Of a stretch of 64,000 bases of DNA, positions 1 through 64,000 are shown one piece after another; position 1 is the stretch's first letter, and each line of letters begins with the position of its first letter. A program made the translations under genes and the position numbers. The stretch covers positions 182,205-246,204 of the forward strand of contig NIVC01001472.1 in assembly GCA_002269645.1 (NCBI GenBank). Direction: 5' to 3'. The DNA comes from Macrostomum lignano. Its lineage: Eukaryota. The notes under the pieces were generated by a model. The model ran no database searches. It was not told the DNA's origin and was given only the letters and a program-made list of their open reading frames with translations.

Positions 1-1119
1 AGGCTGGTCACTGAGGGATGGGGGAGTGGTGAGGCTGGTCACTGAGGGATGGGTGAGTGGTGAGGCTGGCCACTGAGGCATGGGGGAGTGGTGAGGCTGG
101 CCACTGAGGGATGGGGGGTAGGGGCTGGTCACTGAGGGATGGGGAGTGGTGAGGCTGGTCACTGAGGGATGGGGGAGTGGTGAGGCTGGTCACTGAGGGA
201 TGGGGGAGTGGTAAGGCTGGCCACTGAGGGATGGGGGAGTGGTGAGGCTGGTCACTGAGGGATGGGGGAGTGGTGAGGCTGGCCACTGAGGGATGGGGGA
301 GTGGTGAGGCTGGTCACTGAGGCATGGGGGAGTGGTGAGGCTGGTCCCTGAGGCATGGGGGAGTGGTGAGGCTGGCCACTGAGGGATGGGGGGGTAGGGG
401 CTGGTCACTGAGGGATGGGGGAGTGGTAAGGCTGGCCACTGAGGGATGGGGGAGTGGTGAGGCTGGTCACTGAGGGATGGGGGAGTGGTGAGGCTGGCCA
501 CTGAGGGATGGGGGAGTGGTGAGGCTGGTAACTGAGGGATGGGGGAGTGGTGAGGCTGGCCACTGAGGGATGGGGGAGTGGTGAGGCTGGCCACTGAGGG
601 ATGGGGGAGTGGTGAGGCTGGTCACTGAGGCATGGGGGAGTGGTGAGGCTGGTCCCTGAGGCATGGGGAGTGGTGAGGCTGGCCACTGAGGGATGGGGGG
701 GGTAGGGGCTGGTCACTGAGGGATGGGGGAGTGGTGAGGCTGGTCACTGAGGCATGGGGGAGTGGTGAGGCTGGTCCCTGAGGCATGGGGGAGTGGTGAG
801 GCTGGCCACTGAGGGATGGGGGAGTGGTGAGGGCTGGTCACTGAGGGATGGGGGAGTGGTGAGGCTGGTCACTGAGGGATGGGGGAGTGGTGAGGCTGGT
901 CACTGAGGGATGGGGGAGTGGTGAGGCTGGTCACTGAGGGATGGGGGAGTGGTGAGGCTGGCCACTGAGGGATGGGGGAGTGGTGAGGCTGGTCACTGAG
1001 GGATGGGAGAGTGGTGGGGCTGGTCACTGAGGGATGGGGGAGTGGTGGGGCTAGTCACTGAGGGATGGGGGAGTGGTGAGGCTGGTCACTGAGGGATGGG
1101 AGAGTGGTGAGGCCGGTCA
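1..1119. repeat. 31-bp G-rich minisatellite (GGGGGAGTGGTGAGGCTGGTCACTGAGGGAT), ~36 copies, runs off window start
   Basis: Unit recurs at 31-bp spacing (e.g. 161, 192); probably intronic to the Ig gene. Confidence 0.95.
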
Positions 1120-1554
1120 CAAAAGTGCATAATACACGGATACGTAACAGAAGCACAACAAAGAATTAGCATCACGGACAACATAGCAGTGCGAGCACAG
1201 TCATGTGCTGACAATGTTATAGACATTTGCATAAAAAGCAAATAAACATGGACATTGCGTACAATATAACAACCTATAGTATTACACAACCCAATACAAA
1301 AAGCTGCATATTCTGAATCATTGAGAATTTGATAATCGAGATTCTGTCTGTATTGGCAATGCCGAGCTCCGATGTGGCGCTGCCAAAGTGATCTTAATAG
1401 TTTTAGTAAGCAACAAATAACAAATCTGCCTCTCTACTGTAAGTAGACAATCACGAACATGAATAATAATTCTCATATATCAGAACTCAAATCAGTGTTT
1501 TGATTTATTTGTTTTGTGCAGACAATAGACATATTTATTTAAATTCGGAATTAC

Positions 1555-1572
1555 CTGTGGCGGTTGAATGCT
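1555..1572 (-). CDS. Candidate 18-nt symmetric microexon of the Ig gene ((Q)HSTAT)
   Basis: Minus strand ACTAAC...ACTTTTTGTAG|AGCATTCAACCGCCACAG|GTAATT; branch-point-like motif, pyrimidine tract, phase 1-1, open frame. Confidence 0.5.
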
Positions 1573-1789
1573 CTACAAAAAGTGCCGTGTTAGTTGCGCT
1601 CTTAGATAGGATTCTATGAAAAACTGGCTTTTGAAATACGCTAAATTAGTCTGTTAATTCTATACAAACTAATTAATAATTATAGACAATAGATAGCAAT
1701 GTTAAAACACTTCAACCTCTAATAAGTGTGAGTTTATGCCATTGCGCGACTTACTGATTGCATTCAGGGCATACAGCATTCATTAAAAA

Positions 1790-3541
1790 AACTGAGGAGA
1801 GGGTAGCGGCTGCCACTGAGACACTGAGGAGAGGGTAGCGGCTGCCAATGAGACACTGAGGAGAGGGTAGCGGCTGCCAATGAGGCACTAAGGAGAGGGT
1901 AGCGGCTGCCACTGAGACACTGAGGAGAGGGTAGCGGCTGCCACTGAGACACTGAGGAGAGGGTAGCGGCTGCCACTGAGACACTGAGGAGAGGGTAGCG
2001 GCTGCCACTGAGACACTGAGGAGAGGGTAGCGGCTGCCAATGAGGCACTAAGGAGAGGGTAGCGGCTGCCACTGAGACACTGAGGAGAGGGTAGCGGCTG
2101 CCACTGAGACACTGAGGAGAGAGTAGCGGCTGCCACTGAGACACTAAGGAGAGGGTAGCGGCTGCCACTGAGACACTGAGGAGAGGGTAGCGGCTGCCAC
2201 TGAGACACTGAGGAGAGGGTAGCGGCTGCCACTGAGGCACTAAGGAGAGGGTAGCGGCTGCCACTGAGGCACTAAGGAGAGGGTAGCGGCTGCCACTGAG
2301 GCACTAAGGAGAGGGTAGCGGCTGCCACTGAGACACTGAGGAGAGGGTAGCGGCTGCCACTGAGACACTAAGGAGAGGGTAGCGGCTGCCAATGAGGCAC
2401 TAAGGAGAGGGTAGCGGCTGCCACTGAGACACTGAGGAGAGGGTAGCGGCTGCCAATGAGGCACTAAGGAGAGGGTAGCGGCTGCCACTGAGACACTGAG
2501 GAGAGGGTAGCGGCTGCTACTGAGACACTGAGGAGAGGGTAGCGGCTGCCACTGAGGCACTAAGGAGAGGGTAGCGGCTGCCACTGAGACACTGAGGAGA
2601 GGGTAGCGGCTGCCACTGAGGCACTAAGGAGAGGGTAGCGGCTGCCACTGAGACACTGAGGAGAGGGTAGCGGCTGCCACTGAGGCACTAAGGAGAGGGT
2701 AGCGGCTGCCACTGAGACACTGAGGAGAGGGTAGCGGCTGCCACTGAGGCACTAAGGAGAGGGTAGCGGCTGCCACTGAGACACTGAGGAGAGGGTAGCG
2801 GCTGCCACTGAGGCACTAAGGAGAGGGTAGCGGCTGCCACTGAGACACTGAGGAGAGGGTAGCGGCTGCCAATGAGGCACTAAGGAGAGGGTAGCGGCTG
2901 CCACTGAGACACTGAGGAGAGGGTAGCGGCTGCCAATGAGGCACTAAGGAGAGGGTAGCGGCTGCCACTGAGACACTGAGGAGAGGGTAGCGGCTGCTAC
3001 TGAGACACTGAGGAGAGGGTAGCGGCTGCCACTGAGGCACTAAGGAGAGGGTAGCGGCTGCCACTGAGACACTGAGGAGAGGGTAGCGGCTGCCACTGAG
3101 GCACTAAGGAGAGGGTAGCGGCTGCCACTGAGACACTGAGGAGAGGGTAGCGGCTGCCACTGAGGCACTAAGGAGAGGGTAGCGGCTGCCACTGAGACAC
3201 TGAGGAGAGGGTAGCGGCTGCCACTGAGGCACTGAGGAGAGGGTAGCGGCTGCCACTGAGACACTGAGGAGAGGGTAGCGGCTGCCACTGAGGCACTAAG
3301 GAGAGGGTAGCGGCTGCCACTGAGACACTGAGGAGAGGGTAGCGGCTGCCACTGAGGCACTGAGGAGAGGGTAGCGGCTGCCACTGAGACACTGAGGAGA
3401 GGGTAGCGGCTGCCACTGAGGCACTGAGGAGAGGGTAGCGGCTGCCACTGAGGCACTAAGGAGAGGGTAGCGGCTGCCACTGAGACACTGAGGAGAGGGT
3501 AGCGGCTGCCACTGAGGCCCTGAGGAGAGGGTAGCGGCTGC
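1790..3541. repeat. 32-bp minisatellite (ACTGAGGAGAGGGTAGCGGCTGCCACTGAGAC), ~55 copies
   Basis: Direct periodicity of 32 bp with recurrent variant units. Confidence 0.95.
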
Positions 3542-3709
3542 ACCCATATTCCAATAAAACCAAACTGTTTACCAATCAACCGAGAAAGTGTTTAAAGTTC
3601 AGGTTGCATGCGTGACACAAGAAACACATTGGGAGTCTTCAACCAAGGAAAACAGAAAAAAAACGTTCCTACAAATATGAACTACAAGTAGATCCCATCC
3701 AACACTCAC

Positions 3710-3868
3710 GCTTCACGATGAGCAGCGTCTCAACTCGGGATTGAACAGTCTGCCTAGTGACAGGATTGGTTGCTAGGCAACCATACCGTTTGCCGCCGTC
3801 GTCAAGAAGAACTTTGCCAATAATGAGGGCAGCCGAACCAGTGGACAGGCGAACCACGCGGTAGCGAT
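3710..3868 (-). CDS. Ig gene coding exon 4: C-terminal half of Ig domain 2 (DRYRVVRLSTGSAALIIGKVLLDDGGKRYGCLATNPVTRQTVQSRVETLLIVK)
   Basis: TTCCAG acceptor, GTGAGT donor, phase 1-1, 159 nt; Y-x-C-x-A-x-NPVT resembles recalled CDON/BOC Ig2 (YKCAAYNPVT). Confidence 0.85.
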
Positions 3869-4517
3869 CTGGAATTCGGGTCGATACAAATAAATAGGCA
3901 TGTTTTTATCTACACTACTAACAGTAAAAAATAAGTGCTTTTCGGAAGCTTTTTAAAAATCGCATTACCTGCTTTCAATACAAAAATAGCTATGGGTAAA
4001 CGTATTGACAACAAAGCTTTCAGCCAACAGATTCAGTTTGATCATGCAAATATTAATGATGATTGCATTAATAAAAATCTTACTGTAAAGAGCTTATACA
4101 AAACAAATTCTTCACGCGTAAATATAAAGTAACAAGGAAATAAATTGAAAAGGCACAAATTTTATGATCCTAACAATCGCACGTGTGTACTCATCAGTAA
4201 TATACAAGGGAATAGAGACGTATTGCTAGTAATCAAATTAATACAAAAACAAAAAGGGATACCACAGACAGTGGAAAACATGGGAACGCATCGACTTTGG
4301 GGATTAGTTAAAAAATTGCTTGACAAAAAAAGAAGCTATTAGATAATAAACAACAACTGGCAATTAGAGTTCGTTTATCTTTATCCTCACCTCGATGAAG
4401 TCGGCTTGAGAGAGCTGTTATCGATGAAATTTGTTTGTAAAGTATGTGCAGCGTTTTGAGTACAGTACCAAGGCTTGTTAACTTGTTATTAGTATGATAT
4501 TGATTACATGATAGCAT

Positions 4518-5284
4518 GATTACAGTAGGAATACAGCAATTTACAGTAGGAATACAGTATTTTACAGTAGAAATACAGTTTACAGTAGAAATACAGTAGT
4601 TTACAGTAGGAATACAGTAGATTACAGTAGGAATACAGTAGATTACAGTAGGAATACAGTAGATTACAGTAGGAATACAGTAGATTACAGTAGGAATACA
4701 GAAATTTACAGTAGGAATACAGTATTTTACAGTAGAAATACAGCAATTTACAGTAGGAATACAGTAGATTACAGTAGGAATACAGTAGATTACAGTAGGA
4801 ATACAGCAATGTACAGTAGAAATACAGTATTTTAAAAGTAGAAATAGTATTTTACAATAGAAATACAGCAATTTACTGTAGAAATACAGAAATTTACAGT
4901 AGGAATACAGTAGATTACAGTAGGAATACAGTAGATTACAGTAGGAATACAGTAGATTACAGTAGGAATACAGTAGATTACAGTAGGAATACAGTAGATT
5001 ACAGTAGGAATACAGTAGATTACAGTAGGAATACAGTAGATTACAGTAGGAATACAGTAGATTACAGTAGGAATACAGTAGATTACAGTAGGAATACAGT
5101 AGATTACAGTAGGAATACAGTAGATTACAGTAGGAATACAGTAGATTACAGTAGGAATACAGTAGATTACAGTAGGAATACAGTAGATTACAGTAGGAAT
5201 ACAGTAGATTACAGTAGGAATACAGTAGATTACAGTAGGAGTATAGTAAATTACAGTAGGAATACAGCAATTTACAGTAGGAAT
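4518..5284. repeat. 21-bp minisatellite (TACAGTAGGAATACAGTAGAT), ~36 copies
   Basis: Direct tandem periodicity; homogeneous core, degenerate edges. Confidence 0.95.
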
Positions 5285-5645
5285 ACATAATTTCACGTTG
5301 CCCTGAATTTTTGTTACAAGTTTGAAGTCGCCATATACTTAGTTATGACTTTAAAAAGTCGGATTAATTCAACTAGTACGACTATAAATAATCCATCTTT
5401 ATTAGAATTATTTGCCTACGATTTGAAACTCAAGTATCGATTTAGCAAACATGCTAATGATTAATAAAGCTCTGTAGATGTTTAAGATTTGTAGTTCATT
5501 CGGCCAAACCGCAATGCACACAGACTGTACATGCCTGACGAGAAATTCAGTGCCGCTGTACACCCCGTGTGAGCGACTGGCCGGCTGTCATCTGCCTTGA
5601 TTTTGCCCCCCCCTCATCCCTTATGCACTCCCAGCCGCTTCTCAC

Positions 5646-5795
5646 CTAGCGGGGTCAGTGCCACCCCATCGACAGTGAAGCTGATCTCGGCAGGTGGCAC
5701 GGAGTGCGGCGGCCGACACTCAATCTGAACTTTGTTGCCTTTCAGGCATTCCTTCTGCACTGGACTGGGCCCTGCGTCGTTGAATGGCCGAATTT
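5646..5795 (-). CDS. Ig gene coding exon 3: N-terminal half of Ig domain 2 (EIRPFNDAGPSPVQKECLKGNKVQIECRPPHSVPPAEISFTVDGVALTPL)
   Basis: TTGCAG acceptor, GTGAGA donor, phase 1-1, 150 nt; I-x-C-x-x-P-x-S-x-P-x-A motif like recalled BOC/ihog Ig2. Confidence 0.85.
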
Positions 5796-6642
5796 CTGCA
5801 ACGAAAACCCGAAGCATTGATTAGCGATTGAAACTACTTTCAGTAGCTTACAGTTCGTCTGTGTTTAATAACTACAGCTACAAGCTAAAACAGATATTTT
5901 TTGTTTAATTCAAACCACAGATTCTAAAATAACTAGATAGGCCACTTAGTAAAACAGCTTACAGCTTTCTACTTTCAGTTCAGTAGCAAGGAAGACTACA
6001 TAAGCTATTTTATAAAAATAAAGGCAGCTGAAATGACTTTGGTAAGTTTAGAATCCCAGATTTGCAGGCGTAAACAGCTTGCTAATTGGTTCAGCAATAA
6101 TGTACATTAGCCAGTCCACTGAAATGTACATGGCAGCTTTAGGCTGGAATTCCGAGAAAGGCAATAAAAATTTGGGGCGGGGCGGGGGGGGGTAGTGTGG
6201 AAAGGCGCGGTTGGAGGGTTTAAGCTGGGGGGTAAGAGCTAATAAATGAGCCTTGGCTTTAAAATACATTAAAATGCTTCTGTTTAACTTACTACTGAAC
6301 TGAAAGTAGCCTACACGCATATGTGCTGAGTTACTCTAGTATTCGTAATTCAAACCAAGTTGGAATTGACGCGAAATAGCTGGAAACTATGTTAATCTTG
6401 TCATCTAGATGCATAGAAATAAAACACTAAATATTATAATAAATTTACTAAACAGTTTGCCAGCTGCTTTTCTGTGCCTGTGCAAGAAATTTTATACTGA
6501 AATCGAAACATAAACACACGCACTTGGCAGCTAGCTAGCAAAATTGAATAGTTAAAATCAGCGGACAATTCAACGGCACAATAACTTGTAAATATCTGAT
6601 AGTTAGCATGTGGAATTAGAAAAGACTTAGAAAAGACCAAAT

Positions 6643-7410
6643 AAGGGAGGCTGAGGGGATTAGATATGGGAAACTGAAGGGATTAGATAAGGGAAACTGA
6701 GGGGATTAGATAGAGGAAACTGAGGGGATTAGATAGAGGAAACTGAGGGGATTAGATAAGGGAAATTGAGGGGATTAGATAGAGGAAACTGAGGGGATTA
6801 GATAAGGGAAACTGAGGGGATTAGATAGAGGAAGCTGAGGGGATTAGATAAGGGAAACTGAGGGGATTAAATGTGCGAAACTGAGGGGATTAGATAAGGG
6901 AAACTGAGGGGATTAGATAAGGGAAACTGAGGGGATTAGATAGAGGAAACTGAGGGGATTAGATAAGGGAAACTGAGGGGATTAGATAGAGGAAACTGAG
7001 AAGGATTAGATGAAAGAAACTGAGGGGATTAGATGAAGGAAACTGAGGGGATTAGATGAGGGAAACTGAGGGGATTAGATGAAGGAAACTGGGGGGATTA
7101 GATGAACGAAATTGAGGGGATTAGGTGAAGGAAATGAGGGGATTAGATAAGGGAAACTGAGGGGATTAGATAAGGGAAACTGAGGGAATTAGATAAGGAA
7201 AACTGAGGGGATTAGATAGGGGAAACTGAGGGGATTAGATAAGAGAAGCTGAGGAAATTAGATAAGGGAAACTGAGGGGATTAGATGAAGAAAACTGAGG
7301 GGATTAGGTGAAGGAAATGAGGGGATTAGATAAGGGAAACTGAGGGGATTAGATAAGGGAAGCTGAGGAAATTAGATAAGGGAAACTGAGGGGATTAGAT
7401 ATGGGAAGTT
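6643..7410. repeat. 23-bp purine-rich minisatellite (GGGAAACTGAGGGGATTAGATAA), ~33 copies
   Basis: Direct tandem periodicity. Confidence 0.95.
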
Positions 7411-7523
7411 GAGGAGACTACAGTATTAGATAGAAGTGGGAGAACGAATTAGAGGATAAAAGTTTGTGAGGCCTGCAAAAATATGTCATTTATCTATCCC
7501 ATTCCCTTAAATTGGCAACTTAC

Positions 7524-7841
7524 CCACAATGTTGACCCGAAAGGGCGAGCCAATCAGAGCAAAGTTGGTGTTGGTCACCGCTTTGCAAAAGAATTCATAG
7601 TCGGCTAGCAGCGCAGGTGACGCAACCAAACCGGCGTTGACTTCGATGCCGTTGCTAAGGCAACGCACCCCGGTCATTATGTTGGTATTGACCGATACAA
7701 ACCGAATATTGGCGTCGGGTCCCCGACGATAGCCGCACTGAATAGCGGTGGCCGCGCTGCTGACGGTGCAGCTCAGGCGAACAGTGGAATTCGGCCTGGC
7801 GTAGGTCAGCGGCTCCGGCTGGCTGGAGAACTCGGGCACCA
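7524..7841 (-). CDS. Ig gene coding exon 2: Ig domain 1 (VVPEFSSQPEPLTYARPNSTVRLSC...YEFFCKAVTNTNFALIGSPFRVNIV)
   Basis: GCCCAG acceptor, GTAAGT donor, phase 1-1, 318 nt, Ig-type Cys pair. Confidence 0.88.
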
Positions 7842-7910
7842 CTGGGCGAAGGGCAGGCGGGGGTGATCAGCGATCAGGATTTTAGGAGGCGTTTAACAAA
7901 ATGCAAGTCT

Positions 7911-8270
7911 GCTGCCAGTTCAAAATCTCACTCTGACCCTTAACTAGCCAGTTCAAAATCTCACTCTGACCCTTAGCTAGCCAGTTCAAAATCTCACTCT
8001 GACCCTTTGGTAGCCAGTTTAAAATCTCACTATGACCCTTTGCTGGCCAGTTTAAAATCTCACTCTGACCCTTAACTAGCCAGTTCAAAATCTCACTCTG
8101 ACCCTTAGCTAGCCAGTTCAAAATCTCACTCTGACCCTTAGCTAACCAGTTCAAAATCTCACTCTGACCCTTTGGTAGCCAGTTTAAAATCTCACTATGA
8201 CCCTTAGCTAGCCAGTTCAAAATCTCACTCTGACCCTTAGCTAGCCAGTTCAAAATCTCACTCTGACCCT
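7911..8270. repeat. 33-bp minisatellite (GCCAGTTCAAAATCTCACTCTGACCCTTAGCTA), ~11 copies
   Basis: Direct tandem periodicity. Confidence 0.93.
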
Positions 8271-8852
8271 GGGGATTGTCAGTTCAAAGTCTCAGCCTTG
8301 TCTTTGCAGCATATTTTTGCCACAAATAAAGGACGATTCGTGCACTTTATTAAGATTCGGGCAAAAATACTAGCATCAGCTGTTAGGAAAGCAAATTATT
8401 GGTGCCGTGAATTTCTAGACTGCTAAGGCAAGAAGGCGCAGGTCCAGCACATTTTCGCTCACTATTCGGCAGGCCAATCGGCAAGTGAACGAACGCGGAA
8501 AGTGAAGAATGATTTCCTTTAGATAAAGATAAGAATGGAAGCTTTAGAAAAACCATTGGAGAAGCCTGGCTCTCGCATACTTGTACAACATAGTTAGCTA
8601 GAGAAATTACAGTTTTGAAGACAGACAGAGAAAAACAGTTCAAGTAGTGAACAGTGCAGTGGGCCCTGTCAATCAGCTGTAATCAAGGGGCAGTTTAGCA
8701 CAATTTTTTGAAGCTCAGCTTAGCAACTCTTTCGGGTGTCTATTGTGACAAATGCGGTCATCGATAGAACTATCGAAAACAAAGATAGGGATGGGCTTTT
8801 GGGTAGATTCGGCGCTGCGGAAGTACCTTCTCTTAGGTGTGAACTGTTAATA

Positions 8853-9170
8853 ACTGTCAGTAGGTTTATGGACATTGTCAGTAGGTTTATGGACATTGTC
8901 AGTAGGTTTATGGACATTGTCAGTAGGTTAATGGACATTGTCAGTAGGTTTATGGACATTGTCAGTAGGTTAATGGATATTGTCAGTAGGTTAATGGATA
9001 ACTGTCAGTAGTAGGTTTATGGACATTGTCAGTAGGTTAATGGATATTGTCAGTAGGTTAATGGATAACTGTCAGTAGTAGGTTTATGGACATTGTCAGT
9101 AGGTTAATGGACATTGTCAGTAGGTTAATGGATAACTGTCAGATGTTATTGGATAACTATCAGTAGGTTA
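8853..9170. repeat. 21-bp minisatellite (GTCAGTAGGTTTATGGACATT), ~14 copies
   Basis: Direct tandem periodicity. Confidence 0.93.
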
Positions 9171-9979
9171 TTTAAAAAACTGTCAAAAAGCTGACCAATT
9201 GGTGTCAAGATTATGTAAACCATTAGAAAAAAAAACCGAAACAAAAATTAACTGACCAATTCAAGCGGTAAAAATACCATTTAAAAAAAAGAAGTTGGTA
9301 GACAGATTGTACTCGGCTTCCCTCCCCCCCCCCCCGAGAAACTCAGTAGCCATAGCCGACACCGCGAACCGGTCGATGACGCATAGGGGACGAAGGAGAG
9401 TGGAGGAGGGGGAGTGGCGGCAAGGCGGAAAACATCAGGCACAGCCAGACACGCACGCAGTGTAGCATGCGGGCGTGCCTTTAATAATTATAAGGCGTCA
9501 AGGCGCAAAATATCCAGGCGGTGTAAATAGAAGGGATTAAAGATGCTCTATATTACTATACTTCTACATATATACCACACTAAAAATCCCCTTGAGAAAG
9601 TAGAGTGGTTAGGAGAGAAGTTGTACGATGAAGAAGGGATGCGGGGGGAGGGGGCTATTGGGAAATCGCCGATCCGAGCTGAAAAGTCTTGTAGTGACAG
9701 ACGATAAGAGAGGGAGAGAGAGAGAATAGGAAATTCAATATTGCTGTTGGCCAAGCAGATCTTGACAAACCAAATCCCCTACCCTGGTTCTGTGTCTACA
9801 TCGCCTTAGCATATGAACTGAACTCAATGCGCGCTTCACTTGGCGCTTACTTGATAAAGCCGCTATGGTAGAAGTGGAGTTTGATGCATTCGCTGAAACT
9901 TCAACTAAATAGGGGCTGCAATTGACGCGCTGGAAATGGAACTGACAAGCGGCCTGATCTTTGTGCAACTCTGTGTTTC

Positions 9980-11070
9980 CTCTCTCTCACGCTCACTTCT
10001 CTCACGCTCACCTTCTCTCTCTCACGCTCACTTCTCTCACGCTCACCTTCTCTCTCTCGCGCTCACCTCTCTCACGCTCACCTTCTCTCTCTCACGCTCA
10101 CCTCTCTCTCACGCTCACCTCTCTCTCACGCTCACCTCTCTCTCACGCTCACCTCTCTCTCACGCTCACCTCTCTCTCACGCTCACCTCTCTCTCACGCT
10201 CACCTCTCTCTCACGCTCACCTCTCTCTCACGCTCACCTCTCTCTCACGCTCACCTCTCTCTCGTCTCTCTCACGCTCACCTCTCTCTCACGCTCACCTC
10301 TCTCTCACGCTCACCTCTCTCTCACGCTCACCTCTCTCTCTCACGCTCACCTTCTCTCTCTCACGCTCACCTCTCTCTCACGCTCACCTTCTCTCTCTCA
10401 CGCTCACTTCTCTCTCTCACGCTCACCTCTCTCTCTCACGCTCACCTTCACTCACGCTCACCTCTCTCTCTCTCTCTCACGCTCACCTCTCTCTCTCACG
10501 CTCACCTCTCTCTCTCACGCTCACCTCTCTCTCTCACGCTCACCTCTCTCTCTCTCACGCTCACCTCTCTCTCACGCTCACCTCTCTCTCTCACGCTCAC
10601 CTTCACTCACGCTCACCTCTCTCTCTCACGCTCACCTCTCTCTCTCACGCTCACCTCTCTCTCTCACGCTCACTTCTCTCTCACGCTCACCTTCTCTCTC
10701 TCACGCTCACCTTCTTTCTCTCGCACTTTCACTCTCTTACACCCAGACACACTCAAAACTCTCTCTCACTCCCACTCACCCTCCCTCTCTTTTTTTCTCA
10801 CTCTCTCATTCTCATTCTCGTTCTTTCTCACTCTCCCTCTCACCCTTTCCCACTCTCTCTCTCACTCTTCCCCTCACTTTTTTCTCTCACTCTCCCTCTC
10901 ACCCTGACTCTCATTCTCTATTTCTTTTTCACTCTCACTCTCTCCATCACTTTCATTCTCTTTTTTTCTTTCTTACTCAACGTCTCACCCTCATCTCACT
11001 CTCATCTACACTCTCACTCCCGTCCCACCCTCATTCTCACCCTCTCTCACACTGCCATTCCGTCACTTTC
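9980..11070. repeat. (CT)n-based variable-length repeat (CTCTCTCACGCTCACCT) decaying into CT-rich low complexity
   Basis: Constant ACGCTCAC core separated by variable CT dinucleotide runs to ~10720. Confidence 0.93.
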
Positions 11071-11791
11071 AAGCATGAGTAATAGCATCGCCTAATAATA
11101 CATAATCAATATGATAATAATATGCAGACACCGCGAAGAAGGCTAAGAGGTGTAGATGCAATATGCACATTATACATGGCATATATATATATATCTATAT
11201 CTACATGCAGCAGAGAATTTCTTAACCAACAAGAGAAATTAAATTAACTATTTTACAATCTTAAGTATCTTCTTGGCGAAAGAGACGGCTAGCCGAAGGC
11301 CCAGCAGCGGCCAGGATAGAAGTGGAGAGAAAGAGCAAACAATCAGGTGACCCAGTCTCTCCGCCACAAAAAACTGGATGGAGGGGATGATTACGTAACA
11401 GCTGCAGCCACGCACGGAGCGGCAACCAGACCCTGCGCCGGCAGCAGTTTAATTAAGGCACTGCACACCATAAACTTTCTCGCCTGACCAGAAGACCTCA
11501 ATCACTTTGAGCTGGCTTTTTCTTCCAATGAAGAAAAACTAAGCCGGAGGAGCATTCTGCCGATTTCACCTCTGGTTTTTCTAAGCTTTTCCCCAAGCAT
11601 AAGCCTTCGATCCGGCTTGTCTTGTACGCTAAAATCCAGGAGGGAAGAAAATCGACCAGCTTCATCAGCTTAGTACACCAGCTAGTATTCCAGCTTCCTA
11701 TAATTTTCTTGAACTGTTTGGATTTTACGTGAACAATCATTTAGCAAAACTGCACACTTTGGGCCTCTTCACACTTGAGAAATAATAATTT

Positions 11792-12800
11792 TAGAGTGGA
11801 ATTTCAGGGGAGTTTGGGGAAGTTTCAGGAGAGTTCGGGTGGAGTTTCAGGGGATTTCGGGTGGAGGTTCAGGGGATTTCGGGTGGAGTTTCAGGGGATT
11901 TCGGGTGGAGTTTCAGGGGATTTCGGGTGGAGTTTCAGTGGATTTCGGGTGGAGTTTCAGGGGATTTCGGGTGGAGGTTCAGGGGATTTCGGGTGGAGTT
12001 TCAGGGGATTTCGGGTGGAGTTTCAGTGGATTTCGGGTAGAGTTTCAGTGGATTTCAGGTGGAGTTTCAGTGGATTTCGGGTGGAGTTTCAGGGGATTTC
12101 AGGTGGAGTTTCATGGGATTTCGGGTCGAGTTTCAGCGGATTTCGGGTCGAGTTTCAGTGGATTTCGGGTCGAGTTTCAGTGGATTTCGGGTAGAGTTTC
12201 AGGGAATGTCGGGTGGAGCTTCAGGGGATTTCTGGTGGAGTTTCAGGGGATTTCGGGTCGAGTTTCAGGGGATTTCGGGTCGAGTTTCAGGGGATTTCGG
12301 GTCGAGTTTCAGGGGATTTCGGGTGGAGTTTCAGTGGATTTCGGATCGAGTTTCAGTGAATTTCGGGTTGAGTTTCAGTGGATTTCGGGTGGAGTTTCAG
12401 TGGATTTCGAGTCGTTTCAGGGGATTTCGGGTCGAGTTTCAGTGGATTTCGGGTAGAGTTTCAGTGGATTTCGGGTGGAGTTTCAGTGGATTTCGGGTGG
12501 AGTTTCAGTGGATTTCGGGTCGAGTTTCAGGGAATTTCGGGTTGAGTTTCAGTGGATTTCGGGTGGAGTTTCAGTGGATTTCGGGTCGAGTTTCAGGGGA
12601 TTTCGGGTCGAGTTTCAGTGGATTTCGGGTCGAGTTTCAGTGGATTTCGGGTAGAGTTTCAGGGAATGTCGGGTGGAGCTTCAGGGGATTTCGGGTGGAG
12701 CTTCAGGGAATGTCGGGTGGAGCTTCAGGGGATTTCGGGTCGAGTTTCAGGGAATGTCAGGGGGAGTTTCAGGGAATTTGGGGGGAGGGGGTTCAGGGGA
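11792..12800. repeat. 22-bp minisatellite (GGATTTCGGGTGGAGTTTCAGG), ~45 copies
   Basis: Direct tandem periodicity. Confidence 0.95.
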
Positions 12801-13664
12801 TTTTGGATTCTAAAAAGGCAGTGTTCATACTGTTACCAAAAGGTGATTTTAAGCATGCCGAGATTCTGACTAAAATCTCAAGCGCAACTATCATACAGAG
12901 GCAGTTGAAACAAAGAACAAAAGTGTAGCAAAGCAGTTATAAATGCTCACTAACCAAATTATTCATCCGTTAATTTGGGCAGCCTAATTAATTATCGAGC
13001 TAGCCAGCCTGATTTCACTATACTACATTAGTTTAGCTACATTAATTGCAAAAATCTTTGTGACTTCAAAAGATTAATAAGGAGAGAAACAGTTTTTTCT
13101 ATTAACTCCCTGCCCCATTATGATGATGACAGAGGAGAGAGAGGATAGAGACGCTAGTAAAATCGTAAAAAACCGGATTTCACACAGGTGCGAACGCTCG
13201 ATCAGTGAAGCTGACCCTGTTGCGCCACGCCATAGTACGTTAGTAGTAATCAGATTGTGCGCAGCATGCAAGCGGCGAAGGAGAGGCGAGAGAGATAGCG
13301 AGGGCTGCAGGCACAACTGCGGGACAAGCCCCAGTCAATGCTTATATGCACCCCCTGATCTATGCGATAACAGTTGGGGCATTTTGCTTAACTATTAGTT
13401 GATGGCAATACTGGGCACAAAATAAGATCAGAAATGGAATTGGGATGTGAACAGTTCCGATGTGTTGGGGATCTTTAATACTCACCCAATACCTTGATTG
13501 ATCTCTAATGACTACTCTGATAGATAAGCATTAGCACTGTAGAGATTTAAGAGTCGAGAAAGGAAGGGAAGAAGTACTGACGAGGGTTTCCCATATTTCC
13601 CAATTCACTTTGCGCGATAGTATTTGAATTCATAATCCCAAAATTTATACAACTCGAACCTCAA

Positions 13665-13958
13665 CTACCGCATATCCCCAAACTGCATATCCCCAAACTG
13701 CATATCCCCGAACTGCATATCCTCAAACTGCATATTCCCAAACTGCATATTCTCGAACTGCATATTCCCAAACTGCATATTCTCAAAACTGCATATCCCC
13801 AAACTGCATATTCCCAAACTGCACATCCCCAAACTGCATATTCCCAAACTGCACATCCCCAAACAGCATATTCCCAAACTGCATATTCCCAAACTGCGTA
13901 TCCCCAAACTGCATATCCTCAAAACTGCACATCCCAAAACTGCATATTCCCAAACTGC
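13665..13958. repeat. 15-bp minisatellite (AAACTGCATATCCCC), ~19 copies
   Basis: Direct tandem periodicity. Confidence 0.93.
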
Positions 13959-14294
13959 AGGGTTTTTATGTCTTCAAGACCTTCAGCAGCTATTATAAGA
14001 CAGACAGAAAATCGCCCACAATCAGTAATCAGCTTATTGGTGCTAATAAAAAATTAATCTAATTGTTATCAAATATGATTGACAGGATATCAAACCAGCG
14101 GGTATCAATCACCATACCCGTCAATCACCGTCACAATAAACAATCATAAACAGCGGCAATGCAAAAATAAATGAAAAGAACACACAGAATGGACACAAAA
14201 TTCACTAGGTCAGGTAAGTGCAGTAGTTAACGGGTGAAACCAGATGAACTAGACTGCCAACCCCAATATCGGTAAGCGCAAAGCACCGACTCAC

Positions 14295-14376
14295 CAAATT
14301 GAGCTGTAGAATAGGACAGGCAGGTTAATCCGATCAGTGCTACTAGCGACACCCAGCAGCGACACATTGAAGCCAT
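14295..14376 (-). CDS. First coding exon (signal peptide MASMCRCWVSLVALIGLTCLSYSTAQF) of a CDON/BOC/ihog-like Ig-superfamily protein
   Basis: ATG, hydrophobic core, small-residue cleavage context (STA-Q), GTGAGT donor in phase 1 matching the acceptor at 7841. Confidence 0.8.
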
Positions 14377-14589
14377 CTTTGCAGCTAATACAATTAGCTC
14401 AATACTCGAACTTTGCTCAGTCGCAGTCTGGCCGAATATGATTTTTGTTAGTTAAATAATTGTTGTTTACTTGCAGCGACTGTAGCTTATCGCATGCCTT
14501 AAATATGGCAGCTGAAATTAAAATATGAAATACACAGGTGCATAATAGAACTTGACTCATTTAATTTATCCTAAACACGTGTTCGGAAT

Positions 14590-15110
14590 AAGGTTGATCC
14601 TCATTATACTTTAGGGTCATTAACATCATCATCATTTAGGGTCATTGACCTCATTATGCTTTAGGATCAACGACCTCATCATAATTTAGGGTAATTGACC
14701 TCATCATATTTAAGGGTCATTGACCTCATCATACTTTAGGGTAATTGACCTCATCATACTTTAGGGTCATTGACATCATATTTTAGGGTCATTGACCTCA
14801 TCACAATTTAGGATTATTGACCCCATCATACTCTAGGGTCATTGACCTCATCATATTTTAGGGTCATTGACCTCATCATACTTTAGGGTCATTGACCTCA
14901 TCATACTTTAGGGTCATTGACATCATATTTTAGGGTCATTGACCTCATCACAATTTAGGATTATTGACCCCATCATACTCTAGGGTCATTGACCTCATCA
15001 TATTTTAGGGTCATTGACTTCATCAAATTTAGGATTATTGACCTCATCATACTTTAGGGTCATTGACCTTAGCATACTTTAGGGTCTTTGACCTCATCAC
15101 ACTTTAGGTT
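14590..15110. repeat. 25-bp minisatellite (TTTAGGGTCATTGACCTCATCATAC), ~20 copies
   Basis: Direct tandem periodicity; each unit has the internal palindrome GGTCA-T-TGACC. Confidence 0.93.
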
Positions 15111-18100
15111 CGTTGGGTTATCATATAAGGATCATGAGGCTCATACTCTTACATTAGGATCATCATAAAACTAATACCCTATGGTCACGAGCCACCTTTA
15201 ATTTTACGTTTCATTTGACCTAAAAAATTCACCGATATTCGAACTCGAAAGTATTCTTAAACTAAAAACTTGATTAACTTTGATAAGTTTTACCGGTATT
15301 TCTGTAAGACAGCCCTGCAATTAATGGAAAAGAACGAAGTTTTCTCGCCAAAAAGATTAACTAACAGCATGCATTGTTCTGAAGCATGCAGATTTATAAA
15401 ATACCAATGTTAGATTAGATTAGAAAAAAATCTGCTTCCATTTCAATCTACCTGGAGGCGGTTACATAACTGACTGAACCAAACGCGCACAGAGCCAGTC
15501 AGAGTCAAAATATAGAAAGAAAAACAGTGAAATTGAAGTCAACCAGTAAAGGAAAGTTTCAGAATCGTGTTTCCCACCGGGTGACAACAGAAACACTTGG
15601 ACTAAGCGATTGGCTAAGCCAAGGAGAAAGGATATTGAATGAACTAAGGCTTATTTGGACACAAAGTGGGTAACTTAACCCGGCAGTTGCTCTCACAGTC
15701 TCGGGTCATCGGGTCAAGAACTTAACAAAACTATTATTCAACACACTGCGCGGGAATTGGCCTGATTCAACTCGGGATCAAGTCTATGCGGGAAGATATC
15801 GGGAGTACAGAGGCTACTTTCAGTCAGGAATCATTAACGATGCACCCCAACGTGGCCGAGAGCAAACAAGCAACTCAAGTCTGCTCTGATCTTCTGGGGG
15901 TTGGGGGCCATTTGCAAACATTGCCAAGGTCAATTGACTGCCCTTAACCCTCGCCATGTCCGCCCAAGCACGGACTCTCCCATAAGTGCGAACTGACTCC
16001 AGCTCGGGGTATTAGAGAAAAGCTATCAAGGCTATTCCTGTCCTCAGAACTGGAGAGATGCGACGTCGGTTAAGTGCCAAAGGAATGTGCTCATTGCTCA
16101 ATGCCGACTCGCCGAGGCCACTCTAGCCGTGCTTGATCAAGGGATATGTAAGGACAAATTAAACTAACGCCTTGTCGGCTCCTTCAAAAACCAACCAATT
16201 ATCGAGAGTCGAATTAGAAGTGGGCAATTTGTTTCTTGCACAAAATGACACTATACAGTAGTATTATGTTCCAAAGCCACTAAATGTACACAGAGGCTAG
16301 TAGACTATTGAGGGTAAAACCTTTATACTAGGAATATAGTTGCGAAGTCTTGTTACAGTATGTACATTGTATGGAGAATATTGGAATTTAATGTTCAAAT
16401 TTGAGGACATTTACGACCGATGAGATGTAACAGGTCAGATTTTCCGTAAAGTCTTTATTTGAAATCATAACAATCTTTTTGCTTTTTCGAAGCTTTGGAA
16501 ATTGCACATTTTACTTAGATTAAAGTCAAATAATTGACAGACAAGCGATCGACGAGTATATGGCCATATATTATACAGTATATAGTGCAGTCAGCCAATA
16601 TAACCACAATGAATAACTCGTCGAACCACTACTAAGTCTGACTAGCCTAGGGCTGGCCTGCAGGCCACGCAGTACTACCAAGAATAGAAAATCCCTTTTG
16701 CTAACTACTAAAATCAAATCCCAATTTCATAAATTCTCGGAAACCGGATCGATGTTAGCAGCTGGCCAGAGGAAGAATTACCCCCCCCCCCTACGGTGCA
16801 GCAATAACCAGCCCAGTTTGCCCGCTGTGTCTGATGCAGCACGGCTGGGGTCGACTGACGTGTCCGTTCTGCTGCCTATAAAGGCAATGGGTTCTGATAT
16901 ATAAGCCTGATGTTAGAATTTTGCACGCACGCAGTGGCAGCGACCACCCCTATGCCTCCGATACCAAATGCAAGCGCATGAGGGGCGGAAATGATGGTGC
17001 TGAGCGGATAGGCAGGAATGAATCGCTCTCCCCATCTCTGTCTCTCTCTTTGTCTGTCAGTTCACAGTCAGCGGGAATGGATTTTCAGTTTTTGACTCTT
17101 CAGACTTGTAATCGCATTCACACAAGAGCCAGCTAGCTACACACAGTACGCGACAGCAGAAGGCAATAAGCACCAGCAGCAGAAATTTCCAAATGGGTTT
17201 TTAAAGTTTAAACTTTGCATTCTGTAGAATCACAAATTTTTCGGCCAAAAAAGTGAAGAAGCCAAATTTGCTGGACAGGCCTCTATCCTTGGCCGGACAT
17301 TTTTGGCATGCTTGCAAATAGGACAGGAAAACGCTAGGACAGAATTCCCCTCCTGCCAAAGCCTGAAAATCATCGAGCCTTAACGCGGGAGGGGAGGGCA
17401 AGGGGGGGGGGGCTTAAACGCACTTCGTACAGTACGAAGCGTTGCATCTCCAGCAGGCTTAATACAACTAAGGCGATATTCTCCTCCGTTGCTAAGACTT
17501 ACTAAGACACAAGAAAGAAAGACAACAGCCGCGTTGCGTGACCAGGCAATAAACAAGAGAGAGGAGGAGAGCAAATTATAGTGCTTTTTGCATCTAGCCT
17601 AGCAATTAATTGGTGATTCGCTTTGAGGTCACCGCGGGTCAAAGGAAGACACTTTGCCATCATTCTAGATTAGTACGAGTATAATAGTTAAAAGTGCATT
17701 GATCATATTTCCCACCCGACTTTTATTAGGCCCAGCCAGCAAACTGATCAATTATTTAAACCGAGTATCGCCTGAACAGTATTGTCAAGAGTCGCCGCCA
17801 AAGACAAGGCACAATAAAAGTGCGCCGGGCAAGCCGCTGCTCATAAAAAGCAACACCGCAGCAAGCACAGTAAAGGCTAAGGAAAGAGCTGAAAGCAAGC
17901 AAACACACACGCAAACTCAAGGCGAGAGACTCCGGCATTAGAGAAAAAAGACTACAGCAGGGAATGGGAAATATCTATAGAATATTGATACATTACACAT
18001 TACTAAAGAGTGCATTTTATTGACCACAAGGAAACTAGCTGTAAACCCGCAGCGCATAAAGCATAGTCTTGTTTCTCATTGTCAGAAAGGAAAAGATTGA

Positions 18101-20815
18101 GAATAACATTATTAGGGCGATAATCAAAGAAGGCTAAACCGCGTATCTCCATTCCCTAATAGTGAATAAGTGAAAGATTAAGACGGCCAAGGTTTAGGCC
18201 AGAAATGTGGTCTAATACGCGCATGCACGCAGACGGACAGACAGACTGGAAAGTTAAGGTTAAGGGCAGCAGCGCGCAAGGCAATGCAAACACGGCGCGG
18301 GAGTTCTTTTCCTTTCGTTTCGTTTCGCCGGCTTTTTCTCTTCACCGACCGTGCACCAGCGCAACCCCCCCCCCCAGAGGCCTGGGTGCAGCTTAGTCAC
18401 ATTTCCAAAATTGTGCCCCCCCCCGTGCGTTCATCCACCCGCTGCTCCCGGCCGGGTGTGGGAATCGGGGAGGCTGAAGAACAACAGAGAGACTACTGCA
18501 GAGTGGGGAGACGAACAGGCTGGACTGACTGGAGACAAGATGGGGCGAAAAGCTGCGCATCTAAAGTAAAAGAAGAAGCTGGGCTCGCCGGGATTAGCAA
18601 CGCAAAATTCTGTCCCCCCCCTCCCCAATTTCCCTAGCCAGCAAAGTTGCCAGTTGCTGCGCCCTGTGCCGCGCATTAGCCAGATATGGATAACTGTAGG
18701 CATGGCCTAGAGGGTCAGGACAATTTTCCAGTGACGCTACAGCCAGATAAAAACACAAAAGTGCTGCACAGAGCGTAGCCATCGTGCACAAACTTTAAAG
18801 TGTTGCCAATGGCATTTGGGAAATGCCAACTATGGCCACCTGCTAAGATAGATGGGGAGCAGTTGCAGTTGGCTAATATTTGATGAAAAGGGTGAAAAAT
18901 GTAGTCTTAAAAATTGAAAAGCTTAAAAATGGCTGGGTGCCAAAATGAAGGTAAAAACATACATGACGAATTTTAGATATTCTATTTAATTTGAACCACG
19001 GTGTGCATGCTGAGCATTAATCCAATCTAATAATAACTTAATAATATTATCTCTAATCTTAATATTAGAGATAATAGTACACTTGTATTAGTATAGCAAT
19101 GCCAAGTCTAAAGGAGAACAAGCACACAGAGTGTGCCCAGTAGCAGGGTAAACAGCACTAAAAACCCAAATTTGAATCAACCACACTTCTGGAAATAGAT
19201 AAATAAAGTTTTAGCACACACACAGACAGGGAAATTAATCAAAAAATACAATAAACAGAAGTTCAAAATAAATTTAGCTTTTAAATATTAATTCCAAGAG
19301 TAATCCTAAATCACATAACTGCTATTGGCAACTGCAATAGCAGTAGCAACAACAGCAAACATTAAAAAATTAAATGACCTATAAATTTATTGGTATACTA
19401 ATATATCAAATATATGTCAATAATGCCTACCTATTTGACAAAATACTATTAAACATAAAAATTAACTTAAAATATTTAACAGTAAAATATTCTTTCCTTA
19501 AAGTTTTGAATTTAATTTAAGAAGGTTTTTTGAAATAGCAACTACTAACAAAAAGGTCTTTTAGTAGCCCAGCAATCTGCTTACAAAAAGTGCCACTAGT
19601 AGTATCCTAAAAGCAAACACCTATTTCTTACACTGGCACTGACCTTGTGAAGCATTCATTTGGTATATATATATATATATATATATAGTCTCCAAGAAAA
19701 AAACCTATAAATTAGTTGTAACATATTTTAAACCCTAAATAAGAGTGTTCTATTAGTATTATTAAGGAATAAAAAAGGAAGTTTAAAAAAAGACTTTTAT
19801 CCATTCTTAAATCCAAACATTTAGTACGTAGGAAAGGTAGATAAGATAAATAAATAGAAAAAATAGATTTGCATATTCCTTTTATCATAAAATTGCAATT
19901 AAAAAAATTATTATACAAAAGTTTTGCTTTTTAGAGCAAATAAATTTTGCTAGATACTTATCCATGAGAGAACTACTAAAGGGAATATTTTTATATGGAA
20001 TATTAGTTTGAGTATAACCAAGGGATGGCTACTTCCTCTTTTGGTAGACAAAAATGACCTAAAAGCATAACATGCAATATGGAAGCATGGAATAATAAAA
20101 TATCTCAGCTCATACATTTTAGAATTTTTTTAATATTGCATTTAGTATATTTAGATTGTGGTAAAGTTTAGACTTGGCATTAATTGAAACAATTATTAGC
20201 CTATATACTTATGTATCCTGATCTATATACTCATGTATGCAATCAATGCATTGACCAGTCCCTAACTGTGAAGAAATTCTAGTGCCAGTTTATGTTAGGC
20301 TGAAAGAAATCAGTAACAATGAAGATAAACTTGGGTGATAAAGGAGCTAGTGATAACATCTATTTGCCTACTAACAAGAGCACTGCACCTTAGTTTTTCT
20401 TTCAAAGTGAATTGAACAACTTGGTCCATGACTTGTATTTACTCAAGAAAGCTAGTGAGCTGTTTCCTTCTAGGCTGAACTCAAAGCATCTTCTTTTTAA
20501 AGGGCCTGCTTGAGTAACACCATTTTGCATTAGGCAGGATGCAGTTATGAATTATTTTGTGCAATCTGAGAAGAACCTTGTGCATTATATACATATGCCT
20601 GGGCTATTAAATGAGATTAATACAGAAGCATAACACTGGACTGGCAGCTTTCCACATTGAATCTGCTATACCTACATGTACACAACAGCAATTTTTATCT
20701 ATCAAAACCTCTGGACCATTTGTTAACACCGAAGGCCCATTTGATGACACTGAAGGAACAATAATTCCATCAAGATGTTCTGCTAAAATAGCCTACTGTG
20801 GTCACGAATGGGTTA

Positions 20816-22125
20816 CGAGGGTCACTCAGAAAGTCTTTAGCCTGAGTAGGATCCACGAGACGTAGAAGCATGAAATTTGTCTATGGTAAAGACCAACTTT
20901 TAAAAGTATCACAGCAAAAATTTCAAACAGAAGCAGCCACTTTTGAGTCCACTGCAGCGAGTTAAAGTCAGTTCACCCCCTGAGTTCTTCAATTCAACAA
21001 TGAAGCTGGAAAATCGCGACTTCAGAGCAATGTTGTACCTGCACTTCAAGCAAGGCAAGTCGCCGGCCGAATCGTATCAAACTTTACAGAACGTTTTCAC
21101 CCATGTATGTCCTTCATACGCAACCGTCAAAAACTGGTTTGCTGAGTTTCGCCGAGGTCGAGAAAGCCTCGAAGATGAACATCGATCCGGGAGACCCTGT
21201 GACGCAGTGACTCCACAAAATATCTGCGCTGTGTCCAGCATGATTGCCGCTGACCGGCGAGTGACCTACCAGCAGATCCAGCAGGAGATCGGTATTGGAT
21301 CGGGGAGTGTGCACGCCATTATGCACGAACACCTTGGAGTGCGGAAGCTGGCTTCCCAGTGGATCCCCCATCAGCTGTCGGACGTGCAGAAGGACACCAG
21401 GGTGGCTTGGTGCCGATTCATGCTGCAGAAATTCGAATCCGGGACCAGCCGGCGTATCTGGGACATCCTCACGGGCGATGAGACCTGGATTTATCAATAC
21501 GACCCCGAAAGCAAGCGCCAGTCAGCCATGTGGACCTTTGGAGACGAGGACAGCCCCACAAAGTTTCGACGCAGCCGGAGTGTCGGCAAGCAGATGGTGG
21601 CCTGTTTCTTCATGCGCACTGGGCATGTGGCTTCCGTTTCACTTGAAGATCGCCAGACAGTCACCGCTGACTGGTACACAACGGTTTGCCTGCCCAAGGT
21701 CTTTTCTGCTGTGAGCCAGAGGCGCCCAAGGTGCGGAATGCGTGGGGTGCTTCTGCACCACGACAACGCCAGCGCGCACACGGCGGCTCAAACTCTGGAG
21801 TTTCTGGCTGACTGTGGGGTCCAGCTGATGACTCACCCTGCTTACAGTCCAGACCTGGCACCGTGCGACTTTTTTCTGTTTCCGAAGTGCAAGGAGATTC
21901 TGAAGGGCCAGGTCTTTTCTTCACCGGAAGAAGCTGTGAATGAGTTTAAAAACATCATCGAGGAGCTCCGGGATGAGGATTGGCGGCAGTGCTTCGACAG
22001 CTGGTTTCACAGGATGCAAGCCTGTATCAATGCCGGTGGAGAGTATTTTGAGCACTTGTAGTCGTTTTTTAGTTCATTTGTTGCTGTTTTCGTGTTCAAG
22101 CTAAGAACTTTCTGAGTGACCCTCG
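20816..22125 (+). mobile_element. Full-length mariner (DD34D) DNA transposon, 1310 bp
   Basis: TA duplications at 20814-15 and 22126-27; 30-bp TIRs CGAGGGTCACTCAGAAAGT... (first 19 bp perfect, 3 mismatches overall); intact transposase ORF. Confidence 0.97.
21000..22061 (+). CDS. Mariner transposase, 353 aa
   Basis: ATG at 21000; motifs WIPHQL, GDETW, HHDNA, YSPDLAPCD; 34 residues between the 2nd and 3rd Asp; no stops or frameshifts. Confidence 0.96.
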   Translation: MKLENRDFRAMLYLHFKQGKSPAESYQTLQNVFTHVCPSYATVKNWFAEFRRGRESLEDEHRSGRPCDAVTPQNICAVSSMIAADRRVTYQQIQQEIGIGSGSVHAIMHEHLGVRKLASQWIPHQLSDVQKDTRVAWCRFMLQKFESGTSRRIWDILTGDETWIYQYDPESKRQSAMWTFGDEDSPTKFRRSRSVGKQMVACFFMRTGHVASVSLEDRQTVTADWYTTVCLPKVFSAVSQRRPRCGMRGVLLHHDNASAHTAAQTLEFLADCGVQLMTHPAYSPDLAPCDFFLFPKCKEILKGQVFSSPEEAVNEFKNIIEELRDEDWRQCFDSWFHRMQACINAGGEYFEHL

Positions 22126-23896
22126 TATATACATAGATTTAAAGATAGTTCATGTTTCACTGGGCTTACAATCAGGCTAAGCAAATATCCTCAAGTGCTT
22201 TTTGTGGAGTTGAGCAAAAGACAGACAATCAGTGAGAGTGTCTATAGCCTTGCAGAGCATGTTATCTATGAGCCATTGGTTGATTGCAACAAGACATCAA
22301 TCCATTTCCAATGTTAGCAATAGAAGCAAAATACAAAGGCAGTAAAAAATCTTCCCACTCCAATGGGGACATGTCCCTAGTGTCCCCCTGGCTATGCCTG
22401 GCTACATTGTATGTATTTAATGAATAATAATATTAACATTGATAGATAGAATAATATAAATAAGCCTACTAGATACAAACTGGGTTTATGTTGAATCTGG
22501 ATAGAACTTGTTATTTAGAAAGTATAGATCTTAAGTCTTGAAAATCTCAAAAATTTGATATTATCAGACCCTTAGCTAAGACCTATAGTACTAAGTATAG
22601 GCTTTGCACATTGTATATTAAAAATTAGATCACTATCTTAAATTATCTTAATTATATTAGTCATATATTCATAGGCTTATAATATAAATAGATAGACAAT
22701 AGAAAATACAATAGCTTCCAACCAAAAAATCTTTGCAAACTCTTTATTTATACTATACACATAGAAAATGATTGCTTAAGACCATGTTATTTATTATATA
22801 TTAGATGTAGATCTAGAAAATATTGAATGGGGATACAAAGTATTAAAGGTACTTATTAAAATATATTTTCCATAACCCCTATTAGGATAGAATCACCAAA
22901 ACCTTTAGATGCCATATAGAGGTACTTGAAAGGACCATGCCTACATAGCCCTATTGGAATAAGTGGCTTGGACACTCCTATGCAAAAGAAAAAAAGAGTT
23001 GTTACTTATGTGCCATAGTTCCATAGGCCAAAAAGTGGCCTTTACACAGGAAAATTCCAGCATATTTTTGCTCTCGCTGACAATCTTGTATACATTTGGC
23101 ATATAGAATTTTCAGGTTCAACATGAATTGTACATAGTTGGCATACAAAAATAGCCAAGTTCAAGGCTAATATAATCATGTAATTAAATATCAACCAACA
23201 AAAGCTCCTTTAAAAATAATCGGAAACTAGAACAAAAAATATTAACGCAATCTATAGGAAAAAACAAAATAAAAAAAAGAATATTAGTTCTTAGCAAAAA
23301 ATAGCCATGTTAAAGTTTAGTAAAACATTTTTCTCAAAATATATATTCTTAAAAAATTGACATAAAAACATTTTTGAGCTCAGCATAAATTTTTTTTAAA
23401 TACTACATTGGCATAAAATTGAAAAAACATGAATTTTCATTCTGGCATATGCCTGCCATGATCTGGACAATGGCCATAGTTTAGGCCAGATGTATGCCGG
23501 GATTTCCTGGTATACAACAAGGGTCTTATCATTTTTTAGCATAGGCTACATCAGGATGTATTCTGGCATATATGAAACAAGAGATATATTGTGTCAAATG
23601 ACAAATTTTTTGTATTGGCACATAAACCCGGCATACAAATGAGGTTATATCATTTTTTTCTAGTATTAAACTTGGCATATATTAATGGCAGTTGTTATTT
23701 GTCCAGTGACCGGACAAATAGCCTTTTTGATATTTGTCCGGTTAAATTGCTAACACAAATATCTTATTTGTTTTGTAATGAATATTCTAGATTTTTAAGA
23801 CCTTTTCTTGTATACTGATTAATATTTTCTTGTATTATTTGAGTGTAAGCAGCAAAGCAGTGTATTCAATTTGGCATAATTTGGTGTATAAGACAC

Positions 23897-24486
23897 GGTG
23901 TAAGACCAAGATAGCCACACACCAAGATGGCCACAACATTGAATATTTATTATATCTACTCTCTTTTTCTATCTATCATTAATTAGCAATAATATATAAT
24001 ATATTAAATTATTTTTCTTTAATCAATTATATTTATAAACTAATACAATAATAGATTTGAAACTAATTAGGCCTACTTTTAATACAAAACCTTTAATCTT
24101 TTTTAGTGTTTGTGCCAATTTATTCTGTCATCACATCTATCAAATCTATCACAATCTGTTTATTAAGAAACTATTGCTAATAATGGTAATGCTAGCTATG
24201 CAAATAATTAGGATAAATATTTAAATGTCATAGCCATAGGGTATTTATTTTGTGCTAGGTTACTTGCTTCATATAGTGGATAAATAGATAGGCCTCTATA
24301 GGTCAGGCTACAATAAAAGCTAGGCCTAAGTCCAAAGGGAATGATTATATTTATAATACAATTCTATTATAACTATTTTCTTTATTACTAAAAAAGAGTT
24401 AAATATATGTACCCAGTCTTATTATTATCTATTTAGACACTCAGAGCTATGGCCATCTTGGTATGTGGCTATCTTGGTCATGTGCC
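23897..24486. mobile_element. 590-bp MITE nested in the MULE-like element (GG...CC ends, 8-bp TSD; Merlin- or MULE-like)
   Basis: Imperfect TIR containing GACCAAGATAGCCACA-ACCAAGATGGCCA; TSD TAAGACAC at 23889-96 and 24487-94. Confidence 0.75.
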
Positions 24487-24770
24487 TAAGACACATATTA
24501 GTATAACAATATAATAATCAAGACACAAGTAAGAAGTCTTTGAAGTCTAGGAATATTTACCCTTGTGGTTTTTATAAACTAGATATTTTAGCATTATCAA
24601 TTTAACTGGACAAATAACAAAATGTCCATTTGTCTAGTATTAACCGGATGAATAGGAAAGCCCTATTGCAGCGCATGGCTTAAGTACGCCAGACGCCTAC
24701 ACAACCTGCGCCACGCTGTGAAATGACTTACCTGTGAAAGAAACCCTAAAGCAAAATTAACGCAGTTTTA

Positions 24771-24833
24771 GGTAAACGGCAGAAGTAACTATGACTGTCT
24801 TATCAAGCCTAAATGCCTCGGCATCTAATTAGT
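24771..24833 (+). rRNA. Degenerate ~63-nt 28S rRNA fragment (helix 69-71 region); not a gene
   Basis: GGTAAACGGCAGAAGTAACTATGACTGTCTTATCAAGCCTAAATGCCTCGGCATCTAATTAGT vs recalled eukaryotic LSU GGTAAACGGCGGGAGTAACTATGACTCTCTTAAGGTAGCCAAATGCCTCGTCATCTAATTAGT. Confidence 0.85.
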
Positions 24834-25068
24834 ACCGCGCCGCGCCGTACTAATCGCCGCGCGCCGTACGCGCCGCGCCGCGCCGTATTAGATCCGCGCC
24901 GGACGCCGTCCGCCAAAATGCCCATGCGCTGCAATCAGGTAGGAAAGCATGGTCAGGATCCAGTAACCAGACAAATAACCACATTGCTATTCATCCGGTC
25001 ACTGGACAAATAACAACTGCCTATATTAATACACAATCCAAACTATGGCTTATATGTAGGTGCAACTA

Positions 25069-25131
25069 GATAAATAGTAAGAATAACTATGACTATTTTA
25101 TTAAGGCTAAATGCTTTATCATCTAATTAGT
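25069..25131 (+). rRNA. More degenerate copy of the same 28S fragment
   Basis: Retains TAACTATGACT, GCTAAATGC and TCATCTAATTAGT at the same spacing. Confidence 0.65.
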
Positions 25132-25447
25132 CCATATACTAAAACTTTACTACCTCTATATTCTTTTTGGTAAGCATTTTTGCAACTTATCCCTAGTTTA
25201 CCACAATTTACAGTGGCCAAATTAGCCAGGTTGGCTACATACATGCGCAACTGCTGGCCGACCTGGCCGATCCGGCCACCGTAAATCGTGGCTGACCAGG
25301 GGTAAGTCGCAAAATTGAGTCAACCAAAAACAGAAAAACACAAGAACCAAGAAAGGCAAGAGGAAAGCGAAAAAAGAGCAGTTCAGGGAAAATGGTGAAG
25401 CAAAAGAAAAACAATTCGCAAAAGAAGCAAACTAAGTTGTAAAAATA

Positions 25448-26155
25448 ATCAGGTAAGTCGCAAAAAGGATCAGGTAAGTCGCAAAAGGGTTAGGTAAGTC
25501 GCAAAAGGATTAGGTAAGTCGCAAAAGGATTAGGTAAGTCGCAAATGGATTAGGTAAGTCGCAAAAGGGTTAGGTAAGTCGCAAAAGGATTAGGTAAGTC
25601 GCAAAAAGGATTAGGTAAGTCGCAAAAAGGATTAGGTAAGTCGCAAATGGATTAGGTAAGTCGCAAAAGGGTTAGGTAAGTCGCAAAAGGGTTAGGTAAG
25701 TCGCAAAAAGGATTAGGTAAGTCGCAAAAAGGATTAGGTAAGTCGCAAAAAGGATTAGGTAAGTCGCAAAAGGGTTAGGTAAGTCGCAAAAAGGATTAGG
25801 TAAGTCGCAAAAGGATTAGGTAAGTCGCAAAAGGATCAGGTAAGTCGCAAAAGGATTAGGTAAGTCGCAAAAGGATCAGGTAAGTCGCAAAAGGATTAGG
25901 TAAGTCGCAAAAGGGTTAGGTAAGTCGCAAAAAGGATTAGGTAAGTCGCAAAAAGGATTAGGTAAGTCGCAAAAAGGATTAAGTAAGTCGCAAAAAGGAT
26001 TAGGTAAGTCGCCAAAGGGTTAGGTAAGTCGCAAAAGGGTTAGGTAAGTCGCAAAAGGATTAGGTAAGTCGCAAAAAGGATTAAGTAAGTCGCAAAAAGG
26101 ATTAGGTAAGTCGCAAAAAGGATTAGGTAAGTCGCAAAAAGAAGCAACTAAGTCG
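25448..26155. repeat. 20-21-bp minisatellite (TAGGTAAGTCGCAAAA(A)GGAT), ~33 copies, inside the hAT element
   Basis: Direct tandem periodicity; unit contains the element's subterminal motif GTAAGTCGCA. Confidence 0.95.
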
Positions 26156-26316
26156 CAATAAGAGGGAAGTAAGTCACAATCAGAGGCAATCAGGGGGTAG
26201 TAGGTGCAAGTGTGGCAGGAGAGCAAAAACAGAATAGAAGCCTTCAACAACAGACAAGATCTTTGAAATCAGAAGCCCGCGTCAACAGTTTCCCATTGAT
26301 TTCTTAAACTCTGGAG

Positions 26317-26390
26317 CAGGGGTTGGCAAACTCCGGCTCGCGAAGCCCCTCTATCTGGCCCTCGCCCCTCGGGTTCTTTGAAACTTCCTA
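26317..26390 (+). mobile_element. Left-end fragment of a hAT-Charlie-type element
   Basis: CAGGGGTTGGCAAACTCCGGCTCGCGA preceded by CTCTGGAG (close to the NTCTAGAN target consensus); no right end found. Confidence 0.6.
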
Positions 26391-26394
26391 ACTA

Positions 26395-27339
26395 CGAGGG
26401 GCGTCCGGAAAGTAGTGTTACTTTTGCTTGGTGTCATTTGAAAGCGGCAAGTCTCTTCTTTAAAATGACACCAATTGCAAGAGATTTGAATCTGTGCTTC
26501 AAGAGATATGGACGATTAAGTAGAGAAAGGTCAGTCATAGACTTACAGAACCTCAAAAATGTCAACAGAAAACTTTTACGATTTTATCGATTTTTTCGTA
26601 ATCATGGGCTGTCTATGGCCAAATGTGATGCAGTGAACGAGAGGGGCTGTCTCATAAAACTACGAGACTTGTAAAATTGCTTCTGCTGCGCCTGCAAAGT
26701 TTATTGACATTCAATTTTCAATTGTGAACTGCAAATGGATGTGCATTCAAAGACTGGGCAGCGACATGCCATCTTTACACTTTGGGGCTGTCTCATAAAA
26801 CTACGAGACTTGTAAAAATGCTTCTGCTGCGCCTGCAAAGTTTATTGACATTCAATTTTCAATTGTGAACTGCAAATGGATGTGCATTCAAAGACTGGGC
26901 AGCGACATGCCATCTTTACACTTTGGAGCTCCGGAACCAAATCGGCTGACATCCACAGGCAACTTTGCACAGCTCATGGCGACCATGCTGTCAGCAAGAT
27001 GACAAGTCTGCCAACCGATGAATGATTTTAATGTTGTTCGCTTGTGTGATAATTTGCTTGTTATCTGTTTCACCTGCTTCTGTACTGTACTGTTGTGTTT
27101 TTTGTTTTTTCTGGAGTAATTACGCTCGTGATAAAAGTTTTCTGTTGACATTTTTGAGGTTCTGTAAGTCTATGACTGACCTTTCTCTACTTAATCGTCC
27201 ATATCTCTTGAAGCACAGATTCAAATCTCTTGCAATTGGTGTCATTTTAAAGAAGAGACTTGCCGCTTTCAAATGACACCAAGCACATGCAAGTGTGACT
27301 GTCCATACGTCCACACCAAGCAAAAGTAACACTACTTTC
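26395..27339. mobile_element. Mariner-derived fold-back MITE with ~170-bp inverted arms; right terminus truncated
   Basis: TA|CGAGGGGCGTCCGGAAAGT left end; arms 26408-26578 and 27132-27339 essentially perfect apart from a 37-bp insertion; internal 141-bp tandem duplication (26643-26924). Confidence 0.85.
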
Positions 27340-27374
27340 TTAAGGTTGGTAACATTACTTAGGTTGGTGTCTCT

Positions 27375-28025
27375 TCAACTCTCATCTCTCTCTTCTTCTC
27401 TACCTTGCCTCCCCTCTTCTCTCTCTCCCCCTTTTCCCTCTTCTCTCTCCTCTCTTCTCCTCCTTTCTCTCTACCCTTTCTCCTCAATGCCCTCTTCTCT
27501 CCTCTTATCTTCAGCAAAAATATGTGCATATTTTCTTACTTCAAAGTAGAGGGAATAGAAGATTAGAGATAAGCAAACAGAGGAGAGGCGAGCGATGCGA
27601 TGGGAGAAAAGATAGAAGAGGAGAGAAAAGCTGAGGGAGGAAAAAGAGATGAGAGAGAAGAGGAGATGAGAGGAAAGAGGAAAGAAAAGATGATGGATGA
27701 GATCAGAAGAGAGGAAAGAGGAAAGAGAAGAAAGTAGATGAGAGAAGAGAGGATAAAGAGGAGATGAGAGGAGAGTGAAGAGAGGAGAGATGAGAGAGTA
27801 GAAAAGAGAGGAGAGATAAGATGAGAGAGTAGAGTGGAGAGAGACGAGAGGGAAGATAAGATGAGAGAGTAGAGTGGAGTGGAGAGAGACAAGAGGAGAG
27901 ATAAGAATGTAGAGAGGAGACAGAAGAGATAGGAGAGGAGAGAGGAGAGAGGAGAGGAAAGAGAGAAGGGATAAGGGATGAGAGAGAAAAGAAAAAGAGG
28001 ATGAGAAGATTGAGGAATGGAGAGA
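27375..28025. repeat. CT-rich then GA-rich low-complexity tract
   Basis: Pyrimidine tract ~27375-27510 followed by purine tract ~27570-28025. Confidence 0.85.
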
Positions 28026-28440
28026 ATTTGCAAAGGCCTCAAATCTTAGTTTAACATGCATTACTCCCATCTTTGCCTTTTTCCTAACTGTTAACAAGTT
28101 TTTGTTTGAGCATGACTTCAAATTTAGAATCTATGCAAAAATAGTTCCGGGAATTGGAATTCAGTGGTTTCAAAATCTGTGGGTTTTCACAGCTTGTATC
28201 TCTACTGGATTCGTATTCTGCATCTGATGAGCCATCTGAATCAGGGCTCTCATCTTCCATGCCAAATCGTTCTTGAGCTATAGGTCACACTGTATTCACT
28301 TCACTTACTTCTGGACATTCATGAATCATGACTTTTGTAGTATGCTCACTACACTGTACTGACAATTTACTAATTGCTTCATGCCGCCACTAGATGACAT
28401 ACTGATTAGCTGTTATAAAAACGCCGAATCTGCACGCAGC

Positions 28441-28503
28441 ACTAATTAGCTGGCGAGGCATTTAGCTTTTAAAATATGGTCATAGTTACTCCTGCCGTTT
28501 ACC
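28441..28503 (-). rRNA. Degenerate 28S rRNA fragment (helix 69-71) near the right end of the hAT element
   Basis: Reverse complement GGTAAACGGCAGGAGTAACTATGACCATATTTTAAAAGCTAAATGCCTCGCCAGCTAATTAGT. Confidence 0.8.
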
Positions 28504-29689
28504 TAAAGTTTTTGCTAGGCTCTTTCATAGGTAAGTCGCATTTTTTATCGAAAACTAAGTCGCACGGCCAGCGTAATTTCAGAAGTTGCGCATGTATGGT
28601 TGGCTAGCAGTTATATATGTATGATTTCTAGAAATCATTGACATAGTCTAACAAAAGTATTGCCTGTGTAGTTGATAATTAACTACTTACTAGCCTCTGT
28701 AGTCAGTCTTCTTTATGCCTATTAAAGAAAGGAAGTTATAGAAGTCTAATGCTATCAAAAAAGTACTGGCTTCTAATACTCTGATACCCAAAAGGTATGG
28801 TCAATAATAGGCCTATCACTATTAAAGTATTGGAATATTGGAATTGTGCCCAACATTGTTAAAAATAAAATTACAACTACTAGGCCTAACTTACCAACCA
28901 AAATATTCCACTTTTAGGGCCTACCAAACTTAAAAAGGTAGGCCTAGTTTTATTACAAAAGCAACTTATAACAAAATAAACAATGTGACTGAATGAAATG
29001 ATTGTCACCAAAATAACTTGTCACCAAAATGACCTGCACCTAGATAAGACTGGTTCAAATAGCCATAGGATAGCATATTGTATTATTGAAATTAAGTGCT
29101 TGCAAAGTTTTATTTCAAAAAGTTTGAACAAGTATAATTATAAGTGCCTAGCAACTAGCATAAATTATTGTATAGGATTGGTCTAACAATGTTTCATGGT
29201 AGATCTACAAGTAAAATATATTGTACTGTAATATCAGTACTGCTATTGCGGTACTTTTGTACGTCATTTTCATTTATTGCGCTAGGCCTACTCTAACTAG
29301 TCTAGGCCTATTATAAAAAGCCATAAGCATAAGTTTTAAGGCCTAGATAAATTAAACTAATACTTATAATGAAGAAAAAAGACAAACTCAAATTCAAAAG
29401 TTAACCCAGTAACAAACAAAACACTTCAATAAGACATAGATGATCAAGAAATATATCGGACAAAGAAAATGGGACCACGGTTTTTTGGATAATTCTCTGA
29501 AATTCATTCTTTCCGAACAATAAATCGTACAAATTCGTCATTACATAGTCAAACAAAGTTTTCTTGCTGTGGTACAAAGTAAGTAAGAGAGATTGTGATA
29601 AATTGAATTTAAGGATTGATTTTTAAATAAAATTAGTTTAGAAGACAATTATTTATTTGACTATTTTTATTTATGCTTAAAAATTTTAA

Positions 29690-30360
29690 CGTCTTTTAAT
29701 CAAGGACTATTCAACTCAGAGGCTCTTCACATTACCAATTCCAGAACCAGAATCGGTTGGGATCTTCCAAGGAAAACAGCAGTATAACTATTTAACTCTG
29801 TGAATATTTGACTGCCTTAACAACCACACTTTGCACAATTTTTCACTTTCTTCTTGGCGATTTTCATTCAATAATTAAGAAAAGTCAGGAAAACGAAAGC
29901 AAAAGCGAACATTCGCATTTTATCTTTAATAAAATTACAATTAATTGATCAATCTTCGCGCGACATGTTTCACCGAACAATCGGCATCTTCATCAGGCAA
30001 AGCAATAATATAGATTCAGAGTAATATTTAATAAATGAATCTATATTGCCTGAAGATGCCGATTGTTCGGCAAAACATGTCGCGCGAAAATTGATCAATT
30101 AATTGTAATTTTATTAAATATACAATGCGAATGTTCGCTTTTGCTTTCGTTTTCCTGACTTTTCTCAAACGGTGTACCTTTACCTGGACTCAATAATTAA
30201 GAGTTTATAGCAAATATATCGCTCTAGTTAAGGAGACAAAAAGTTATACTTTACAAATTGGTTCTGGTTCTAGAACAAGAACAAGCAATATGAAGAGCCT
30301 CTCAGTTTCATCTCAAGACAATACTAATACTCAGTTGAGTTGAGTTGTTCTTGCTTAAGA
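29690..30360. mobile_element. Fold-back (inverted repeat), probably inverted Penelope-like LTR ends with degenerate minimal hammerhead ribozymes
   Basis: Near-perfect inner arms 29878-30168, degenerate outer arms; CTGAAGAT-GCCGA-TTGT-TCGGY-(G)AAA-CATGTC motif in each arm. Confidence 0.6.
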
Positions 30361-33300
30361 CTTTATTTAGAAAGTGTGAGCAATTGTACACAATTGTGGT
30401 CCACCGGATAGGTCGTCATGATAATCCTGAAAAATCAACTCTGAAAGCACAATTCGATCCCATCATCATAAAGCGAAAATATCACAAACCCGAAAGATCG
30501 CTTATAAAAAACGCTTTTAAGAAGGCTAACAATCTCGAAAGACCGTAACTCCAAAGAACAAAAGTGTTGGGGTTGCTACAACCCGGAGTTATGATATTTT
30601 GTGTTTGTGATACAGTATTTCGGACGTTTACTGTAAAAGGTGCGCTACTCAGTTTCAAAACGTTACGCATTTTCATGTATGATATTTTGGATTTTTAGTG
30701 AACAGTACCGCCTGCTCATGCGGTGTTGTGCTGTTCACTGCATAATTGTTTCTTTTTTTGGTCGCAATCCGTTGAGTTTTACTTGATTCACTAAATATCT
30801 AAAAACCGGTTTAATTAGATAAAAAACGCAGGTTAATGAATTGAGAAGGCGCGCATCTTGTGGTTACGAAATCACGGAACTACCCTCGTAGAAAAATATG
30901 AATGGTACTTTAATAACTTTAATTTTAAATCAACTTTTTGTTTAAAATTGAATAGAAACTTCGAGACACTATCGGAATAATAAAAGTACAAAGAAGTCAA
31001 AGAACTGCCACACCACATGGCAGTATTAAAATGTAACTTATTGCATGCATACGAAATCTAAATTTACTTTATTTGTAGGAAAACTACGCTGTATATTTTA
31101 AAAAGTAACTACATACCCATCATTAATAGGAAAACAATAAAATAGTTAAAATATAAGCAAATTAGATATCCCTGATCGATTTGGTATAAATAAGGACAGG
31201 AAAGGTGAAAAATAGCAATATCGAGACAACACACAAACTGGCTCAGTGCTTCAGAACCAACCCGAGTTAGCAGCAAATACGTAACGCGCAGTCATTACTA
31301 ATACAAGTACAACAGTATTACATTGCATTAAAATTAATCGGGGCCATGAGACGTCGTCAGCTAAGCAGAAAAATAGTCAAAATAACTAATAAGGTGCGAA
31401 TAACAGCATGGAAAAGGAAAATAGAATGGGTTATTAAATTGGTAACATTTGCGGTAGTAAATAAAAAACTTTACTAAGACCAAAAAGTGTTCTGGCGATT
31501 CAGCGTCTTTTTAAATTGGTCGTTTAAGAAAAAAATTTAATATTGATTTTACAATCGCGCAAGTAATGTAGAATAGTTTTATAGAAAAAATTTGAAAACG
31601 TAAAAAGTATTTGCTCAATAAAGCATTATTCAGCTGCAACTATGGGGTTGTTTATAATGCCATTGCTTGGGACAAATAGTCATTTGTTATAATAAATAGC
31701 AATTGCCTCTAATTGCCCTACCTGGCCGGCTCAGCACCTGTAGTTCAATCAGTATAATAGCCAATTGTTTGCAGCTCAGCAAGTCTTAGATTTCAACATA
31801 TGGAATACGAGTACAGTAGCGGACCCTAATGCACAACTAATCGTTTGAATGTACATATTCAATTCCAGGAAAGCATGATGCTATCAGACTAAGAAGCCGC
31901 GGTCAATAAAAAAGTGAAACGTACAATGCTATAATAGTAAGGATCATAAATCCGTTGGTTTCTACTGATAAGGAAAACCAATTAAGCAAAACGCAACTTC
32001 AACGCAAAATGGCTGGGTATACTATTTATATAAAAATATGTGTATAGCTATATAATCATACGCGCGTACATGTTATTAAATAAATAGGAAAAAACGAATT
32101 AGCTCACGCATTAAATGCCAGCAAGAATGAGACTTTACAACGTAGAATAACCGGTAACCGATGCGCTATTAAATTAACAATTAAAGAAACTAAGTAACAA
32201 ATGAAAAAAATCATGCGCACCCGATACTACTAACCAAATTTTAGTCGAGCACAAAAAAACCACAGCGATGGGTTGCTACTATTCAATATTGTTGGGTTGC
32301 AACAAGGCAAATATATGTAGTATCTTGACCTACTCTGTACTACAGTTATATATACTCTATTATATAATACTCTGTACTACAGCTACAGTAATATACTCGT
32401 AGCGCACAGACAGAACTGATTTGAATATTAACAGGAGCAATACACAGTCAATCTTGACAATGACAAGTCAACTCGAAAAAGACAAAAGTGGCTAGGTGAT
32501 AACTGTACAGCCAGATACAAGTGATGGAAAATGGACTCAAAATAACAGACATAGATTGCGCATTAGTTTTATGGACAACAGAAAAATATGGGACAAACGA
32601 TATGCGCCACATACTACTACTGTGTAACTGCTACTGCTAGCTGCCTGTATCGACCATCATTAATAGCTACCTAAACATGGGTGCAGTCATGCAGTGTAAG
32701 AGAAACTTGGCGCCAATTCAAACACATTTTTAAAATAAGCATACTGGGAAGTGCAATCAGCAGATATGTATACGAAGTACAAACTACTAGTACATGATTT
32801 ACTTATTGAACAGTCTTTGTGCGACGGTAAAAACAAGTAAAATCAAATTTTAAACCTGTCATCAACAACGTAATAACTTAATGAATGTACTCAAAACATA
32901 ATCCAAAATAGCCAAAAAATAATAGCCAACAAGAATTCTGTTTTTAAAAAACCAGCTCTTCTCAGTAAATAATGCTGTACAATAGAACTCTTCATCTATT
33001 TCTTATCAAGATAAAAAGCAGACTGGAAAAGTATTATCATAGGCTAAATCATAACGACTAAACCTAGAACTGCGCGGACTGATCATAAGTTAAAGTAGTA
33101 GTTGACCGAGACTTGCCATCTGCTTACGTTCACAGATACAAGAATAGTAGATATGTCACTCACATAAGTGCTCTTACGAGTATCTTCACTTTAACAGTAG
33201 CAAAATTACCGTTTTTTGTTTTTATACAGGCTAAATAAAGTTTTAAAGAGTATTTAAGTGTTTAAAGCTGCAACAATTGCTACTGGCTTTCTACAAGCAA

Positions 33301-33440
33301 ACTTATTAAATTAACATCTCCACCCAGAAGCTGCCACACCCGAGCGAGCAAGAGAGAAAAGGGGTGGTGCCCCAGCCCCAGTCAGGCCGATAAACAGTTT
33401 GGCTTTCTTCTTGCCCGCTTATATCTGACGTTGACTTCTT

Positions 33441-33593
33441 TCCTTACTGCTCTCTCATTGGCTGAGCTAGATTGGGCCAGCCCCTAGTCTCTCCTTACTG
33501 TTCTCTCATTGGCTGAGCTAGATTGGGCCTGCCCCTAGTCTCTCCCTACTGCACTCTCATTGGCTAAGCTAGATTGGGCCTGCCCCTCTCTAG
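33441..33593. repeat. 3 x 51-bp tandem repeat with two ATTGG (CCAAT) boxes per unit
   Basis: TCCTTACTGCTCTCTCATTGGCTGAGCTAGATTGGGCCAGCCCCTAGTCTC x3. Confidence 0.85.
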
Positions 33594-33945
33594 GCTGAGT
33601 GTCTTCTCTTGAGTTCACTTGAGTACATCGAATTAAAATTCTTGTCGTTCATTCTCAACCCCATAAACTAAGGAAAGGAGAATTTTAGCTACCACAAAAA
33701 ATTAAGCGACGCTGCGCAAACAAACTATTAAAAATAGTACACGCTATACTTTTTCACTAATTTAATTTCGAGTGACATATCTAGTTATTTTAGCGTCCCC
33801 CACACGGCTGAAGATTCTCTGATCCCACTAAGGTTTGCGCTAGTACATTGCTCGCTTCTAAACTCAATTGTTTTGGAGGCCCGAATTCATCGGCCCCTGC
33901 TGTGACGTAACCCTGAACCCCAGGCCCTAAGCCTGACCCGGCCAA

Positions 33946-34283
33946 TCACAGCTGAGGTCCAATACTGCCAGCGGACGGAGTGTCACTAGTAAACGACTCC
34001 GGCGCCTCAGTGCTAGTGACTGAAGCCGTCTCGGAGCCGCTGCTGGCCAGCAATCGGCGCCGTTTTGTAGTTAGAAAAGCCGAATGAACCTGCTGGAATG
34101 ACAGCGGCCCGTCCGATTGGGCCATACAGCGAGACTGCATGACGTCTTGGAATAATTCGCCAATCTCTTTGCTGTCCGGTATCTTCACGGGCTGCATGAT
34201 CACCCGCTTCTTATAATATTGCTGACGGCGCCGCCCTGTGGCGCCATTCGATGGCGGCGCCAGGGGAGTTCGGAATTCTCCGT
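33946..34283 (-). CDS. SINHCAF: SINHCAF/FAM60A homolog, last coding exon
   Basis: CCTACAG acceptor in phase 1 matching the upstream donor; open to stop at 33946; only weak similarity to the recalled vertebrate C-terminus. Confidence 0.75.
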
Positions 34284-34604
34284 CTGTAGGCGCAATGTGA
34301 AAGGGAGGATGATGGTAAGCATTGAGCTTCGCTATAATATAAATGTTAAGCTCTTGAAACATACACGCACTTCATAATTTTCTTAAAGTTTCTTAGTGTC
34401 CAATCCAAACTTCGTTTTTCCTATGAGATTATAGTGACCCCCTTATTGTGTATTAGTGTCAGTCTTATAATGTCATGTTGTCACTCCTATTGTGTACTAG
34501 TGTCAGTCATATGTCATATTGTCACTCTTATTGTGTATTAGTATCAGTCCTATAATGTCATATTGGCCCTCTTATTGTGTAATAGCGTAGTCAAATAATG
34601 TCAT

Positions 34605-34903
34605 AATGATAATAATATTATTTGATAACACCTCCTAATTGACCTGATGTGCAACCGACAGCTCAGCCGCAGCTATTGCGCGGCGCATCTGAAGACTGCG
34701 CACGGCTGTTCAGTCCAAGGACTGGGGGGTCGCCACACACACCCTCGATTACCCCAGCTAATGCTGGCACCCATTTTACAGCTGGGTGAACTGCAGCAAT
34801 GCAGAGTCAAGTGTCTTGTTCAAGGACACAGATTGTTCCAGTGGGATTGGGTCGAACCCCCGACCTTCAAGTCGCGAGTCCGACGCTCTACAACTACAAC
34901 CCC
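34605..34903 (-). mobile_element. tRNA-derived CORE-like SINE (copy 1), in SINHCAF intron 2
   Basis: B box GTTCGA, TGTGTCCTTGAACAAGACACTT...CAGCTGTAAAATGGGTGCC core, (ATT)n-type tail; homologous to copies 2 and 3. Confidence 0.88.
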
Positions 34904-35132
34904 TATAATGTTATTTTGTCCGTCACTTCTATTGTGTATTAGTGTCAGTCTTTTACTTTCATAGTATCTGCCTTAAATGTCATTGCGGCAATCATGTAAA
35001 GTCATACTATACTCTCAGTGCTATATAATGTCCTACTAAGGTCTGTCTTCTGTCTTGGTGTCCTATAATGGCAGTTATCATGTCATGAGTCGGCCTCATC
35101 AATGTCTCAGTGCCCGCGCCCGTCTGCCTCAC

Positions 35133-35466
35133 CCTGTCCGATCTGTCTAGGCATGGCAGCTGAGCCGCTTCCGTTGACTGCGCCGCCGTTTCCGCTGCAC
35201 CCGCCACCCGAAGGCCCGCCGTTCAAGCCGACCAGTCCTGCAGCAGACGCCGACACCGACAAGTCGACGGACACGCCGGCGGCCTCCGCCAACTGCTGCA
35301 GTTTGCCGTTGGCGCTGCCGCCTGATGTGCCGCTACCGCCGCCGCCTCCGCTGGCGCCGCCGTTAGCCTGTTTAGCAGCAGCCGCCTCGCGCAGCTCGCG
35401 CCGGCGATTCCGTTTGCTGATTTGCTTCATGTGTTTGGGGCCGGTGCCGCGCCGCGAGTCCACGAC
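35133..35466 (-). CDS. SINHCAF: SINHCAF/FAM60A homolog, coding exon 2 (VVDSRRGTGPKHMK... Gly/Ala-rich)
   Basis: CCCTCAG acceptor phase 0, GTGAGG donor phase 1; the N|VVDSRRGTGP junction matches recalled FAM60A NHVVDARAGP. Confidence 0.85.
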
Positions 35467-35784
35467 CTGAGGGAGTCGTTAACTATATGATAAGTTAGCC
35501 AGTCAGATTGTAAGAGGGAGGGCGCTGCCAAAAATCAAAGACAGGCGATCGACAGTCGGCCCCCGCAGCAAGCGCGGAGGCCAGCAGTCGTGCCTATTCC
35601 GCTGGCCCCTGAGCACGCAACACACACAAGGTGTACACTGTACAGCGCCCCCTGACTTTATTAGCGTCCAGACATTTACGAACTCTCATGGACTCCTGGA
35701 ACCATCTGGACTGGAAGAAACACTTATAAACACTGGAAGATATTCTTAGACGCTTATATATATTATATCGTCCGGGTGGTCAAC

Positions 35785-36091
35785 GCGGTTATAGCCTAGT
35801 GGTTGAAGCGTCGGACTTACGACTTGAAAGTCAGGAGTTCGATTCCTAACCGTCCCGGAACAATTTGTGTCCTTGAGCAAGACACTTAATTCTGAATTGC
35901 TTCATTTCACCCGGTTGTAAAATGGGTGCCAGCATCAGCTGGGGTAATTGAGGGTGTGTGTGGCGACCCCCCAGTCCTTGGACTGAACAGCCGTACGCAG
36001 TCTTCAAATGCGCCGCGCAATAGCTGCGGCTGAGCTGTCGGTTGCACATCTGCGCATTAGGGCAGGTGTAATCAATTATTATTATTATTAT
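35785..36091 (+). mobile_element. tRNA-derived CORE-like SINE (copy 2, full length), in SINHCAF intron 1
   Basis: A box TAGCCTAGTGG, B box GTTCGATTC, core GTGTCCTTGAGCAAGACACTTAA...GTAAAATGGGTGCC, (ATT)5 tail. Confidence 0.9.
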
Positions 36092-36483
36092 CGTATCGTA
36101 CAGACATTTACGAACTCTCGTGGACTCCTGGAACCATCTGGACTGGAAGAGACGCACAGACATTCTTAGACATCTGTATATCTTGTACCTTTAAAAATAT
36201 TTGATAAACTTTAAAAGCATTACAATTTACAAGTTTCATTAACGAATACTTTTAATAGTACACTAAGAAGTTTGTCCCCTCCATGCTGGCACGATTGACC
36301 TCAGGTGGCCTTGTTTATAATGAGTTGGGCGAAAAAACCGCCCCCCCCTTTCCCTCGCCCTGGACGAAGAATAATGAGAAATTCGAAGTCAAAAGAAAGT
36401 GTTAGGTTACCCCAGGGTTGGGCCTAGACCCTCTGAAGCAACTAATTAATCTGCTTCAAGTTCAAGCCAGCCAGCCAGCTTAC

Positions 36484-36720
36484 ATTAGCATATGGAGCTT
36501 TGTTAATGCCCGAGCCTGCATAGCTGGGACTGCCGCCGCCGCAGCCTCGCCTAACGCACAGGATGCAGGCGTTGCAAATGTGGCCAGATCGATTGCGCGC
36601 CTTGGCGCCAAACACCTGCGCGAAATTGGCTTCGTAATCGGTTGACAATTGGAAACGGGTTGTGCTGCTCTTTGTTGCACAAATACAGCAGCCGTCTTTG
36701 TGCCGAAACTGCTGCTTCAT
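36484..36720 (-). CDS. SINHCAF: SINHCAF/FAM60A homolog, coding exon 1 (zinc-finger-like domain); whole protein ~302 aa
   Basis: DGCCICATKSSTTRF...YEANFAQVFG...RSGHICNACILCVRR matches recalled FAM60A EGCCICRAKSSSSRF...YEKDFQSCFG...RSGDICNACVLLVKR; GTAAGC donor phase 0. Confidence 0.92.
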
Positions 36721-37426
36721 TGGGGTGTACTTTAGTTAGTTTGCTATTCAACACTCTTTGTTTCAATCTCGACCACAGCAACAAAGACTAGCGGCTGTCA
36801 GCAAGGAGTCTGAGCAGAATGGCACTGCAACTCGCCCAGCGCTTTGTGAGCAGTAAGTTCTGCAATACTGAAAGTTGGATAAAGAGTTAAAGCCCTGTAA
36901 GGTTTTTTGTAAAGAATTTTAAACCATATTAACTAGATATTACTTTAGAATTAAAAAAATCCCTTTATGTAAGATAAGTATAAATACTTGGTGATTTCAT
37001 TCATTGTACTACAATGAACTCAAAGGGTCAAATTATTCTTTGGCCTATGCCTATTTTTTTGTTTTTATATTTTCAGAAAATAACATTTTATTTGCTAGTA
37101 AAAACATAAAATAAATCTTCAATTTATTTACTCATAAACTGTTTATATATTTATTATATTATAATAAAAATATTATTTGTTTCTCTTGATTGAGATATTG
37201 GATAGCTGTCTTTATTTAGCCAGTCTTTCAATCAATATTGATATTTTTTGTTTTGGTCAATCATCTTAGGAGTATGCTAGAAGGTAGAAGCTAGAAGCCT
37301 GCTAGAAGCCCATAAAAAGATATGTATGATATATTGAAACAAGTATAAATTTTAGATATTTAAATATTCTAATAGAACAAGTGAACTAGGTTAAAAATAT
37401 TAAAGGTATTTAAAAAGATAATACAA

Positions 37427-38270
37427 TCTCTACATATAAAAATCAAAACTCTGTCTGTGTATCTGTGTGTCTGTGTGTGGACAATTTTGATTGCTATGGA
37501 CTCCCAAACCGCTCAACCAAATGACACCAAACTTTACACCCACCCTAAACTTACTACGGAGAATGTCTTAGGCTACCTTTAAATTTCCTAGACTTAAGTC
37601 TTCCTACCTAATATAATATAATAATATTATGTTTAGTCAATTATATACTATATAAATGAAAACATATATATTTAATAACTCAAATATCAAATGCTAGAAA
37701 TCATAAAAATACTATCATATAGTCTTCAATGAAGTTAGCCTTAGTTGCCTATCTTTAAATATAGCAATATAACTATTCACTAATAGAACAATTATGTTAT
37801 CATTACATAGGCTTTATAATACTAACCTACTTATAGATAAATGTCATATGTATTATTAAACATGGTTCAAAAACAGCAATAAGTTATTTTTTTAATATTT
37901 TTATAACCCTTACTTTAAAACCTCACTATATATAATGATACATTTATTTAGTAGAAACTTGAATTATAATATAATTATAATACTTGTACTAAGGCCTGTC
38001 TCAAAGGGTTCATAAAAAGTAAAATCTTCAATTAGGCCTAAACTAGTAAATATCACACTATTTAGTATTCACTTAAAAATACTTTGTAAAATATTTTACA
38101 AAATGTCAACAGCAAAAAAATAAAAAACAGTAATTCTGCTGAGCACCAGAAACAAATATGGAAACAGAACAGTCACTTTTCACACGATATACAGAATAGC
38201 TCTACAATAATTAGACTTAGCCGTTAAGATTATTTTATTAAATAAATACGGCTAGCGAAGTAGCACAAGT
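37427..38270 (+). mobile_element. Possible non-autonomous Helitron-like element (degenerate)
   Basis: A|TC start, TCTACATATAAAAATC followed by a TGTC/TG microsatellite and AAACCGCTCAACCAAATGACACCAAACTTT; possible GCTA-GCGAAG-TAGC hairpin near 38250; 3' CTAG not evident, right boundary uncertain. Confidence 0.4.
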
Positions 38271-39394
38271 TCTGACTTTAGAGGTCAAGGAGGAAATGAT
38301 TCAATGGTTCCCTTTGCTTTGTTTATGATGTAAAAGCCAGTCCAAAAAAGGCTTTTATATAAAACGCTATGACACTCTATTTCATTAAGCTTTTTAGACG
38401 AAATAGTCAATTAGCTCTAATTGACCACTTCATGGAATAATCATATACGCAATTTTTTTATCGTATGTCTGTAAATTTTGTTATATTGTCGCGAAAAGTA
38501 AAGGCGTATATTTAAATTAAACACATCACACTTAGATTGTTATATTTTTCAGGAACGATTTTTCCATTCTCATCCGAATCACTCCGATAGGTCTCTTGTT
38601 GTTATATAGAAAAACATCAGTCGTGTCGTTCTGACTAAAGCTGGTATCCAAACTACAAGACGTTTTGGTATATCACACTACCAGCCTGATCTTAAATAAA
38701 GCCGAAAAACGATACTATACGTACATGTACACGTTTAAATTACTCAACGAGAGTTAGTGCATGCATATCGCGACAACCTACAAAATTCTTTATTTGTCCA
38801 CAAACTTGTATAAGTTTTGAAAGGCGGTCTCTGCTGGTAAATATGCCGTACTACAGTAGCAAAAAGGCTCGACAATTACTTAACAGCTATTTGCCCGATT
38901 AAAGACAGTGATAACTGTACTTATTACTTTCAACATAAAAAAACAACCCTTGAATGTCAGTACGAAACTTATTAACAAGAGAGAAGAAAAGTGATAGCGA
39001 TTTCTGTTTAGCGATTTGTTGGGCATCAAGCGAGCACAATTATCTAGAAAATTACACCCAAGCGCTTTTTAATTAAGTTAGCCTAGAATAAAATTTTAGT
39101 CATCACTACCTGCTGACATTCGATCACATATATTGAAGGTTTAAAAGAGATTTTAAATACATTCGGACTTACATCTTTAGCTTTAAGCAAGGGTCTGAAA
39201 ATTGCTTCCATTTATAATGGCCAATAGAAAGTGCATTTAAATCACAGTCCATATGCATCAAAGCGCTTGAGAAGAGATTGCTTTTCAAGCAAGGAAAGAG
39301 TAAAAAGCAAAGAAGCCAACAGCAGATAAAAGCAAAACCACGCTAAAAGCAAATAAAAGTAAAAACTAGTCGACAGTTCAAGCTTTTTCAGCCG

Positions 39395-39499
39395 TCAGCT
39401 GACGCTCTCCCTCTTCTTGCGATCCTCGGCATCCTTGGAAATTTTGTCCACCTTCTCGTGGTGCATGCTGACGCGCTTGATTGTCTCGGCCTCTTTTCT
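39395..39499 (-). CDS. Stathmin-domain (STMND1-like) protein, last exon (RKEAETIKRVSMHHEKVDKISKDAEDRKKRESVS*)
   Basis: GCCATAG acceptor phase 0, open to TGA; continues the AEAEERRK coiled coil. Confidence 0.75.
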   Translation of the reverse strand, partial: RKEAETIKRVSMHHEKVDKISKDAEDRKKRESVS

Positions 39500-39680
39500 C
39501 TATGGCGAAAGGGGTGGTTAAAGAAAATTCATTTCAGCTGACCCTTCACTGCGTTGCAATTAGTGTAGCATCGTAACGGCTTTGACAAGCTGTTAAAGAG
39601 AAAATATTCTGTGATTGTTAATTTTCATTCTATTCATCATCGCGGTTAGCATGAAATGAAAATTTCTTGCAATCTGCGAT

Positions 39681-40290
39681 CAGTGGCGGATTTAGAAATA
39701 TGCGCTTGTAAAATGATAGGCGGATTTTAACCATAAGAGTGGGGGCGCCATAATATACACTAGAGGGGGGGCATAATATACAATAGAGGGGCGCCATAAT
39801 ATATACTAGAGGGGCGCCATAATATACACTAGAGGGGCGCCATAATATACACTAGAGGGGCGCCATAATATATACTAGAGGGGTGTCATATCTACACTAG
39901 AGGGGCGCCACAATATACAATAGAGGGGCGCCACAATATACAATAGAGGGGGGCCACAATATACAATAGAGGGGCGCCACAATATACAATAGAGGGGCGC
40001 CACAATATACAATAGAGGGGCGCCACAATATACACTAGAGGGGCGCTAAACTGAGAAAACTGAATGGGGGGGCGGTGAAGACCTTTTTTATTTTTTATGA
40101 GGACCTGAGCGCATAGTATGAAGTTAGCCAGGCAACTTCTATGCTTGTGTCTTTGGCACTTCTTCCTGTTTTTGGATTTAATCACTCCGTCTATTCAAAG
40201 TATTACAGTTCAGAATATTGATCATATTTGGGGCTGCCAGCCCAAAAGGGAAAGGGGCGCCATCATCCCCCCCCCCTTAAATCCGCCCTG
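39681..40290 (+). mobile_element. 610-bp hAT MITE containing a 23-bp minisatellite (CTAGAGGGGCGCCATAATATATA)
   Basis: Ends CAGTGGCGGATTTA / TAAATCCGCCCTG; perfect 8-bp TSD TCTGCGAT (39673-80, 40291-98). Confidence 0.9.
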
Positions 40291-40587
40291 TCTGCGATGC
40301 TGCTATTCACTTTATTTCCATATAGATAAACTTTGAGCATCGTAAATCCTGAGTCATTACTGGGGCCAATGCTATACGAGGTTGGGTTCGTTGAGTCCTC
40401 CCTAGGGATGAAGGAAGAGTCAAAAGAGAGAGGGGGGACAGACGGAGACCAACTGCAAATGGCAAATGAGTCATGGAAAATCTTAAAATAAAATCTTCCA
40501 CTCTTTACTGAAAACGAATATTAGCAGGTTCGCCAACTGTTTTGATTTCAAATAAATTTTAAGCTATCTAACTTCGCTTCATCTCAC

Positions 40588-40799
40588 CTTCCGTCTCTCC
40601 TCAGCCTCCGCCTGTCGCCGGGTCATAACCTCGGCTGTGATGCCTTCGCGATCCTCCATCCTCTGCTCCAGATGCCTGGGTCGCCGGCCGCCAGTCTGGG
40701 CGATGTTCTCCTCATCCACGGGCACCTGGAAGGCCGCAGGCGCCGGCTGCTGTCGCTGCTCAGAGTCGTCCGACATCGAATAGCTTGGCTGCACTTGCG
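40588..40799 (-). CDS. Stathmin-domain (STMND1-like) protein, penultimate exon (...AFQVPVDEENI...RRPRHLEQRMEDREGITAEVMTRRQAEAEERRK)
   Basis: GTGAGA donor phase 0; AFxVP, (K/R)PP/PRxL and AEERRK motifs recalled from stathmin-like domains; 5' acceptor and upstream exons uncertain. Confidence 0.72.
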
Positions 40800-41505
40800 C
40801 TATGAGCACACTGGGGCTGTCTGCTTTTTGGCAGCGCTTCGTAGGCCCCGGGGTGGGGGAAATGTCTCCTCCTATATAGATCCAGGACTTTCTGCCATTG
40901 GCCAGCACTATGGGGTGATTCACAGCAAGGCTACTGATAACGTTCCCTGCGTCAGCCATCAGAAATCATCTCCCTTTCCGGACGAACAACTCCCCAATCC
41001 CCATTTTTCATTTCATCTTTCCCCTCTAGCTGGCCTGCCGCGTATTAGTAATGCGCTCGTGTATAAGGAAAAAGTGGGGAAGATTCGGGCAGCTCCCAGA
41101 GTGGGATAATTTTGCTTTCTCTCTGACACCGAATACTGTACGTATTCCCTGGGCTAACTAATCGCTAGTATGGATATTAGCTAATGTTAGTTTAGTTTGG
41201 TCAACTGTTCTTAAACTCCGGGTGATACAGAGGTGGGGTCCGTCCAGAATTTTCCCAGTGGGGGGAGAGAGGTCGGCTGACCCTATCGACTCCTTGAATC
41301 CATTTACAATAAATTCATTTTCTATTAGTTCACGTTGAGTTAAAAACATCAAATATTCTGATTTCTACTAATCTGTATACTACAAGTAGTGCATATAAAT
41401 AAAGGATGACAGATCAAAATTGCCATCGCCAGAGCACTTTGGCGAGGCGAAGCTTTGCAAATCATTGATAATGACAAGACTGCTGAGAATACGGCTCATT
41501 AGGGG

Positions 41506-42020
41506 CCCTCCCCGACAACAACAGCCCCTCCCCGACAACAACAGCCCCCACCCGACAACAACAGCCCCCACCCGACAACAACAGCCCCTCCCCGACAACA
41601 ACAGCCACTCCCCGACAACAACAGCCCCTCCCCGACAACAACAGCCCCCACCCGACAACAACAGCCCCTCCCCGACAACAACAGCCCCTCCCCGACAACA
41701 ACAGCCCCCCCGACAACAACAGCCCCTCCCCGACAACAACAGCCCCCACCCGACAACAACAGCCCCTCCCCGACAACAACAGCCACTCCCCAACAACAAC
41801 AGCCCCACCCGACAACAACAGCCCCTCCCCGACAACAACAGCCCCTCCCCGACAACAACAGCCCCTCCCCGACAACAACAGCCCCTCCCCGACAACAACA
41901 GCCCCTCCCCGACAACAACAGCCTCTCCCCGACAACAACAGCCCCTTCCTGACAACAACAGCCCCTCCCCAACAACCCCTTAACAACGCCCCCCAATAAC
42001 AACAGCCACCAACAACAACA
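41506..42020. repeat. 21-bp minisatellite (CCCGACAACAACAGCCCCTCC), ~23 copies
   Basis: Direct tandem periodicity. Confidence 0.93.
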
Positions 42021-43077
42021 TCCTCTCCCTAAGAACCCTCTAATATCCCCCTTAACCCCATTAACAGCACCCCCACAACAACAGTCATGGAGCATGCGGA
42101 GGGCTCAGGAAATCGCGAGAAGCTTATACTGCTGGCACCCAAGCCACTGAGCTGTCCCCCCAGTCTGGCTCCCACCTGTCAGCGCCACTTTCTCACTAAG
42201 CCGAGCTGCCCCCACATCTATCAATATCCATTTAAAAAAGCCAGTCACCATCACCCCAGCGTCCTTTGCCAATTATTCCCACTTGATGAGTCATTAGCGA
42301 CTACAAGGGGGGAACTCCCCTATTAAGCTGTGTAAAAAAGCGTTACACATGTTTTTTATCTAGACAAATAGCATCATAGCATGATAATTTTTTTCTGTCA
42401 TAATTTGTGTCGCGGGCCTCCTCTTCACCTGTCCGTCATTAACTCCTGTGAATTTTGGTCTTAAGCCCTACATAGAATGCGTGCGGGCTAGGGGGGCTTG
42501 CATACCAGAGAGAGCCATTGGCCTGTTGGGCTGAGGGCCAATGAATGCTTCGGTATAGCCTCTAGCAGTCTTATAAGAGATTTGGAGACAATTGATAAGT
42601 CCAAAATAGAAATAAACTCTCACTGTCTGTCTGCATATAGTTCTGCCTTCAGCACCATTGAGTCATAGTTAAGCTATTAACCATTCGGTATTGCATTAAT
42701 AACTCTTTTGTAATGCAGTGATAAGCTAAAGGTGCCATCAAGTTCTCGGCTTTTGATTGGAATCGAGCACTCTGATAACTCCGACAGTAATCTGAGGTAA
42801 GTTACTCGTACGCTTAAACTTCCTTATTGAATCATTATAAAAAGTAGAAAGTCTTAAAATTCAATATGATATTCTGTTCTGACAAACCATCCGAACCGAT
42901 CTGACCCCTAAGCATTGCTTTCGGTCGGACATCCCGACCGTTAATTTTGGATGTCTAAGATCTTTGCCAATCAGGCTGACATCCTGACCTCTGAGTAGAA
43001 TCGGAGAGTAGAGGGTAGAAAGTAGAGTCAAGAGTAGAGAGTAGAGAGTAGTGAGCAGGAAGTAGACATTTCAATCC

Positions 43078-43558
43078 TTGAAATCCCAATCTGTGACATC
43101 CCACCCCTGATATCCCAATCTGTGACATCCCACCCCCTGATATCCCAATCTGTGACATCCCACCCCCTGATATCCCAATCTGTGACATCCCACCCCCTGA
43201 TATCCCAATCTGTGACATCCCACCCCCTGATATCCCAATCTGTGACATCCCACCCCCTGATATCCCAATCTGTGACATCCCACCCCCTGATATCCCAATC
43301 TGTGACATCCCACCCCCTGATATCCCAATCTGTGACATCCCACCCCCTGATATCCCAATCTGTGACATCCCACCCCTGATATCCCAATCTGTGACATCCC
43401 ACCCCCTGATATCCCAATCTGTGACATCCCACCCCCTGATATCCCAATCTGTGACATCCCAGCCCCTGATATCCCGATCTGTGACATCCCACCCCTGATA
43501 TCCCAATCTGTGACATCCCACCCCCTGATATCCCAATCTGTGACATCCCACCCCTGAG
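43078..43558. repeat. 30-bp minisatellite (TATCCCAATCTGTGACATCCCACCCCCTGA), ~16 copies
   Basis: Direct tandem periodicity. Confidence 0.95.
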
Positions 43559-43596
43559 AGATTGGGATTGAGATTGGGATATCTCAATCCCAATCA

Positions 43597-44145
43597 ATCG
43601 GTCTGACAACCCGTCAATCGGTCTGACAACCCGTCAATCTGTCTGACAACCCGTCAATCTGTCTGACAACGCCGTCAATCGGTCTGACAACCCTGATAAT
43701 CGGTCTGTCAACCCCGTCAATCGGTCTGACAATCCATTAATCGGTCTGTCAACCCCGTCAATCGGTCTGACAATCCATTAATCGGTCTGTCAACCCCGTC
43801 AATCGGTCTGACAATCCATTAATCTGTCTGACAACCCCGTCAATCTGTCTGACAACCCTGATAATCGGTCTGTCAACCCCGTCAATCGGTCTGACAATCC
43901 ATTAATCTGTCTGACAACCCCGTCAATCTGTCTGACAACGCCGTCAATCGGTCTGACAACCCTGATAATCGGTCTGTCAACCCCGTCAATCGGTCTGACA
44001 ATCCATTAATCGGTCTGTCAACCCGTCAATCGGTCTAACAATCCATTAATCGGTCTGATAACCCCGTCAATATGTCTGACAACCCGTCAATCTATCTGAC
44101 AACCCCCTCAATGGGTCCGACAACCCCGTCAATCGGTCTGACATC
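43597..44145. repeat. ~21-bp minisatellite (AATCGGTCTGACAACCCCGTC), ~26 copies
   Basis: Direct tandem periodicity; nearly abuts the previous array. Confidence 0.92.
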
Positions 44146-45014
44146 CAATCTTTTCTGAGTCAACGCACAACAATCAACAAGAGTTCAGCACTTCCAAAAA
44201 TGAGCACATTTTAAATTGAAAGACAGCTTCCGCAGAGCTAGTAGAGTAAGGAGAGAGTGAAACAAATTAAAAGGGCCTCCTGGCTCAGTGTATGTAGAGA
44301 GAGAGAGAGGGTGGAGCGGCCACTCCAGTAGTGTATTTCACAGATAGACAGGCAAGCAAGGTGCCAAGCGAAAGTCTGCAGCTCCAATATGCGAGTAGGG
44401 TGTTAGCTGGTATTATGTTTGTTCTGGTCAAGCGCTTCAATATTGAATGTGTCAGCTCCCAGCACATAGCTGCGCGGCCTGCATGGGTGTTGGGAGAAAA
44501 ATAAGTGCGAAATATTGGGGGTGGAGCAGTGGCTGTTTAGCTTAGCATAAGCTAGTCCTCAAATGAGGATTCAGACTGCGACTGGCTTGAATTTCACTGA
44601 CTTTTCTCTCTCTCTCTTTCAATTCTCGGTTTTTTGTGTTCAGCTTGAGTGAGCAAAGCTGCATTTTGACTGGCTCTGGCTTGGATTGTAAATGCCGCTT
44701 GACCTGCTAAGACTCTTGATGCCTCAGACTGAGAGACGCTGCTCTCTTATGTCTGGATTGGACAGTTTTATTAGGGGGTCCTTGGCTTGCTCTATAGGTT
44801 TTTGGCTGCCTGAGACAGTGCTGCTGTTGATAGGCGGTGAAGGTAAGACTGAAAGTCTGCGTCCCTGTCTGTTTTGGAGCAGAGGCTCGTTAACTTACTG
44901 TTCTCGACTGTGAGATAGTTCACGTGGTCAAGTCACAGTTTGATGGAAGTTGCGGGTCTGAACTAATTGACTTTATTCATTAGCCTTTTAGCCTTTGACT
45001 TAGGGACTCTGGAA

Positions 45015-46443
45015 GCCTGAAGAACTAGTAGTGAGACTGAAGGACTAGTAGTGAGACTGAAGGACTAGTAGTGAGACTGAAGGACTAGTAGTGAGACAGC
45101 CTGAAGGACTAGTAGTGAGACTGAAGGACTAGTAGTGAGACTGAAGGACTAGTAGTGAGACAGCCTGAAGGACTAGTAGTGAGACTGAAGGACTAGTAGT
45201 GAGACTGAAGGACTAGTAGTGAGACAGCCTGAAGGACTAGTAGTGAGACAGCCTGAAGGACTAGTAGTGAGACAGCCTGAAGGACTAGTAGTGAGACAGC
45301 CTGAAGGACTAGTAGTGAGACAGCCTGAAGGACTAGTAGTGAGACAGCCTGAAGGACTAGTAGTGAGACAGCCTGAAGGAATGGTAGTGAGACAGCCTGA
45401 AGGACTGGTAGTGAGACAGCCTGAAGGACTAGTAGTGAGACTGAAGGACTAGTAGTGAGACAGCCTGAAGGACTAGTAGTGAGACAGCCTGAAGGACTAG
45501 TAGTGAGACTGAAGGACTAGTAGTGAGACTGAAGGACTAGTAGTGAGACAGCCTGAAGGACTAGTAGTGAGACAGCCTGAAGGACTAGTAGTGAGACAGC
45601 CTGAAGGACTAGTAGTGAGACAGCCTGAAGGACTAGTAGTGAGACAGCCTGAAGGACTAGTAGTGAGACAGCCTGAAGGAATGGTAGTGAGACAGCCTGA
45701 AGGACTGGTAGTGAGACAGCCTGAAGGACTAGTAGTGAGACTGAAGGACTAGTAGTGAGACAGCCTGAAGGACTAGTAGTGAGACAGCCTGAAGGACTAG
45801 TAGTGAGACAGCCTGAAGGACTAGTAGTGAGACAGCCTGAAGGACTAGTAGTGAGACAGCCTGAAGGACTAGTAGTGAGACAGCCTGAAGGAATGGTAGT
45901 GAGACAGCCTGAAGGAATGGTAGTGAGACAGCCTGAAGGACTGGTAGTGAGACAGCCTGAAGGAATGGTAGTGAGACAGCCTGAAGGACTAGTAGTGAGA
46001 CAGCCTGAAGGACTGGTAGTGAGACAGCCTGAAGGAATGGTAGTGAGACAGCCTGAAGGACTAGTAGTGAGACAGCCTGAAGGAATGGTAGTGAGACAGC
46101 CTGAAGGAATGGTAGTGAGACAGCCTGAAGGACTAGTAGTGAGACAGCCTGAAGGACAGGTAGTGAGACAGCCTGAAGGACAGGTAGTGTGTCAGCCTGA
46201 AGGAATGGTAGTGAGACAGCCTGGAGGAATGGTAGTGAGACAGCCTGAAGAACTAGTAGTGAGACACCCTGAAGGAATGGTAGTGAGACAGCCTGAAGGA
46301 CAGGTAGTGAGACAGCCTGAAGGACAGGTAGTGTGTCAGCCTGAAGGAATGGTAGTGAGACAGCCTGAAGGAATGGTAGTGAGACAGCCTGAAGGACTAG
46401 TAGTGAGACACCCTGAAGGAATGGTAGTGAGACAGCCTGAAGG
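45015..46443. repeat. 24-bp minisatellite (CAGCCTGAAGGACTAGTAGTGAGA) with a 20-bp variant lacking CAGC, ~60 copies
   Basis: Direct tandem periodicity; 300-bp block duplication (45361/45661). Confidence 0.95.
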
Positions 46444-47207
46444 ATCACTGCTAGGCTCGTATTTGAACCAAAGCGAGACAGCAATTTATTTGTATCGAGT
46501 AACAGAGTTGCCCAAAGCGAAGTAGAATAGGCCAAAAAGCAGAGATAAAATCTGTAAAACTTTCGCTTTATTGTCCGACACAATGCTACACGACCCCCCC
46601 TCCTGAGTCGCTCCAATGGAGAGTTCTATGAGAACAAGAATCGAACAAAAGGCCACACTACATAGCATTCGGGCGTGCGGGACCACCCCACAGATAGGCT
46701 GATAGCAACTATAAGATAAAAATTGAGCAAATGCTCATATGATAAAGCATATATTTCAGTGTCTATTCTAGTGCATTCTAATAGCATCCAGTACCGTCAA
46801 GCAGTTCTAATACAAATAATAAATGCGCAATAAGCCTCAGCCGAGTGCGCAGTTGAGCGGTTCGGACAAATTTTGTGCTGAGTTGCACATTTTCTATAAA
46901 AAAACATTCGACACAAACTTTTGCTTCACTGCACCAGTGAGCATAAGAGAGACCAGGGCAGCACCAGAGGGAGAATAACAGTGGTTTTTTTTCTCCGATC
47001 GAGAAAATTCTGTCAATGTCACGAAATCCTCCCGCCACCCAGTGGCGACCCAGGCTGAGGGTTCTATTCCAATGAGTATAATCATAAATGCGAATTGGAA
47101 TGCCTTCTTATGGATATTTCTATGCTCTAAGCCGGTAAACATTAACAATTATGCTGCTAATATGTTAATATAGATTCTAAATTAGCGATTAATGTTAACT
47201 GCTTTGG

Positions 47208-47700
47208 CACCTGACACCTCACTTAGACACCATTCTGACACCCTTCTGACACCTTTCTGACACCCTTCTGAATCTTTCTGACACCCTTCTGACACCTTTC
47301 TGACACCCTTCTGAATCTTTCTGACACCTTTCTGACACCTTTCTGACACCCTTCTGAATCTTTCTGACACCCTTCTGACACCTTTCTGACACCATTCTGA
47401 CACCTCACTTAACACAATGTTGACACCCTTTTGACACCATCTGACACCTCACTTAGACACCATGCTGACACCCTTCTGTCACCTTTCTGACACCATGCTG
47501 ACACCCTTCTGTCACCCTTCTGACACCATGCTGACACCCTTCTGTCTCCCTTCTGACACCATGCTGACACCCTTCTGTCACCCTTCTGACACAATGCTGA
47601 CACCCTTCTGTCACCCTTCTGACACAATGCTGACACATTCTGACACTTTTTTTACACTTTCCTTAGACAACCTTCCTGAAACACCATTGTGACACCCTGC
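47208..47700. repeat. 11-bp-based repeat (CTGACACCCTT) in 22-33-bp multimers
   Basis: Direct tandem periodicity. Confidence 0.9.
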
Positions 47701-48863
47701 AGCGACACCTTTCTAGTGCCCCAGAAGTTTGTTACATTTCTCTGAATTTTGAATGCTCTAACGAAAATTATCACTCTCCCGGCTTAGCGCTCTCCTTTCA
47801 TCTCCTCCGCCTCAATATTCCACCTGCATTATTTAGACACCTGTGTGCAGAGAGAATCATTTTGCTACAACATTGGCTACAGCAATAAACACTTGAGCAC
47901 TGCTCACGGCGGGGGGGGGAGCATTCTCTATACAATCGAATCCCTCCCGCTGTGCAGCGGCAAAATTAATTGACAGTTGAGGCCAGCCTGACTGAGCGGA
48001 ACCCCGTCATGTCGAGTTGCGCAACACCCAAAACACTCGGAGGGGGGCTGGGTGTGTTGGCACGAGCCCGCATGCTCCCCAAACAAATGAAATATTATTC
48101 AACTTTGCGGGGCAATTTTTCATGCTGCACTCAGGGCACGCACTCATAAAACACACGCTCACACAGGGTGGACCGCGGCCCTGACTTTCAAATCGTCAGG
48201 CATGTACAGTCTCTGTGCCTTGGGGGGTTCGTCCTCATGGTTGTGAATATGAATTTTCACAATTATGAAAAATACCCGCTTCGTGACACAGCTCACACAG
48301 CCATCTCGCAAATAAAAGAGGAACCAACAGTACTGCAGACGCTTGTAATTGCATTGAGGCCGCTGGACCTGAACTCAGCCTCAACCTGCCTAATGCAGCT
48401 TCCCCTCTTCATCCCCCACTCTTACTTTCCCGTGCTGGAGCTGGGGATAAGTCGGAGGGAGGATATCTGGGGAGATACCGCGGGATGCTGTGGGGAGGCT
48501 GTGGGCTTTTTGAGACCTGAGCTAGCCTAGCAATGATGGGGCACAGATGCAGCTGGGCACACGCCGAGCAAACAACTTCCCAGACTGGATGGCGGGGAAC
48601 AAAAGAAGCTGCATGGAGCTTTAGCCGCGCTTCTCTTCTTCCCGAGAATCTCCCCCCCCCCAATTTGCCTGGATATCTGCTTCGGCTGCACCTGCTTGCC
48701 TGCCTGTCTGCTCCCGGAGGTGGGGTTGCAAACTCAGCAAGCGTAACGGGAGCGCACTCAGCCACCAGGGTAGCTGCATCTTAATATTATTGAACAATCG
48801 ATATTGCTTAGCGGTGAAATGTAAACAAAGAAAAATATTAGTTAGTATTAACACTGATAGCAG

Positions 48864-49137
48864 TAATGATAATAATTGATTACAACTGCCCCGATTGGGC
48901 CAGATGTGCAACCGACAGCTCAACCGCAGCATCTGAAGACTGCGTACGGCTGTTCAGTCCAAGGACTGGGGGGGGGGGGTCGCCACACACCCTCAATTAC
49001 CCCAGCTAATGCTGGCGTGGCGCCAGTTTTACAGCTGGGTGAACTGAAGCAATGCAGAGTTAAGTGTCTTGCTCATTGATCCATTAGGATCGGGAATCGA
49101 ACCCCCGACCTTTAAGTCGTAGGTCCGACGCTCTAAC
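48864..49137 (-). mobile_element. tRNA-derived CORE-like SINE (copy 3), head slightly truncated
   Basis: Homologous to copies 1 and 2, including B box and tail. Confidence 0.88.
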
Positions 49138-49496
49138 GATGAAAGTCAGGGCGGGCACGGCTGCTTGCCTCTTCAAAGTCGCCTTGATCAGCGGCCGAAC
49201 TGATGACTCAGCTGAGCGGATTACATGCTATTAAAAACACTTATTTCTCTTAATGATGACGTAATCGAAATATTACTTCTAAGGAAACTTGTAATTGTAA
49301 TCCAACGCAACCACTTAGCTAGAAAAGCAGCATCTGCACACCTGAAGCGGTCAGTGCCGCTGTGACTGGCACTCCATGCGGCTGGGGTTCTGGATGTGCC
49401 AATCAGCTTATAGCCCTTCGATATCCCTGAATCTTCATCATCATTCCTTTTATCGCCAATCTCCGTACGCTATCTAGATATTTACCTGCTGCACAG

Positions 49497-50096
49497 AGGT
49501 TTCAAATTGCTCAGTATGGCGCCCCTCTAGTCTAGATTATGGCGCCTCTCTAGTCTAGATTATGGCGCCCCTTCCAGTGTATACTATGGCGCCCCTCTAG
49601 TGTAGATCATGGCGCCCCTTCCAGTGTATACTATGGCGCCCCTCTAGTCTAGATTATGGCGCCCCTTCCAGTGTATACTATGGCGCCCCTCTAGTGTATA
49701 CTATGGCGCCCCTTTAGTGTATACTATGGCGCCCCTCTAATGTATACTATGGCGCCCCTCTAGTGTATACTATGGCGCCCCTTTAGTGTATACTATGGCG
49801 CCCCTCTAATGTATACTATGGCGCCCCTCTAATGTATATTATGGCGCCCCTCTAGTGTATATTATGGCGCCCCTCTAGTGTATATTATGGCGCCCCTCTA
49901 GTGTATATTATGGCGCCCCTCTAGTGTATATTGTGGCGCCCCTCTAGTGTATATTATGGCGCCCCTCTAGTGTATATCATGGCGCCCCTCTAGTGTATAT
50001 CATGGCGCCCCTCTAGTGTATTATGGCGCCCCCATTGTTACGAGCTCATATGGTTAAAACCCGCCCCCTCATTTTATATTTCTAAATCCGCCTCTG
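49497..50096 (-). mobile_element. Truncated second copy of the hAT MITE family with an expanded 23-bp minisatellite
   Basis: One terminus (CTAAATCCGCCTCTG at 50082-96); same GGCGCCCCTCTAGTGTATATTAT unit as 39740-40050; second end and TSD not found. Confidence 0.8.
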
Positions 50097-51175
50097 GCTT
50101 ATTAGAAATTCAGAGTTACTGAAAATCTAGTCCCCAAATTTAAAACAGGTGCGTAATTATGCCCCAATGAACCGTGATCAAAATAGAGATTTCTGCTTTC
50201 AAAAGAAGTCAGCGCAAGTCCTTTAACCCGCCCTGTCAATGCGGTTGATCAGTCAGAGAAGACCAGAGATTGAAAAGTCATAAAAAGCGGTTGTTTATGC
50301 GAGTTTTCCTGTCCATGCCGATATTTATGACTTAATTAGAGCTTCGCAGCCACTAATCCGGCGCTAATCCCGTGTAGGCTTGTAAACAACCTCCATTTGG
50401 GCAGCAGCTGGTTGAGGATGAAAAAATTTCGCAGTTTCGCGCGGCTTTTTTGAATAAAAATGCGCAGCAGCAGTTTAAATTCCCGGAAGCTGGGTGCGAA
50501 TAACTCCCGGTCATTAACCCCCCCCCCTCCTCGAACCATCAGTGACTGTTCTGTCGGGAAAAATGTGCTAGAGGGTGCATGGTTAACGCCTTCACACAGA
50601 TGCCCGCCAAAAGTAGAGCCAGCCAGCAGCCTAAAGCCAGGGGATGCTGGAGATGGAGGACTGGAGCGAAAGGCTTTACCCAACCGGTTTTAAGGGCCTA
50701 ATATCAGGTATCTCCATAATGAGCAGAAGTTGACAATTGTGAAGCCCAATCAGTTTTCAATAGTTTAGAGAACTGTAGAACAATGCGTACTTGAGGAAGG
50801 TTTTCTAGTCCAGATCTCTCTGGCTCCAGGCGTCCATGCCAAAAGCCACCACCTGGGAGGCGTGGACGAGTTTCTGCTCCCAATTTGCTGCAGACTAATA
50901 AGTCAAGGCTGCTTGAGGCGCAGGGCCGGCTGCAGACGGAAACCCGCAACGGAGGAAGTGTCAGTCTGTGAGAAGAGGGGAAGAGAGATCAAATTTCTAA
51001 CAGAATTTCATTGAACTCTCTGCTCTGCCTTCAGCTTGGGGCTCCAACCCGCATTTTCACTTCCTGCACGCGGTTGCAAGACTCCAGCGGCCACGCCAGT
51101 ATTGACCAAGTCATTATTCTTCCCTTGCTAGCATGCAATAATTCCTTTCGCTTTCATTTTCCATTTCTCTGACAG

Positions 51176-51382
51176 AGCCAGCTCCGGACTGAAGCGATCG
51201 GCCAACATCAAAAAAATACTCGCAGAAAGAAGAAGACACGAACTCATGGACGTCCGGGATGAGAGCTGGTTCTTCCAGGAAATGTCTCCGCTGCTGGCGA
51301 CGGAGCTGCTGAAGAAGATGCCAAACAATGAGGGCGCATTTCTCGTGCGCTGCTTCAAGAAGCGCCTGGCTTTGTCCTATGT
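51176..51382 (+). CDS. SH2-kinase-fold gene, exon with the SH2 N-terminal half (WFFQEMSPLLATELLKKMPNNEGAFLVRCFKKRLALSY)
   Basis: TGACAG acceptor, GTGAGT donor, phase 2-2; WF...GxFLVR SH2 signature. Confidence 0.88.
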
Positions 51383-52019
51383 GTGAGTTTTGCTGCACTT
51401 TTTGGTCGGGTTGATAAGAATTGATTGGATTTGCAGCAGGTCCAGAGCCAGTCAGTCAGCTGGCTTAGTGCGACTTACCCCCACGCTTATCTTAACAAGA
51501 TCGAGCTGCGGGGCTTGCCACCAACTGTGGTTCAGGGCAAGGCATATCCGATACCCTCGGCCTTGGTTGCTAGGACGGATATTGCAAACCGGTTACCTCC
51601 CCCCATTCCATTACTGTGCTAGCGCCACTAATTAAGTATCGACTAAAACAGCCGATCGATATTTATCCTTGTCCAATTAACTTTTACAGGAGTAGCGCAG
51701 ATTTGATATTTATCCCGCGAATCAGTTAATGATAATTATTTTACGACAAATATCGATTACATTTTAAGCACTGATTTTCAGGTAATTCGAATTATTCATC
51801 CTGTTGAAGGTCTAGAAGGTCTGACTCACGCGCCACGACCCCCTAGTTTGATCTCGTGCTCGGTGCTGTGGGTGCCGTGGGGTTGTGGTGCAATTCACAC
51901 AAATGAGGGCCAACCCCCAAGGCACAGAGTGTACATGCCTGACGATAAAGTCAGTCAGGGCCGTACAATATTGGCTAGCTTGCATGCGCTCAGGAGTCAG
52001 TGGCTTTGGTGATCAACGC

Positions 52020-52760
52020 TTCGCGATCAACCCGAGTTGGCTTGGTGATCAACGCATCCAAGACTGAGGTGTCCACGTGGGCACTGCAACTACCCCTGCG
52101 CTAGCTCTTCCAAATGGAGAAGTCGTCAAGGTGTGCGAGGACTTCCGCTACCTCGGCTCCCTTGTCTTGAGCCCCGACACCATTGTTTCTGACAGGAGGA
52201 CTCAGGCCTGGCGTGCGGCACGCATGCTCAGGAGCGTCTTCAATTCAACCGCTAGCGACGACCTAAAGATGCGCCTTTTCCGCACTGCCGTTGAGCCGAT
52301 TCTCCTATATGGCATGGAGGCTGTGCCAATGACTGCGACGCGACAGCAAGCCCTGGATGCCCACTACAGGTCGTTGCTCCGCTATGCCCTGGGCGTGCAC
52401 TACCCTGATACTGTGCCGACCAGGGACCTGATGACTCGCGCTGGTGTTCCCGCGCTCAGCTGCACTATCCGTAAACGCCGTCAGATGTTACTTGGCCCAC
52501 TGTCTAAGAAGCCACGGCCGCGGCGAGCAAAATCCTCTGGCGCTGGCTCTCCTGCATCAGCCCACTGAGCGCCTGCGTCGTGGCCAAGGCCGAACTGTGA
52601 CGCTAAATGATACGTTTCTGACTGACTTGCAGGCCATCGGGCTCAGCCCCAGTCCGCCATGACTTGCCCCTCTTGGTTGTTCTGCGAACGCGTCCGCGCA
52701 AAGTCTAGCTAGATCTCTTTTTGTCTGTACTACTCTCTGCGTCGCCATATATATATATAA
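52020..52760 (+). mobile_element. 5'-truncated, frameshifted non-LTR retrotransposon fragment (RT C-terminus; RTE-like)
   Basis: GLVINASKTEV, FRYLGS, VEPILLYGMEA motifs; frameshifts near 52075 and 52495; ends near a (TA)n tract at 52747. Confidence 0.8.
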
Positions 52761-52915
52761 TGGACAAAGGCGTTGCGCCATGGTGCCCACAGCGATCCTT
52801 CAAATATATATTTAACTTGTAATATATATTTATACCGGTATATCGACAATCTTGCATGCTGCTATGTCAAGGGCCTTATATAGGACCAGTACAACCCGTT
52901 CCTAAACTCGCACAG

Positions 52916-53174
52916 CTGGCAGCAAACCGTCAAACACTGCTGGATCACCTCCGACCCATCGGGAATCGGTTGCTACCTGCTGCCACAGGAGCGATTCGAC
53001 TCCGTGCAGGAGCTCGTGCAGCACTACGGCAGCACGCCGTGCAGCGGCCTGGCCGGGCTGCGTCTGCAGCGCTACCCGCTGGCGGAGGACGTGGAGAATT
53101 TTCTGCGTCTGCCGCCCGCCGACATCGAGATCGGCTCTGACGGACGGAGCTGCTCGCTGGTCAACCCGCTGACG
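52916..53174 (+). CDS. SH2-kinase-fold gene, SH2 C-terminal half and linker (VKHCWI...ERFDSVQELVQHY...PPADIEIG)
   Basis: GCACAG acceptor phase 2, GTTAGG donor phase 0; VKH and FxSxxELVxHY SH2 motifs. Confidence 0.88.
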
Positions 53175-53212
53175 GTTAGGCGCTTTCATTGCATTGAATC
53201 TTAGTCACCCCC

Positions 53213-53915
53213 GATCCTGCGCTTATCGGGAAGCTTATGGTATCCTAGACATTAGCGGATCCTGCGCTTATCGGGAAGCTTATGGTATCCTAGACATTAG
53301 CGGATCCTGCGCTTATCGGGAAGCTTATAGTATCCTAGACATTAGTGGATCCTGCGCTTATCGGGAAGCTTATAGTATCCTAGGCATTAGCGAATCCTGC
53401 GCTTATCGGGAAGCTTATAGTATCCTAGACATCAGTGGATCCTGCGCTTATCGGGAAGCTTATGGTATCCTAGACATTAGCGGATCCTGCGCTTATCGGG
53501 AAGCTTATGGTATCCTAGACATTAGTGGATCCTGCGCTTATCGGGTAGCTTATAGTATCCTAGACATTAGTGGATCCTGCGCTTATCGGGAAGCTTATAG
53601 TATCCTAGGCATTAGCGAATCCTGCGCTTATCGGGAAGCTTATAGTATCCTAGACAGTGGTGGATCCTGCGCTTATCGGGAAGCTTACGTCGTATAGTAT
53701 CCTAGACAGTGGTGGATCCTGCGCTTATCGAGTAGCTTATAGTATCCTAGGCATTAGCGGATCCTGCGCTTATCGAGTAGCTTATAGTATCCTAGGCATT
53801 AGCGGATCCTGCGCTTATCGAGTAGCTTATAGTATCCTAGGCATTAGTGGATCCTGCGCTTATCGAGTAGCTTATAGTATCCTAGGCATTAGTGGATCCT
53901 GCGCTTATCGGGTAG
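53213..53915. repeat. 45-bp minisatellite (GGATCCTGCGCTTATCGGGAAGCTTATAGTATCCTAGACATTAGT), ~16 copies
   Basis: Direct tandem periodicity. Confidence 0.95.
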
Positions 53916-54902
53916 CCTACCACGCTCCGATGTAATTTTTTACCTACTAATCTAAACAAAATGATAGAATGGCAGTTGTTAATGGACAGAGGCCAGCTTT
54001 CACAATTATGCTCTCAGTCACTCTCTCTCTCTCCCTATCTCTTCTTTCTCTTGAGCATTGATTTCTAAACACTTCCAGTGAGTTGAGTCCATCAACTCAT
54101 TTCGAGTTGTTGCGCGGTCCTCCCCACCGAACCACTCTGGTTGGACATGTTATATCGATGCCTGCATGTCTATGCCAAAAGATATTCTGTTGCTCAAGTA
54201 CTCTCTGAACTCAACAAATTTTTGTTCAAGTTTTGAGTCGCGTGTACGCGAATCTGCCAAGCGCAATAGATTGAAGCTGCTGGACTGAGGGGAGAGGGTC
54301 AGGCAGAGGGAAGGGAGCGGCTGAGGTTTGAGATGCCTGCTCCACTGAACGGCCCGAGGCCTGGGCGTGGAGCTGCCACAGCCACGTCAGGGGCGGGGGG
54401 GTTCGTGAAGGATTTTTTTAACGCTCTCTGAAACTAAAGGGAAATTGCAAGATTGTCGTCGTTAAAAACTCAGGGCTTGAGCAGCCGTCGGGGGAGGCAT
54501 TGTGGGAGCTGTTTGCTGAGTTTGATAGACACTTTCGGCCTCTTTGGAAGCGCCCCGTTCAAGGTGGGAAGTAGAGAAACTTACAGTTCCGGGTTTCAAA
54601 TTCAGAACAATAACAATCAGCCGCGCCCGTGCCGGGGGTTGGGGAGACTGGAGGAAGGGGTGGGTGGCCTTCGCGCCTCATGAAACATTCAAAGATCCCC
54701 TATTCTCTTCTCGACACATTCTCTGTTGTATGCGGGCCCACTGAGGCTGCAAGGTGGGAAGGTGTAGCAGGTTGAGTGGAGTGAGGTGTTGGCTGGGGGC
54801 TACAGGGAGAAAGGGAAAGTGACTGCAAGGCGACGCGGCTGGCGACAAAACTCTTCGCCCCTCTTGCCTCCCCGTCTCTCTCATCTACCTGAGGCGCCAA
54901 GC

Positions 54903-55500
54903 CGAGTGTCAGGGGGAGGGGGGCACTAAACTCTTGTCCACTAGGTGTCAGGGAGCGCTAAACTCTTGTCCACTGGGTGTCAGGGAGCGCTAAACTCTTG
55001 TCCACTGGGTGTCAGGGAGCGCTAAACTCTTGTCCACTGGGTGTCAGGGAGCGCTAAACTCTTGTCCACTGGGTGTCAGGGAGCGCTAAACTCTTGTCGA
55101 CTGGGTGTCAGGGAGCGCTAAACTCTTGTCCACTGGGTGTCAGGGAGCGCTAAACTCTTGTCCACTGGGTGTCAGGGAGCGCTAAACTCTTGTCCACTGG
55201 GTGTCAGGGAGCGCTAAACTCTTGTCCACTAGGTGTCAGGGAGCGCTAAACTCTTGTCCACTGGGTGTCAGGGAGCGCTAAACTCTTGTCCACTGGGTGT
55301 CAGGGAGCGCTAAACTCTTGTCCACTGGGTGTCAGGGAGCGCTAAACTCTTTTCCAGTCTGAGGCGCCATGCCGAGTGTCAGGGAGCGCTAAACTCTTGT
55401 CCAGTCTGAGGCGCCATGCCGAGTGTCAGGGAGCGCTAAACTCTTGTCCAGTCTGAGGCGCCATGCCGAGTGTCAGGGAGGCGCTAAACTCTTACCCAGT
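54903..55500. repeat. 32-bp minisatellite (GTGTCAGGGAGCGCTAAACTCTTGTCCACTGG) with longer terminal variants, ~17 copies
   Basis: Direct tandem periodicity. Confidence 0.94.
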
Positions 55501-56280
55501 CAGGAGGCGCCAAGTTAACTGTCAGGGCAAGCGCCGGTACTGTAAAACCAGTCAAAAGTGGCGCTAAACAAAATCTTATAGAACAGTGAGATAATGGTGT
55601 CAGCCGATACGACCTGAACACTCACACAACGTGAGCCCGTACCATCCAGTTAAAGTATGGCCGCGCAGGCAAGTCATAGCAGTCGGGGCAGACTGCCCAA
55701 TGTGTGCACAGGATTGGCCACAATAGTATTTACGATGCTTGGCAAGCTGCACAAAAGCCAGGTTTAATCGGAGCTAACAAATGGAGCCAAGCTGTACAAG
55801 AATTTGTTTATTCATCAAGTCACTCGATACTGGACTCTTCCTGGGGAGACTTGGAATCACTCGCAGAAACCGGATATGTAAAGGAATCATGTTTCTTCTT
55901 TCTTTATAAAATAACTCTTCTGCTATAAGATCGTGGAATCAAGTTCTTTTCTGACGTGCATGTCTCATGTCTGTCTGCTCAAACTCATTCGGAAGTGTTG
56001 TAAGTGGACGCCCCCCCCGCTCTCACCTACACGACCTCTTCAACTCAGTGTCTCTCTGTAGCAGCAGGGTTGGGCAGCCAGTGCTCAAGCATAGGAGAAG
56101 AGAGTGAGACCCACTTCAGTGCCAGCAGCTGAGTGTCAAGCTAATAGCTCAATGGCTTCCATGCCCTCTGCATGCCCTACCGATCTGCTTCTCTGTCCCG
56201 CCTGTCAAACACTATCACAGCGCCACTGTCATAAACGGCCTTTAAAAAGTTAACTTTTTCTGTCCTGACCGCACTCGCAG

Positions 56281-56387
56281 ACTCTCGAGCACGGCAGATT
56301 CGGTCACGAGGCTGTGAGCGCCATCAATCGGCGGTACAATTCGCACGAAGTGACCGCCTGTCTGAGGAACGCCGCCTCCATGCTCAT
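56281..56387 (+). CDS. SH2-kinase-fold gene, kinase N-lobe exon (TLEHGRFGHEAVSAINRRYNSHEVTACLRNAASML)
   Basis: CTCGCAG acceptor phase 0 matching the upstream donor, GTGAGT donor phase 2, open frame. Confidence 0.7.
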
Positions 56388-56431
56388 GTGAGTTCACGCT
56401 GACTTTGGGGGTTATGTCAGACATCTCACTG

Positions 56432-57085
56432 CCTTCTCAGACACCCTGATGTATTCTCAGACACCCTGATGTATTCTCAGACACCCTGATGTATTCTCAG
56501 ACACCCTGCTGTCTTCTCAAACACCCTGATGTATTCTCAAACACCCTGCTGTCTTCTCAGACACCCTGATGTATTCTCAGACACCCTGATGTATTCTCAG
56601 ACACCCTGCTGTCTCCTCAGACACCCTGCTGTCTTCTCAGACACCCTGCTGTCTCCTCAGACACCCTGCTGTCTTCTCAGACACCCTGCTGTCTCCTCAG
56701 ACACCCTGCTGTCTTCTCAAACACCCTGCTGTCTTCTCAGACACCCTGCTGTCTCCTCAGACACCCTGATGTATTCTCAGACACCCTGCTGTCTTCTCAG
56801 ACACCCTGCTGTCTCCTCAGACACCCTGCTGTCTTCTCAGACACCCTGCTGTCTTCTCAGACACCCTGCTGTCTTCTCAGACACCCTGCTTTTTCCCCAG
56901 ACACTCTGATATCTTCTCAAACACCCTGCTATCTTCTCAAACACCCTGCTATCTTCTCAAACACCCTGCTGTCTTCCCAAACACCCTGCTGTCTTCCCAG
57001 ACACTGTGCCATCTTCTCAGATATCCTGCCGTCTTCTCAAACATCCCGTTATCTTTTTCAGACACCCTGCTGTCTTCTCAGACAC
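56432..57085. repeat. 20-bp minisatellite (CTCAGACACCCTGCTGTCTT), ~32 copies
   Basis: Direct tandem periodicity. Confidence 0.94.
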
Positions 57086-58004
57086 CCAAATACCTTTACA
57101 GGCACCCTAATATCTTAAAAGACACCACACTACCTCCTTGACATTCCCCACTACCTTTCCAATTGCTCAAACAGCGTTTTTACTATACTCGTAACTGGTT
57201 ACTCAGCCCAAGGATCGCTGAAAAGCATAAATAGATCTGACTCAATGTCTGCCCTCAATGTTCTTGTCAGTGCCTGTCACATTTGTCTACCTCTCTGCAC
57301 CGGCTCGCGCTATTAACAACAGACCGTCACCCTCCAGTCCACTCGAGCCTCGCCTTCAACCAGCTCCGCACTTAACCTGCCACCCACCGCGACCTGTCAA
57401 ATCTGAGTGGTGACGATAGAAAATGAAAGCGCTGGTTTCCGCCTACAATAGAAATGGTGCGTCAAGCACTGAGGTTGAGGCCCAGGGGTGGCACTGAGCA
57501 AAGGTGTAGGTAGTTCGCCAATTTTCGCCCTGTCAATCAGCCGACAACACGGCAGCGGCCTGTTAATTGCAAGGCGTCGCACAATGGGGGGTTGTAGCGC
57601 GCCTTGCTGAGCGCTCAAGCAATTAACTTAATAACCATTGGTTCTCGCAACACGCTTCTTCCAAATGCAGAGTACCCACTTGTCGCGTCCTCCGATGGTC
57701 AGGCTGAGAGAAAAAAAGCTGAGATGAAGTGCAACTTCAGGATATTACAGTTCCGGACACTGTACAAGAGTTTTCTTTGTGAAATTTTATGCAATTTATT
57801 TTCTTTTTGGGGGTCGATTTGCTAAATTAACTTCTTCAACAGCTTTTTGCTTGGACTGCAGCTTGTCCAGCACTTGTCAATTGTTAATTGTGGGAACCTC
57901 TCGCTTTCACTCCTGGCTTCGGGCCTACAGCTTTTTACGCGCGGTTAACAAAGAAAACTAATGCAGTAGTGTATTGAATAACAGTATGCAAGTTTATTGA
58001 ACAG

Positions 58005-61000
58005 CCTAAAAGCACAGCCTAAGAGCTTATAGAACAGCCTAAAAGCACAGCCTAAGAGCTTATAGAACAGCCTACATGCTTACAGAACAGCCTACATGCT
58101 TACAGAACAGCCTACATGCTTACAGAACAGCCTACATGCTTACAGAACAGCCTACATGCTTACAGAACAGCCTACATGCTTACAGAACAGCCTATATGCT
58201 TACAGAACAGCCTACATGCTTACAGAACAGCCTACATGCTTACAGAACAGCCTACATGCTTACAGAACAGCCTATATGCTTACAGAACAGCCTACATGCT
58301 TACAGAACAGCCTACATGCTTACAGAACAGCCTACATGCTTACAGAACAGCCTACATGCTTACAGAACAGCCTACATGCTTACAGAACAGCCTACATGCT
58401 TACAGAACAGCCTACATGCTTACAGAACAGCCTACATGCTTACAGAACAGCCTACATGCTTACAGAACAGCCTACATGCTTACAGAACAGCCTACATGCT
58501 TACAGAACAGCCTACATGCTTACAGAACAGCCTACATGCTTACAGAACAGCCTACATGCTTACAGAACAGCCTACATGCTTACAGAACAGCCTACATGCT
58601 TACAGAACAGCCTACATGCTTACAGAACAGCCTACATGCTTACAGAACAGCCTACATGCTTACAGAACAGCCTACATGCTTACAGAACAGCCTACATGCT
58701 TACAGAACAGCCTACATGCTTACAGAACAGCCTACATGCTTACAGAACAGCCTACATGCTTACAGAACAGCCTACATGCTTACAGAACAGCCTACATGCT
58801 TACAGAACAGCCTATGCTTACAGAACAGCCTACATGCTTACAGAACAGCCTACATGCTTACAGAACAGCCTACATGCTTACAGAACAGCCTACATGCTTA
58901 CAGAACAGCCTACATGCTTACAGAACAGCCTACATGCTTACAGAACAGCCTACATGCTTACAGAACAGCCTACATGCTTACAGAACAGCCTACATGCTTA
59001 CAGAACAGCCTACATGCTTACAGAACAGCCTACATGCTTACAGAACAGCCTACATGCTTACAGAACAGCCTACATGCTTACAGAACAGCCTACATGCTTA
59101 CAGAACAGCCTACATGCTTACAGAACAGCCTACATGCTTACAGAACAGCCTACATGCTTACAGAACAGCCTATATGCTTACAGAACAGCCTACATGCTTA
59201 CAGAACAGCCTACATGCTTACAGAACAGCCTACATGCTTACAGAACAGCCTACATGCTTACAGAACAGCCTACATGCTTACAGAACAGCCTACATGCTTA
59301 CAGAACAGCCTACATGCTTACAGAACAGCCTACATGCTTACAGAACAGCCTACATGCTTACAGAACAGCCTACATGCTTACAGAACAGCCTACATGCTTA
59401 CAGAACAGCCTACATGCTTACAGAACAGCCTACATGCTTACAGAACAGCCTACATGCTTACAGAACAGCCTACATGCTTACAGAACAGCCTACATGCTTA
59501 CAGAACAGCCTACATGCTTACAGAACAGCCTACATGCTTACAGAACAGCCTACATGCTTACAGAACAGCCTACATGCTTACAGAACAGCCTACATGCTTA
59601 CAGAACAGCCTACATGCTTACAGAACAGCCTACATGCTTACAGAACAGCCTACATGCTTACAGAACAGCCTACATGCTTACAGAACAGCCTACATGCTTA
59701 CAGAACAGCCTACATGCTTACAGAACAGCCTACATGCTTACAGAACAGCCTACATGCTTACAGAACAGCCTACATGCTTACAGAACAGCCTACATGCTTA
59801 CAGAACAGCCTACATGCTTACAGAACAGCCTACATGCTTACAGAACAGCCTACATGCTTACAGAACAGCCTACATGCTTACAGAACAGCCTACATGCTTA
59901 CAGAACAGCCTACATGCTTACAGAACAGCCTACATGCTTACAGAACAGCCTACATGCTTACAGAACAGCCTACATGCTTACAGAACAGCCTACATGCTTA
60001 CAGAACAGCCTACATGCTTACAGAACAGCCTACATGCTTACAGAACAGCCTACATGCTTACAGAACAGCCTACATGCTTACAGAACAGCCTACATGCTTA
60101 CAGAACAGCCTACATGCTTACAGAACAGCCTACATGCTTACAGAACAGCCTACATGCTTACAGAACAGCCTACATGCTTACAGAACAGCCTACATGCTTA
60201 CAGAACAGCCTACATGCTTACAGAACAGCCTACATGCTTACAGAACAGCCTACATGCTTACAGAACAGCCTACATGCTTACAGAACAGCCTACATGCTTA
60301 CAGAACAGCCTACATGCTTACAGAACAGCCTACATGCTTACAGAACAGCCTACATGCTTACAGAACAGCCTATATGCTTACAGAACAGCCTACATGCTTA
60401 CAGAACAGCCTACATGCTTACAGAACAGCCTACATGCTTACAGAACAGCCTACATGCTTACAGAACAGCCTACATGCTTACAGAACAGCCTACATGCTTA
60501 CAGAACAGCCTACATGCTTACAGAACAGCCTACATGCTTACAGAACAGCCTACATGCTTACAGAACAGCCTACATGCTTACAGAACAGCCTACATGCTTA
60601 CAGAACAGCCTACATGCTTACAGAACAGCCTACATGCTTACAGAACAGCCTACATGCTTACAGAACAGCCTACATGCTTACAGAACAGCCTACATGCTTA
60701 CAGAACAGCCTACATGCTTACAGAACAGCCTACATGCTTACAGAACAGCCTACATGCTTACAGAACAGCCTACATGCTTACAGAACAGCCTACATGCTTA
60801 CAGAACAGCCTACATGCTTACAGAACAGCCTACATGCTTACAGAACAGCCTACATGCTTACAGAACAGCCTACATGCTTACAGAACAGCCTACATGCTTA
60901 CAGAACAGCCTATGCTTACAGAACAGCCTACATGCTTACAGAACAGCCTACATGCTTACAGAACAGCCTACATGCTTACAGAACAGCCTACATGCTTACA

Positions 61001-62803
61001 GAACAGCCTACATGCTTACAGAACAGCCTACATGCTTACAGAACAGCCTACATGCTTACAGAACAGCCTACATGCTTACAGAACAGCCTACATGCTTACA
61101 GAACAGCCTACATGCTTACAGAACAGCCTACATGCTTACAGAACAGCCTACATGCTTACAGAACAGCCTACATGCTTACAGAACAGCCTACATGCTTACA
61201 GAACAGCCTACATGCTTACAGAACAGCCTACATGCTTACAGAACAGCCTACATGCTTACAGAACAGCCTACATGCTTACAGAACAGCCTACATGCTTACA
61301 GAACAGCCTACATGCTTACAGAACAGCCTACATGCTTACAGAACAGCCTACATGCTTACAGAACAGCCTACATGCTTACAGAACAGCCTACATGCTTACA
61401 GAACAGCCTACATGCTTACAGAACAGCCTACATGCTTACAGAACAGCCTACATGCTTACAGAACAGCCTACATGCTTACAGAACAGCCTACATGCTTACA
61501 GAACAGCCTACATGCTTACAGAACAGCCTACATGCTTACAGAACAGCCTACATGCTTACAGAACAGCCTACATGCTTACAGAACAGCCTACATGCTTACA
61601 GAACAGCCTATATGCTTACAGAACAGCCTACATGCTTACAGAACAGCCTACATGCTTACAGAACAGCCTACATGCTTACAGAACAGCCTACATGCTTACA
61701 GAACAGCCTACATGCTTACAGAACAGCCTACATGCTTACAGAACAGCCTACATGCTTACAGAACAGCCTACATGCTTACAGAACAGCCTACATGCTTACA
61801 GAACAGCCTACATGCTTACAGAACAGCCTACATGCTTACAGAACAGCCTACATGCTTACAGAACAGCCTACATGCTTACAGAACAGCCTACATGCTTACA
61901 GAACAGCCTACATGCTTACAGAACAGCCTACATGCTTACAGAACAGCCTACATGCTTACAGAACAGCCTACATGCTTACAGAACAGCCTACATGCTTACA
62001 GAACAGCCTACATGCTTACAGAACAGCCTACATGCTTACAGAACAGCCTACATGCTTACAGAACAGCCTACATGCTTACAGAACAGCCTACATGCTTACA
62101 GAACAGCCTACATGCTTACAGAACAGCCTACATGCTTACAGAAGCCTACATGCTTACAGAACAGCCTACATGCTTACAGAACAGCCTACATGCTTACAGA
62201 ACAGCCTACATGCTTACAGAACAGCCTACATGCTTACAGAACAGCCTACATGCTTACAGAACAGCCTATATGCTTACAGAACAGCCTACATGCTTACAGA
62301 ACAGCCTACATGCTTACAGAACAGCCTACATGCTTACAGAACAGCCTACATGCTTACAGAACAGCCTACATGCTTACAGAACAGCCTACATGCTTACAGA
62401 ACAGCCTACATGCTTACAGAACAGCCTACATGCTTACAGAACAGCCTATATGCTTACAGAACAGCCTACATGCTTACAGAACAGCCTACATGCTTACAGA
62501 ACAGCCTACATGCTTACAGAACAGCCTACATGCTTACAGAACAGCCTACATGCTTACAGAACAGCCTACATGCTTACAGAACAGCCTACATGCTTACAGA
62601 ACAGCCTATATGCTTACAGAACAGCCTACATGCTTACAGAACAGCCTACATGCTTACAGAACAGCCTATATGCTTACAGAACAGCCTACATGCTTACAGA
62701 ACAGCCTACATGCTTACAGAACAGCCTACATGCCTACAGAACAGCCTACATGCTTACAGAACAGCCTACATGCTTACAGAACAGCCTACATGCTTACAGA
62801 ACA
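58005..62803. repeat. 4.8-kb highly homogeneous 20-bp satellite (CAGAACAGCCTACATGCTTA), ~238 copies, intronic
   Basis: Direct periodicity with only a handful of variant units. Confidence 0.98.
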
Positions 62804-62916
62804 GACTCAATCATGCAACAACTTTTCTATTAGTAGCGGTGCACCCAGAGTGAGCCATACTCCAAAATTGATTTGTAAAACCCTGTCAAAAATGGAACAT
62901 TTCTAACACCCCAAAG

Positions 62917-63149
62917 GCTGCTGGCCACGCCAACCTCATCAAGCTGCTGGGCCTGCACCACACGCCCGGCCACCCAATGTCCGGCTACTGCCTCATCACC
63001 GAGCACATCAACTGCGGCAGTTTGCGTCAATTCCTGCACAAGCAGGGCGAACGGCTGCTGAGAGACTGGGAAATCCTAATCAGCTTCGGCGGCCAGGTGG
63101 CCAACGCCTCCGCCTACCTGCACAGAAAGGCGTCGTGCACAACGAGCTG
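62917..63149 (+). CDS. SH2-kinase-fold gene, kinase subdomains IV-VIb (GHANLIKLLGL...LITEHINCGSLRQFL...QVANASAYLHRK/GVVHNEL), with two apparent 1-bp deletions
   Basis: CTAAC...CCAAAG acceptor; tyrosine-kinase-like motifs; frame needs +1 base near 62923 and near 63129. Confidence 0.8.
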
Positions 63150-63244
63150 GTGAATTGCAGCTATTGTATTGTTTGCTCCCATCAGTGCCAAGCTAAGCAC
63201 TAATCTGCACTTAGTGACCCTTAATGAGTTGTCCCCTCGTCTGA

Positions 63245-63875
63245 GCTATGACTTTCTGAGCTATGACCTCATATAAGCTATGATTCACTTCCTTTGAATA
63301 ATAATATTCTGATTATGACCTAATCTATGCCCCTCTAATCTATGACCCTCTGATCTATGACCCTCTGATCTATGACCCTCTAATTTATAATCCTCTAATC
63401 TATGACCCTCTAATCTATGCCCCTCTAATCTATGACCCTCTAATCTACGACCCTCTGATCTACGACCCTCTGATCTATGACCCTCTAATCTACGACCCTC
63501 TGATCTACGACCCTCTGATCTACGACCCTCTGATCTATGACCCTCTATCTTTGACCCTCTAGTCTATGACCCTCTAATTTATAATCCTCTAATCTATGAC
63601 CCTCTATCTTTGACCCTCTAATCTATGACCCTCTAATTTATAATCCTCTAATTTATAATCCTCTAATCTATGACCCTCTAATCTATGACACTCTAATCTA
63701 TGACACTCTAATCTATGACACTCTAATCTATGACACTCTAACCTATGACTTTCTAATCTTTGACCCTCTAATCTATGACCCTCTAATCTATGACCCTCTG
63801 ATCCATAACCCTTCGGACTTTGACCCTCTTAACTATGACCCTTGATTTATGACCCTGATCTTTGACCGTCTCTGA
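63245..63875. repeat. 15-bp minisatellite (CTATGACCCTCTAAT), ~40 copies
   Basis: Direct tandem periodicity. Confidence 0.93.
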
Positions 63876-64000
63876 AATGACCCAATGAGCAGTTTCTGAT
63901 TCTGATTCTGACCTCATTTTGACAAAATTAGAACTCAAAATAAAATATGATATGACAATGATTGAAGGAAAGCATTTAGTTTGACCAGATCTGAATATTT

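Follow-up and report, generated by a model that had tools for sequence, protein, structure and literature searches.

At a single locus of an animal genome, a fragment of the 28S/LSU rRNA gene is carried by three nested copies of non-autonomous cut-and-paste transposons. The fragment covers helices 69–71 (H69–H71) and the R2/I-PpoI site, and its three copies, whose carriers show a readable order of nesting, descend from one origin. We think it rather probable that the module containing the fragment is a passenger, a piece of rDNA captured once by a hAT-like family and later moved into an unrelated MITE.

A 28S fragment present in three copies

Comparison of the module with the whole window, that is, the entire 64-kb stretch of DNA analysed, by blastn recovered three copies of this ~115-nt module, all within 4 kb, and no fourth copy elsewhere in the 64 kb, in agreement with the preliminary description of a three-copy module of ~110 bp. 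Copy A (24725–24840, plus strand) consists of a non-LSU leader (24725–24770) and an LSU-derived part (24771–24840) that includes an altered R2/I-PpoI core (24797–24809). Copy B (25067–25131, plus strand; block at 25069–25131, core at 25095–25107) clearly keeps the LSU part only. Copy C (28435–28537) lies on the minus strand, with the leader at 28537–28504, the LSU block at 28503–28441, a tail to 28435 and the altered core at 28477–28465. Between copies A and C, identity is 77% across 115 columns (blastn E 5e-19), and copy B is 83% identical to A over 53 nt and 75% identical to C over 65 nt.

Searches with the Rfam model LSU_rRNA_eukarya (RF02543) matched copy A to positions 2200–2314 (25.9 bits, E 8e-5, in a 136-nt search) and copy C to positions 2221–2313 (16 bits, E 0.09), and did not detect copy B. 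Local alignment to the Rfam LSU consensus scored 83, 44 and 75 for A, B and C, respectively, against ~15 for shuffled sequences (sd 2.3). A block of 63 nt aligned without gaps to both the consensus and a true LSU gene, and the Rfam match was collinear. Significant similarity to RF02543 begins at about position 2245, and only the final 63–70 nt of the module (positions ~2245–2314, with helices 69–71 and the R2/I-PpoI target) are demonstrably LSU; the first ~45 nt, compared with 70 true LSU genes, scored 17, which is the level of shuffles (null mean 17.1). These results agree with the earlier proposal that the last ~63 nt are the conserved LSU segment containing helix 69. Neither copy A nor copy C reached the gathering threshold of the model (50), and a scan of the window gave no match to any Rfam model at gathering score, indicating that the module contains a 70-nt LSU fragment and not a gene.

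The transposons that carry the module

Copy C is carried by a young, non-autonomous hAT-like element of 3361 bp (25238–28598, minus strand). Its TIR, CATACATGCGCAACT, is identical at both ends (15/15) and occurs once in each orientation in the window, and a perfect 8-bp TSD, GTTGGCTA, flanks it at 25230–25237 and 28599–28606. The module starts 61 bp inside the right terminus, which matches the ~60 bp noted previously. Both the 8-bp TSD and the short TIRs are those of hAT elements; of the hAT target consensus nTnnnnAn, the TSD has the T at position 2, and position 7 is T, not A. P-type elements likewise produce 8-bp TSDs, so that the label hAT-like is provisional. The one notable internal ORF, of 58 aa (28084–28260, minus strand), had no Pfam match and no homologue. 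The element also contains a tandem array (see below) and, separate from the module, a nested mariner-derived foldback element (26408–27339) with arms of 161 nt at 98% and 27 nt at 100% identity, an internal 141-bp duplication and an HTH_48 remnant (Pfam, E 3.4e-6).

The young element entered an older copy of its own family, 17 bp from the terminus. This older copy is a CpG-decayed deletion derivative of ~200 bp (25051–25237, resuming at 28607–28623; minus strand) with a CpG o/e of 0.00 and an uncertain boundary on the side of copy B. The joined segments 25161–25237 and 28607–28623 are homologous to the left end of the young element, with 73 of 94 positions identical, 17 of the 21 mismatches being transitions, and a score of 94 compared with 22 ± 4 for shuffles; the alignment extends exactly to the terminus. 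The module thus occupies the same relative place in two separate insertions, one young and one old and transition-decayed, indicating that it is a trait of the hAT-like family. Copy B, which had been described as a third, decayed copy between two elements, is real, but it is part of this older insertion and not free-standing.

Copy A lies in a non-autonomous MITE of 278 bp (24662–24939), bounded by the TIR CCT(G)ATTGCAGCGCATGG, in which 17 bases match with one 1-nt gap, and by a perfect 9-bp TSD, TAGGAAAGC (9/9; 24653–24661 and 24940–24948), bearing out its earlier placement inside an element with a 9-bp TSD. This MITE (GC 0.55, CpG o/e 1.56) is itself inserted in another MITE (~24600–25019). 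The core of its TIR occurs in the window only at its own two ends; the window holds no second copy, and its TIRs are unrelated to those of the hAT-like element. The TSD is within the 9–11 bp of Mutator/MULE elements, but the TIRs, of 17–18 bp, are not the long ones of that superfamily, and no MURA-type transposase was found in the window. Because Merlin-type elements also give TSDs of 8–9 bp, we withhold a superfamily assignment for the MITE. The assignment of the two carriers to MULE-like and hAT superfamilies, made at the outset, therefore stands as to TSD lengths and unrelated TIRs, but no transposase of any kind was found in the window and the hAT and MULE labels are drawn from TSD length and TIRs only.

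Origin of the leader

The leader of the module contains the motif GGTAAGTCGCA, which is a repeated motif of the young hAT-like element itself. About 34 copies of a 20-bp unit, AGGTAAGTCGCAAAAGGATT, form the tandem array of this element (25451–26139, plus strand); outside the array, one GGTAAGTCGCA lies near the left end (25301) and one in the module leader (28530), and a shorter form, TAAGTCGCA, is found at 28556. All of the 34 occurrences on that strand, except that of the module, are in the array or the left end of the element, and we therefore assign the leader to the hAT-like element. The leader had been equated with the 5' end of U1 snRNA. The 9-mer ACTTACCTG, equal to that end and complementary to the 5' splice site, is indeed literally present at the 5' edge of copy A, but copy C has ACTTACCTA, nothing past the 9-mer is U1-like, and three permissive Rfam scans gave no U1 match at E values up to 10. 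As the motif is the element's own repeat, we rejected a U1 leader.

Single capture and proposed transfer

Copies A and C share 32 of 34 aligned pairs in the non-LSU leader, a common tail past the LSU part and the same LSU end point. The shared non-LSU leader, together with several derived changes common to the copies, indicates one capture that was then passed on. The proposal of a captured rDNA piece spread by cut-and-paste elements is thus upheld as to the capture, which was single, and as to the spread, which involves two unrelated kinds of element bounded by TSDs and TIRs; since copy B lies in the older hAT-like copy, the contexts amount to two families and not three.

We propose that a single copying event placed ~70 nt of host-type 28S (helices 69–71) subterminally in a non-autonomous hAT-like transposon, adjoining one of the repeated GGTAAGTCGCA motifs of this element, and that the piece has since been carried passively with each cut-and-paste event. 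Later, a block of ~120–150 bp comprising motif, leader, LSU piece and tail may have been taken into the unrelated 9-bp-TSD MITE, probably by template switching during gap repair or by nested insertion followed by deletion. Both the mechanism of capture and the status of the LSU piece as a passenger are inferred. Our one basis for the direction of transfer, which would be from the hAT-like element to the MITE, is the motif argument. The module may also be present across the 9-bp-TSD MITE family, but the sample is small and local, with three copies within 4 kb.

Divergence of the cleavage core and loss of RNA structure

The 13-nt cleavage core, whose intact form in R2/I-PpoI targets is CTCTTAAGGTAGC, differs from LSU at 7 of 13 positions in every copy, so none of them is an intact target, whereas the 50-nt flanks differ at 4 to 11 positions. 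Likewise, copies A and C differ from each other at 6 of 13 core positions and at 6 of 84 elsewhere (p ~0.001). Three core positions are identically altered in A, B and C, and five changes are common to at least two copies, indicating that the core was already damaged in the common ancestor. The preliminary description was right that both flanks persist around a changed core and that the copies differ there, but its view of a core altered differently in all three overlooks these shared changes. No copy has an indel in the 63-nt block; leader and tail have several. All 11 differences from LSU in the flanks of copy B are transitions, and 6 of the 10 differences between A and C within the block are transversions. 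The flank changes common to the copies, GGCAGGAG and GCTAAATG, are both natural variants in true LSU genes.

The H69 stem has lost two or three of its five pairs in each copy, as previously noted; pairing of helices 69 and 71 was not preserved, and folding energies of the module were no different from those of shuffles (z-scores −0.85 to +0.96). The module has lost its RNA structure and is no longer rRNA-like in fold or coding. The functions suggested at first, as a relic of an rDNA-targeting ancestor, a homing guide, a decoy or a source of small RNAs, are hypothetical.

Pure neutral decay of a passenger is expected to produce even divergence; the observed pattern is uneven, which counts against our reading. 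Uniform decay, which had been named as grounds for refutation, is thus not what the copies show, the core being far more diverged than the flanks.

Alternative explanations

The concentration of changes exactly in CTCTTAAGGTAGC, both relative to LSU and between A and C, raises the question of whether the LSU piece interacts with an rDNA-specific nuclease (an R2-type protein, a Pokey-type transposase or a homing endonuclease), with cleavable copies being lost or a dead-centre binding decoy being kept. The 28S flanks of the target site are bound by R2-type proteins, and the spacing is kept in all three copies, with 63 nt free of indels; the A–C block differences, 6/10 of them transversions, are unlike the transition-only decay of B, and the 70-nt LSU stretch of copy A extends 35 nt to either side of the R2 bottom-strand nick. 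We nevertheless regard this as quite unlikely: the sample is limited to 13 positions in three copies, the AT-rich mutated core may be hypermutable or slightly misaligned, and the window contains no R2, Pokey, rDNA or homing endonuclease. Moreover, A and C agree as closely in the non-LSU leader (32/34) as in the LSU flanks (46/50), which argues against a special constraint on the flanks. Even less likely, in our judgement, is that the module is the record or tool of a conflict between transposons and an rDNA-specific nuclease, with flanks kept at exact spacing and a core changed repeatedly; here, look-alikes of the rDNA target, scattered and resistant to cleavage, could titrate the nuclease or lead it astray, or could survive because cleavable versions were destroyed.

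A purely local event, in which repair of the MITE copy drew on a nearby hAT-like copy for filler DNA and no spread between two families took place, would fit the confinement of all three copies to 4 kb of the 64, the position of copy A ~110 bp from the old hAT-like copy and the lack in the window of a second 9-bp-TSD MITE copy for comparison. However, copy A is no near-copy of its neighbours, being 77% identical to C, with four leader indels, and 83% to B. Moreover, perfect TSDs and a CpG o/e of 0.9–1.6, against 0.58 for the window, give both the MITE and the young hAT-like element a recent appearance. For two such young insertions, an identity of 77% suggests that the separation took place in master lineages, and we consider a local event unlikely, though worth keeping in mind. 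It is highly improbable that transposons landed around LSU pieces already in place, whether scattered rDNA relics (orphons) or separate captures of one 28S region: GGCAGGAG and GCTAAATG, as natural LSU variants, could stem from the source 28S and not from shared descent, but A and C lie within elements delimited by TIRs and TSDs, have in common a tail and a non-LSU leader of ~45 nt, and share with B three identical changes in a universally conserved core. We give almost no credence to a small-RNA-derived retroelement, either a U1-headed (SINEU-like) or a SINE28-like SINE, nested in DNA transposons. The U1-like 9-mer of copy A would suit it, and SINEs with U1/U2 heads (PMC5786205) or 28S-derived sequence (PMC4994717) exist; yet, besides the differing sequence in C and the lack of Rfam U1 matches, the motif is the complement of the 34-fold repeat of the hAT-like element, the module has no poly(A), LINE-type tail or TSD of its own, and SINE28 derives from the 28S 3' end and not from H69–H71 (PMC4994717).

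Significance and relation to known systems

If the module is a passenger, a 28S coding fragment in DNA transposons joins the short list of rDNA-derived TE modules, and the locus provides a clean, small case of a module passing between unrelated MITE families. Such copies are also a hazard for annotation, as they can pass for rDNA relics, R2 target sites or loci of rRNA-derived small RNAs. If, instead, the core changes were driven by a nuclease, the copies would be natural target-site look-alikes shaped by an rDNA-specific nuclease, bearing on how R2-type specificity is maintained and on the use of such elements as site-specific insertion tools.

The LSU block covers the in vitro R2 target sequence and the I-PpoI/H69 site, but differs from a functional target in its recognition and cleavage core, changed at 7/13 positions in every copy, and in the lack of R2 or homing endonucleases in the window. 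Pokey/mPok (piggyBac, Daphnia) is similar in that a DNA transposon and its MITEs contain internal rDNA-derived sequence and are linked to the same 28S site. The insertion target of Pokey in the 28S gene is the TTAA within CTCTTAAGG. However, Pokey carries IGS repeats and not the 28S target (PMC10946416); the elements described here are flanked by TSDs of 8 and 9 bp rather than by TTAA, and none was seen inserted in rDNA.

Most likely, the presence of a 28S fragment in these DNA transposons is an uncommon instance of a type of event already known. A 2024 review attributes rDNA-derived TE modules to modular reshuffling, especially in non-autonomous elements and mostly without benefit to the TE (PMC10946416). 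As in transduplication, the capture of host sequence by non-autonomous DNA transposons, and in the review's cases of rDNA in TEs, a fragment of a cellular gene lies between the TIRs of a non-autonomous element and is propagated along with it; the table of the review, however, lists 5S promoters, Pokey IGS repeats and, for 28S, SINE28 alone, with no 28S coding fragment in a hAT-like element or 9-bp-TSD MITE, and the fragment found here is the H69–H71/R2 target with a mutated core. In the mammalian SINE28, too, 28S rRNA sequence forms a mobile element, but this is a Pol III-transcribed retroposon derived repeatedly from the 28S 3' end (PMC4994717), whereas our module is internal 28S (~2245–2314 of 3401 model positions), lacks retroposon hallmarks, travels in cut-and-paste elements and goes back to one capture. 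The passage from the hAT-like family to the 9-bp-TSD MITE has a parallel in the conserved SINE V domain, which moved into the MER6 MITE (PMC6887750), so that a module from one TE class came to lie inside, and spread with, a MITE of another. That domain belongs to SINEs and is conserved across metazoans, whereas the module described here is a fragment of an rRNA gene, so far from a single locus.

A 28S-derived module in three copies

Blastn of the module, a unit of ~115 nt composed of a non-LSU leader, an LSU-derived (28S) block of 63–70 nt and a tail, located three copies in the window and none beyond them: A (24725-24840, plus strand), the shorter and more decayed B (25067-25131, plus strand) and C (28435-28537, minus strand). 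Copies A and C are 77% identical across 115 columns (E 5e-19), and an independent repeat search of the window recovered identical A/B/C pairs. The feature is real and was rightly placed in the preliminary description.

Its ribosomal origin is apparent from alignments. In permissive Rfam scans, copy A alone was collinear with positions 2200-2314 of LSU_rRNA_eukarya (25.9 bits, E 8e-5) and copy C matched positions 2221-2313 (16 bits); copy B, whose decay is too advanced, gave no Rfam LSU match. The whole-window Rfam scan at gathering thresholds produced no matches, the LSU similarity surfacing only in short permissive scans. Scores against the Rfam consensus were 83, 44 and 75 for A, B and C, with shuffles at ~15 (sd 2.3), and the 63 nt from GGTAAACGG to TAATTAGT aligned gap-free in all three copies with both the consensus and a true metagenome LSU gene. 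This stretch holds helix 69 (H69), the I-PpoI site and the R2 target (PMC2602781; PMC13000458). LSU homology could not be extended into the leader: the first ~45 nt of the module, when set beside the corresponding part of 70 true LSU genes, scored 17, level with the shuffles (null mean maximum 17.1), and are not demonstrably ribosomal. The original assignment of the last ~63 nt to LSU is therefore accurate. H69 pairing is also broken, as had been described, with two or three of the five stem pairs lost in each copy; minimum free energies of modules and LSU blocks were like those of shuffles (z -0.85 to +0.96).

Carriers of the module

Copy C is carried by a young, non-autonomous hAT-like element (25238-28598), 61 bp inward of its right end. 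The element is delimited by a 15-nt TIR, CATACATGCGCAACT, identical at both ends, and flanked by a perfect 8-bp TSD, GTTGGCTA. Its interior contains an array in which a 20-bp unit is repeated 34 times, a GA/CT-rich stretch and, nested within it, a mariner-derived foldback element; no transposase was found inside the hAT-like element. Copy A is carried by a 278-bp MITE (24662-24939) whose TIRs match over 17 bases, a single 1-nt gap aside, and which is flanked by a perfect 9-bp TSD, TAGGAAAGC. This MITE is itself nested in a further MITE (~24600-25019), with a second, partial copy 0.9 kb upstream (23680-23764); the inverted repeats of the latter family contain GGACAAATAAC. The names hAT and MULE for the carriers are provisional, having TSD length and TIRs as their whole basis.

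Copy B had been described as a third decayed copy between the other two; the copy is indeed present, and its context is an old copy of the hAT-like family. We reconstructed this old copy (25051-25237, continuing at 28607-28623) by removing the young element and one copy of the TSD, joining 25237 to 28607. The joined sequence aligned at 73 of 94 positions with the young left end once the latter was reverse-complemented (score 94, shuffles 22 ± 4), and the match reached the terminus. The target of the young insertion was therefore an older copy of its own family in the opposite orientation, entered 17 bp short of that copy's end. Within the old copy, which measures ~200 bp, copy B is separated from the left-end homology by 29 nt, so that B and C belong to two separate insertions of one family, in which the modules occupy a matching relative place and orientation. 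As the end of the old copy on the module-B side we considered TATGTAGGTGCAAC, which is TIR-like at 9 of 14 positions, and rejected it as it lacks a matching TSD.

The old copy has a CpG o/e of 0.00, compared with 0.58 for the window, and 17 of its 21 mismatches with the young left end are transitions. This total loss of CpG (25051-25237, as compared with 25238-25450 in the young element), together with the transition-rich decay, suggests that transposons are subject to cytosine methylation in this animal.

Several further features lie within or beside the young element. The arms of the foldback element (26408-27339) comprise 161 nt at 98% identity and an outer 27 nt at 100%; the element also has a tandem duplication of 141 bp in its interior and retains 49 aa of a Mos1-type HTH domain (HTH_48). 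On the strand of module C, and about 175 bp inward from it, lies an ATG-initiated ORF of 58 aa (28084-28260, minus strand) with an acidic, serine-rich start; it showed no Pfam match and no homologue in the protein collection, and may represent what is left of the first exon of the lost transposase. A CT-rich then GA-rich stretch (27379-27990) forms a long imperfect inverted repeat with spurious plant-miRNA Rfam matches. Two miRNA-like Rfam matches were discarded as artefacts, one (25169-25323) being a hairpin formed by the end of the young element inverted beside that of the old copy, and the other (27442-27680) an inverted low-complexity CT/GA-rich stretch.

The leader is a motif of the hAT-like element

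The GCGACTTACC of the leader is the complement of GGTAAGTCGCA, an 11-mer that forms the core of the 20-bp array unit in the young element, recurs 64 bp inside its left end and is found decayed at the matching place in the old copy; a variant sits 19 bp outward of the module. The leader motif belongs to the hAT-like element, in which it is a repeated, subterminal feature. The proposal that the leader equals the 5' end of U1 snRNA was not upheld: identity stops after nine bases in A and after eight in C, three permissive Rfam scans returned no U1 match, and the motif is the element's own repeat. Because part of this motif is present in copy A, transfer from the hAT-like family to the 9-bp-TSD MITE is the likelier direction.

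A single capture and an uneven divergence

The non-LSU leaders of A and C are identical at 32 of 34 aligned pairs, with four indels totalling 12 nt, and the two copies also agree in where the LSU part ends and in having a recognisable tail beyond it. Within the 63-nt block, we distinguished the 13-nt R2/I-PpoI cleavage core from its flanks, the other 50 nt. The core was originally reported as altered differently in all three copies; they do differ, but three core positions carry an identical base change in A, B and C, and five carry a derived base common to at least two copies. The core sequence is universally conserved in LSU (PMC2602781), so these changes cannot stem from the source gene, and the ancestor of A, B and C therefore already had a damaged core. 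Conversely, the flank changes GGCAGGAG and GCTAAATG, common to copies, are both natural variants in true LSU genes and may reflect the source gene. The best reading is a 28S fragment that was captured once and rides in non-autonomous DNA transposons.

Beside this passenger reading, the over-diverged cleavage core is an odd detail. Seven of the 13 core positions differ from LSU in each copy, as compared with 4, 11 and 5 of the 50 flank positions in A, B and C (Fisher p = 7e-4, 0.03 and 1.5e-3), and A and C differ from each other at 6 of 13 core positions versus 6 of 84 elsewhere (p about 0.001). Within the block, transversions make up 6 of the 10 differences between A and C (the flank changes of B are all transitions), and no copy has an indel there, although several occur in leader and tail. 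The LSU stretch of A (24771-24840) extends 35 + 35 nt to the two sides of the R2 bottom-strand nick, with boundaries uncertain by a few bases. These observations sit poorly with simple decay; they are compatible with a filter against copies retaining a cleavable target, and equally so with an AT-rich mutable patch combined with a sample of three. The non-LSU leader is conserved between A and C as well as the LSU flanks are, which argues against a special constraint on the ribosomal part.

By their perfect TSDs and their CpG o/e (1.56 and 0.9–1.2, respectively; window, 0.58), the copy A MITE and the young hAT-like element both appear to be recent, yet their modules are only 77% alike. This favours long separate descent in two families, as far as a single locus can suggest, over a local copy-over.

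Sequence searches and other features of the window

A scan of metagenomes with a module-specific pattern recovered 69 loci, all of them true LSU genes with the natural GCTAAATG variant and none a transposon copy of the module; the bacterial and archaeal genome scan gave two contigs, both true eukaryotic LSU, and the viral contigs scanned gave no matches. Eukaryotic LSU was present in contigs filed under bacterial MAGs, namely Nitrosomonadales SPBV01000080.1 (5800-6000 of the examined stretch) and Paracoccus denitrificans VAFL01000052.1 (minus strand, ~200-220 of the examined stretch), which are therefore probably binning contaminants.

Minisatellites with units of 11–47 bp form 27 arrays and account for roughly 21 kb, or about one-third, of the window (e.g. 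58047-62804, 45014-46444 and 1791-3541). In the largest array a 20-mer is repeated 238 times at 99% identity, because of which all three forward frames are open for ~4.7 kb. An intact mariner transposase ORF of 353 aa (21000-22061, plus strand) matches HTH_48, Transposase_1 and DDE_3; the closest protein in the collection searched is only 65% identical to it, and the collection has no record of the exact protein. The only clear host gene piece seen in the window is an exon for the N-terminal part of a FAM60A/SINHCAF-family protein (36445-36735, minus strand; Pfam PF15396, E 1.1e-16), with no homologues in the protein collection; it identifies the host as a metazoan. A 166-aa open frame (52068-52565, plus strand) reads by eye like the C-terminal portion of a reverse transcriptase from a non-LTR retrotransposon (FRYLG... 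motif) and had no Pfam match.

Comparison with known systems

In the literature, Repbase and Dfam being outside the scope of the search, no description of this 28S segment within hAT-like elements or 9-bp-TSD MITEs came to light, and there were no matches to the TIR, 20-mer or module-variant strings. The cases named in a 2024 review of rDNA-TE relations are 5S promoters, found in SINEs and in the LTR elements Cassandra and Ajax, the 28S sequence of SINE28 and the IGS repeats of Pokey; the review explains these acquisitions by modular reshuffling that mostly brings the TE no benefit (PMC10946416). SINE28 is a Pol III retroposon that originates from the 28S 3' end (PMC4994717), and the V domain of the MER6 MITE provides a precedent for the transfer of a module between TE classes (PMC6887750).
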